Shown: piece by piece, positions 1-64,000 of the stretch
How the letters are laid out: each line of letters opens with the position of its first letter
Position numbering within the stretch: position 1 is the stretch's first letter
Assembly (NCBI GenBank): GCA_016906335.1
Contig: JADEYG010000003.1
Span: 806,001-870,000, forward strand
DNA from: Novakomyces olei
Lineage: Eukaryota
Reading direction: 5' to 3'
DNA: 64,000 nucleotides
Position numbers and translations under genes: made by a program
The notes under the pieces: generated by a model
What the model was told of the DNA's origin: nothing
The model's input: only the letters and a program-made list of their open reading frames with translations
The model's database searches: none

Positions 1-724
1 ATTGCCTTTTAAAAGGTCAGTTTATTTAATTCGTAAGTCAAGTGTGCCATTACCATTCCAGCGTCAAGCTTTCCCACTTTGAATTGCACTTTAGTCGCCA
101 TTTTGAGCGGCTTTGCCTTTGGTTTTTGCCCAGCGCCGACTGCTCAAAGTTGTGGGTGTTGTGTACGTGTACGCTAATCAAGTCAATATTGACTGTGACT
201 TGTGTATGACTTATTGACTTTAATATAGCATGTCCTGCGAATATATTTAGTGATGTTATTCCAGTTGGCCGTGCACTATATAAATAATATCGGCCCCACA
301 ATGAATAGTTCTGTCTATTGGAACAAAGAATATGAACGAGGAACAGGTGGAAACGGTCGAGGCGACTGCCATCAGTAAAACCTGCAATTTACCCTACAAT
401 ACTAGTGTAAAATAGTACTCTAATTGTTGAAGCCAGAGGTATACTTTGCACGAGCAAATACACGTAAAGTGCGGGAAAGACTGAGAATTTTCAATATTCA
501 AAAACAGACTCCATTTAATCATTAAAGCTGCCGCTCTTAGATGCAATATTCAGTACATAGATCCATAATATACTCGACTATTTAACACGCTACGCACGCA
601 CAATATGAAATTGCATAGAGTTTCGAGCAAAAGCCCTCGCTCGTCTATATTAAACTTCACATTCTTTGTAGAAAATGTGTCGGGTATCACATAACAATAA
701 GTCTGAGCCTGCCCTTTTCAGCGT

Positions 725-1647
725 TCAACCAGTACAGCTGCTAGTTATTGACTTTTGACGCTTCCCTGACTCACTGCTGCTGGTATACAGACTTTTGACT
801 GCCTCGCTTAACGGCCGCTTATTGCGACTCGACATCTCGTCTTTAACACCCTGAGTCACACGTGCGACGCGCGAATTCTCGTTGACCTCCTGTCGTTCTT
901 TTGTCCCGGAATCAGTCGTACGTGCCTTTTTACGTTTCCGTGCTTGCAATGTGTGCGTTAACCCATGTGAGCGTAAATATTCCCTCCGTTCAGCTAATCG
1001 GCGCACATCGTTGGGCTGTGTTGGGTTGATTGGAATAATATCGCGCTGATCGTACTCCTTGCTGCACTATCCATGGTGATTAGTATCGCAAGTGAAGATC
1101 TGAAATAAAACAATAAATTAATAAATTAATACAGTAATACAGTAATAGAGCAACCAAAAAATAGATCAATCATACGATTATGCAGCCGTCCTGCTTTACA
1201 TTATCGAGTGCAGCACGATCCATAGCGTGGCCACACGGAACGATGTATACAAAGTGCGAAGTTTCATTCATTTCGCGCATAGTCACAGGACACGCAAACA
1301 GCCGGTACTCTGAGTCTGGCGGAGTGACATCATGTAACTTGAGCTCCTGCACATCTTTAAGCGACTGGATATGCTCCGCACGAGACTCGCCACCCTCTGA
1401 TCGTCCCAGAATATGCTGTAAAACAGCTTCTTTATTGTATAATCGGCCGTACGCGCACGACACTATCGGCGGCTCCAGCTTTTGTCCAGACAGGGTACAC
1501 GAATTCCACGCCTCGTGTGCCGCTGAAAGCTGCGCTTCACGGTCCGCAGTTTTACGTTGCGCAGTCTGAACTACTTCAGAGCGCCTCGGGATCGAACCCC
1601 CGTCGTTTCCTGCGCATTAGTTTAGACGATGTATTGATCATACCCAT
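725..1647 (-). CDS. RTF2: Replication termination factor 2 (Rtf2, RING-like) homolog; 2 introns (1610-1643 and ~1068-1175)
   Basis: Splicing ATGG|intron|GAAAC gives the hallmark N-terminus MGNDGGSIPRRSE. GRLYNKEAVL, CPVT and PCGH motifs are present, followed by a basic C-terminal tail. Confidence 0.88.
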
Positions 1648-1734
1648 TGCGAGTAGGAGTTTAGTGGTCGATAGCTTTGCTATTTTTTAGCTATTTAATC
1701 TATATTTTAGCTATTTTTCAGACTGCATTAATTC

Positions 1735-1800
1735 ACATAATATATTCATATAATAATTATATTCATATAATAATTATATTCATATAATAATTATAATCAT
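1735..1800. repeat. AT-rich ~19-bp tandem repeat (TAATAATTATATTCATA-like) in the RTF2/SPT20 divergent promoter
   Basis: About 3 copies visible directly. Confidence 0.75.
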
Positions 1801-1959
1801 GTATTATTACCAAATAAATATGCTATAATACATTGATTTAAATGAATCGATCAGACAGCCAAACATGTGCGCACGAGTCAACACTATGAACTCGACAGGA
1901 CGCCGCTTTTTTTAACCCTAAAAGCAGTAGAGTAAACGTCGGTACAGCGCCGAGCGGCA

Positions 1960-4192
1960 ATGTCCACATCAGTCGGTGTTGCGCGCAAAACTGCGCCGGT
2001 TACTCGGGGCGCAGCAGACGCAGCAGCAGCTGCTGCTGCTTCTACTACTACAAAGCGCCGAGATAGTACCAATTCTGTTGAAGTCACAAAAGAGCCCGAG
2101 GCGCCGCCTGTGAGACTCGCACGGACCACGAGCGAAATTTTGGAAAAGTTCAAAAACGTTCCCGCGTCGATTGTGATTCATCTTCACCCTACACATTTTC
2201 GATTTGAGCAGCAGGATAGCGTGTTCCAGTTCAATGGGCCCATGAGGGTAAGATTTCCACCTCTTTGCCATTTACTTTTCTTTTGCTCTTTACAATTTAA
2301 ACTTTTGAATGCAGGTTTGCAAGACTAGTGTGGTATTGCTTCACCCTTCGTTTACTTTAATGGCCGTGTCTTTGCAATAACCACTCTCCCGTCAGTTTTC
2401 AATATTAAATTCATGTTATTTTATTCTGTTTGTTTCTGGGTTTCATTAACCACAGGTCATTCTCGAGGCTTTACGGACCGAGACAATCCCCGCTGATATC
2501 GTAGAAGTATTACATATGGCAAAAATTGAGTTCTACGAAGGATGCTTAATCGTAGAGGTGCACGATCACAGACCACGACCAGCAGAGAGACAGCAGATAT
2601 CGCAATCGCTAAATGCCGGCATTAAGAGTGATTCTGCTAGCACAAACACGGGCGCTGGCGTTGGTAACCGCGTCGATACTGATATGAGCGACAAATCAAT
2701 GTTTACATTGAAGCCGAGCATGGCACAGACAGGAACCGTACCAAACCGCGTTTTCCGTACAGTATTAAAGCCGACACAGGAATCTTTATGGCAGGATTTG
2801 TGTATCCATAGCGAAACACAAATGGGCCGGGTTCCAGATGCAATGGCTCTCCAGTTAGAAGGCGAGATTCTAATTGCCACGGAACCGCACCTCGTCCTGG
2901 ACGTAGTAGATCATCCAGTTGCCACAGGCCGAATAATTCAGTACTTGGGCGATGCTTCTCCGGCTACAGCAATGAAACGCAAACGTGCTCATGGACAAAA
3001 GCCTCGTACTGCCGCAGAAGCAGAGAGTTGGGCAGAAGAAGAGCGTATTATGCTCATGATGGACGAAAGACAGGGGAAGCCGCCCTTTCAGCCGAGTTTC
3101 TCCAAGCTTGCCTATGTCGAACAGTTGCGAAGGAAACTGGCAGTGCAGCAGCAGCAAAAGGAACAGCAACAGAGACAGCAGCAACAGCAGTTTCAACAAA
3201 GACAACAGCAATTACAACAGCAACAATTGCTGCAACAGCAGCAACTACAAAAGCAACAGCAACAGCAGCAACAACAACAGCAAAATCCCACTCAGGCCAA
3301 ACCGGCAAGAGGAAAGAAACAGCAGCAGCCGTCTTTTTCTGCACAGCAACAGCAAATGCTCATGTTACAACAGCAATTACAGCAACAGCAACTACAGCAA
3401 CAGCAGTTACAGCTGCAGCAACAGCAACAGCAACAGTTGCAGCAACAGCAAATACGAATACAAGCGTCTCCGCAACCCAAATCGTCCCCCCAATCTCCTT
3501 CCCTCATTAACCCTGACCCTAACTCAAACTTTAACCCTAACTTTAATATCAACCCTAACCCTAATGGTCAATTGAGTCGACCAGGAGTAGGGCAAATGTC
3601 GCCACAGCAGCAACAGCAGATATTACAGCAAAGGCGGAGAGCAGTCTCTGGCGCGACGCCAGGCAGTGGAGTTTTTGGAGCATCTCCACAGGCAGCAGCG
3701 GCTAATTCCCCATCGCCCTTAGCTAACAATGCCCAGACAAGAGGATCGCCAAATGTACGTGCAAACGCAGAGCTGCTAAAGGCCAGACAGCATGCTATTT
3801 ACTTGCATCAGTATGCCTCACAGTTAAAGGCTTCCGGTATGACTCCTGCTCAAGTAACAGAGGCAGTGAGTAAGCATGCAAAGGAAAAAGGTATGGATTT
3901 ACAAATGGTTACAAACGTGGCAAGGTCCCTACATATGAGACAGCAACAACAGTTGCACCAGCAGCAAATGCACCAGCAGCAAATGCAAATGCAAATGAAT
4001 CAACCTGCTCAGTCTCAAATGCCGCCTCAACTGCCGCCTCAAATGACGACTCAAATGCCGCCTCAAATGACGACTCAAATGCCACCTCAAATGCATGCTC
4101 AAATGCAACAATACCAAGAGCAGCTGAAGCGACGGCAGCAGCAGCTACAGCAAATGCAAAAACGGCAATTACAAAACAAACAAAATCAGTGA
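1960..4192 (+). CDS. SPT20: SAGA complex subunit Spt20-like protein with Q-rich C-terminus; intron 2248-2455
   Basis: PASIVIHLHPTHFRFEQQD and FYEGCLIVEVHDHR are characteristic Spt20 (SEP) domain motifs. A GTAAGA..CACAG intron joins the two ORFs in frame. Confidence 0.88.
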
Positions 4193-4414
4193 ATGGAGGG
4201 ACGCGGGATCATTGTCTATAGTCGAACATGTTGTGTATAGAATAGTATTGTGGATACTTTTGCAATAGAACAAGAGTCTAGGTTCGTAGGCTTAGTGCTG
4301 TCCAGATGGAGCTGATCTGTTTAATTAAGCATAAAAGTACGCTTTACTAGGCACTTTATTAATTTTTAAAATATCTATTTTTACGATCCAAATGTTGAAT
4401 TTATCAATAGATTT

Positions 4415-4562
4415 TATTAGTCTTGTTTTCATTAGTCTTGTTTTCATTAGTCTTGTTTTCATTAGTATTTTCATTAGTCTTATTTCATTAGTCTTGTTTT
4501 CATTAGTATTTTCATTAGTCTTATTTCATTAGTATTAGTATTAACATTAGCATTAGCATTAG
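4415..4562. repeat. Degenerate 15-bp minisatellite (TTAGTCTTGTTTTCA) between convergent SPT20 and UTP13
   Basis: Tandem copies visible directly. Confidence 0.85.
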
Positions 4563-4702
4563 ATTTATTCTAATTTTTATTTCAATTAAATACTGATCAC
4601 AAATCTAGTTTTGCTAGTGTCCATTTCTAAACATCATTCTATAATTCAATTTTCATGCTATACTAATGCCGCACCCCACGTACTCGTCCCACTTCTTCCT
4701 CC

Positions 4703-6451
4703 TCAGATTTGGTTGCCCATTTCCTCGTCGCCTACTTGTCCCATATCCTGCACAATGTACTCCAAAACCCAGCTCTCCTGTTTCAAACCGGCCAAGCGGT
4801 CAAAGTGCCGTTCCGAGTACGCGGCCAATGCGTCCACAATCTCCCGTATTCCCGGTATTGCGATCAAAACTTGTGGCGAGTAGGCCGACAGTACTGTGCG
4901 CAGAACTGCCTGAGCAACGGGAAAAGTACGCACATTCGTGTTCCAGTCACGTACACGTCGCAGCAGTACAAGCAGCTGTGGCGGAGAAAGGCTTTGCAGC
5001 ACCTCCTCTACCAGCACCCTTTGGCCCTGTGCTTTACCCTGTGCTTTACCCTGTGCTTTACCCCTACCTTGAGCTTCTGGCTCTTTGCTTTCATCGTCAG
5101 AGTAAACGTGCTTGAGCAGCCTCAGCAGTCGCTGAGGCTGGTCGAGCTGCAGAGCCAGAACGATAGCATTCCGCCAGTCATGGGCCTGGACGTAATTGTC
5201 CAGAGCCTGCTCAGTCTCCACCTTTGTCTTGCGGGCAGCTGCCTCTGCCTCCCGTGTCTCCAGCGTTGTATCCCGCCATAGATTAACTATCCCATCGGCA
5301 CCACCCGTGCCTATCTCTGACCCGTCCTGCCGGACAGCCAGGGCCCATACACGATCGTCGTGGCCGTCTAGTGTGGCCACACACTCGCCCGAGGCCAGGC
5401 TCCATACTTTGGCTAACCCGTCAGACGCACTCGACACGATCTGTGAGCTGGCAGACAGGAATTGCACATTCAGCACAGAGTTTGTATGGCCCTCAAGGGT
5501 GCGCAGGCAGGTATAGTCCTGCAGAGACCATACCCGGACCGTCGAGTCCCCACCCGCTGAGGCCAGCAGCCGGGTATCGGAGGCAAATCGGACCGACCAG
5601 ACTCCGCGCCGATGGCCCCGGCAAACACCGACAACTTGGCCCTCGTACGAGTCCCAGAGTTTTATTGTCTTGTCCTGACTGGCTGTTGCCAAAAGCGCAT
5701 CGTTAGGAGCAACATCAACCGCATTTATCTCCCGATCATGAGCTTTACGTGTCCACAGGGCAGATTTGCTGGTGGCCGACCATTTCTTTACTGTTCCGTC
5801 TTGAGCAGCGCTCACTATGAAATTGGGGAGATTGCCTTTATTTTCGGGAGGCGTACGTGAAAGTGCTGTCGCTACTACACTGCCAGTATGGCCAGTGTGA
5901 GTAGACAGGCACTGCAGAGAATTGTCAGTATACTGCCAGAGCCTTACACTGTTGTCTTTGGCCCCAGTCGCTATATAGCGGCCGTCCGTGTCGAGACAGA
6001 GGATCGTGTCTGTGTGCGCTTGGCCTGTGGCCAGCGTCCTGTTCGTACGGGAGATTATTGTAAGCGTCTCTGAGTTGCAGGCGAGCGCTAATGCTGGCTC
6101 ACTTGCACTGCCCACAAAGGCGAGATCGATTACTTCCTCATAGATACCACACTGCCTTGAAAGAAGGGCCAATTCTGGCGAGGCAGTCGAAATTTGTACC
6201 AGAAAATGGTCTGACTGTGCTACAAGTAACAAATCCAGTGGGGGGGAGTATTGCATGTCCATTATAGACACCTGGCCGGTCGGGGGGGTTGGGGGGGTGG
6301 GGGTCAGCGGCTCGCCATCTACGGACCAGAGTCGCGCCTGATTCAGTTCGCCACCTGTGTATATAATTTCACGTCCCAGTTGGGGGCGTAGGAAACCGCA
6401 CGCCTCTATTGTCTTTTATTAGTCCGAGATAATAAACTAAACAAATATGAA

Positions 6452-6526
<75 letters not shown>

Positions 6527-7316
6527 ATTAAATAAAATCCATTTTTTATCGTTTTATCCAATTGTTTCAAATACCTCGTTCACCAGAATCGTTTCCACAA
6601 GTTTAGCTTCCTTTTGTTGAACGTCCCAAACACAAACGACTTTATCTCTTGCGCCGGTAATGAGCAGGCTCCCGTCAGAGGAGAAATCAAGCCCGCGGAC
6701 CGTGCTCGTATGGTTTTCGAGCACGGCTAAAGACTTTCGTGTGACCAGATCCCACAGCCGAACTCGGCCGTCATCGGCTCCAGTAGCAAGTCGCCAGCTA
6801 GAAGCCTCTCCGTAGAACTGCAGCGCAGTTACGATACCGCCATGACCCTTAAACTGATGGGTCATATGGCCTTTCCGCAGGTCCCATACTTTAACACTGC
6901 CTTCAGCTCCACCAGTAGCAACTAGGGTTCCTGTTTTATCACATTTAACGGTTATTATTGGCGCCTCATGAGCGCGTACAGAGTGGACACGACGGCCGTC
7001 AGGAAGCGAATATACACGCATCATCAAACTGCGTGAGCAAGTAATAAGGAAACTGCCGTCGGGGGACAGCGCAATGCAGGTCAGCGGCTCCGTGTCACCC
7101 GCTATCCGCGCAATTTGCTGGCCCGTCTCGTAATGCTGCACTATAGCTTCGCTATCTAGTACCGTCGCCATGAATCCATTGTCGGCCAAGGCAACGCCGC
7201 CGCCTCCATAGAAGGGCTCAATACGGTGATCAAGCGCATAACTATAAGAAAATTAGTGCTTTACTAATAATATTTTGCAGTGCTTACCTTGTGCGCTCTG
7301 TCGCAACCGACGGCAT
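4703..7316 (-). CDS. UTP13: U3 snoRNP WD40-repeat protein Utp13/TBL3; 2 introns (second contains a (TAAA)n tract)
   Basis: Many WD40 repeats, N-terminal IEPFYGGG, and C-terminal Utp13 domain (EQALDNY, DWNTN, ALAAYSERHFDRL). In-frame splicing reconstructed. Confidence 0.92.
6450..6535. repeat. (TAAA)n microsatellite in UTP13 intron 2
   Basis: About 20 perfect copies. Confidence 0.95.
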
Positions 7317-7357
7317 TTTGCAGAAATGTTTTTGCTCTCAATATTTATTTTATTTTT

Positions 7358-7510
7358 TATTTGATAATTTATTATTTGATAATTTATTATTTGATAATTT
7401 ATTATTTGATAATTTATTATTTGATAATTTATTATTTGATAGTTTATTAATTGATAATTTATTCTATTTGATAATTTATTCTATTTGATAATTTATTCTG
7501 TTTGATAATG
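7358..7510. repeat. 15-bp minisatellite (TTGATAATTTATTAT) upstream of UTP13
   Basis: About 9-10 copies, degenerating to the right. Confidence 0.9.
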
Positions 7511-7965
7511 AATTATTTAATCATAATTCATTAATCATAATTTATTAATCATTATTTTATACAGCGTATATTTTGGGACATTTAATTATTAGATTTGCCG
7601 TGTGCACAAAGTATGCATCCAAGTATGAAATACTCAAACTGTCTGCAGTAGCTTTGTACGTCTATCTAAATGTTGGTTTTGCAGAGCGACTAGCGTCTTT
7701 TTTTTTTGTTGTTTTCTTTTAATTTACTCGCTTGTTTTCGCTTGATTTACTCGCCTGATTTACTCGCTTCCTATTCCACTATCCACAAATGAAATAACTT
7801 GTTTCGCGTATTTTTCGTATTTTTTGCGACAGTATTATAATTAATTAATTAATTATTTCTTTCCTTCTTCCACGACTGTCACACTGCCCAATATTACATA
7901 AAAAGCGCACTATATCGTCCCGACCAGTCAAAAGAGCGCAATTACAGGCGCCATACTGACCAAAA

Positions 7966-9992
7966 ATGCGGCTGCTCTCGATGGCAATAGCGGCAGCCGC
8001 TCATCGGCAGCCGCTGTGCATACACGCGGCCCGTGCAGCGGCACCATCATTTTCAGCGCCCTTTTCGGCGCGGCAGTTTTCAGGGCAGACGGATCGGCAG
8101 TCGATCCCGAGGGAGCAGGATACAGTGGACGTGTGTATCGTAGGCGGCGGCCCGGCCGGCCTTAGTGCCGCTATCCGGCTGCGGCAGCTGGCGCAGGCAG
8201 CTGGCAATGACGATTTCCGAGTACTGGTGCTGGAAAAAGGCCCGGAAATAGGGTCACATATACTATCAGGAGCCGTAGTAGAGCCAAGGGCACTCGATGA
8301 ACTGCTGCCAGACTGGCGCAACGATCCGCCAACGGCAACAACGGCCGCTGGTGCGGAGTATATGCGCTTTCTCACGCCAACAAGGTCTGTCCCTCTCCCA
8401 ATGCCTCCGCAAATGCATAATGCGGGGAACTATATAATGTCGCTGTCAAATATGACGAAATGGCTGGCTGAGCGAGCAGAGGCGTTGGGGGTAGAAGTTT
8501 ACCCCGGATTTGCAGGTGCTGAGGTGCTGTATGACGAGCATAGTGGTGCTGTTGTGGGAGTAGCCACTGGCGATGCTGGTGTGGCTCGCAATGGAGAGCT
8601 CAAGGACTCGTTTGAAAGGGGTATGGCTTTTAATGCCCGTGCTACACTGTTTGCAGAGGGCGCCCACGGCTCTCTGAGCAAACAGCTGATACGCAAATTC
8701 CAGTTACGAAAGGGCCGCAGCCCACAGACGTACGGGATCGGGCTAAAAGAAGTGTGGGAGGTACCGGCGGAGCAGTGGGTCCAAGGCCAGATTCACCATT
8801 CGCTCGGATACCCGCTCGATAACGAGACGTATGGCGGTGGCTTTATGTACCATTTTGGCAGCAACTTGGTCAGCATTGGTATCGTGCTCGGCCTCGACTA
8901 TGCCAATCCCTATATCAATCCGTACATGGAGTTCCAGCGTATGAAACATCACCCCATGTACGAACAGGTCTTACGTGGAGGACGCTGTTTGGTGTACGGG
9001 GCCCGTGCCCTTAATGAAGGCGGCTGGCAGTCTATTCCACGGCTCTCTGTTCCGGGGGCCGCTCTTATTGGGTGCTCTGCGGGGTTCTTGAACGTTCCCA
9101 AGATCAAGGGCACACATACCGCTATGAAGTCGGGTATCATTGCTGCAGAGACTATAATGGAAGCCATTGCAGACCAGCAGTCGGACACTGAGCCCCTCAA
9201 CTTGGAAAAGTACGAGCCGAGATTACGCGAATCATGGGTGGGCAAAGAGCTGTGGGAGGTCAGAAACTGTAGGCCCTCTTTCCATAATCCATTGGGCAAT
9301 GTTGGCGGTATTCTTTACTCTGGCGTGGACACGCTCCTTCTTAAAGGTCGGCTGCCCTGGACATTACAGCACAATCAAACTGACGCTGCTTCCACGGGTC
9401 CAGCCGCCCAGTACCGACCCATCGATTACCCTAAACCTGACGGTGAAATCTCTTTTGATATTTTGACCAGCGTTTCCCGCACTGGCACTATGCACGATGA
9501 AGACGAGCCTGTTCATTTGGTGGATACGAAACCGACACAGCGTCAAAGCTCGTATGCAAAATACAAGGGAGTCGAATCACGGTTCTGCCCGGCTGCCGTT
9601 TATGAATGGGTTGATGACAGTACTACGGCAACGGGGAAACGGTTCCAAATTAATTCGCAAAATTGTATTCACTGCAAGGTATACCGAGATTTGCATTTAA
9701 AAAGAAAAACTAACGCAATAGACTTGTGATATCAAGGATCCTCTGCAAAACATTAACTGGACCGTCCCACAAGGCGGTGAAGGGCCCAGTAAGTCTTTTC
9801 TTGTTAATTTTTTTGATTTTTGTTTTATATTTTATATCATGCATCTTTATGGTTTCATACTCTTTCTGCGTGCATTCTATATTGTAAAACTATTTTGGTT
9901 TATTTTCTATTTTCTTTACAAAAAGCACGCTATCCTTTTAGCCAAGCTTTCTTGCTCCTTGTCGCTAACTTGCAGAATATTCGATGACATAG
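7966..9992 (+). CDS. CIR2: Mitochondrial electron transfer flavoprotein-ubiquinone oxidoreductase (ETF-QO); introns 9679-9721 and 9789-9975
   Basis: Presequence-like N-terminus, FAD motif [16 protein letters not shown]-like motif, and 4Fe-4S motifs FCPA..YE and QNCIHCK|TCDIKDP. Spliced end is EGPKYSMT*. Confidence 0.95.
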
Positions 9993-10181
9993 TTTTGGTG
10001 ATGCATAGTTTGCCTCATGTGTATATTGTGGACTAATCGTTTACAAATGTTGATAGCAGGAGACAGCGTAATGATGTGGCATATGGCATATGACCAAATG
10101 AATGATGTATAAGCATTCAATAATTGCATAATCGTAGATGTAATAGTGAAATGACTCTCCAACGATACCGACTGTGATTAA

Positions 10182-10514
<333 letters not shown>

Positions 10515-11254
10515 TTTCTGTAAACCCCAGAAAACCCGGACAAAAGTCTGGCTGCAAAAGTATTATCATAACAGTATGCAGGAGTATGTATTGTGATTAT
10601 TATTAGAGAACATCCTTTTAATTAACCAAGGCGGCGACGGACAAAAAGCCGATAATTTGACTTGGCGGCCTCCGAAAATTTGGACGAGCTTAAAGTCTCG
10701 CGAGCAGTAATCAACCAGAGCTGCCAAGGCCTCGTTGATTTATCATACTGCAGTGTCTTTGGATGTGAGCTCCTGCTGAAGTTTCATCGTGTGCTCTTTA
10801 AACGATCAAAGACCGGTTTTCAAGACTAGCAGTGTTGATTTGAAGGTAAAGTGCTGCAGCGCTTTGATCGGCAGTCAGAGCCGTCTACTGCTTTTCTCTT
10901 GGAGTTTTTTGCTCAAATACAAGTAACGAAAGCGAGAGGGCCACTAATTCTTAGTCTGAATAGTACTCGCTGGACCGAGGGCTCTCCTTGAGCAGCCTCA
11001 CAGTTTTTACATACAAATTTGCTGGAGTGGCAGTTTCAAAACGAGGCAGCTGCATTTACTGGGCAGTTTTGCGCAGGCGGCAGGCGCAGAGCGGCAGAAC
11101 AAAGGCGCCGCTCATAATTTGCTGCCAGCGAGCAGCACTTGACCGGAATAGCCGCTGAGCGAGAGTTATTGTTTGATTCGCTCTATCGAGATCATATTGT
11201 CGGGTCTCTGTGATCCGTATTCGAGTAAAAGAAACCAAAAATTCAGACAACAAT

Positions 11255-13643
11255 ATGAGCCCTACAGACGCGCATGATGCTGCGTTTGAGAGCGAGTATG
11301 TATTAGAAAGGCGGCAGGAAGCTGCCTCTGCAGCTGCAGAGGCAGCCGAGGTGGCTGTAGCTGCTGGGACAGGCGGGGCTACAAAGAAAAAGAAAAAGAA
11401 AAGCAAAAAGAAAGGCTCTGTGCACCCAGACTCGCTGGCTAACGACGACTCTCATGCTGATTATGAGGATGTTTTACACCGGGAGTTGGAGCGTACCGCT
11501 TTCACTTCAGGCGTAAACAGTCCCGCGTTATCAGAGACAGCTTATGACTCCTCAAGGTTGCCCTCGTTTAGTATTGATGGTGATACAGTAATAGGCCCGA
11601 GTGGTAAGAAATCCAAAAGAAAAAAGAAGAAGAGGGGCAATACGGGGGAGTCACGGAGCCATGCAGGCAATGAGGGTCCGGACACCGAAGTTCCGGAGCC
11701 CGGGCTTTTCAAAAATCGTATCTGGAGCACGTCGAGTAACGAAGAGCGCGCTAGGATCCGAGATTTTTGGTTGTCACTGGCGGAAAGCGAGCGCCGGAGC
11801 CTTGTTCGAATAGAAAAGGAGGCTGTATTGCAGAAGATGAAAGAGCAACAGCGGCATTCATGCTCCTGCTCTGTTTGCGGTAGGAAACGGAGTGCAATTG
11901 AAGAAGAATTGGAGGTTCTTTATGATGCTTATTACGACGAACTGGAGCAGTTTGCTCGTCTTCAGCAAAAGCTTGGTGCAAACAATAGGAAAATTCGAGA
12001 ACTTGAAAACGGAATTGCTCACGGGTCCGCGGATAAGGGCTGTTTGGCGGCAAATCATAAGATAACCTCTATATCGCATTCACAGAGCAATTTCATTGAG
12101 CCCTTGGATGGCACTCAACATGCTAATGATTTGAGTCAATCGTCTGATCTCGTTCAGTCGACCGAAGACGAAGCAAGTGACATTGATTTTGCCGGCGAAC
12201 AGTCGCACGAAGACCTGTCGAAACCAAGCGCAGATTCCTCATCGAGAGAACTGCCGGATTTTTTCAATTTTGGCAATAGTTTAACGGTTAAAGGCGGACT
12301 ACTGACTGTTGCCGATGATTTGCTTGTTGACGATGGCAGAAAGTTTATTGAAATGATGGAACAGTTGGCTGAGCGGCGAATGCAACGGGAAGAGGAAGCA
12401 GTAATGGACGCCTTAGGCTCGGACGAAGATGTCTACGATGAGGATGAGGAGAGTGGAGACTTTGATGAGGAGGAGGAGGAAGAGGACGTATTAACCGACG
12501 AGCAACGAATGCGGGAAGGCCGTCGAATGTTTCAAATATTTGCAGCGCGAATGTTTGAGCAAAGGGTCTTGCAGGCTTACAAGGAACGCGTTGCACAAGA
12601 ACGACAGCAGCAGCTTATTGCCGAACTTGATGAGGAGAACAAGCGTGATGAGGAAAAAGCGTTGAAAAAAGCTCGCGAGTTGGAAAGGAAACGTGATCGA
12701 AAACGGTAAGATTAAAAAACAAACCCAAAATTAGATAATAATGATGAATAAACATTATAAACATTTGCTAATTTACCCAGGCAACAAAAGCTGGCAAAAG
12801 AGGAGGCGGCGGCCAAGAAGGAAGCAGACCGGCTGGCGGCAGAGGCGGAAATAAAAGCCAAAGAGGAGGCAAGAGCAAACGAGCTAAAGAAGCGAAAAGA
12901 AGAGCTTCGTGTAAAGCGTGAAGCAGAATTGCGGGCAAAAGAGTTGGAGAAACAGCGGAAAGAGGAGGAGCGTAAGAAGCGCATTGCAGAAGAGCGAGCA
13001 CGTGAGCAAATAAAAGAAAAGAAACGCAGAGAGCAGCAAGAAAAAGAGCGGTTGCAAGAAAAAGAGCGGCAGGAACAGGAACAGCGTGAAAAAGACAAGC
13101 CAAAGCCGTCAGCTACCAGCCAACAGCACCGTGCAGTCCCTACAAACTCTTCCGCACAATTCTCCAAGTCTCCAAAACTGGCCAAGGCCATATCAAAATC
13201 GCCTCGTGACGGTTTTGCTACAGCCAACCATCTCCAGCAAGTCAGGGCGGGTACTGCACCAATTCCCGTTCCCGTCCCGAGCCCGTCGCTCAGTGCAAGT
13301 TCTATTGGCACAGGCGCAGCAATACGTGGCCGCGGCAGTGCGCCAAAGAGTTTAGCAGCCAAACCGGAGAACGAAAGAAGTGCTTTGGGGCAATTGGCAG
13401 AGGCAGCGAGTACTGAGCCGCTCTCTCCAAAGGCTCAGTCGGCTCTGCGACGGCCGTTGGACCGCCCATTTGCTTCTGGCAATGTGGCCTATAGCAAACC
13501 AGAACAAACCCGCCCAAACGACTCTGGATTCGGAGGGCCGTTTGGTGCGAGAGACGCTATCGGCCTCGCTGCACAGTCGCTGGAATCGCTCTCTCTTTCT
13601 CCTCAGCCACCAGCAATTCCAACAGGACCCAAGGCTCAGAGGC

Positions 13644-13686
<43 letters not shown>

Positions 13687-14989
13687 GCAGCCGTCTATTC
13701 TGTCTCCAAAACCGACTAAAATGGCTGCCGTAGACGATCTTGGAGACGGCTTGTCTCCGTCTCCCTCTGCAAATTATGCAATGGCTTCTGCGCCAGTACC
13801 TGCGCCAGTACCTGCGCCAGTACCTGCTCCAGTTTCTACTCCAATGCCTTTTGCCAGCTCAAGGCCGTTGAGCAAGAACCATGGATACAGTTTCAACCAT
13901 GACCATCTGCCCTCAGCTGCTCCCCACTCTCGCGGCTTTGGCCATTACGCTCCGCCTGTTCCTGGCACAGAGTTTACAGGTCCGTCTGGCTTGGGCGGCC
14001 AGTCGCTGGCTGCTTTTACTGCTAATCCCTTGCCTTCTGCTCAGTATAATTCGTTCACTGGAGAATCAGCAGCTCTGCCCTCAATGAGACCTCCTCCTCC
14101 TCCTCCTTCAGCAGGAGCAGGTGTGGGCATAGGCACAGCAACAGACTTCTCCTCCTCGTCTTCGCCTTCTTCCTCTCACCAGCAAACGGCCGCCTCTGCT
14201 CCTGGTCCAGGATCAGCTCCGGCAGCCACGTCTATGGCTCAATTGTCAGAGTTTCTACGGCCAGTCAGTATCAGCGACGATGTCAGAGTAGGCGGGGAGG
14301 TGTATATACCTTGTCGCAACAAGGACGACTTGCCCAGACCTGTGCGTAATGCCGATGGGCCTTTAGCGGGCAGAGCAGTTCACCGGCCGGCGCCTATCCA
14401 GAGACCTTCAGTTGCCCAGCAACTGCCTCATATGTCCAGGCAGGACCTGCAACTGCCTCAGCCGCTGAATCAGCAACTGCCTCAGCAACTGCCTCAGCAA
14501 CAGGTGATGGGCTCACGTGCTCTGATTGACGATGACGATGAGGAAGACGTGGCAATACTCGACGCTGCTGCTTCTTCTTCCTCTACAGGCAGACGATCAG
14601 GATCTCTGCCGGATCGTTCTTCGTCTGCCCACAGCAATCCAGCACCAGTCGGAGCAGGCAATCCTGCTCCGTGGCTTCGGGCCGGGTCTGGTTCTGCCAC
14701 TGGGCCGGGTCCTTTGCTCTCTTTTGGCGCTGGGACAAGTAATATCTGGTCAATGAACAGTATCAGCCAGCCCATAAACGGCCACCACAGACTACCGCCT
14801 TCTTCCTCTGCGCCTTTTCCCGCTCCACCGTCTTGTACGCCCTCGGGGGCAGATATGGTCGAAGCATTGGGGAAGTTTCCCTCGCCGATTGGAAGTCCTG
14901 CAGTTGCCGGCCCTGCTGGGATTGGAGCTGAGAGGAGCAGGGGCCAGCCGAAGCCGAGGTGGGTGACTGGGTCTCCGGGGGTTATATAG
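11255..14989 (+). CDS. NST1: Stress response protein Nst1 (salt tolerance regulator domain); intron 12706-12780
   Basis: [47 protein letters not shown] and FNFGNSLTVKGGLLTVADDLL are Nst1 motifs, followed by a coiled coil and low-complexity tail. Confidence 0.92.
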
Positions 14990-15179
14990 TATTTGCTTGC
15001 TAGTGGACCGTGTCGTTTTATGCTACTGCATTTTGCTTTTGGAATTCATATTAATTTTTCCCTGCGATTGTGCTGCATTTTGTAGACTTGATGTGTAGAG
15101 TTTGCAGGAGATTGATGGCAGCTTTTACTGGCCGGAGCTATAAATTTGTGAGTAGCGTCCGGTAGTAATAGCCAGAGTA

Positions 15180-15550
15180 ATTTAATATTAAGAATTGAAT
15201 ATTAAGAATTGAATATTAAGAATATAAAAAATATTGAATTTTAAGAATATTGGTTTTTAAGAATATTGAATATTAAAAATATTGAATGTTAAGAATAATT
15301 GAATAGTGACTATATTGAATACTAAGAATACTGAATGTTAAGAATAAAAAAGATTGAATATTAAGAATATTGAATATTAAAAACATTGGATATTAAAAAC
15401 ATTGGATATTAAAAACATTGGATATTAAAAACATTGGATATATTGAATATAGAATATTAAGAATTGGATATTAAGAATAATTGAATATTAAGAATATGAA
15501 AATCATAATAATTATTGAACTACTCCAGATAAAATATTAAGAATATTATT
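15180..15550. repeat. Degenerate AT-rich satellite built on GAATATTAAGAATT / AAAAACATTGGATATT units
   Basis: Directly visible over ~370 bp. Confidence 0.85.
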
Positions 15551-15706
15551 TTTGCTACTCTTCATTTCGTAGACTCATATTTACGCGATTACATGTAATA
15601 ACCCTAATTAACCCTAATGGTATCCTTCAATACTCATAATATTACTATTACTATCACTATTCTACTACTATGATTTATTAACTTTGCATCATCTCACCAT
15701 CATGTC

Positions 15707-18524
<2,818 letters not shown>

Positions 18525-18971
18525 AAAAGAGTCCGAGGCAACTGTACATATATTTAAATATACATTTCTATCTGAGTCTGTGGCCATGTAGCAAAGTATA
18601 CAGGGTGCAAAGTTTGTATGTTTAGCGCTATTATAAACACACGCGGAATTCACCATTTGTGCGGTGCCATTACCCGTTTATTCTAAACTCGAGTTTAATG
18701 CTTTGTCGCTGTGGCTTATATAACTGCGATCTTTACCTTAATTCGAGCGGGTACTCGTCGTTGTGCACCGGAATCAGAACGATAGAGTTATAACCCTAAC
18801 TAACCCTAATATGGTAAACGATAATTACGTAATCTACTAAGGCTAATTAATTAATTACCTAATCAACTAACGCTACTACTTAATCCACAGAGGCACAATA
18901 ACCCTAATCCTAACTATATCAAATTGATTGACAGCGACGAGCGAATAAAAATTTGACAGCAATAGGCATCA

Positions 18972-21127
18972 ATGATCCGGGTCGCAGTGTACTGTCGGCA
19001 CTGCTGCCGGCAGCAGTGCCGTCGGCGGAGCAGCACACGCGTCAATAACCCACTCATAAACCCTAACCCTCACACTCTAGCACGTGGGCAGTGGCGGTCG
19101 TATGCGACACACACCGCCAGCGCGTCCGTCCTCGAGCAGCTGCAGTCACGTGGGCTCGTCAAGGCCACAACGTCGCCGGCACAGTGTGCCCGGCACTTGG
19201 CGCGGCCACGGGTATCCGTATATGCGGGCATTGATCCGACGGCCGCGTCAATGCACGTGGGCCACCTGTTAGTACTGCTGCCGCTGCTGCACTTTTACCT
19301 GTACGGCCACCGCGTCTACGCCCTCGTCGGCGGTGCAACCGGGCTTATCGGCGATCCATCGGGCCGATCGGTGGAGCGACCGGCGCTGGACGCGTCCACG
19401 CTGCGCCACAATGTTGACGCGTTACGCGTTCAGCTGGACGCGTTTGTGGGGAACGCGTCTGCTTATGCCCGTTTAAGCGGCTACTCGCCGTTGCCGGGGC
19501 AACGGGAACGCGTGCCAATCACGGTAGTAAACAATGAAGACTGGTTCGGCAGTTTTGGTCTACTGCAGTTCCTGCGCCGCGTCGGCACTCGCGCGCGGCT
19601 GCAGCGGATGCTCGACCGCGATGTTGTCGCGACGCGGTACCGCCAAGGCGCGTCTGGCGACGCGGGGCTCACGTTTACGGAGCTGAGCTACCAATTGCTG
19701 CAGGCTTATGATTTTGCTCACTTGCACGAGCAGCACAACGTCACCGTGCAGCTCGGCGGCAGCGACCAGTGGGGGAATATCGTCGCTGGAATCGATCTTA
19801 TTGGTCGGCTGCGTGAAGAGCAGAGTGCCGAGGGAATGAAGGGGGATGGCCGGGAGGAGGTAGTGGAGCAGGACGTGTTTGGGATAACTGTGCCGCTCGT
19901 CACTACACGGAGTGGCGCAAAATTGGGTAAATCTGCGGGGAACGCTGTGTGGCTAGACGAGAATTTGACCCCGCCTTTTGATTTGTACCAGGTGAGGACT
20001 TTGGCTCTTGCCCGTATTCTTGTGATAAACTATTAATTAATAAATAATTATTAATTATATTAATTATTAATTATATTAATTATTAATTATATTAATTATT
20101 AATTATATTAATTATTAATTATATTATTTATTGATTATTATTGATTATTATTTATTATTGATTATTTATCAATTAATTATTGATTAATATTTATTATTCA
20201 TTTTTTATTATTTATTATTTGTTATTTATTATTTATTATTTATTATTTGTTATTTATTATTTATTATTTATTATTTATTATTTATTATTTATTATCATTT
20301 ATTATCATTTATTATCATTTATTATCATTTATTATCATTTATTATTATTTATTATTCATTTTTTATTATTTATTATTTGTTATTTATTATTTATTATTTA
20401 TTATTTGTTATTTATTATTTATTATTTATTATTTATTATTTATTATTTATTATCATTTATTATCATTTATTATCATTTATTATCATTTATTATTATTTAT
20501 TATCATTTATTATTATTTATTATTATTTATTATTATTTATTATTATTTATTATTATTTATTCATTGTTCTAACAGCAGTACTTTGTCAATACCCCGGACG
20601 ATTTGCTAGAGCAGTACCTGCGAATGCTCACCTTCTTGCCAGAGCACGCGATCCAGGATACGATGCAAAAACATGCGGCCAGTGTGGGACAGAAACGGCC
20701 GCTAGCCAATCATGTTTTAGCGCAGGAAGTAGTGCATTTAATCCACGGCAAAGACAAAAGTCTACGTGCTGCCGAGGCAGCACGTATTATGCACGGCAAC
20801 GATTTCACCGACGTGACTGTTTCCAATTTATGTCACATTTTTGCACAAAACATTCGCAAGATGCCACAGGCCTCCGTGCTTGGCCATCCGCTGCGTAACG
20901 TTGTCAGCCAAGCCTTTGACATATCAAAAAGTGGGTACTTTTCACCGCCATTTCTCTAATTTTTAGAATCTGCAGACCAGCACGTGACGGCCGGAGCCGT
21001 CTACGTGAACGGTGAACGACGAACACAGGCGGGCGCGCAAGTAACACAAGACATGTTGCTGCAGGACCGGGTTTTAGCCATAAAATTGGCCAAATCAAAG
21101 ATGGCCATTGTTCTAGTAGAAGAGTGA
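18972..21127 (+). CDS. MSY1: Mitochondrial tyrosyl-tRNA synthetase; introns 19992-20578 and 20931-20966
   Basis: YAGIDPTAASMHVGH (HIGH), QLGGSDQWGNI, KLGKSAGNAVWL (KMSKS-like), and C-terminal S4-like AGAVYVNG after splicing. Arg-rich presequence. Confidence 0.92.
20030..20562. repeat. Composite A/T satellite (TAATTATAT, TTATTAT, TTATCATTTA units) filling MSY1 intron 1
   Basis: Directly visible. Confidence 0.95.
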
Positions 21128-21160
21128 AAGCAGCATCAAATAAACAGCATTTCCATCCAT

Positions 21161-22101
21161 TCAATACTCGTCCTCATCGTACTGCCTATCGCTCTCAGAA
21201 GCGGATACATCCTCCGACTGACTTGCTAAATCCGACTCGTCCAAGGGTTCTGTCTTTGGTGCCTCCGATCTCCTATCGGCCCGAGACGGGAATCCCGATG
21301 ATTCTGCCAAATTCTGACCGGATCCATCAGAGTCGCAAGACGCGTACGGGTCCAGAGTAAACGATTTAGCACTGTTCCCAAGCACAGCGGCCATCAGCTC
21401 TTCCGCATACACGGAAAAGGCGAGTAAAGCGGATTCGTCAAACATACGCTCTGTGCGTGGCATATACCCTCGTGCTTGGAACAGGTCGCACACGTACTGG
21501 TGCAGTGCGCTGGCCAGGTCCTGGATGTGAGCTTTTAAATAAATATGAGAGTGAATTAGAATAGCAATCTGTCCAATAAAACAGCATTAAAATGCTGATT
21601 TGTAACAAAAAAGTCAAGTCGGTAAACTACAATAGGATAGAAAACGATGAGACGAATAACCATAAATCAAATTTTAAATATTAAAATTAAATCAAAATCA
21701 AATTAAATTAAATTAAATTAAATTAAATCAAATTAAATAAAACAATTAAACAGCCGTACGCTGGAAGGAAGATCCACATCGTCAAGAGCAACGTCTGCAG
21801 CAGTTCCACACAACAAATGAAGAGTATCTCGAGGAGTCTGGACACGAGTAGCCGCAAGCATATCGTACAGTGTTATCCGCCTTAATCGTATTTGGCTCGC
21901 GTCTTCTGCAGGCAGAGATGTTGCACGAAGCCTTAGTCGTCGCCGACTGCTGTTAACACTTTGTGAACGCCATAAGCGCCTTAAATGGAGCGATTTTGCT
22001 GCAGCAGTAGGGTTCATAGACGCCACTGCGGCCTCTGCGCCCCATTTTTCCCGTGCTTCTATTCGTCGCCGTGCCGTAGGTTTAGAGTGGCTCGTCTCCA
22101 T
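21161..22101 (-). CDS. RRN10: Rrn10-like RNA polymerase I upstream activation factor subunit; intron 21520-21759
   Basis: Spliced LPSS|DLASALHQYVCDLF...FDESALLAFSVYAEEL resembles the UAF_Rrn10 motif (LPxSDLLxxxHxY...DExALLAxGxLxEE). TLYD motif upstream. Confidence 0.65.
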
Positions 22102-22145
22102 GACAAATTGCAATTAAATGTTTAATTATATAACGGATTTATTTC

Positions 22146-22379
<234 letters not shown>

Positions 22380-22731
22380 CTATTTTTGATAATTGGTACA
22401 AACTATAATGAAACCTACGATGCTTTTATTTCTCGCTATTTGAGGTCAAATTCAGAGTTTCACAAATTTTTGTATTCAATGTAGCTGTTTATTAGGCGTA
22501 ATACACAACAAATCTCCTTCAAATAAATAGACGGCAGATATTCCGTCTCTAATGAGAAATGAGACCTTACAGTAGTGTACTTGAGGTATGTGATAAGACG
22601 GCAGCCAGTGATCTCGTTTGATCATGGCCATGCAAAAAACAAAAAGGGTAATACAAGATCAGAGGCGGCAATAAAACATCTAGCTTGAAAAGCCCGCATA
22701 GTCATAAAGTAGCTTTCATAACATGGTAATC

Positions 22732-22830
22732 GACAGAGTAATGTTTGAAACAGAGTAATGTTTAAAACAGAGTAGTGTTTGAAACAGAGTAGTGTTTGAA
22801 ACAGAGTAGTGTTTGGAAGAGTTGTTTGAT
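22732..22830. repeat. 18-bp minisatellite (ACAGAGTAGTGTTTGAA[A]) x~5
   Basis: Directly visible. Confidence 0.85.
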
Positions 22831-23241
22831 ATTTTTCATAAATAATGCAACGGCGTACGTTTTGCGGGCCACACGGACCAACGGTTTGTTTCCCCTCAAT
22901 AGAGCGTGCGTTAAAAAAATAAAATGAAAATAAAAATAAAAATAAAATAAAAAACAGACCGCTCGTGGTCCCGCAAAAAGCGCATACGGTAAAGCAAAAG
23001 CCCACAGTGAGAGGCCCTGTAAACAAATGGAAAAAGTGCCAAACTTGACTGGTATATAGTGTTAACGCGAGAAACCGACGGAATAATCTAGACTAGATTC
23101 AAAAACAAAGCAACCCCAACCAACGCTCGAAAATAACCGTTTAAAACAAGTCGTACAAAAGGCCGGGCAACCCAAAACCCAGGAGCAGAATCAGCCCCGA
23201 CTCGGTACTGGCAGGCATCGAATAACCTGGGCTTGTCGCCG

Positions 23242-23700
23242 TCAAATATCGTCGAGCATTTCATCCAGCTCGTCCTGCCCAAGACCTTCGGGCGACTGTA
23301 TTGCGTGCTCAACTACGGCTCCATTGCAACTAGATTTTGCCACAAATCCCTCTTTACTAAACCCTAACCCTCTCCGAGCAGACCGGGTCTCCCTCTGAAG
23401 GGGACTAGTGCCCATCTGTTCCGTGGGCATAGCAATAGCAAACGCACTGCCGTCCGCCTGCTCGTCCGCCCGACCAGGCGAAGAAAACTCTGTCATATCC
23501 ATCTCCCAAAAGGCAAACTCTCCATCATCAACAGCAGCGGGTAAAGGCCCCACTAGCTTTGGGGATACTTGTCCTCCACTGTTCAAAAGAGCACTGTTCA
23601 GTAGAGCGTCTGGACCCGTCAGCTGGGCAGCACTGGTTATAGAGCGAGAGGAGGACTGTACGGCCAGCCTGGCCGCCTGGTCCCTTCCACTATTAGCTGC

Positions 23701-23746
<46 letters not shown>

Positions 23747-25104
23747 CCAGCATTTCCGGCCCGGCTGAAACTGCCTTCCGGCCCGGCCGAAGGAGAGGGA
23801 GTAAACGCTTCCTGTTCTCTGCTCTTGAGCGGCAAAGGCGGCTCTGTATCATCGGCAAAAGACCCATAAAACTGCCGACTTCCAAACACTTCAACCTCGA
23901 GATCGATACCACTGCGTCTGGCTCCGATATAGCTCATATCGTACCGGAACGGTCCTTGTCCCTGCCGCCAAGAGCCAGACGAGTTTGTTGATACTGGACT
24001 GCTGCCATCCATGCTCTTGTCCTCGTCCAAGGCAGAGTTGGCACTGCCTTTAGCAAAGCTATTGGCAGTGCCATTGGCATTTATATACGGATTATAATCG
24101 TCAAGGTCACTCGACGGGCTGTGCATCTCTGTCACAGGCAAACGGCCAGCAGAGGCAGGCGAGTGTGACTGCTCATGCAACACTTGCTCCTCTGCTTCAC
24201 GCAGCACCTGAGCGTCCAGTCCACTAAAAAACCCTGACGAAGCGTGGTCAGAAGCACTGCCACAATTGGCCACGTCCTTGTGCTCGAGCGGAGAGAAGGC
24301 GGGAGTCAGTGGCATTGCCTTTTCACGCAGAAAAGCGAGGCTGCTCGCTTTGCGCTTGGACATGGGCATTTGCTGGTCTTCGGGCGCTATAAAAAGCTGC
24401 TTTTGCTGCTGCAAGACGCGTCTCCTGGCGGCACAAGCGGCTGCAGCATCGGCAGCTGGAGTATAGCGATATACAGTCTTTCTGAGCATTGTATCGCCGC
24501 CGCCTTCGACCCGCTCAATCTCCAAATGCTCTGCCGCCGTTTTCCTCAAGTAAGCGGCAATTTCGTTCTTTACTACTGCGGAAGCAGTAGATCCGCCACC
24601 CGCGCTGAGCGATCTCAGAACGGCAGCGTCCAGGCTGCTGGCCAGCGTGTATGCGCACATTGGCACGTCTGCCTCTTGCAGCTTTGCTATCAGCAACGCC
24701 ACCATCAGCGTCGGACCAGCGGCCTCCGTACACGGCCGAGGCGGACTCGGCGGCGGTGTCAAATCACAGGGTTTGTGTGCCGCCTCTGCGCCAGCGTCCA
24801 CGCTTTTCTTGCGTCTTTTTAACGGCATTTGATGAGGTGCCGAGGAGGGGTATTCATGACGCTGCTCGTAATCGTTGTTGTTGATATTTTTATTACTATT
24901 TTTATTAATATTAGTATTATTGTCAATATTGTTGTTGTTGTTATTGTTGTTGTTGTTGTTAATATTGCTATTGTTAGCGGCAATTTGCTGCCTCTGTGCC
25001 GACACGAGCCGCGTCGGCCTTTGCCTTGACGAGTCTTCCGCGCTGAGAGTAGGCAAGAGTCTGGCAGCGGCTCTGTCCCGGCTGCGAGTGCTGTAGGGGT
25101 TCAT
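23242..25104 (-). CDS. Putative GDS1-like winged-helix protein with poly-N and poly-Q tracts
   Basis: Long intronless ORF. N-terminal PYSTR, TPPPSP ahead of a helical domain, and C-terminal SPEGLGQDELDEMLDDI resemble fungal Gds1-family proteins (recognised from memory, not searched). Confidence 0.6.
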
Positions 25105-25329
25105 GCCCCTCGGCTGAGGCGTGGGACGTGTAAGCAATCAGTCTTACAGTAGCGACTGGCACAGCGAATGGCAGAGGCAACAACGAGTGTACTGACAAGC
25201 AGAGAAAAGTGCAATACAAAAATGATGCAATAATGAGACGCGTACAGCGAACAACAAGGGGGTTTTCAAATATTGCCTGCTTTTAGTTGTTGACGCTTGT
25301 CCAGGACTGTTAGGCTCAAAGCTCTCAAG

Positions 25330-25460
25330 GCTGTTTAGAGTCTTGAGGCTTAAGGCTTGACGTCTTGAGGCTTAAGGTCTTGAGGCTTTTAGGCTTAAGG
25401 TCTTGAGGCTTTAGGTCCAAAAGCTTTAGGCTTTTAGGCTTCAAGTCTTGAGGCTTTAAA
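25330..25460. repeat. Degenerate (TCTTGAGGCTTAAGG)-type repeats upstream of the GDS1-like gene
   Basis: About 6 imperfect copies. Confidence 0.75.
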
Positions 25461-26079
25461 GCTCGCAAGTGCAAATCTGTTTAGGCTGCGCAGTGTAGTT
25501 AGACTCGTTAGAGGTTAACCCTGTTTAGTGTTTGGTCCGCGCGGTTGCAACTGCGGCCGTACACGTCAAGTCTCGGCTCGGCGTCAGGGTTTTCGCGTTA
25601 AACAGGGACTGTACCCTTTGAATAGAGCTTTTGCGGTTAAAAGAAGGATAGAGACCGGCCGCTAATCGTACACGGGCAAGTTGCCGTCCAAACCTTGCGG
25701 CCTCGATAATTTGTCACGCGTGGATTATCCGCACGGGACTGTGGTATTATTACTGGTGAGTTTTGGATTAATTAATCGTAATATGATATTGTTTGTCCCG
25801 CCGGTTTCACTGGGAAAACGTATATGCGCTGCGCACCAATCCACACGAAAATCTTTTCGTCAGGGTTTTCTGGAGTCTGACGGCCGTTTTGGGTCGGCGG
25901 CTAGCGTTACTTGTGTCTTATTGAGAGTTACTGGTGCATAAGGAGCGGTAATTTAGTGCGCAGATTTTGGGATTGGGTCGTTGTCTCCTATCGACGCTCA
26001 CCACTTGTGATTGACGGACGACTTGGGTGATTGATTACGTAAATACGGACTCGTATCTACAGTGGCGGCATTGTATATT

Positions 26080-26168
26080 CAATACCAATATCAATACCAA
26101 TATCAATACCAATATCAATATCAATATCAATATCAATATCAATATCAATATCAATAATATCAATATCC
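26080..26168. repeat. (AATATC/AATACC)n hexanucleotide microsatellite
   Basis: Directly visible. Confidence 0.9.
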
Positions 26169-26319
26169 ATACAATATCCGTATACGATAACAATATTAAA
26201 ATATTAAATATTAAATATCAATCACACCAATTACAAAATTATGCGTGCAGTGAAATCGACACCTAATCATGATTCATATACATTCATTAACCCTAAAACT
26301 AACTAATTGCCCTCTATAA

Positions 26320-27304
26320 TCACGGTTTCCGGAACTCACTCAGTACCGGATAAATATCCTCAAACGCCTGGTAAATCTCCTCCCGCACTTTAGCCCCGGT
26401 TAAAACAATCTTGCCCGACACAAAGATCAATAAAACAATCTTGGGTTTAACCATGCGGTAGATTAAGCCGGGAAACAATTCGGGTTCATACTGTCCAGTA
26501 TTAATACAAAGACATTCTACAATAAATGTTTAAAAACCTACAGATGAAAAGGTGCCGTGCGAGTACGCGAGACCCTCGAGACGAATGGGGAATCGCACGT
26601 CGCAGCTGCCCACAATGTTTTGAATCTTGAAATCGGTAAACTTTGCACTGAATCCCAAACGCTGAATAATACGCGCGTACTTGCGGCTGGCCAATTTAGA
26701 ATCATCTTCCGACTTGGCACCTGTGACCACCATTTTACCGGACGCGAAAATCAAGGCTGTCGTCTTTGGATCCCGAATCCGCATAATAACGGCAGCAAAG
26801 CGTTTGGGATTGTACTCGGCATTACGCGCATGCAGCGCAATTGTTTTCAAATCCAACCGGCAACTTGATGTGTTTAACAAATGCTGCTTTCAAACAAAAC
26901 AAAACAAATGAAAGGGCAGCCGCTAAACACGACATGTGGATTTTCGTTTTCTTATAGAGGTAAACTTACTCTAAATTCACAGTGGCCACAATATTCTGTA
27001 AAGTGGGTACAATACCCGACACAGATCCCGCAATATGCTCGGGAACCGCGCCCGCAGAACTCATTCCCTTCTCCGAGAGAACAGCAGGTTTTTGAGCCGT
27101 CGAAGGTATGCTCTGAGCGTGTGCGGCAGAAGGCAGATCGGCTCCATGAGACGGAAAACCGCCGCTCTCTCCGACAGAAGACGCTGCATTCGGCATGCTC
27201 GGGAACGAGGTGCCGCTACTGCTCTGCGGAAAGGATATGTTGTTTGGTGACAAGAAAGCAGATGCTTGTGCCGCATTTTGCGGCGCCGACAATAAGGAGT
27301 CCAT
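26320..27304 (-). CDS. SPT15: TATA-binding protein; introns 26864-26969 and ~26491-26539
   Basis: [47 protein letters not shown]... [13 protein letters not shown]...[14 protein letters not shown] is near-invariant TBP core. Confidence 0.98.
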
Positions 27305-28060
27305 TAGAATTTTTTAAATGTTTAGAACCAATTGATATTAGAGTAGTAAGACAGGTTGTAGAGTTTGCCGTTACACACAATAACCTCGGCGCGTATCAAT
27401 CGTGTGACGAAACGGGGATATCAAAGCCGAATTAAAATAATAAAAATAAATAAATAAAAAACAACGCGCTATTATGAAAGCAAAAAGGTATCAAACAGGT
27501 ATCAAAGATGCACAATAGGTATCCAAAGCAAATGTGAGCAGTATCTTCTCTCCCAATAAGGATATCCACTCGACACTACGCACAATCAAATAAAAAATAG
27601 ACAAAAGTTATAATAGTAAAGAGTGGCAGCACGGTATGGCCACACACGATGTAGGTTGATCACGTGAGTGATCAGAAAACCCTGACTATCTGGAGAGCCC
27701 GTGCAATATCAGTCCGTATGTACGAAAGCGTGCAGGCCACGCACAACACGCATTCACTTGACGGGGGAGAGCCGAGTATTTATATAATGCATCCAAAAAA
27801 CCAGGGTTAGGGCTCGGCTGAATTTTTCACAAAAACACACTATAGAATGGTGTAAGGGTTTTCACGACGATCGTGGGGGCTTTTATAAACGAATTATTAC
27901 AGCGATAAACCGTGATTGGTTTAAGATAAACCATCTATGTGATACATGCATCTTGGGACGTGGCATAAAGCAGGCGTGCAGTGAGACGATTCCAATCCGT
28001 CCGTCCAACACGAATGAACAGTCAAAATTTGGCAGAAATGCATTATACAAAAGAGAAGTC

Positions 28061-29048
28061 CTAATTATTCCGCTCTACATCCATGCTCTGGTCATTCTGC
28101 TCGTTTTGTGGAGAAGAATCCCCGTTTTGCTGTCCCTCGTCTCCGTTGGTTTCGCCTTCAGCTATCGTAGCTGATTGCTGCTGTTGTTGCTCTGTCCGTG
28201 CCCGTTCTTCTGCCTGTCTAATTAGAAAATGTAAATAAATTTTTTGAGAGCATACCTCACGCCGAGCACGTTCGTCCTCAAGACTCATACGAAGTGCCAT
28301 AGCCAGCTCGGGATCTAAACTAGCGTCCACACCAAAATCGTCGCCTCCAGATACACCTCCAGCCATCCCACCTTCTTCGCCAGCAACGATAGGCGTGGCC
28401 ACAAGTGAATCTGACAGCAGTTGAGGTCCCGGTGGGACAGAGACAATGTGACTATTATCTTGGCTGTTGATAGCGCTAATAAACTCTGTTAGCTTCTCCG
28501 TTTTATCGCTGCCCGGCTCCTGTTCACCGAGGCTGACAAAGTCAACAGCGACATTGTTCTTTTTCATTTTTCGAGCAAGTTTAACTAATTCAGAGCCTGG
28601 TTCCGGTACCGGTGAGGCTACAAAGGCAATAATACGCTGCCTCTGTAATTTGTTTTCCCTGTGTTTTAAAGCCAGCTGGGCTACTTGTAGCGCACTCGCC
28701 AGATGAGGATCACCTTCGACTTTGACATTATGCAGTGCGGAAAGCATATTACCAAAATCACGCGTCAGCGTTACTTCCACTTGCGGTCTGTTTGATTAGA
28801 CGAGTACAAACATGGAGAGCCCACCCTTTGCTGCCCATGGTCAAAAGGCCAATTGAGGATTCCGGATTCTCATTCGCTTTCTGGGAAAATATCAAATGCA
28901 CTGCGTCCCGCTGAGCATCGAACCGTGAGGGGATATAGTCTCCATTTCTTGCCCATTCGCTATTGTCGATTCTGTATAGTGTTAGATCTAGAATTGCTTT
29001 CTAGAATTTCTTTCAAGCTTACATTATCATCGTTGCCTCCAGCACCAT
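28061..29048 (-). CDS. RPN10: 26S proteasome subunit Rpn10 (VWA + UIM); 3 introns
   Basis: MVLEATMI|IDNSEWARNGDY.PSRF, LALKHRENK.QRQRII and UIM DPELAMALRMSLE. Confidence 0.96.
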
Positions 29049-29189
29049 ATTTACCGAACGGCCCACCGACGACGTGGACAAGACTCTATGCGTTTGTCTG
29101 TTGCCGTTGCTGTGCCTTTGTCAGTTCTTGTACGTTGCGTAATCGGCACACAATATGTAATAACGATTTTATTATTTGTATTGTTTTAT

Positions 29190-29292
29190 TGTTGTATTAT
29201 TTGTATTATTTGTATTATTTGTATTATTTGTATTATTTGTATTATTTGTATTATTTGTATTATTTGTATTATTTGTATTATTATTATTTGTA
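29190..29292. repeat. 9-bp tandem repeat (TATTATTTG) x~11 upstream of RPN10
   Basis: Directly visible. Confidence 0.92.
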
Positions 29293-29502
29293 TTTTTTTC
29301 ATTTATTTTAGATTATTTTTCAATTCACTTTCCTCAATTCATTCCTATTATTCATTTAGTATATTTACTATTCCTCTAAAATTAACTACTGCGGATCCTA
29401 CAAACATACAGCCAGCGCAGGGCACCTAATCCCGTTTCTTAAATCCATTTAATTATAATACACATCATAGACACTGCAAGCATCTCGCAGCCTCGCTTAT
29501 AA

Positions 29503-31099
29503 TCAACCGCTCTGAGACGTTTCCCACCGTAGCCACGTATCAAACTCGTCGCCCTGTCCAGTCACTCCTGCTGGCCCACCAACAGCCCGTACTTGAGCCA
29601 CAGATGGAACTTGAGCCTGGGTCCGAGCTGCCGCAGGTACTGAAGCTTCGTTGGCCGCATTAGTTGCGGCAGGTCGAGGCTCATGCGCTTGTGTATGGTC
29701 AACGGCAGCTGGCTGCACTGCCTCCACGACCCTACTATTCTTGTCCCCAGACGCTGCCGTGTCCTTTGGCCCTGCTCTTACCGATTTTTCCCGCTTAAAC
29801 AGTTTGTTAAAGAACCGTTTGCCCCTTGATCCTTGATCATCACGTGCAATATTCTTTTCCACTAACGATTGCTGCTGTATTGGCTGCTGTTGTCCTTGCT
29901 GCTCTTGATTCTCTTCCAATGGTTTTCGACGTATTTTTAAGCTTTTCTTCAAAGACGGGAACCTTTGGTGACGATCCGTTTGCTGTGCAGATGATCTGGC
30001 AGAGGCAGTGTTGCGACGGCTAACGAAATTGTTAAACATCTTGTGCTGCTGTCCTGGTTTATGAGCAATTGGCTCTGTCCTCTCGGGCCCCTGTTCTCGT
30101 GACTGTAAATCTGCTTTAGCCTGCCGTTCTGCTGTTTGCAATGAGACTATTGTCCGCATCCGCGCATCACTCTCTGCGGGCCTTTGTTCTCCTCCACTGT
30201 AGATTGAAGATAATTGGCTCTCCGCTCCGGGCTCAAAGGAGAAGCGTCGGTTGTCTGATACTGTGGAGGCCTCTGACCTTACTGATCCTGCTCGTGCGCG
30301 AGCAGGCTCTTGCTGCTGCTCGATTTGGCCCTGGCCCTGATCTTGTAGAGACAATTTTGTTGGATTGCCAGGTAAAAGCCCCTTGTTCTCCACGTCGCCT
30401 TTTGCTGGATGCAAAACGGCCTTTTCGTCTCCGTCTTTTTCTTCAGTTTCAGCAGTATTGCCATCGGCATATTCCTCAGCGGCTATAGAACCATTATCCA
30501 AGTCGGGCTCGTGGCTATTCGTACTCGTACTCGTATCCTCATTTACTTCCTCCTCCTCGTTTACTTCCTCCTCCTCGTTTACATCCTCCTCCTCGTTTAC
30601 ATCTTCCTCATTCACACTCTCAGACTCTGATTCGGATTCCTCTGAGCCCTGTATAAAAGCCTCGGCCGGTTCAATAGAGGCCGCCTGCCCACTTTTGCCA
30701 CTGTACAGCGAAGCTCTCTGAGCATCGTATGAGACATCAGCGGCCTGATCAAAATCCTTGTAAGGATCTGAAGCATCGTACCGGTACCTATGCTCGCGCA
30801 AATAGCTTGGCACATAGACTGGGCCATAAGTGCCTGATCTTTTCATGCCCGCCTCGTCCGGCGTTTGCTTTGATCTCTGGAACTGTGGCCGCTGCTGCCT
30901 TTTCTGCTGTTGCTATTGCAGTTAGAGCTTGACACTAACATTATCCATTTCTTACTCTCCTATAGTACTCTGTAGCAGTCAGTTTTTGCTGCCTCGAGCG
31001 AGGCGGCGCTACATGCGGGTTATTGCCGAGACTACGGCCGTAAGCAAAAGCCGCTGCTGCTGCTGCTGTCTGCGCTCCATTCGCTCCTGCTGCGTACAT
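29503..31099 (-). CDS. Uncharacterised, largely disordered acidic/Q-rich protein; one 43-nt intron near 30910-30952
   Basis: A GTAAGA..CTAAC..AATAG intron joins MYAAGANG...EYYRR in frame to the 447-aa ORF. No recognisable domain. Confidence 0.7.
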
Positions 31100-31405
31100 T
31101 TTCCGCGCGGCCTGATAAAGAGCAAGTTTGATATTGTACGAATTCAATCAAGCGCCAGTCAGTCCAATGTCGAGTGGGCGCAGCGCATTTACTTGTGCAC
31201 TGCTGTCTCGGCTTCAAGCTTTCGCCTTTATTTGCCTTTTATTTATTATTTATTTATTTATTTTTCTTTTTTTTGGTGCTCCTCGACGCCGCGATTCGTC
31301 GGTCGACTGGTCATATGTCATTCTTTGCGTGTGTTTATACTATTATTTCCACCTTCCGCCTTTGGCGATCGCCAATTGTGGGTGTCGATTACATGATTGT
31401 TGTAT

Positions 31406-31407
<2 letters not shown>

Positions 31408-31447
<40 letters not shown>

Positions 31448-31468
31448 TCGGAATTAGGGTTAGGGTTT
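31408..31468. repeat. (AAT)13 followed by TTAGGGTTAGGGTTT telomere-like box
   Basis: Directly visible. Confidence 0.9.
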
Positions 31469-31918
31469 GTTTCCTGTGGAGCACTATCGACAAAAATTTG
31501 ATAAACAAGACTCTACGATCCAATTATTACTGCTTCAGCAATTTACAAAACGTTTGTCTACTCTGACGAGTCTTTTGCATTTGTATTACGCGCACGGTGC
31601 ACAATTAAAGTCATCAGCATTCATGTATGAACAATAAATAAAACAGGTAGCGCAAATGCGCGCTATATCTCGTACTCCTCCCTCTTTAATCTCCATTTTC
31701 TATCACTTTTCTGCGCAGCCTAAACGGTGCACTCTGTCTGCAAAACACTGTTTCGGAAAGGCCTCGGTCTGCAAGACTAAATACCGGAGGCTTTAAATTC
31801 GCATAGGCTTTAAATTCGCATAGGCTTTATACCCGCATAGGCTAAACTGCACGGTTTTAATTCAACAAAGATTAATGTATTTCCCTCGTAGCGCATACAG
31901 AGCAGAGCAGCAGTCACA

Positions 31919-34900
31919 TTAGCGCCGGCGCTGGTCTCTGATCATCATATGCTCCTGGATGGAATCAAAAACTTTACTAATCTGCCGGTTCTCAGCGAGG
32001 AAAGGTCTAGACCAAAACTTGCTGGCTGGATCACGCAGCAGCTCGTGGAAGGTCATTAAAAGCCCCCACGGGTGAGGGCGGTGAGGGATGAGTCGTTCCA
32101 GAACGACTCGGGTCAGCTGCTCCTGCACAACGAGCTCGTTTGGCCCAGCATTGTTCCAGATGGCAAGAAAGAGCTGCAAGAACCAGGCAGTGTGGGCGTT
32201 TGGGTACCGCAGGTGGTTGGCAATAGCGCTGAAGAGGTAGTACCTGCCCTCTGCGTCCATGGCACTGCTCAAGCTGAGGACCAGCCGTACTCCGGGCTGC
32301 CCGAGGTCGAGGGCAAACGCCTTACGGCCCTGTTCAACGTTTTCCTGTACCGTCTGTGCTCCGGCAAAGAAGACGACGGCATTTAGCAGCAGTACAGGAT
32401 AGCCTTGAGCAGTCTTGCGCTCTGCCAAGTACTGCCCTATCTGTGCAATATGAACCGACGGCTGGACGTTGGCATTGCCATTATTATTGATATTATTGCC
32501 ACTGACATTATTATTGCCATTATTATTGCCATTATTACTGCCATTATTACTGCCATTATTATTGCCATTATTACTGCCATTGCCATTGCCACTGACATTA
32601 TTACCATTATTACCATTATTGCCATTATTACTGACATTATAAGCCAAAGACCCCAGTTCTGCGAGAACGAGCGGCCGCAGTTTACCCATAACCTGTACGA
32701 AATCAAACTCGTACTCTGGCACATCGTTGCAGGCCTGCAAATCCTCAAAATGTGTCTGTTCGTGAAACGGATTGGCTGGTTCTTCAGCATCGGGAGAGGC
32801 AAGAGTGCTGAGGATTATATTGCGTACTTGAGTGCACTGCTGAGGCGTGGCACACACGAGCCGCATAAAGTTACGGCTCAGCAGTTCAGGTCCGTCGTGC
32901 GCCACTACAAGGCAGATGCGTACGAAGCCCTTGAGCATGAGCCGAGTGGCAATAAGCTCACGGGTCTCTGCCTGACGAAGAGTATGCCGTAGAAAATCGA
33001 GAGCCGCTACGAGCAGATCGAGCAGGCAGGCAGAACCTTCCCGTCCGCTTTGCAGGAGCGTTGGCATTAGAGCACGATGCGAAATGGCCGCTAGCCAGGC
33101 GAACGTAAAGGCTGGAAAGTGCAGAGGCTGAAGAGCCAGAAGGCTGCGGGCGATTGCCTGTGCAAAGGAGTGCCACTCTGCTGTGCCAAGGACAGACTCG
33201 AGACTCGATATTTCGAGCGTCAGTGAGGAGATGAACCTGTAGCACACGTGCTGATCAAAGTCAGCGCCCTGCCGCTCGTGCTCGCTGCCGATTACGAGCA
33301 CACAGAGAGACAGGCACTGCTCCAGCAGTGCCTGTCGTGCTGACACTGGATTCAAATTTGAATTTGTATTCAAATTTTGATTTGAATTTGAATTTGTATT
33401 CAAATTTTGATTTGAATTTGCATTCAAATTTGAATTTGTATTCAAATTTTGATTTGAATTTGAATTTGTATTCAAATTTTGATTTGAATTTGCATTCAAA
33501 TTTGTATTCAAATTTTGATTTGAATTTGCATTTAAATTTGCATTCAAATTCAAATTTGAAGCACTTTCTTGCGTATAGAGCACGACAGACTTGACAAGCT
33601 TGGCCAGAGCGTCAATGGGAACGTACCCCTGAGCGCTATCTGCTCCGGCCATCACGTATTTGCTCCACGAGTCGATACTAGCCTCAAAGGCGACGCGTAG
33701 AAACGTGTAAAACAGTGATCCATTGCCGCCGAGAATGCCTTGCGAGTGCAGTTGGAACACAAACGCGGCCACTGCTCGCTCGTCTCCGGAACAGTGCTGT
33801 ACTAACCGGATCCACTCGGAGAAGACGTAGCTCAGCTGCTCTTTCACTACCGCCTCGTCCGGCCGAGACGAGGGCGAAGCGTCTGAAAGCGCAGAGGCAG
33901 ACTGAGGCTGAGAGTGGAGCAGTGCAGACAGCTCATGTACACTCGCCTGCAGTTTGCCACTCGAAAAAGCAGTTTTATTCTCATTAGCTCCTTCTGTAGC
34001 TATTCCTATTCCTGCCGCCTCTTCAATGGCTCCAGCGACTCGGGAAAAGTCAGTGACAAAAGCGTCTGGCTGCCGGGAAAACACGGCGAGTCGGATAAGC
34101 TCAACGGCAAAAGGCACATACTCCCATTTGCCCTGAGCAACGGCCCTGGCCAGCTCTGTATCAAGGTCACCAGCACTGACTATACCCACCTTGATAAAGG
34201 CAGTGTATAGTGCAGCATCCAGCTTGCTAGCATCGTCTGTGCGCAGCAGGTACTGCGTCAGGAATACATCTGCCGCTGGAGAAATGGCCTTGAGCCGCTC
34301 GAGCACAGTCAAGCAGGTATCGAGGGCAAGAGACGATGTCCGCAAAAGGTAAAGCGTCTCTAAGGCCGCCTGAGCACAGTACACCATTACCTCTGCATCT
34401 GCTACCATTCTCGTGTCCGACAGCAGAGCTGCTACTGCCCTCAGCACTGCCTGTGCCTCATTATCTGCTGGAATCTCTCGCAGACTCGTGTACTTCGTCT
34501 CCAAAAGGCACCTGCCAAGATCCGCCATTGTAGATTTTGCCCTCTCCATAAACACTGCATTGACAGAAGAAGCATTAATAGTAGAATTGGCAGCATTAAC
34601 AGAAGCATTAACAGAATTATTAATAGTAGAATTAACGGCAGAATTAACGGCAGAATGGCCTAGACTCTGATCAGCACCAACGTCATTGGCCTGTCCACTG
34701 TCCGGGAAGGGAGCCGTGTCGGTGCCGCTCGGACCTAAAGGCCTCCGGCTTTCACTCTCTGTGGCAATAAAAGCAGAGCCAGAGCCATCGCCGACTCTTG
34801 TCTCGGCAATGCTCTTGTAAACTTGCAGCTGCTCAGGCAAAAGGCCCTGCGGATTGAGGCGCAAAAGCTCAGGCAGGTTGAAATCTACAAACCTCTGCTC

Positions 34901-37900
34901 GTCTACAAACGGCTGCCCTGGACGGGACTCGGCGTGCTTGCGTCTGGCAGAGTAAGCAGGTGCCAGAGCCTGGTCAACAGCGAAAACTGCTCTTTCACTC
35001 GCTGCCCTTTCAGCGACTGAGCAGGCGAGGAAGTGGTTGTCGTTCACCAACTCTTCCAGAGCCGTCATTGGCACTTGCGACTCCTCATAGCCGCTCTGTA
35101 TCAGCGGCAGCCGCAGATTGGACAGCATACTGAGCCGCAGAGGCTCCCGGCAGGTAATCAGGCCGAGATTGCCTGCGAGACTGCGGACAGTGGAGTGAGC
35201 GGCACTCTGCAATTTGGCCTCACTGCCCTCAGTAGCGAAATCTTTAAGCAGCAGCTCCCGTCCAGCAATACAGGCAATAGTGACCGCCCTCTCTGTCACG
35301 GGACCCACAATCTCCCGGATTGACTGGTAAATGGCATTCAGCACTATTCGGCGGAGGTTGGGCGGGTTCGATAACTGCAAAGCGGCACTCGGGCTCACGG
35401 CAATACTGCTGGCAGAGTCAAGCAGGAACTTTTGCACCAGTTTGTCGGCACTGTTCTCTGCATCCACGGCCGCCTGGTACTCGTCCGCTGTCGATAGCCG
35501 AGACATGTCCTGCTCAATACGGGACTCTTGTGCTTCCTCCATCCTCTTCTTTCTCGATCTCAGACCGTCCGAGGGCTCCATTGTATTGATGTCAAGCTGC
35601 AAGTTTTTGCATAGCACTTCAATCTCAAATTTGAGGTTCAGCTTCATGTCCGCCAAATGGTACAGCTCAACCAACAGGCCCAGGATGCCCATGAGCCAAG
35701 GGTTGGGCGGCTTAAAGGCCCTCGATTTCGCTGCCTGCTCTAGTACTTTGCAAACAAAGGGCAGCACTACAATGAGCCGATTCGAGTCATAGCCCTCTAC
35801 CAGGAGACCTTTAAAGTCAATGTTCTTGTGCTTGATTACACGGTCCCTTGCCAGGGTCACACTGCCCAGCCAGCTGCCAAGGTTCTTCAACAACGATCGC
35901 TCAACCGTCGACATTCGCGTCTTTTCAGAATTAAGTAGGGAAATGACACTGGCAATCGTCTCTCGGAGAACATGCTTCATCAAGTCCTGGTCGTCAATCC
36001 CGTCTAGAAATTTGATATAAAGCTCGTGGAAATTTGGTTCCCTGCAGGCACGTTTTGCCACCAAATAATTTGCAAACCAGTTGAAATAAGCAGCCACTAA
36101 ACAGCCCTTCACCTCTGTCAGCTTTGCCTCATAATTGGAGGAAGACAGGTTGTTGATGGCAAACAGGATCTTGTCCTGAACTGCCTCGTCCGGGTCAGCA
36201 TAGAACGCTGGCTGATGAGGCAGGGAATCAAGGTTCAGCGAGGTAAAGGGAAGTGTGGGGGGCTCTACAATCGTATTTGCTCTCGGCTCTTCCGCCGCTT
36301 TTGTTGGCGCAGACATAAGGATTGTCTTTATAGACTCCACTATATCCGGGTGAGTCAGGCCCAAGTAAGGGATCTCCAACACCTTCTGGCAGTATGTCGG
36401 ATGGTATACAAGACGCTGCTGAAACTGCACGAGAGCTTGAATACCAAACCTAAACATATTCGAGTCCGGAGGCTCACGCAGAGAATTGTATACAAAGTTA
36501 AGGGCGACTGATAATGGGACAGCAGAGAGCAGTCCGTACTGCACAAGACTGCCAAAGAGTACGGCCGTCACTGCTAGAGCGTTTAGTGGGTAATCAGGGA
36601 AAAACCTGTACTCGTCAAACAGACTGTGCAGGGTACAGGCAAAAACATCCAAGTCTCTTCTGCTGTCTGAGGCTTTTAGCTTCTGCAAATGCATCACGAC
36701 ATCAGTAATTGATATTTCGTGCTCATAAAGCCGCTGGTAGTTTGCCTCGATATCTTTTTCCACGTCAATAGGGAACCCGTTTGTCTCTGAGTTTTGCACT
36801 ACAAGCTCGTCCTTGCCAAAGCCCATGGCGAAGAGACGGGGGTAGACTTGCAAGCAGGCAATCTCCACTGACTTTAGATTTTCATCAAGACCATCAGACT
36901 CGGAGCAGTCTATCAAAGCTTGCAAAATCTCTTGCACAATATCCACCCTGAGCGAAGCAGAGAGAGGCGCGACGCCTCCTGAGGATTGAGCAGCTTCTGC
37001 AGAAGCTTTTGCTGAAAGAAACTCCAAGCAGGCAGCGTATGCTTCAGACTTTGTATCTGAATCCTCAGCGAGATAAGTGTCAAGCCAAGTTTTCACATCT
37101 GCGTACCCACGAACAGATGCGGCACTGATTATATTAAGAGCCATCTTGTGTGGCAGTGAATTATAAAGCGTTTCTAATATATCGATTTCCTTGCATATGG
37201 TAACGATATGGGAAACCGTCTTTGGCTCAGAGTTCATAATGTCTCTAAACGCGCCTTTCAGCGTGTCTGGCTGCATGTGCCAGAGACGGTAAAATGCCAA
37301 TAGGCCACTTTTATGGCCCTGGAAGAACATGCGCATGCACTGGGACACAATCGCTTCCTGAGCTTCGTTCCACGGAGGTCCTTGTTCAACTACGCCGAGA
37401 AAGATAAGCTCTGGTGTAGTTTTAAGGCTGTACTCCAAGAGCTCTGCGGTCTCTTCCCTTGCCGAGGAAGAGAGCAAATCCACACAAGCATCCACCAGTT
37501 CAAACGAGTTGAACAGATTCCCAAACAGTCCTACTGCAATTGCCACAATCTTCGAGGGCGCATCTTTAAAATACTCGGGTATAATGACGCGCTTTGTGCC
37601 AAGATGGTCTAGCGTCACCGCGCGCTGACTTGGACTCGCAATCTGACGAACCAGGGATATCTGCGATTGCGGATGAGCCCATTTCTTTAGGGCAAATTCC
37701 ATGGAAAAAGGTTGGTGGGACGCTTCAAAGCCGCTGAGCAACATGTTTATAAACACCTCAAACGCATTCGAGTCCTCAATAAAGAAATTTGGTTGGTCGA
37801 GTTTATACACAATCGATGACCAATCCAGTTTGTACATTGACGAAAGCACACGAGCAATCATCCCGCCATCCCACTTTTCCAGATCGAAATTAGTTACAAT

Positions 37901-38861
37901 ATAGATGATCAACTGTGCGATATCCATGTCCGTCGGCCAATAATCTGCTGGCAGATTATTGAGCAAGAGGCCCTTGAAATGATCCGCGGTATGGATATCC
38001 TTGGACATGGTGTTCTCCAAGATGGATACAAGCCTTGCGCCTTCTCCATTATGCACATGCTTGCTTTCAAGACCAAATTTTTGAAACACCAGGTCTTGGA
38101 AAACGGCACGGTCTGCTGCATTCAGCGCTTTACTCATAGTCGCCACTTCCTCCGAGTTGAGAAACACCTCGGGAATATTTTCAAAGAATGAGCCAACATT
38201 ATCAGAAATAATCGACTGTGCCTGTGTCGCCAACCGTGTATCGCTGCTATGCGTCAAAGACGAAGCTAAAACAACTTTTTGTGCGGGTTCTAGATTAAAG
38301 AAATCAAATAACGATTTCAAGTCAACCCCTTCATACGCCTCCGGGCCCGAACTGGCTGCAGCCTCTCCAAACGCAATAGCTCGAGAGGGTGCTGCAGAAA
38401 GACTACTGAGCTGCTCGCCAAGTAAGCGAACGAGCGAAGGAATCTCCGCCGCCGTTTGCCTCTCGAATATACGAGGAACAACGGTGGAGATAAGCCGTCT
38501 CAGAAAATGGATATATATATCGAGCCCGTTCTGCGAAATGAGCTAGAAACTTTTAGCTTGCTCTGACAAAAGAAAAAGAAAAAGAAAAAAAAAAAGACCA
38601 TAAAACGTCTGGCGCCAGTCTTAAACTTACCTGTTCTAACTGTTTAACTTTAGCGTCATACTGATCCTCTCGGATTGTCGATAGAATAAAATAGACCTGT
38701 GCCTTTATCACCTTTTCAACGCTTGCAGACTGCGGCTTAGAGCCGTCTGCTAATAAATTAGAAGGAACACCGCCTGCTGGCACGCTCGCAGGCGGACCGT
38801 GTCCGCCAGCTGGCGGCGAAGGTCCGCTCCGTGCAATCCCCGTACCAGACTCCTTGTTCAT
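31919..38861 (-). CDS. NOT1: CCR4-NOT scaffold subunit Not1; intron 38543-38630
   Basis: LFDEYRFFPDYP...TAVLFG, MIF4G DKILFAINNLS, LLKNLGSWLGSVTLA, LKFEIEVLCK, and C-terminal NHLRYPNAHT and ERLIPHRPHPWGLL. Confidence 0.97.
33348..33560. repeat. Palindrome-containing minisatellite (TTCAAATTTGAA/TTCAAATTTTGATTTGAATTTG) inside NOT1
   Basis: Directly visible; translates as (NLN(A/T)NSNQ)n. Confidence 0.9.
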
Positions 38862-39610
38862 GTGGCCCAGGAGGTCATTGTCAGGCGATTATTGTGCGGA
38901 CAAAAAAGGTCAGTGCAAAATTGCAGTATTCTCTATCAACTGTAATGAAAATATCGCAGACGATTACGCGTTCGCTTTTGCGCAATAAGCAAAAAGGCTC
39001 TGACGCGCTCAGCACCGCTGATCCAGTCTCTATATAATTGCAGCACTAATTTTTCCAATGCCTCGTCCTCACGGGCAGAAAACCCTGATTAAGTAAGGTG
39101 GAATAGGTGATGTGTAAAATTGGCTATTTTGAAACGAGAATACACTCGTTTGCTACTGTTGATGTACGCTGAAAGTTTGGAAATGATAGTGCTGTATAAA
39201 TCCTTGCTGTCACGTCCGACGTCTGCTTCGTGACGTTACCGTGGCAACGCAGAGTGCCGTCGTGGTCCTTTATTATAATATTGGAATAAAACAAATATTT
39301 ATACGTACATTTATCGCCACTATCGATTATCGCGGTATTTGTGAAATTAAAGTAACAACTTATTTATTATATGGCAGAATACATTGTTATTGTCGCGGTA
39401 TCGCAGGCAATAATACTTGGCTCGCCAAGTTGTAGTGCTATTATTATACACAAATAGGACGATCTATAATTATCTATATAATTGTATAAATCTATTTAAT
39501 TGTATAAATCTATTTAATTGTATAAATCTATTGTTTACAGGTAAACCGTTACACTGAAACAGCGGAGCGAGGCTTTTAAAAGGCAAAAGCTGTTCCATAA
39601 TCACCGTAAA

Positions 39611-42600
39611 ATGTCGGAGGCAGCGGCTCTTACTGTGCCCAAGAGCTATGCCAACAATTTTTGGGTAGGAAAAGAGACTGTTTTCGCCGGATTACTGACC
39701 GATAATTAGGGAGCTGGTGATGGTGGCTTCAATGCCGTGTATGCTGGACAACAGATCCGTACCATTGCTAACGCTGTATGATGTAGGCTTTTGCGTCTGG
39801 AGAACTCAAAGATAACGTGTGAAGAGCTGCGTGCCTTCTACAAGGAGCGGTGAGTCGGTACCCGTACGTTTCTCAATACTAAATTTGTTTGTGTAGAGTT
39901 GCGATTGAAGAAGATTACGCAAAACGACTAGCAAAGCTGGCCAAGTACCCTCTTGGCACGGTGGAGTATGGTTGGATCGGAGAAAGTCTTAAAGTCGCTG
40001 CTGCCGAAACCGAGTCAATTGCTAAAGCTCGGCACGAGCTGGCTGCGCAGATGCGGTCTCAGCTGGATGACGCGCTCGGCAGCTTTATTGTACAAATGAA
40101 GGAAAAGCGGAGGCCGGTAATTTGTGTCCATAATGCCCCGTCTAATCTTTAGGTTCAAGTGGGCGTTGAGCGTCTTCACAAGACAAAGATCTCGCAGGAA
40201 CAGCAACTGGAAAAGGTACAGAATACAATAAATCCTAGAGCTAAACGTGTAGATCAAGGAAAAGTACGAGTCGGACTGTGTCAAGATTACGGGGTACATT
40301 GCTCAGTCGAATATGCTGTTGGGTAAAGAGCTGGAAAAGAATAATGCCAAGCTGGAGAAGGCGCAGATTGCTGTACAGGGCAGTAGTAAGTTCGATTCAC
40401 GAGTAAAGGAAAACTAGAATGAAATGAAATTTAATAAAAATAAAAATAAAAAATAAAAATAAAAATGAAGATGAAGAAGACAATGAAAGAATAACAGTGC
40501 TAATGTTTAAAGATCGTGATTATCAAACAGCTGTGCGTGTTCTGCATGATACGACTCAGCGCTGGATTCAAGAGTGGCGAGCTGCCTGCGATGTGAGTGT
40601 GCAAGCAGCCCAGTATGCTAATGTGTAGAAATTTCAAGACATCGACGAAGATCGTATCGATTTTCTCAAGGCCAGTATATGGAAATACGCCAACCTGTAC
40701 TCTACCGTGTGTGTTAGTGACGACGATGTAAGCTTTTATCCATTTGACTGCCTCATACTAACGGATTTAGTCTTGCGAAAAGATCCGGTTGGCTTTAGAG
40801 AACGTGGATATTGTGAAGGACATTGTTACGTTTATCGACCACAAGGGAACTGGTCAAGAGATTCCGGGTAAGATCGAGAACAAAACACAAGAAAAACAAG
40901 AAAAACAAGAAAACAAAAGCGTTCAAGGCGAAACCGATCTGCAATGGACATGAGACTACTGAAAATGACAATAATCGGGCAGCAAACATTGGCGCCAGTA
41001 TAAACGCTCACGTTGCTAACGTAATGCAGATCCTCCAAAGTACCAAAATTTCCACAAACAATCAAGTAACGACGAAGAAGAGGCGCCGTTCACGGTGGCA
41101 CAGTTCACAAGAGACACGAAACCAGGAATGAATTCTGAACCTTCAGGCTCGCCATTGGCATCTTCAATGTTCAATAGTGGCGAGCACCCGTTATTGTCTG
41201 CAGGGCATGAGGACGAGGATGAGCAATCAATGCAGAGAGCAAGAGCCGGTCTGGACGGTCCAGAACCATCAGTCCTGCGTAAACCCATATCGCCTTTTCG
41301 ACCAGGATCTCAGTTATCTGATGGTGGCTTTGAACAACAGCAACGTCCTTCGTCTTCCCTGCAGCAACAAGATCCAGGATTTGGTCAAAGATCTCATCGT
41401 TCTTCCCTGCTGAGCAAAGAGACCCACAATGCGACTCCTTCACCAGTGCCATCGTCTGTTTATTCTCACAACACAGCTTCTGACGGAGGAGCAGAGTACT
41501 TTAAGCGCCTTGGGCCAAATAGTACACTTTTGTCTGCAACTCCAATGGACACGGCCAAACCAGGTGCCGCCTTTGACCGCCGACAGCGTAATTCTGCCGG
41601 AAATAGTATTGGCGACGACGAAACCCCAAAGCTGTTTGCCTCGTCACGAACCGCCAATCGGTTCAGTGATGACGTTACTGACGAATCTGATCCTATAGCA
41701 AACGCGTTGGCTAAATTGAACGTTGGCCCTAGCCCTGGTGCGAGTCCGACACGTAAGCCAGCCAATGAGCGTTCAGACTTTTCTCCATCCCGCAGACGCG
41801 TCCAGCACAGTCCTATTGAATCTCGAGACTTTTATGCTCAGCAAAGAGGCAATATTTCCCTTGGCCAAGACGAGGATGGGCCTGACACGGTGCCTAATAA
41901 TCGTATGGCAGGCTCAAACCAGATGAAATCAAATCCAATAAAATCTCCAGAACGTGCTGGTCTACGTTCGCCAGCAGGCCAATTGCCCTTCAATAACGGA
42001 CCCGGTGCTTTAGTAAGCAATGATTCTGGGGCAAACAGCGATTACAATTGGCAGCAGCAGTCCTATCGTGCAGAGGAAAGAGGCTATGAGGCACCTTTTC
42101 GTGCTCAGCAAGGCTTTCCTCCAATCCCAGACTTGGGCGATTCAGCCGATATGGGAGGCAACCACTCTCCAAAGGCACAAAGGCAACAGAAACAAAAGCT
42201 TGACTCTGCACCAAACTCGCCTTACAATTTTAGTACACGAAAATCAATGAGTCCAGGCTCGAGTCCCGCCAGAAATGGTGCTTCTGAGTCTTTTGCCACT
42301 TTATCGCCCAGCGCAAAACGCAGCTCGCGTGGGATGCGTTTAGGCGCTTCCATGACGGGGCCTGGTCCGGCTGGTGGGATGGGACAGTCACCTAATTATA
42401 GGGAACGAAGCTATCAGCCGCAGCCACAGTCGCCTTCTCACCCTGAAAACGGGTACACGGAACCCGGCTATTCAGGAGAAATGACCGGATACAATCGGCC
42501 TTCTTCTTTTAACAACAGGACGGGGCCCGTGCAAGTTTCGCCTCGTCGGGAAAAACCCCCTCCTGGCAATTCTGCACAAAGAAAACCTCAGCCTGTGCAG

Positions 42601-42804
42601 TATACTGCTGACGGACTCGAAATATTGGGGTATGTCAGGGCACTGTACGATTACCAAGCAGCAATTCCTGAAGAAATCGGGTTTAATAAGGGCGACACGC
42701 TTATGGTACTGCGCACACAGGAAGATGGGTGGTGGGAAGGTGAAGTAGTGGGGGCCAAACGTAGCCGACGTGGACTTTTTCCATCTAATTTTGTTTCCAC
42801 TTGA
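39611..42804 (+). CDS. cdc15: F-BAR/SH3 cytokinesis protein (Cdc15/Imp2/Hof1 family); 9 introns in the F-BAR region
   Basis: Spliced N-terminus SYANNFWG..GGF..., FYKER.AIEEDYAKRL, FQDIDEDRIDFLK.SIWKYAN, GTGQEIPDPP, and C-terminal SH3 ALYDYQA...DGWWEG...GLFPSNFV. Confidence 0.88.
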
Positions 42805-42998
42805 ATGGATAATTCGGTGGAGGAGTAGGACGCTTGTATTTTTTTAGTAATTTGCTTTGGTAGGCTTGCTCAATGTGAATTGGTGTAAGACTCTCAAATA
42901 TAAATCAATATTAGAATGGACTATGTAGATCGTCAAGTGTAGTACTCTGTATAGCAAAGTAAGTGAATTGGTAGATTACAAAGGAATTGCGGGATTGG

Positions 42999-43089
42999 TT
43001 TTTTTTTTTTTTTTTTTTTTTGTATTTTTGTATTTTTGTATTTTTGTATTTTTGTATTTTTGTATTTTTGTATTTTTGTATTTTTGTAT
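42999..43089. repeat. Poly-T followed by (TTTTTGTA)n x~9
   Basis: Directly visible. Confidence 0.9.
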
Positions 43090-43417
43090 AATTTATTTTT
43101 TCAGGATTACGTTTAAAATCAAGGCACAATCTGCAACTGTCAGAAGTTATTACAATAGACCAAAATAAGCAAAGACAGGCAATCATAATTTTAGTTGATG
43201 ATAAATTGTTGTAATTATCCGTTGCGTGAAGAAACGTCTGTCTTCCGCGCGGACTCGTATAGGAAAACAATACACTTTGGCGAATAATTGTCGCTCTAAT
43301 TCTACCCCTGTCAAGTTGTCAGTTTATCAAAGTGTGGGGTGGTGGGTGGGCGGTATAATATAAGTAAAAGTATATAATAAATAATGATAATCTATCGTTC
43401 GCTATCAATCATCCCAC

Positions 43418-44573
43418 ATGGCGAACAAAGTTGAAGGTCGAACGGCACTTGTCACCGGGGCCACAGGAGGGTAAAGTGGCCAACGACCAGTCTGTTTTCC
43501 ATACTAAATATGTTGGAAAAAGACTTTAAAATTAACTGAGCTATTAAATATACTAATAATTTAGAATTGGCTCTGCTATCTGCCGGCAACTGGCCGAGTT
43601 GGGTTTGAATGTGGCAATACACTTTCATTCTAGCGAACCAAAGGCACTTGCTCTCGCCAAAGAGCTACAGAATATAAATCAAAGCATTAAAACCAGTATT
43701 CACAAGACCGATCTGAGTGATGTTTCTTCCTGCCAGTCTTTGGCCGATTCAGTTTTACAAGGTGGGATTGTGTACTATAATGTTTCTAATGTCTAGAATA
43801 TGGCAAAATTGACGTATTCGTGTCCAATGCAGGATTCGGATCGAAAAAGTCGGGTGCTCATGCTCGTGATATTGCGTATGTGGCGAACACTCAATTGATT
43901 CTTTTTACATTGTTCTTTTTTAATTAATTAATTAATTATTTTATTCTTTCTTTATATTTATTTCATTCTTTCTTTATATTTATTTCATTCTTTCTTTATA
44001 TTTATTTTATACAATCCTACTCGAGACTAAGCAAATAGTGACACAGACATTGAGGACTTTTGCTACAGTTTCCAAGTCAACACGCTACCCACCTTTATTC
44101 TAACAAAGGCCTTTGTGCCCGGCATGCGTGGGCAAAAGTGGGGGCGCATTGTATACGTGTCTTCTATCGCGGCACATGGTGGGGGTATCAACGGACCCCA
44201 CTATGCAGCATCAAAGGGTACTCTAACCAAAAAGATAAAAAAATTAAAAATAAAAAAGAAAAAAAAAAAGAAGCCAAGACTAAATTTTATTAACTGTCAA
44301 GGCGCAATGCAGGCAATGATGCGTAATTTGTCTACGCGACTTATAAGCTCTGGCATTTCCGTCAACGATGTAAGCCCTGCGCTTATTGGGGACACAGGAA
44401 TGATTCCCAATGAGAATGTCGACTCGCCTGATATTGGCGGGGGCCGTTTAAGCGACGGCATACCCATTGGCCGACTTGGCGAGCCGAAAGAGGTCGCCAA
44501 CGCGGTTAGTATGTTTGTAACAAGCGGGTACACTACAGGCCAGAGTTTGCTAGTAGCAGGTGGGCTCAAATAG
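43418..44573 (+). CDS. Short-chain dehydrogenase/reductase (3-oxoacyl-ACP reductase-like); 4 introns
   Basis: ALVTGATG|GIG (TGxxxGxG), VSNAG, catalytic YAASK, and C-terminal YTTGQSLLVAGG. Confidence 0.88.
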
Positions 44574-44858
44574 GCGGCTGTTTCAGTGTGTATATCTGCC
44601 TTTTTATAAAAACGATCGATTTGGAAAAGTCAGTTTAGAGAGTGTGTTGTTATAAGAGACTTTAACGTTATTTTCATTCCACAGATACGCATAGCCACAG
44701 ACTGGTATGGATTCGTAGTGCACAATGCCACATCAACGAGAGCAGCAAGTCCAGCAATAATTATTATTGTTATTATTGTTATTAATATAAATAAAGTGCA
44801 GTCATCTGCATAGGCAATCTAGTCGTCAATCCTACTCGCCAGAATAACCAATAAACCT

Positions 44859-45209
44859 CTAAATCTTGTCCAGTGCCTAACAAACGCGATTAGAATAGTG
44901 CAAAGATACCAGTAAAAGCTTACCTCGAGCATAACAACAGAATTCCCACGAATAACAACAGTCCCTGTCTTCACTTTTTCTCCACCCGAGCGTAACTCTT
45001 CCGTATCGTCCAGTACAATATTGAGAAATACCTGCGAATTAGAGAGATCTATATTCATTCGCTCACATCGTAACCTCGCAAGGTTCCTATTAGTTTGCGG
45101 CTGCCGTTTAGCTGAATAAACAGGCGTTTGTCCATATACTGAGCAAAATTAGCAGAGTTCAAAGGCAGTGCCGTACTTTTTTAAGCTCGGGAGTCGGTGC
45201 CTTTGACAT
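44859..45209 (-). CDS. SMX2: Spliceosomal Sm protein G; 3 introns
   Basis: Spliced MSKAPTPELKK|YMDKRLFIQLNGSRK..GTLRGYD|VFLNIVLDD...VVIRGNSVVMLE|ALDKI. Confidence 0.95.
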
Positions 45210-45410
45210 TTTGGCGCCCTTCTTGCTCGACAGAAATCTTGCAGAGTATTGGTATTATACTGACTTAAAGTATATATATATATATAAATAAAATAAGGTT
45301 GCAGCAATAATCCATACATAAAGATTTATAGATATAACACTTTTTTACATTTAATTAAAATAAATCAATAAATCATTAAATCAATCCAAACTGTTCATAA
45401 AGTGCCATCA

Positions 45411-47119
45411 ATGTCGAAAAGAGGCGCGTCACCGCCGCTTGAAGGCACTCCGCCGGAAAAGAAACGGCCCAGTAGCGTGGTAGGTGTAACCAAAAAAAAA
45501 TGGGTAAAAAAACCCAAAAGATCAAAAAAGCCCAGCGAAAAAGCGCCGAAAAAGCGGCCAAAAAAGTCAACTACCACTAATTTTTGTTTGAGTCTAACGT
45601 CTAGTCTGAGGTAATTGCACGCAAGAAAAAAGAGATCGAAGAGCGTCTACGCACGGCCCGCGAGTCCAAATCAAACCCGCCAGTTCGGCAGACAGCCAAG
45701 CAAGTAAAGCCGTCAAAGTCGCGAGCGGCAGATCGTGACCAGGACGACGGCCCTCATGGAGGCCTGCGAGTGGGTCTGCACCCGGCGCTGTTGGACGATG
45801 GCGGTACTGCCCCAATTTCTCCAATAGCCTCTCGAGGCAATCGGCCAATGGTGCCTAAATTTGCGTCTACGAGGGCGAATCAGAGGGTACGTGATGAGCA
45901 GGAAAGGCGTTTAGCAGCAGAAAAGAAGAGCAAAGAGCGGAATGAGCGCCGACGGCTGGAGCTCTTAAAGCCCGAGAAGTCCGGGCAGGATGAGGCCATC
46001 AACCCTTACTTTGACAAACGCTCTACTGCCCAGCCAAAGCAGGGCGTGACTGGCCGGCAGTTGGTGTTTAATCCGCACGGCAAGTACATTGAGCAGGCAA
46101 ATGCGCTTCGTCAACAGGCACAGATGGAGGCCTTGAAGAGGCGAATTGCTCTGGCGAGTAAGCGCGCAGGATTGGACGAGGACATGGACACGACAGCACG
46201 TGCCTACAAACCGGAAAGGCCTCCCACCGTTGAGTGGTGGGATGTAGGATTACTGACAAACGAGTCGTATGACGATGTGGACGCTGGCAAATTGAAGATT
46301 GATACGCCAAACTCTATCGTTACTCAGTACGTTCAGCACCCAATTCCGATACCCGCGCCTTACGAGTCGCATCAGTCTGCTCTGCCGGTAAAACTGACTC
46401 GCAAAGAAATGAAAAGGATAAGGAGAGAAAGGCGGCACGAGGCCTTCAAGGATCAGCGGGACAAACAGCTGCTTGGACTCGAGCCAGCACCCCCGCCAAA
46501 AGTCAAGCTGTCCAATATGTATGCAGTGTATGGGGATGAAGCTATCAAGGACCCGACAAGGGTGGAAGCTGAAGTCCGTCAGCAAATGCAGGACCGACTA
46601 GATCGCCATTTAGAACAAAATGCAGAACGTAAACTGACGGCTGAACAGCGTAGGGAAAAGGCCTTTGTAAAGAAACAGGAGGATGCTAATAAGGGCATCC
46701 ATGTCTCTGTGTACCGAATAGACGATCTGACTTTCCGGCCACACAGGCTCAAAGTCGATATGAATGCTCAGCAGGACGGGCTAACGGGGCTCTGTATCCT
46801 GAACCCGAATTTTAACTTGGTCGTAGTCGAAGGTGGGGCCAAGGGTATCGGCCATTACAAGCAGCTCATGACGCGACGTATCGACTGGAACGATGAGACC
46901 CGTGTGCCTAAACTGCCTCCGTCGGCAGATCAGCAAGATGGTCTGCCAGAGAATCGGTGCTTTGTCGTTTGGGAGGGAGAAGTAAAGGACCGTGCTTTTA
47001 GAAAATGGGGGTTTAAACGGTGCGAGTCTGACGACGAGGCTCGCGAGGCTTTAAAACAGCGCGGCGGTGCAGAGTTTTATTGGGATATTGCAAAGAATTT
47101 CAAGGAAGCTGCATTTTAG
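45411..47119 (+). CDS. PRP3: U4/U6 snRNP protein Prp3; intron 45480-45603
   Basis: NPYFD, VEWWD, QYVQHPIPI, LTRKEMKRIRR, PPPPKVKLSN, DPTRVE, LVVVEGG and C.VWEG motifs. Confidence 0.94.
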
Positions 47120-47436
47120 ACTAAATTGGCTGGCTGCTTTAGTGTTTACACCAATGGCATTCTTTGTCATTCAGTTCTGGCGTCTATGCTTTTAAACATA
47201 CCATGCATGGCAATCGTCCGATTGCCGGACCTTAGCCTGCAAAGAATTGTATTATAGTTTTATTTAGATATACAACTAAAAAAATAAATTAAAAATAAAT
47301 AAATTAAAAAAAAAATATTTATTTATTTATTTATTTATCAGGGTTTACGTCCGGACTATTGAATCGGTATCCAAATAAACTATTTCCTATATTACATCTT
47401 ATATACAGCGGAAAAGAAAAGCAAAAGACAACAAAA

Positions 47437-49935
47437 TCATGTGGCAACGGCTCCATGCTCGTCATCTACGGCCTGTGCATCTTCATAGACGGCCGCCTCA
47501 AGCTCTTCGAGGCCTTTTTGAATAGATATCTTGAACTTGATGATTTCTTCCAGCTTTGGCCATCCTTCACGAATCGAATCCTCGCGGAACGTATTACTGC
47601 TGTGCAACAATTGATCGTACCTATACTCGTTAGCCCGGTACAGAGATTAAGTACATTGCAAAAAGAATAAATTTACAATAAATAATAGAAAAAATAACAA
47701 ATTGAATAAAAGAACACTGATGAATATCCCAAGAAAAGGGAAATGAATAAAACGAACGATGGACTCACTCTATACTCAACGCCTGCGACCGCTGTTCCAG
47801 TTGCAAAAGACCGTTCTGAGCGGAAAGTTTTATTTGGTGTAATTCACGCTCTAAACGTTCTATTTCCGCGTTCGTGGAACTCATTTCCGTTGCTGAGGTC
47901 TGAATATTAGCAAATTGAACATGATGAATTGAGTTATTTCCAAAACGAAAACAATAAAGCAGATACGAAATACGATATTAAAAAGTTGAATAGAACGATC
48001 TTTCGCGGACGAATCTTCAAGTATAAATGCATACCTCCTTTATTTCATTATACTGGCTTACAGTGCTTGTAAGCTTAGCTTCGAGTGACTCTAGTTCTTC
48101 CCGTTTATCTGCCAATCCCTCGCAGACTTTATCCAAAAGCTCCTGAAGCCTTAAAGCTTCATCCTGCTCACGGTGAACATGGGCCCCTAGTGCAGCTCGG
48201 AGCTTAGCCAGGTTTGGTTTGACTGTATGACGTAAATTCCGGTTTACAACTTCAGCTGAACCTCCGTCTTTAGCGTTTACGATATCCAGTTCGTATGGCA
48301 CTCCCTGTGCCCACGGAGCCGTCTCTGGAATAATACCAATTCGATAGCCCAGTGAATTGTATTTGGAGACAAGTTTCTCTAACAAATCAAGCTGCTTTTG
48401 CGCAGCCATTTCCTTTTCATACGCAGACTTGGAAGCCTGGTCCATTCTCGCTACCATTGCATCCAAATTACGCTCTAATTCTTCTCTCTCTGCCGTCATT
48501 CTGTCAACATCCGCGGGTGATATTGCTTGCATGTCTACTTGGCGCTGTAGTTCGTCGCGCTCACCAGATAATTCGTTGACTTCTGCGTCCTTGAGTGCAA
48601 TTTCTTCTGTAATTCGATCATTTACGTCTTTGAGCTTTAGTTTCTTGGCCTCCAGGTGCTCAATATATTGCAAAAATTTCTCCTTGTCGCTCTCCAGTAC
48701 CCGTGTTTCGTCCTGTAGCTGCTTAAGTGATGGCTGGCTCTCTACCAGTTCATCAACGCTTTTCTGTAGTTCGTATACACTCTTTTCCAAGCCCTCAGTC
48801 TCAGCCAGAATGGATTCGTTGCGTTTATCGAATTCCTGTGCTAGCTCCTTGTCCATCTCGGAAAAATCATCGTCTCCAGCGAGGAATACACGGTACGCTT
48901 TGATGAGGTAGTTGTAGAAGAGTCGCTCTGACTGACTCTCGCTCTCGTTACCGGCCTCCTCTTGTTTATTCAGAATTTTTTCCGTGGACTAGTGATTAGA
49001 TTTGGCTGGAAGAAAGAGGCATGAACAGCAATACAGAGGGAATTGAAGACTAGAAAGAAAGAATGAATAAATACAGTATATTTTGCAAGAGAAAAGAGCA
49101 CAAAAATGAAAACATAATCAACTTCCCGACTTACAGAAACAAGCTCGACCATCCAATTCAGCATAGCTAGCATAGACGGCCAAGCATGCGGGGACCCGAT
49201 AGCAGCAAGTTGTGATCGAGAGATTGAATCGGCATAAGGGTACCGTAACGCTTTCATGCACGGGACAATATCGTCATCCACCTTTTTGCCAAATTGATAA
49301 TTAGGGTCAAGTCGAAGGTAGAGCCACTTGAACATTGTTATAAAGTCTTTTGTTGAGGGAGCGACCAGTGTCTTGTTCGTGACTGCCTGAGGGTATCCTG
49401 CTTCTGAAAGGTATTCCACAATATTTCGAATGCACTGGATCTGGTACTGTTTGTCTCGTACGGGCCGTGGATCTTTGCCTGTCATTTGTGAGCCGCTCGA
49501 GTACCCAAGACTAGAGGCTCTGTTTCCGGAGAATGTACTTGATCGTCTTGCTGTTAGTATCGACTGGATATTAAACCAATTGGAGAAAATAAAATCAAAA
49601 TCAAAACAAGGCCGCCACTGTTTAAAGGCTTAATCCTACCCATGTGATACGCTAGCACGACCGTCAAACTGGGAGAATCGATTTGCTTTTGTTTCATAAT
49701 TTAAATTCTCACCGCTCGAAGAACGGGTAAAACCAGGATTTGCTGCCCTCTGTGGAGGAGCGAGACTGGCTCGAGGTGGGCCTAAGCCAAAGGTGGACAT
49801 TCGAGAGCCGCCGCCGCCGCCTGGTTTCCGTAGAATCGATGAAGGTTGGGGCAGGCCTGACGTTAAGATATTATTGTTCGGATCAATTGTCCCGAGAGTC
49901 TTCCTCCGGAACGCTTGATCCTGATCTTGCGCCAT
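47437..49935 (-). CDS. NDC80: Kinetochore protein Ndc80/Hec1; 4 introns
   Basis: KDPRPVRDK, LRYPYADSISRSQLAAIGSPHAWPSMLAMLNW (CH domain), and a long coiled coil with ISPADVDRMTAERE. Confidence 0.94.
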
Positions 49936-50557
49936 TTTCCCGCTCTTCCAACCAAAGCAAAATATCTGGATGCCGAACAGAAAAGGCTCAAAAAGAAGAA
50001 TCAAACAAAAGGATCAATACTACAAACGGTCGCGCACAGGTTTGTTTACTTTTGCGACGCGTATATTAAAAGTATGACTACAGCACACTATAATATATAA
50101 CGAGTAATACATTTGGTTTTTATCCCGAATGTATCATGATTGAGGGTAAACATTGAAACCATACAGTCTGGATGTACAAGTGTGGATGTACAAGTAATCC
50201 ACTATAAGCTTTACTCAAGTAATCCGAATGTAGACGTAGACTTTATGCCCAAGTAATATATATTAATGGATTTCAATATAGGGCAGAAAACCCGCGCGTT
50301 ACCCTAAAACTCCAAAAGAAATAAATTCGAATAAATAAATGTATTACATTTAGAATGATCGTTGTATAGGCAAACGTACTAATTCAATAATAGCCAATCA
50401 CGAAACCGATCAAGCCCAAAAGGCGTTAGAGCCTTTATTATTTAGAGCCATTATTATACTCCACCTTTCGGCTTGGTAAAGTGCCCACAAATGTTGTCTG
50501 AGTGTACGCTTGCATTTGCCCGCGCATAAGTCTGTCGCCTCTTGGAAAAAGCAGCTA

Positions 50558-51205
50558 ATGGCGACGAGCGAGTACCGCTCGTACCATGACGATCCCGAGC
50601 TGGAAGCTCAGGCGGGCCCAGCACTGAGCTCGGACGCCGCTGGAGACAGTGTAAACGTCTTTGAGACAAGTCTAGGTTGGAGGTACGTACGGCTTTGCAT
50701 TGGCCCAAATCTAACCTTCAGCCTGAGCTCTGAGGCTGTCGGCGCCTACATTTGCCCGCCTTTTACTGGCATGCTGCTTTTGCTCTTTGAGTACAAGAAT
50801 GATTACGTGCGCTTTCACGCGTATCAGGCCACTTTACTCTTTCTCGCTACTGACGTATGCTTTTATGAGTTCATTCAATTTTTGCTGAGCGGATCGGTAC
50901 TGCTTTGCTTTGCTTCTTGTCTTGTGTATAATTTGCTCTTTTGCTTTTATTTATTATCTTTTGGCTTTTTTTTTTGTTTCGGAGCCAAGCCTTTTTTTTC
51001 GGCCTTGCGTTTAGAGTTTCTAACGGGACAGATAATCATGCTCTTGTTCAGCTTCTCCCGGTTCTTGTTCTACCTTGTTGGTATTGCCGACATTGGGCTC
51101 ATGATATTATTAGGGCGCCAGGCGTGGCTTGGTGCCGAGTCATTAGAGCGTTACCATGTTCCAGTGTTTGGCGCGCTGGCTTCACGATGGACCGACAATG
51201 AATGA
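50558..51205 (+). CDS. Small membrane protein of the UPF0132/DUF4870 (Tic20-like) type; introns ~50683-50721 and 50855-51031
   Basis: VNVFETSLG, PPFTGMLLLLFEYKNDYVRFHAYQ and VPVFGALASRW match this fungal family as recalled; hydrophobic segments present. Confidence 0.7.
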   Translation: MATSEYRSYHDDPELEAQAGPALSSDAAGDSVNVFETSLGWRYVRLCIGPNLTFSLSSEAVGAYICPPFTGMLLLLFEYKNDYVRFHAYQATLLFLATDVCFYEFIQFLLSGSVLLCFASCLVYNLLFCFYLLSFGFFFCFGAKPFFSALRLEFLTGQIIMLLFSFSRFLFYLVGIADIGLMILLGRQAWLGAESLERYHVPVFGALASRWTDNE

Positions 51206-51410
51206 GGTTCTATTTAAATTAGATTTGATGAATGCGAGAATCTTTGACTAAATTATATAGAAACTGTTTCTTCAGTGTAGTGAAATACACCAAATCCACT
51301 ATATTGTACATTTTAGAATGACAAGGCCGGTTCAGTTGGATATTTTGTTTTAAATATAGCAACGTGGAAGCCGAGTTTGGAATTCGTTCAAGCTCTCTTC
51401 AGGATCGATC

Positions 51411-52422
51411 TCAAAATTGATGAGCCCTCTTCTTATCAGGCTGAATACGATCTGCCAAAGGCACTGGACTTTTTCCTTCTAATTCCTCTTGCAGACGATT
51501 CCTGGCGGGTGTGGTTTCTCTAGATTCACTTGTTCGCCGTCGTCTTTGTGTCCCTGCCTCGCGCCACCTCTCTTCTGCTGTCGACTTGTCCTGTAATTTA
51601 GACGGGAACAGGTCCTCCTCGGGTGTCTTTTGCCTTCTTGGAGATCTTGATCTCGCTCTTAATTTTTCGGGAAACAAATCACCTTGAGGCGATCGAGAAC
51701 GTCTGTGATCGTCTGTCCTCCGTCGCTCAAACCGCCGCTCTCTTTGCCTAAGAAATTAATAAATATAATGTTAAATATTTATTTAATAGAGTATTTAATG
51801 GAATCGTACCTTATCTCTGACTCTGGAGGATGAAAAAGATACCAGCGCGACCGCTCCCGTGCGCCTTTGACCTTTTTGTCTGAATGACGCGCCAATCTTA
51901 CTTGCAGTTTGCTGAGCGGATTTTTTGTGGCCAGTTTCGCCTCTGTCGTCGTATTGGGCCCGGCCGGCTTCGCCTGTAACTTTTCCAGTGACGCTAATGG
52001 GATAGAAATGTCGGAAAATACAGCATTGCCTATATCGACAGGTTAGATATGGCCAAAAGGGGGTTTTAATCGTGACTCACATGAAGAATCGTCAACCTAG
52101 TAATGATTTAGCATTAATAATTACATGTACGAACCCATTCAATTTTGAAATCGTCAACTCCGTGCTCACGGAGATATTCTGAAATATCTTGCGTCGACAT
52201 GTCTTCCACTCCCATCAAATGTATAGCATCATTGCGAAGTCCATCAGCCGCCGCAGATTCGTCCAATTTCGTAGTGTCGCCCAACTGTTCTCCGCTTTGA
52301 AGCTCTGCTCTTAATTCGTTATCGAGCGCCTTATCGTCAACATCCTCGTCTTGCTCATTAGCAATGCCTTTGAGGAGATTATCGTCGTCCTCAGCGACCA
52401 TATCAACCTCGATTTCGTCCAT
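51411..52422 (-). CDS. NCBP3: Nuclear cap-binding protein subunit 3-like (DUF2414 RRM) protein; 3 introns including a 16-nt microexon
   Basis: AIHLMGVEDMSTQDI...IEW|VDDSS|CNAVF RRM motif; RS-rich tail with DLFPxK repeats. Confidence 0.75.
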
Positions 52423-52658
52423 TGCTGCCCGTCCTTTGTATTTAATTTATCAAAAAAAAAAAAACAAAATAATCCGTATGATATCCTCCTTTACACTTAT
52501 TACCGTGCTCCTGCTATAGCGTATTCTGCTATAGCGTATCCTGCCTGCTATAGCGCATTTAAATTCAGGTTCGATAATCTGCATATAATATTTATCTCTC
52601 CAGAATTGGTTCATCTCAGGATTGCTGGCTGGGCCTTTAGCTACTTTTATATTGTTAA

Positions 52659-53478
52659 ATGCTCAGTCGCGTTTGGAGTCTTACAACCCGCATCATGAAA
52701 GACCCTATCGTATGGATTGACTGTGGTATAGTGTACAACTTGATTTGTCACTGCTTACATTTTGCTCTAGAAATGACCGGCTTGGCTTTGGGAAAGGACA
52801 GGATAATAGAAGTGGCCGCGCTGATTACAGACGGCGAGCTTCGATTGCTGGATACAGTGCGTACATTAATAGTTTAATACTGATTAAAAGAAAGGGTATC
52901 ATTCAATTATTCATGAGCCGCCAGCTGTAATGGGAGAGATGAACGAATGGTGCAAAGATCATCATGGGCGGGTAAGCGTCTTTTTTATGGAATAATTTAC
53001 CTATTAATTTTCAACCATTCATTTCGTTTTCATTCATTTTCATTCATGTTCATTTTTAGATCTATTGAATAGAGAGTTGTTTTTAAACGAAATTATAGAG
53101 CGGTCTTACGGAGGCAGTGTTAAAGAGCAAAGTGACGGCCGCAGATGCTGATGAAGGGCTATGCGCTTATATCAAACGGTTCGTACCAGTTGCGAGAACT
53201 GCTGTACTTGGAGGCAATTCTGTGCACGCTGATCGTGCCTTTTTGCAATTACAATTCCCTCAGACTATCGACCATTTACACTACCGGATCGTTGACGTTA
53301 GCACCGTGAAAGAACTGGCTCGTCGCTGGCGACCACATATTGCCGCTCGCGTACCACCCAAGGCCATGACTCATCGGGCACTCGATGATATTCGCGAGAG
53401 TATTGAAGAGGTAAGTTGAGCGTCGCCCAAGTACTAAAAGAACAGTTAAGGTATTATCGTAATACATGGTTGCGGTAG
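52659..53478 (+). CDS. REX2: Oligoribonuclease (DEDDh, Orn/Rex2); 4 introns
   Basis: [74 protein letters not shown]. Confidence 0.95.
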
Positions 53479-54453
53479 GAAGAAGCAGTTGATGGTAGCT
53501 GCAGATTTGTCAAAAAGTTGAATAAAAGCTTTGCTACGGAGATTAATCTGCGTCTAAGACAAAGGTCCAGGCTTCAGCGAATCTTCAGTGGCTCTCACTT
53601 TCTCGATCTCAATATGTTGCCCGTTGCACTGCAATAATCAAGAGGTTGTATGCCAGTCAATTAAGTCAGACTGCAACCTGAGGTCGGTCCATCGCCCAAA
53701 TGGTGCACATGAATAATACATAAGATTACCAGATGGTGATGGTACCATCTGTTGCCAGTGATGAGACCATGAGAACAATATTTTCTGAAAATTGGTGAAT
53801 TGGATCGAATGGCAAATATGCACGACGTTAAATAGATAAGTATAACTGGATCATCTGTGCTTTGGCGGCTTACTGGATTCGACAGCCAATCAAATAGAAA
53901 TGAAGCAGTGAAGTATAGAATTGATACAGCAAAATAATGCATCATCAACTTAATTGAATTAGGAGAAATGACGAATCCAAACTTTTGGAGACGTACAGTA
54001 CGAAAGCATAGCATAATTGTATACTATTCATTTTCAACGTGGTGTGCTCTTGAACTTTTAGCATTTCGACATTTTGCCAGTATAAAAAATCATACTAAAT
54101 GTGTAAGGTTATATATATGAAGAGTCTAAGAGTCTATGAAGAGTCTACAAAAAGTCTATGAAAAGTCGGTATGAACGACAGTGTATCTTTCATGCAATTG
54201 GAATCATATAGTCTTTCGCCAATAAAAGCACGTTGCAAATAATAATAATGCGGGGACTAAACAAGTAATATTTCCCAAACGAGACAGACTCGATTTACCA
54301 CGCATTATGTCATGCGACACGTGACGATCACGACGCGATGACGTCGATATAGGTGAGGATAAAAGCGGCTCATTGCCCCATTTCGCAAACCCAAATCCTC
54401 GCTGTGGCCGCGGCACAAACATTAATTTCTGGACAAAGGAACTGACACAGAAA

Positions 54454-56141
54454 ATGAGGCTTTTTCTCCTCGCTTTACTGGTGCCATTAGCTTCAGCGCG
54501 ATGGTTTGGAGCCGCAAATTTGTACGATACGTGGCACGAGAGCCAGCTTGAGCGTTGGCTGGACGAGCACCGTATCCCGTTTCCTCACCCATCGGACCGC
54601 AAAGCTCTGCTCTCCACTGTCGCCCAAAATTGGGACTCGGTTAAGCGCGTCTACACGGACTGGGACTCTAATAAAATCAAGACTTGGCTGAGCGTTCAGG
54701 GTATTGGCTACAAGGAACCCTCTACATCGGAACAGCTGTCACAGCAGATCCAGTCTACTTGGGACACTGTTGCAAACAACCTGGAACAGGGCAAGAGTAT
54801 TGTTTTTGAAGCGTAAGTCGAGAAAATATATAGAAATTTATATACAAGTACATGTACTTGTACAAGTACTTGTACAATTTTAAGGATTTCTTCTAAACGT
54901 CCAGGTGGCCGGATGAGAAGCTGAAAGCATTCCTTGAGAAAAACAAAATTGTTTACCAAAACGGCCGTGACGGACTCTTAAGCTCTGCTTACGCTGCTTA
55001 CGACGCTCTTGGCTCTTCTAAAGCAGACGCGGCTGACTGGGCGTATAGCTCTTGGTCAGACAGCGATATCAAATCTTTCCTCGACACGCACGGATACCCG
55101 TCTTTTCAGGGCAGCACTCGCAATGATTTGATTGCCAAAGCTCGACGCTTAAGTTACTTGGGCAAATTGAACCTGCAAAACGGATTCTATGATGCAACGG
55201 GGACGCTTAAGCGTAAAGTTGAAGACGCGGAAACCGCAATTTTTGACAAATGGTCGGACTCTGCTTTGAAGCAGTACCTAGACGAACGCGGAGTCCCTGT
55301 GCCAGCTGGATCTAGACGTGATCAAATAATTGCGCTCGTACGTCGTAACAAATACAAGACGTCTCGTGCCGTTGAAGAGGCTCGTAAAAGTGCCGCCGAT
55401 GCTCAATCGCAGGGCACGGAATCAATTAAATCAGCGTATGGCGCAGCAACAACTTCGGCGGGTAATGTATGGGCCGGTACTACTGATGCAGCAAAGGACT
55501 CTTTTGAAAATGCCAAAGCAGATTCATGGAGTCTCTGGTCTGATTCTGCGTTGAAAGCCTTTCTTGACGAGCGCGGGGTTCCCGTTCCACAGAGTGGGAA
55601 ACGCGACGAATTACTGGCGCAAGTACGTCAGCACCGGTACGATGCGCGCAAAGCGGCCAATGAAAAACTTAGCCAGGCGGAGCAGATGTTTGAAGGCTGG
55701 AGTACTAATGACCTACTGGCCTGGGCGAATGAGCAAAAGCTTAAATTGTCCGCTCGAGCAAAGAACAATAGGGAAGAACTAGTACGTTCTGCGCAGGAGA
55801 ATTATCGCAAGGTTGCCGAGTCTTCTGAAGCTGCCTCCAAAGATCTGGAACGCAAAGCTCAATCAACACGTCAATGGGCAATTGATACGTGGAGCGATAG
55901 TGAAATCAAAGACTATTTGCAAAAGTTTGGCGAAAGTGTCCCGAGTACGCGTGGCGAAGCGATAAGGCAAGCCAAGATTAACGCTCGGCTATGGTACAAT
56001 GGAGGCCGTCTTACCTGGCAGGACTACATTGCCAATGCCCAAGATAAAGTAGCAATCCTTGCAGAAAAGGCGCAAAATTTGGTAAAGGGCTATTCCAAGC
56101 AGGGACAACAGTCGTTCCAGAATCTGCGGCAGGAGCTGTAG
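54454..56141 (+). CDS. ish1: Ish1/Msc1-like stress-induced nuclear envelope/ER protein; intron ~54813-54904
   Basis: Signal peptide, repeated WSDSxLKxxLDERGVPVP (Ish1) units, and C-terminal RQEL (ER-retention-like). Confidence 0.8.
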
Positions 56142-56350
56142 GAAATTGAAGGGGCATGATGACACGATTAGCATAGTTTAGTAGTCTAAAATATCTCTTT
56201 TTTTTTATTATAAATATATTATTCAACGCAGACAGCCTTGGGAGCAGATTATAGTTCAGATTTGATAAAGTAGAGATACATTGGCTTTTTTTGGGATCGA
56301 AAACACTGATTCAGACTGAATGATACTAAAAATTTAGATCATCTGTTTGC

Positions 56351-57763
56351 TTATTTTGCAACACGAATAACGACCTTCCCTATGCCTCCATGTCCGCTAT
56401 ATACGATCTGGCAAGCTTTTCGCACAGCTTCAATGTCCCCAAGATCGGCAACTGTGCCTACGACGGTAGTGAGCTTGCCCTCGTCCACAAACTTTCTCAA
56501 GGAGTCTAAATCTGAACCATTCGATTCCAGAAACATGTAGGAATAATCGGTTCGATAGCGTCGTGCTCTAAATTTGCGGACCGAGTCCATTAAATTGAGC
56601 ATGAGACGAAAAGCATAGGGTAGGGAAGGATTGTGAGGCAATTCCATAATTGAAGAAGCTTGAAGCTGGTCACCCGAGGGTGTCGTTGAGATGGAAACGA
56701 TACGACTTGTTTCCGGTTTCATTAGACAAAGGTACGGCATGGAGGAGCCAATTGTATCAAAAAGAAAATCAACTGAGCCATGCTCAATGACGTCTCTTGG
56801 ATCTGATTTGGTATAATCGATAACTGTGCAATTAGAAATTTGATAAAAATTGAAAGAAACGTGTTGATTAAAAATGCAATAAAGGCATCCATTGCAAAAA
56901 GAAGTACTGATGACTGGAGGAAAATCCAAACTTGATGACTGGAGGAAAATCCAAACTTAATAATGGGTAATCACTCACTCTGATCCACAACAGCAGCTCC
57001 AAGAAGCTCTTTTAATTTGGGTATTTTTGATGTTGAAACCGTAGTAATAACTCGGCCGGCGTGGAAAACATTTTTTGCTAATTGGCAGGCAAAAAGACCT
57101 GTCCCACTCACTGCCAAGTCAATTTAGCGTTTCATTGATCACATACGTCCAGCAGGAACAAAAACCGTTTTCGCTGCTAAATCGCCATTGTATTTTTCTA
57201 GTGCCTGAAAGGCTGTCATTGCCGCCAACGGAATGGACGCGGCCTCCTCAAAAGACAGCGATGACGGTTTAAGGCTTATATAATTATCGGCACAAACAGC
57301 ATATTCACTGCAAGATCCTAGTAAAAGCAAAAGCATTAATAATAATTAATAGCAAAGAGAATTTAAAAAACTAAAAACATATCTCGGCGTACCTCGCGAA
57401 ACCTCCGGCAGCCTGACATAAACGGCGTCTCCATTCTTAAACTTTGTTACGTCATGTCCGACTTGTTCAACAACACCAGCGCAATCATATCCAATCTTGT
57501 ACGGGAACCTTATCGTTAGCTTGTAAAATAAAAAATAAATAAATAAATTTAAATGCACATATCTAATTGGGCCAAAACGCAACTCACCTGTCCTTGAGGA
57601 CCAACTTGAGCACACCATCGGCCTTTTTCACGTCAATTGGATTCATGCTGGCTGCGTGTACTTTTACAAGCACATCCTTAGAGTCTTCAATTTTCGGCTT
57701 GGGCAAGTCTGAAACGCGATATCCCGAAGGATCCGTGTAAGACTCGATATTGAGCGACAGCAT
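56351..57763 (-). CDS. NADP-dependent medium-chain dehydrogenase/reductase (zinc-independent quinone/enoyl reductase-like); 4 introns
   Basis: VLVKVHAASMNPIDVK, IGYDCAGVV, EEAASIPLAAMTAFQAL, VPAG|LSGTG and GKVVI. Confidence 0.85.
56908..56957. repeat. Perfect 25-bp tandem duplication (TGATGACTGGAGGAAAATCCAAACT)x2 in an MDR intron
   Basis: Directly visible. Confidence 0.9.
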
Positions 57764-58171
57764 CGCTGATCGCTGCCAGTGTAGCTATCGATTTGCGTAC
57801 GCCGATAATGTATGGCTAAACGGGTACCGACGTCGCTTGTATTAATTTAAAGCATAAATTATAATTAATTTATAATTAATTTATAGCTTAATACAAGCTG
57901 TCGCTTAATACTTGCCAAAGCAATGTCAAATATTCGTATGACATCATTGCGGAGTCAAAATAATAATGGCTTTAGCCCTGCGGCAGTCTGAATTTGCGTC
58001 GATCAAATTGAAAGCCGCGGTGCACGAGTCTGAATCCGTTATCTCTGTTCTCGAGTGAGTATCTCCCTGCAAAGAGCGGTCTTGTTACGTGGGAGTGCCA
58101 ATTACTATTGGGTTCCGTTTTATTGTGGCGACTAGGGTTGTGTGACGAGTCTACTATATCAATTGGCAAGT

Positions 58172-59002
58172 ATGTCGTACCTGAAGCTGCGTGATGGCGC
58201 TGAGCTCTTTTACAAAGACTGGGGAAGCAAGGACGGTGACATCATCACCTTCTCCCACGGATGGCCTTTGAGCAGCGACAATTGGGAGAATCAAATGTTC
58301 TTTTTCGCCGATCAGGGCTACCGTGTGATCGCGCACGATCGGCGCGGCCATGGCCGATCAACACAGACGTGGCACGGAAACTGTATGGACACGTTTGCCG
58401 ATGATCTTGAAGAGCTTTTTGACTATCTTGGAGTACAAAAGGCAGTAATGGTGGGACACTCCCACGGCGGAGGCGAGGTCGCACACTACTTGGGCAAGCA
58501 TGGAACACGCCGCTTCAAGAAAGCCGTCATTGTCTCTGGCGTGCCGCCACTGCTGTTGAAGACGTCAAGTAATGAGCAGGGCCTAGAGAAATCTGTGTTT
58601 GACTCCTTCAGGGACTCTATGAAGAAAGACCGAGCCCAGTTCTTTCTTGATGTTGCTTCTGGACCTTTCTTTGGATTTAATAGGCCCGGGGCACAAAAGA
58701 GCGAAGGCCAGATTCGAAGCTGGTGGCAGCAGGGAATGAATACAAGCTTTAAATCGGCCTACGATTGTATCAAAGACTTCTCAGAGACAGATTTCTCGGG
58801 GGATCTTAAAAGTATAGTCATTCCTGTGCTTGTCATTCACGGCGACGACGATCAGATCGTTCCGATCGCTCCAACCGCTTTGAAATCTGCCAAGCTTCTT
58901 CCGAAGGGAGAACTCAAAGTATATCCGGGAGGTTCTCACGCGCTTCACAACGTCAACATTGACGCGATCAATAAAGATTTGCTCAATTTTGTCAAAGCTT
59001 GA
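58172..59002 (+). CDS. Non-heme haloperoxidase/perhydrolase-type alpha/beta hydrolase (Cpo-like), intronless
   Basis: LFYKDWG, FSHGWPLSSD, HDRRGHGRS, nucleophile GHSHGG, acid HGDDDQIVP and His YPGGSH. Confidence 0.9.
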   Translation: MSYLKLRDGAELFYKDWGSKDGDIITFSHGWPLSSDNWENQMFFFADQGYRVIAHDRRGHGRSTQTWHGNCMDTFADDLEELFDYLGVQKAVMVGHSHGGGEVAHYLGKHGTRRFKKAVIVSGVPPLLLKTSSNEQGLEKSVFDSFRDSMKKDRAQFFLDVASGPFFGFNRPGAQKSEGQIRSWWQQGMNTSFKSAYDCIKDFSETDFSGDLKSIVIPVLVIHGDDDQIVPIAPTALKSAKLLPKGELKVYPGGSHALHNVNIDAINKDLLNFVKA

Positions 59003-59638
59003 GTGAGATTTATGGGTTTTGGTTCTTGTACTTTTTAGCGCTATGGTTTCGTTTTGGCTTTTGCTGGGTAGCAAAGGTTTGGGTTACCTTTGTATTTATA
59101 ATTTTTATTTATAACAAAGTCTAGATCTGGTCGGAACTGAGAGATAGCTGCTTCAAGAAAAGGTCCATTCTGTCCAGGGTGCTTATTTTATTAGCCACGG
59201 CGAGAAAGCCATGCTGTACTCTTAACGTTTTAGTTTGCTGAATCGACCTTGAAGTCTTTGTGTTTAGAATTAAGTCGGCCTTTCTGCGCATTTTATGGAA
59301 ACTCTTGCAGTTTGTTTACGTACGTGGGGAGCCAACACTTTCATTCGCTTTTGGCAGCAGCGTGTTTATCTATTTTCTTTGCTAATCGCTCTTTTTTATC
59401 GTTAGCGACACTTTTAACGATTCTAACTTATTACTTGTATTAAATGGCAAGTAATAAGCGAGACCTTGTATGGTCGGTTACTCAGACAAGTATTTAACTT
59501 TGTATAGGCATAAATTACTATCGGTATTTAGTCTATAATTTGTACAACAGATATATTATAATCATTCTATAATTTAGTGTCTAAATCTCCAGAAAAGTGA
59601 ATAATAGAAGCGCAAACGGAAATCGCGTCCCCGCGTTC

Positions 59639-60967
59639 CTACGCGGCGGCCTTCTCTCGCAGCATTGCGTCATAGCGCAATACCGCTCCAAGTAAGGTCT
59701 GTGCGCCCATAAAGCAGTCTTCTGGTGAGGAGTACTCGTTCGGGTTATGGGATATTCCGTCTTTGCAGCGGCACATGACCATTGCTGTTGGGCAAACGTT
59801 ATTGGTCCAAGAGCTGTCGTGCACAGTATGGCTCACCAAGTCCAGTGTGGAGAAGCCTTGAGCTTGAGCCGACTCCCGGAAGTAGTCTGCAATACTTGCG
59901 TCATAGTCAAAGGGATCAATGTCCAAGATTTGGTTCAGTGAGAGCTCTAGTTTTTCGTCTTCGGCTATCTTTGTAACGGCACTCAGGATATCGCTTTCCT
60001 GTGCTTTCAAACGGGTCAGATCCTCGTTTTGAACGGAAAACAAAAACTCCACTACTCCAGGGATATTGCACCCCGACTTGGGGTACGAATTGAAAATAGT
60101 CACTGTCCCGAATCCATCGTTTTTAATGGAAAGCTCATTAACGGCTTGCACGATTTTTGATGCCCCCAATAGAGCATCGCGACGCCGGTCCATCGGAGTC
60201 GTATCGGTGTGTCGGCTGAACCCTACCAATTTGACCCGAAACCAATGATTGCCTTGGTTACCGACTACAATCCCAATCTGCTTGCCGGCCGTTTCGATTC
60301 TTGTTCCCTGTTCGATATGCAGCTCAAAATGGGCACTGAGCGGGTTTGCAACATGACTTGCCAAAGTGTCACCAAGAAACCCGGTAGACTCGAGCGCTTT
60401 TTGCAGGGTTAAAGTTGGCGTTTCTGTATCGAAGCATTTGAAGGCTGCTTCTGGTGTCATCGCCCCACACCAGACACCAGAGGCTAAACAGGCTGGAGCG
60501 AAACGCGATCCTTCTTCGCCAGTCCAGTTTATCACGGCAATTGGTGCGTAATTTTTGTAGCCTGCTTTTTTCATTGCTTTGACGGATTCGATAGCGGTGA
60601 GCACTCCGAGGGGACCGTCGAACCGGCCGCCACATGGAACGGAATCGAGATGGCTGCCGATACCAATTGGTGCCAAATCGTTGTTTTCTCCTGGTAGAAT
60701 GGCCCATTGTGATCCAACTTGATCCACTCGGTAGCTCAGCCCGAGGCCGGTTACAGTCTCCTTGAACCAATTTCTGATTTTAACATCATTTTCATCGAGC
60801 GCCAAACGATGGATGCCGCCGTCGGGTGTTGCGCCTGCAATCATAGCTGTCTCATGGATTTTGTTATACAGGGCATCTTTGTCTATTGTGACGCTGCTGC
60901 TGAAGCGGACAAGCTTTTGTTTGTTTTGCGCTAGGGCCGATCGCAAAGTGCCAACAACGGTACGCAT
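59639..60967 (-). CDS. M20 Zn-dependent amidohydrolase (hydantoinase/carbamoylase, beta-ureidopropionase/allantoate amidohydrolase-like), intronless
   Basis: GSHLDSVPCGGRFDG, NWTGEEGSRF, HFELHIEQG and GISHNPNE metal-binding motifs. Confidence 0.9.
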   Translation of the reverse strand: MRTVVGTLRSALAQNKQKLVRFSSSVTIDKDALYNKIHETAMIAGATPDGGIHRLALDENDVKIRNWFKETVTGLGLSYRVDQVGSQWAILPGENNDLAPIGIGSHLDSVPCGGRFDGPLGVLTAIESVKAMKKAGYKNYAPIAVINWTGEEGSRFAPACLASGVWCGAMTPEAAFKCFDTETPTLTLQKALESTGFLGDTLASHVANPLSAHFELHIEQGTRIETAGKQIGIVVGNQGNHWFRVKLVGFSRHTDTTPMDRRRDALLGASKIVQAVNELSIKNDGFGTVTIFNSYPKSGCNIPGVVEFLFSVQNEDLTRLKAQESDILSAVTKIAEDEKLELSLNQILDIDPFDYDASIADYFRESAQAQGFSTLDLVSHTVHDSSWTNNVCPTAMVMCRCKDGISHNPNEYSSPEDCFMGAQTLLGAVLRYDAMLREKAAA

Positions 60968-61558
60968 TTTAATTGGATTTATCTTTTTGACAAACGATCT
61001 CTGACTTTGTCAAATTGGCTGATAATTTTCACGGCTCAGGCTCTTTAAACTTTACTAAAGTTTGTCAAATTGTTCACTATTTCATAATTGGAACATGCGG
61101 GCGGGTTTTAAAGGACGCCAGCTTGGCTCAATTTTAAGACAATATCCGACTCTTTTCGGAACCTCAATTCGTGGGCAGTTACCCACTGTGGCTGAGCTTT
61201 CTGGCTTTGATTGATTCAGCACTTATCATCCTTCAATGTCGTCCAGCTTTGCGGAATACCGACTGCATCCCACATAAGAACGACTCCAAATCCTCACCTG
61301 CCGTTTTGGGAAGCGACTCCAACTTGAGATAAGATTATCATGATAAGAAAGTGGATAAAAATCTCAAGCTTCGGCTCTGAATTTCGCTACATTAACTGTC
61401 TTATCTGGTTTGATAACTGCTCGATATTTTGGAGTCTTTAAATTAAGAAGGCTTCGACTGGACTTTGTTCACTTGTACAATTTGCCGCGAACCTATTATT
61501 CATCTAAACAAGGTTCATTCCGCTCCTGTGAATCAGATTCAACGCTCAAGTGGACAAT
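60968..61558. promoter_or_regulatory. Bidirectional promoter with clustered GATAA (GATA-factor/nitrogen catabolite repression-type) sites
   Basis: GATAA on either strand at ~61021, 61222, 61328, 61335, 61342, 61354, 61400 and 61412. Confidence 0.7.
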
Positions 61559-63696
61559 ATGCCTGAGACGGTGATTCCGCAGGCCCAAGGCTGGGGTCTA
61601 TTGATTGGTTTTTCGGCTTTGTTTATATTGATAATCGTACGTGGTGCTTCTGTGGCTAATGGCTAATGGTCTAGGTTTTGGTATCGTGGTTGCTCAATCG
61701 TTATACTGTAGAGATGCGGTCGGCTGAGCACTTCAATACAGCCTCTCGTTCTGTTAAAGCGGGACTGATTGCTTGTGCAGTCACTAGGTAATTAAATTCA
61801 TTCGGGGTTTTGCACTGTTTGCTTATTATTCAAGCTCTTGGACCTGGGCAGCTACTCTGCTACAGAGTACGACTTTAACGTATCAATTTGGAGTCAGTGG
61901 AGCCGTGCACTATGCTACGGGAGCAACCATACAAATTTTACTGTTCTCTATTCTCGCTGTTGATCTCAAACGCCGAGCTCCTTCTTGCCATACTTTTGTC
62001 GAGATTGTCAAGGTCCGATATGGGAAGGTTGCTCATTTAATCTACCTCTTTTTCGGTCTATGTAAGTCAAATTGGCATATGTAATCTCCAGCATTCCCTG
62101 ACCAAAATAGTGACAAACGGCCTTGTGTCAAGTATGCTTATTGTCGGTGGAGGCGCTGTGGTAAACGCTCTCACTGAAATCCATCCTGTTGCATGCATGT
62201 TTTTGCTGCCGCTAAGCGTACTCGGCTTTACGGGTCATGCGGGCTTGCACAGCACATTCATCGTTGATTATGCTCATACAACTTGCGTAATTATTATTGC
62301 TATGTACTTTTGCTTTAAAGCCTATTTCACTGGCGATGCTATCGGTTCAATAGACCGGCTGTATGATGGACTGGTGCGGGCAGGCCAACTCAAGCCTGTC
62401 ACTGGCAACGCTCAAGGCTCTTATTTGACAATGCGATCGTTGCAAGGCGGTCAGTTTTTGGGGATCCAAATAATTGCTGGCTTTGCTACCGTATTCGTGG
62501 ATCAGGGCTACTGGACAAAAGCGATAAGTAGCACCTCCAGTGCTGCCCTCAAAGGTTATCTCTTGGGTGGGCTAGCGTGGACGGGCTTACCGTATGCGGT
62601 AGGCACTGTTTTCGGGCTGAGCGCGCTTTGTCTCGAACGTACTGAGCTATGGCCCACGTATCCTCGGCTAATGACGGCGGAAGAAGTAACTGCCGGACTC
62701 ACATTGCCGTACGCGGCAGCAGCGTTACTTGGAAAAGGAGGAGCAATAGGCGCGTTTGTGCTGTTATTTGGTGCGGTTACCTCTGCCTTTTCTGCGCAAC
62801 TGATTAGTGTATCGTCACTGGTCACATATGACGTGTACGCAACGTACATTAATCGCAGTGCTAGTGATAAGCAGTTACGGCTCGTGTCGCGTGGAGCTGC
62901 CACGGCATGGACACTTTTTATTGCCGGGATTGCCTGTCTGTTTTTCTATATTAATGCCACTGTGGGCTTTTTATATTACTTGATGGGTGTCCTGATGGGC
63001 TCTTGTGTGCTCAGTATTACCCTACTGTGCATGTGGAAGGGTCAAAATAAACAGAGTGCAATTTTGAGTCCAATTATTGGGCTGGCCTCGGGAGTTATTG
63101 TATGGCTGGTTGAGACAAAGGCAAGGTACGGGGCCCTGCATGAGGATACACTGGACCAGCTCTGGCCCTCATTGGCGGGATGCATTACCAGTATGTTTAC
63201 GCCCGTACTCGTAACTCTTATTTGCACGCTAGTATGGGGGGTCGCCAAATTTGATTGGGCAGACTTGAATGAAAAAATTGAGCAATCACAAGAGTTCCGT
63301 CGGTACAATGAGGAAGTTGAACAAGAATTTCATTCTCAAAAGCTTACTGCTGAGGAAAGTGCTCATTTAGCCAAAGCGAGTCGTCGTGCAAAATGGTTGG
63401 CTCTTATCTTTGCATTTGGTCTGCTCGTAATTTGGACAGTTCCGCTTTATGCTTCGAGTTATATATTTACTAAACCTTTTCTCACCAGCTGGGTTGTTAT
63501 AAGTATTATTTGGCTCTTTTGCAGCGCTGGTATGGTCGTATTGTACCCAATATACGACGGCCGCCAAAGCCTTTTGGGAGTTTATAGAGGCATTTGCAAT
63601 GATTTGAATTTTGGGCACAAGTCTGAGTTTATTGAAGGGCAAGATGTTGTTGAACCGGAGAGCCGTATCGAAGTCGATGCCGATGAAAAGAATTGA
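61559..63696 (+). CDS. DUR3: Urea/polyamine active transporter, sodium:solute symporter family (Dur3/UreA-like); 3 introns
   Basis: Spliced FNTASRSVKAGL, SSWTWAATLLQS, KRRAPSCHTFVEIVKVRYG, GNAQGSYLTM, SAQLISVSSLVTYDVY and many TM helices. Confidence 0.88.
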
Positions 63697-64000
63697 TTAG
63701 ATTGGATTAGTAATTGATCAAATTTTAGTACTTTTGAGTGGATTGTCGTCTAAATTATTTAGTTGTCTAACTTGGTTCTATCCTAGTTGAGGATACAAAG
63801 TCCTCTCGTAACACTTTGATCAGTGTCTCGCTCGCTACTCAAAACGTTTCAATTTGGCAAACCTCGGTATAATTTGCAAACAAGAATCTACAAAGTGAAA
63901 TGATAAGAAATGGCAACGATTTTTTAGAAGTATTTGAGTGGGATATCAATCAAAAGTAGTCAATTACTCGACTTACGAGCCATAATTTTCAATGCGTACA

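What the first reader, a model, noticed from the sequence alone, without database searches (positions are those of the whole stretch)
59639..60967. M20 carbamoylase-type amidohydrolase with a rewired substrate pocket
Seen: all di-zinc ligand motifs are intact (GSHLD, RFDG, GEEG, ELHIEQG, SHNP), so it looks like a functional enzyme. The substrate-side motifs differ from the family pattern as I recall it from L-carbamoylase, beta-alanine synthase and allantoate amidohydrolase. HAG(T/A)TPM becomes HTDTTPM. YPxxxNVIPxxVxFxxDxR becomes YPKSGCNIPGVVEFLFSVQ (nt ~60029-60086), so the Asn and the carboxylate-anchoring Arg positions read Cys and Gln. SGA(G/A)HD becomes SHTVHD. Known: that Arg/Asn/His set binds the substrate carboxylate in these enzymes. 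Inference: the enzyme hydrolyses an ureido/amide substrate lacking a carboxylate, such as an N-carbamoyl-amine or substituted urea, which would be an undescribed specificity.
Basis: partly seen in the sequence, partly recalled or inferred. Interest (0 to 1): 0.7.

Follow-up and report, generated by a model that had tools for sequence, protein, structure and literature searches.

The report
Fungal carbamoylase with charge-swapped pocket
A fungal enzyme of a well-known family that strips carbamoyl groups has lost the arginine that grips acidic substrates and gained an acidic residue beside it, a change shared by scattered fungi, so it probably releases nitrogen from a different, still unidentified urea-type compound.

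Summary
Window 59639-60967 (-) is an intact, intronless 442-aa fungal hydantoinase/carbamoylase-family (M20) protein. All five metal ligands, the catalytic Glu and the carbamoyl-binding Gln and His are kept; the Asn309 and Arg322 positions of beta-alanine synthase read Cys300 and Gln313. This is not decay: 17 of 17 selected fungal relatives share G255D, N300C, D311S, R313Q and A381T, sites where 92-99% of 256 Arg-type proteins keep another residue. In a homodimer model the new Asp255 of one subunit touches Gln313 of the other, which suggests a charge swap at the old carboxylate site. The genome keeps a canonical Arg-type paralog and a second Arg-less copy. The gene shares a 591-bp divergent promoter holding 9 GATAA sites with a DUR3-like transporter, and most Arg-less fungal proteins have mitochondrial-type N-termini. 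Best reading (0.6): a nitrogen-scavenging decarbamoylase for a small ureide that ends in an amine or amide, not a carboxylate. Main rival (0.2): the new Arg252 is a relocated carboxylate clamp. The substrate is unidentified and DUR3 linkage in other fungi could not be tested. New variant of a known kind.

The parts
59639..60967 (-). Intronless 442-aa M20 hydantoinase/carbamoylase-family amidohydrolase (P0001), Arg-less 'Q-clade'
   Evidence: (TIGR01879 332 bits, cut-off 204)
60887..60967 (-). N-terminal 27 residues, 5 basic and 0 acidic; looks like a mitochondrial presequence (inferred from composition, no predictor run)
60644..60658 (-). GSHLD, metal ligand His106 (= His114 of beta-alanine synthase)
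60614..60625 (-). RFDG, bridging ligand Asp117 (= Asp125)
60509..60520 (-). GEEG, catalytic base Glu151 (= Glu159) and ligand Glu152 (= Glu160)
60305..60325 (-). ELHIEQG, ligand His217 (= His226) and carbamoyl-binding Gln220 (= Gln229; Gln196 of RrCbAA)
60203..60214 (-). R252-H253-T254-D255: His262 equivalent kept; new Asp255 (Gly in 253 of 256 Arg-type proteins) and new Arg252
60065..60070 (-). C300-N301: Asn309 position replaced by Cys, new Asn one residue later
60029..60037 (-). S311-V312-Q313: the D-x-R motif lost at both ends; Gln313 stands at the Arg322/Arg291 position
59816..59833 (-). SHTVHD: His380, Thr381 (Ala in 238 of 251 Arg-type), Val382, His383 (= His397)
59741..59752 (-). SHNP, metal ligand His407 (= His421)
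60968..61558 (.). Divergent intergenic region with 9 GATAA sites (2 within 60 bp of the M20 start, 6 at 61328-61412)
   Evidence: shuffle mean 1.44, 0 of 1000 shuffles reach 9
61559..63696 (+). Intron-containing DUR3-like sodium:solute symporter, head-to-head with the M20 gene
58172..59002 (+). Intronless non-heme chloroperoxidase/arylesterase-like alpha/beta hydrolase, convergent neighbour; no link to the M20 gene shown
56351..57763 (-). Intron-containing zinc-binding dehydrogenase-like gene; no link shown

Best explanation
A working homodimeric di-metal (Zn or Mn) amidohydrolase, probably imported into mitochondria and expressed under nitrogen limitation, that cuts a terminal carbamoyl group (R-NH-CO-NH2 + H2O -> R-NH2 + CO2 + NH3) by the beta-alanine synthase mechanism: metal-bridged hydroxide attacks, Glu151 shuttles the proton, Gln220 and His253 of the partner subunit hold the carbamoyl end. 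The far end of the pocket is rebuilt. Arg and its Asp neighbour are gone, the Asn has moved by one residue, and Asp255 of the partner subunit lies against Gln313, so a carboxylate is disfavoured and an amine, amidinium or amide NH2 is favoured. Candidate class: N-carbamoyl-diamines such as N-carbamoylputrescine, or small neutral ureides such as biuret or alkylureas, taken up by the neighbouring DUR3-like transporter. Shown by sequence: residues, clade, promoter sites. Modelled: dimer and the Asp255-Gln313 contact. Inferred: activity, location, regulation, substrate class.
For: Catalytic set kept in all Q-clade rows that cover it. Five columns fixed in 17 of 17 Q-clade rows against a different residue in 253/256 (G255), 236/255 (N300), 248/256 (D311), 256/256 (R313, by definition of the group) and 238/251 (A381) Arg-type rows. 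9 of 18 clade-diagnostic positions fall among the 67 cross-subunit residues of the model, Fisher p 7e-4. Dimer model 0.88 against best control 0.00, runs agree in at least 99% of contacts, partner pLDDT at least 95, Q313 touches D255' and T254' at 0.7 A expected error (the mark was reached by 20 of 30 solved pairs and 1 of 23 single chains, and like dimers are solved, so the pass itself may be from memory). Arg322 is crucial for catalysis on the acid substrate and anchors its carboxylate (PMC12169670; PMC10952681). The canonical jobs have other genes in this genome: Arg-type paralog on C9, dihydropyrimidinase, allantoicase, urease. 9 GATAA sites in the shared intergenic region. The second Arg-less copy (C7) has Glu at 255 and also sits by a transporter whose upstream gap is GATA-rich (7 GATAA, 16 of 1000 shuffles). 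Presequence-like N-termini in 13 of 16 Q-clade, 9 of 9 sister-clade and 10 of 12 rows of a separate Arg-less fungal clade, against 2 of 27 Arg-type rows picked as fungal.
Against: Arg252 is fixed in 17 of 17 and lies in the cross-subunit list; it could restore a carboxylate clamp. No agmatine deiminase (PF04371) was found in the genome (0 matches), so the textbook internal source of N-carbamoylputrescine is missing, and nitrilase-family and isochorismatase-family genes that might already handle N-carbamoylputrescine or biuret are present but untyped. The neighbour is this genome's best match to ordinary DUR3 among the paralogs fetched, so the GATA sites may serve the transporter alone. Other DUR3 paralogs here sit beside a sulfatase, a LamB plus urea-carboxylase-like pair and a PhyH dioxygenase, so DUR3 likeness does not fix the substrate. 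The two metagenome loci of the clade show other downstream neighbours and lack the upstream side. The 17 rows are related by descent and are not independent events.
Confidence: 0.6

Rival explanations
1. Relocated clamp: the lost D311/R313 pair has been replaced by an R252/D255 pair on the partner subunit's loop, and the enzyme still hydrolyses an N-carbamoyl acid of different length or geometry.
For: Arg252 in 17 of 17 Q-clade rows and in the C7 paralog; it is adjacent to His253 and in the model's cross-subunit list.
Against: Arg252 is absent from other Arg-less rows (P0216 QHAE, P0141 GH, the sister clade GHAN). 5 of 256 canonical proteins carry Arg at 252 together with the canonical Arg, which suggests that this side chain points out of the tight pocket (inference). 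The contact listed at the old Arg site is Asp255, not Arg252 (which lists only the 25 best pairs).
Confidence: 0.2
2. The scissile group is not a ureide but a small acyl amide (formyl or acetyl amine, or an amino-acid amide), and the rebuilt pocket reflects that.
For: The DTQP loop near the first metal ligand reads DSVP/DSVQ and is in the model's interface list. That carbamoylases accept N-formyl and N-acetyl substrates is recalled, not from a call.
Against: Gln220, which orients the carbamoyl group in RrCbAA (Gln196), is kept in 17 of 17. DSV also occurs in Arg-type rows (P0190). GATA sites and a DUR3-like neighbour fit ammonia release.
Confidence: 0.1
3. Mitochondrial metabolite repair: the enzyme removes carbamoyl groups put on amines by carbamoyl phosphate or by side reactions of ornithine transcarbamylase, and the transporter is an unrelated neighbour.
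For: Presequence-like N-termini track Arg loss in two separate fungal origins. No agmatine deiminase found. A mitochondrial carbamoyl-phosphate pool in such fungi is recalled, not tested.
Against: The clade is rare and patchy (14 rows above the score gap among the best 120), unlike a housekeeping repair enzyme. Both Arg-less copies in this genome sit next to transporters with GATA-rich upstream regions.
Confidence: 0.07
4. A decaying or inactive duplicate of beta-alanine synthase.
For: Loss of Arg322 cripples the canonical reaction. Some database gene models of the clade are truncated (P0014, P0015, P0033).
Against: Intact ORF, 128 of 410 columns invariant in 17 rows, the same new residues from ascomycetes to Gloeophyllales, pS 0.88 against pN 0.18 over 178 codons.
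Confidence: 0.03

Closest known systems
Beta-alanine synthase of Saccharomyces (Lachancea) kluyveri, PDB 1R3N, 2V8G, 2V8H, 2VL1
   Same: Fold (Foldseek TM 0.87-0.88 to the closed forms, 32% identity), metal ligands, Glu159, Gln229, His262, His397, identical motif spacing.
   Different: Arg322 is Gln, Asn309 is Cys; against Arg-type relatives also G255D, D311S, A381T. Basic N-terminal extension. The genome's Arg-type paralog lies on C9.
N-carbamoyl-beta-alanine amidohydrolase of Rhizobium radiobacter (8C46) and L-N-carbamoylase of Sinorhizobium meliloti (8APZ); Burkholderia 5THW
   Same: Best sequence and structure matches (E 1e-76 to 1e-80, 37-39% identity, TM up to 0.87); Glu131, Gln196, His385 equivalents kept.
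   Different: Arg291, which makes the salt bridge to the ligand carboxylate, is Gln313. The acid surrogates named in that paper are sulfonate and phosphonate, still anions.
Allantoate amidohydrolase AllC (1Z2L, 4PXD), plant ureidoglycolate amidohydrolase (4PXB), ErtE
   Same: Same M20 carbamoylase fold and chemistry at the ureido end.
   Different: 26-28% identity for the two solved enzymes; far below the curated cut-offs (TIGR03176 167 of 598 bits; ErtE 266 of 520). Their substrates are carboxylates.
N-carbamoylputrescine amidohydrolase (AguB/NCPAH) and biuret/triuret hydrolases (BiuH, TrtA)
   Same: Catalyse the kind of reaction proposed here, on ureides without a carboxylate (PMC11506843; PMC7948467).
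   Different: Unrelated folds: BiuH and TrtA are isochorismatase-like cysteine hydrolases; AguB is nitrilase-family (recalled). No M20 enzyme with these activities turned up in my searches.

Membership tests
Hydantoinase/carbamoylase family of peptidase M20 (TIGR01879) | Score above the curated family cut-off | tested here: met
   332.1 bits against 204; PF01546 74.5 against 24.6
Hydantoinase/carbamoylase family of peptidase M20 (TIGR01879) | Five metal ligands (His, Asp, Glu, His, His) and catalytic Glu | tested here: met
   H106, D117, E152, H217, H407, E151
Hydantoinase/carbamoylase family of peptidase M20 (TIGR01879) | Catalytic plus dimerisation domain; homodimer with a shared active site | tested here: met
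   Model pLDDT 81.7, TM 0.87-0.88 to closed structures; dimer model 0.88 against control 0.00, possibly from memory of solved dimers. Modelled, not measured.
Beta-alanine synthase / L-N-carbamoylase | Carbamoyl-orienting Gln229 and His262, plus His397 | tested here: met
   Q220, H253, H383 in 17 of 17 clade rows
Beta-alanine synthase / L-N-carbamoylase | Carboxylate-anchoring Arg322 (Arg291) | tested here: not met
   Gln313
Beta-alanine synthase / L-N-carbamoylase | Carboxylate-binding Asn309 | tested here: not met
   Cys300, with a new Asn at 301
Beta-alanine synthase / L-N-carbamoylase | Hydrolysis of N-carbamoyl-beta-alanine or N-carbamoyl-L-amino acids | not testable with these tools
   Needs an assay
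Allantoate amidohydrolase AllC / ErtE | Score above the equivalog cut-offs | tested here: not met
   TIGR03176 167 of 597.75; NF058540 266 of 520; all named equivalogs missed
Decarbamoylase of non-carboxylate ureides (proposed) | No basic residue at the old carboxylate site | tested here: inconclusive
   Asp255' touches Gln313 in the model, but new Arg252 is unplaced
Decarbamoylase of non-carboxylate ureides (proposed) | Conserved linkage to a DUR3-like transporter across fungi | tested here: inconclusive
   Present here; the two metagenome loci lack the upstream side; the C7 copy has an MFS instead

The most novel reading that the evidence does not exclude
The founding member of a mitochondrial, charge-reversed branch of the M20 carbamoylases that decarbamoylates cationic ureides such as N-carbamoylputrescine, a reaction so far tied to another fold. 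The same solution (loss of the Arg, Asn shifted by one, Thr at 381) arose separately in Roseomonas and Thioclava next to omega-type aminotransferases, and Arg loss with mitochondrial targeting arose a second time in fungi, which would point to an unrecognised route for harvesting nitrogen from carbamoylated amines.
Probability: 0.25. Interest if true: 0.7.

Novelty: new variant of a known kind. Interest (0 to 1): 0.5.

Why it matters
The characterised carbamoylase-type M20 enzymes in the papers I read all need an anionic handle on the substrate. A natural, conserved branch without it would name a new enzyme activity, expose a fungal nitrogen source that annotation now hides under 'N-carbamoyl-L-amino acid hydrolase' or 'beta-alanine synthase', and give enzyme engineers a five-residue map of specificity in a family used industrially. 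The question is cheap to settle: one soluble enzyme, an ammonia-release assay and a short substrate panel.

Tried and rejected
Synteny in other fungi: a clade-specific DNA pattern gave 8 metagenome stretches, 2 true (L095, L096) and 6 without an M20 match, and 1 viral stretch without a match; neither true locus covers the upstream side. The best 120 transporter homologs included none from the named Q-clade species, so accession adjacency could not be used. Expression: no RNA holder was listed, so no reads were laid. Agmatine deiminase route: no PF04371 match. Enzyme as a stand-in urease: made unnecessary by a urease gene. dN/dS: synonymous sites are saturated, so only pN and pS are given. Roseomonas/Thioclava neighbours as a guide to substrate: the trees place them as a separate origin, so they are an analogy only. 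A bootstrap tree did not finish; supports are FastTree and SH-aLRT values. ESM Atlas returned only generic M20 clusters. Whether the C7 MFS is a Hol1-type polyamine importer stays untested. Other GATAA-rich stretches of the window are simple tandem repeats (the one near 20000 judged from the translations). Earlier-findings look-ups by sequence, by place and by the first word set were empty.

Full report
Setting. The window is fungal: spliceosomal introns, housekeeping genes over the first 56 kb, and a 14.3-Mb genome in 15 contigs. The last 8 kb hold four metabolic genes: a zinc-binding dehydrogenase-like gene (-), a non-heme chloroperoxidase-like hydrolase (+), the M20 gene (-) and, head-to-head with it, a DUR3-like transporter (+).

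The observation. The ORF is 59639-60967 (-), 442 aa, intronless and uninterrupted. It passes the hydantoinase/carbamoylase family cut-off (TIGR01879, 332 against 204 bits) and misses every named equivalog. Its best solved relatives are carbamoylases and beta-alanine synthases by sequence and by fold (model pLDDT 81.7; TM 0.87-0.88 to closed forms). A direct residue alignment with the S. kluyveri enzyme was not printed, so I fixed the register in two ways. The spacings between His226, Gln229, His262, Asn309 and Arg322 given in PMC12169670 are 3, 33, 47, 13, and so are those of H217, Q220, H253, C300, Q313. And Q313 aligns with the arginine of 8C46 that PMC10952681 calls Arg291, the salt bridge to the ligand carboxylate. 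As a control, 80 of 80 bacterial loci show Arg in that column.

It is a clade, not a mutant. The closest proteins are fungal and share the signature DSV / RH(T/A)DTT / CNI / FSxQ / S(H/M)T(G/A/V)HD: an unnamed 77% relative, then Phyllosticta, Aplosporella, Neofusicoccum, Botryosphaeria, a xylariomycete, Coleophoma, Halenospora, Lachnellula, Scytalidium, Pycnora and the basidiomycetes Gloeophyllum, Heliocybe and Neolentinus at 44-53% where measured. A profile search returned 14 rows above a clear score gap among its best 120, so the clade is small and patchy. In an alignment of 338 proteins (all fetched M20 proteins of 250 aa or more plus the two own paralogs), column 313 reads Arg 256, Gln 36, Val 16, Met 9, Glu 8, Ser 4, Cys 4, Gly 1, Leu 1, gap 3. 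From the 36 Gln rows I took 17, leaving out near-identical cluster members, truncated or mis-spliced models and the divergent Phialophora protein P0141, which has Gln313 but lacks C300, N301, S311 and T381. In the 17, five columns are fixed against a near-invariant canonical residue: D255 (Gly 253/256), C300 (Asn 236/255), S311 (Asp 248/256), Q313 and T381 (Ala 238/251). N301 and R252 are also new and fixed; metal ligands, E151, Q220, H253 and H383 are unchanged. 128 of 410 columns are invariant. Two metagenome members differ at 0.88 of synonymous but 0.18 of non-synonymous sites over 178 codons. Decay is not a serious reading. The rows are kin, so 17 of 17 is one origin kept under selection, not 17 events.

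History. In trees built without the pocket columns, the window protein, its 77% relative, a second own-genome copy (C7) and the other Gln proteins form one group (SH-aLRT 97.9), sister to a Dothideomycete-rich Arg-less group with HANTYPM / CNIQS / Met313 (SH-aLRT 83; FastTree 0.988), nested among Arg-type fungal enzymes. Two more Arg losses are separate: a Fonsecaea/Aspergillus group (Glu, Ser or Cys at 313) and a Roseomonas/Thioclava group that also has the shifted Asn301 and Thr381. The bacterial group lies with a peptide-type ABC transporter, aminotransferases and an amidase in 3 of 3 plasmid regions read; the aminotransferases fit an amine product, but this is analogy only.

Own genome. 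A protein search finds three genes. C9:150915 is canonical (HAGTTPM, SPNTIAG, VDLR, SGAGHD). C7:2561576 is Arg-less (RHSETTP, GANIPG, YSVL, SHTMHD; 45% identical to the window protein) and lies between an MFS transporter and an adenylation-thiolation-reductase protein. Dihydropyrimidinase, allantoicase, urease and three urea-carboxylase-like loci are present, so uracil, allantoate and urea have ordinary routes. No agmatine deiminase was found.

Geometry. A homodimer model with four zinc ions scored 0.88 against 0.00 for the best of three controls, with runs agreeing in at least 99% of contacts and pLDDT of at least 95. The mark was reached by 20 of 30 solved pairs and 1 of 23 single chains in calibration, and like dimers are solved, so the pass shows likeness, not binding. 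The useful part is the contact list: Q313 touches D255 and T254 of the other subunit, and 9 of the 18 clade-diagnostic positions lie among the 67 interface residues (p 7e-4). In the canonical enzyme Arg322, Asn309 and His262 anchor the carboxylate. Here an Asp sits where that Arg was. It either binds a cationic or NH-donor end of the substrate or fills the site for a smaller ureide; both disfavour a carboxylate. The open point is Arg252. It is absent from P0216, P0141 and the sister group, and 5 of 256 canonical proteins carry it beside the normal Arg, which argues that it points outward, but I could not inspect coordinates.

Regulation and location. The 591 bp between the M20 and transporter start codons hold 9 GATAA sites (shuffle mean 1.44; 0 of 1000), whereas the two neighbouring gaps and the C9 upstream region are at chance level. 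That such sites mark nitrogen-catabolite control in fungi is established knowledge, recalled here. Six of the nine are nearer the transporter, which is this genome's best match to ordinary DUR3 among the paralogs fetched, so co-regulation is likely but not shown. By a crude rule of my own (16 or more residues before the conserved core, at least 3 Arg/Lys, at most 1 Asp/Glu), presequence-like N-termini occur in 13 of 16 Q-group rows including both own copies, 9 of 9 sister-group rows and 10 of 12 rows of the separate Fonsecaea/Aspergillus group, against 2 of 27 Arg-type rows picked as fungal (counted from its printout). No targeting predictor was available.

Mechanism and odds. Best reading, 0.6: a nitrogen-scavenging, probably mitochondrial decarbamoylase for a small ureide ending in an amine or amide. 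Within it I rank carbamoyl-diamines first (about 0.25 overall) because of the Asp/Glu at 255 and because DUR3 is named among yeast polyamine-related transporters (PMC11506843, where it is called dispensable), and neutral ureides such as biuret or alkylureas about equal. Against the diamine idea are the missing agmatine deiminase and untyped nitrilase-family genes. Rivals: relocated Arg clamp 0.2, acyl amide 0.1, metabolite repair 0.07, inactive 0.03.

Literature. I read passages and one section each of PMC12169670 and PMC10952681, and passages of PMC11506843 and PMC7948467; other papers were seen only as search listings, and no supplements were read. Ten searches showed no description of an Arg-less carbamoylase-type M20 enzyme or of this fungal clade. 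The library lacks most subscription papers, including the original structure and mutagenesis papers on beta-alanine synthase, so this is not proof of absence.

Verdict. A real, conserved, uncharacterised subfamily: a member of the M20 carbamoylase family, not a beta-alanine synthase or allantoate amidohydrolase by their defining residues. New variant of a known kind; interest 0.5, rising to about 0.7 if a cationic ureide is confirmed.

Noticed in passing
L008:4538-5931 (G000:C7:2561537-2562930): Second Arg-less paralog with two introns (Glu255, Ala300, Asn301, Leu313, Thr381), flanked by an NmrA-like gene, an MFS transporter and an adenylation-thiolation-reductase protein that resembles the glycine betaine reductase ATRR (name recalled, domains). 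An unnamed fragment P0216 is its closest relative (53%).
   Followed up: partly
L099:9001-10236, L100:8983-10230, L101:8974-10221: Roseomonas and Thioclava plasmid M20 enzymes lost the Arg separately and share the shifted Asn and Thr381; they sit with an ABC transporter, aminotransferases and an amidase, a tractable bacterial operon of unknown substrate.
   Followed up: partly
P0025, P0030, P0040, P0042, P0084 and kin: A separate fungal group (Fonsecaea, Cladophialophora, Exophiala, Aspergillus crustosus, Coleophoma) keeps HxG and AGAGHD but has Gly/Ala for the Asn and Glu, Ser or Cys for the Arg, mostly with presequence-like N-termini; one is annotated beta-alanine synthase.
   Followed up: partly
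P0114, P0144, P0433, P0435, P0437, P0438, P0443, P0447, P0449: Sister group with HANTYPM / CNIQS / Met313 / RTAHD in Neophaeotheca, Neodothiora, Cladosporium and metagenomes; probably yet another specificity.
   Followed up: partly
window 58172-59002 (+): Intronless hydrolase very close to bacterial non-heme chloroperoxidases (E 9e-106 to 4DGQ); possible bacterial origin not tested.
   Followed up: no
G000 C12:1356983-1360832, C7:49152-53098, C13:172-2954, C1:1226484-1227012: The genome has a urease and three urea-carboxylase-like loci, one next to LamB/YcsF and a DUR3 paralog; at least six DUR3-like genes sit beside different catabolic enzymes.
   Followed up: partly
P0185: An M20 protein that keeps the Arg but has Glu at 255 and has lost the Asn (HSETTPT, QSEIPAG, SRSSHD); a possible intermediate or separate case.
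   Followed up: no
window 7350-7520, about 10150-10500, 20170-20570; L010:8190-8680: Long simple AT-rich tandem repeats in introns and intergenic regions; they give spurious ORFs and GATAA counts.
   Followed up: no
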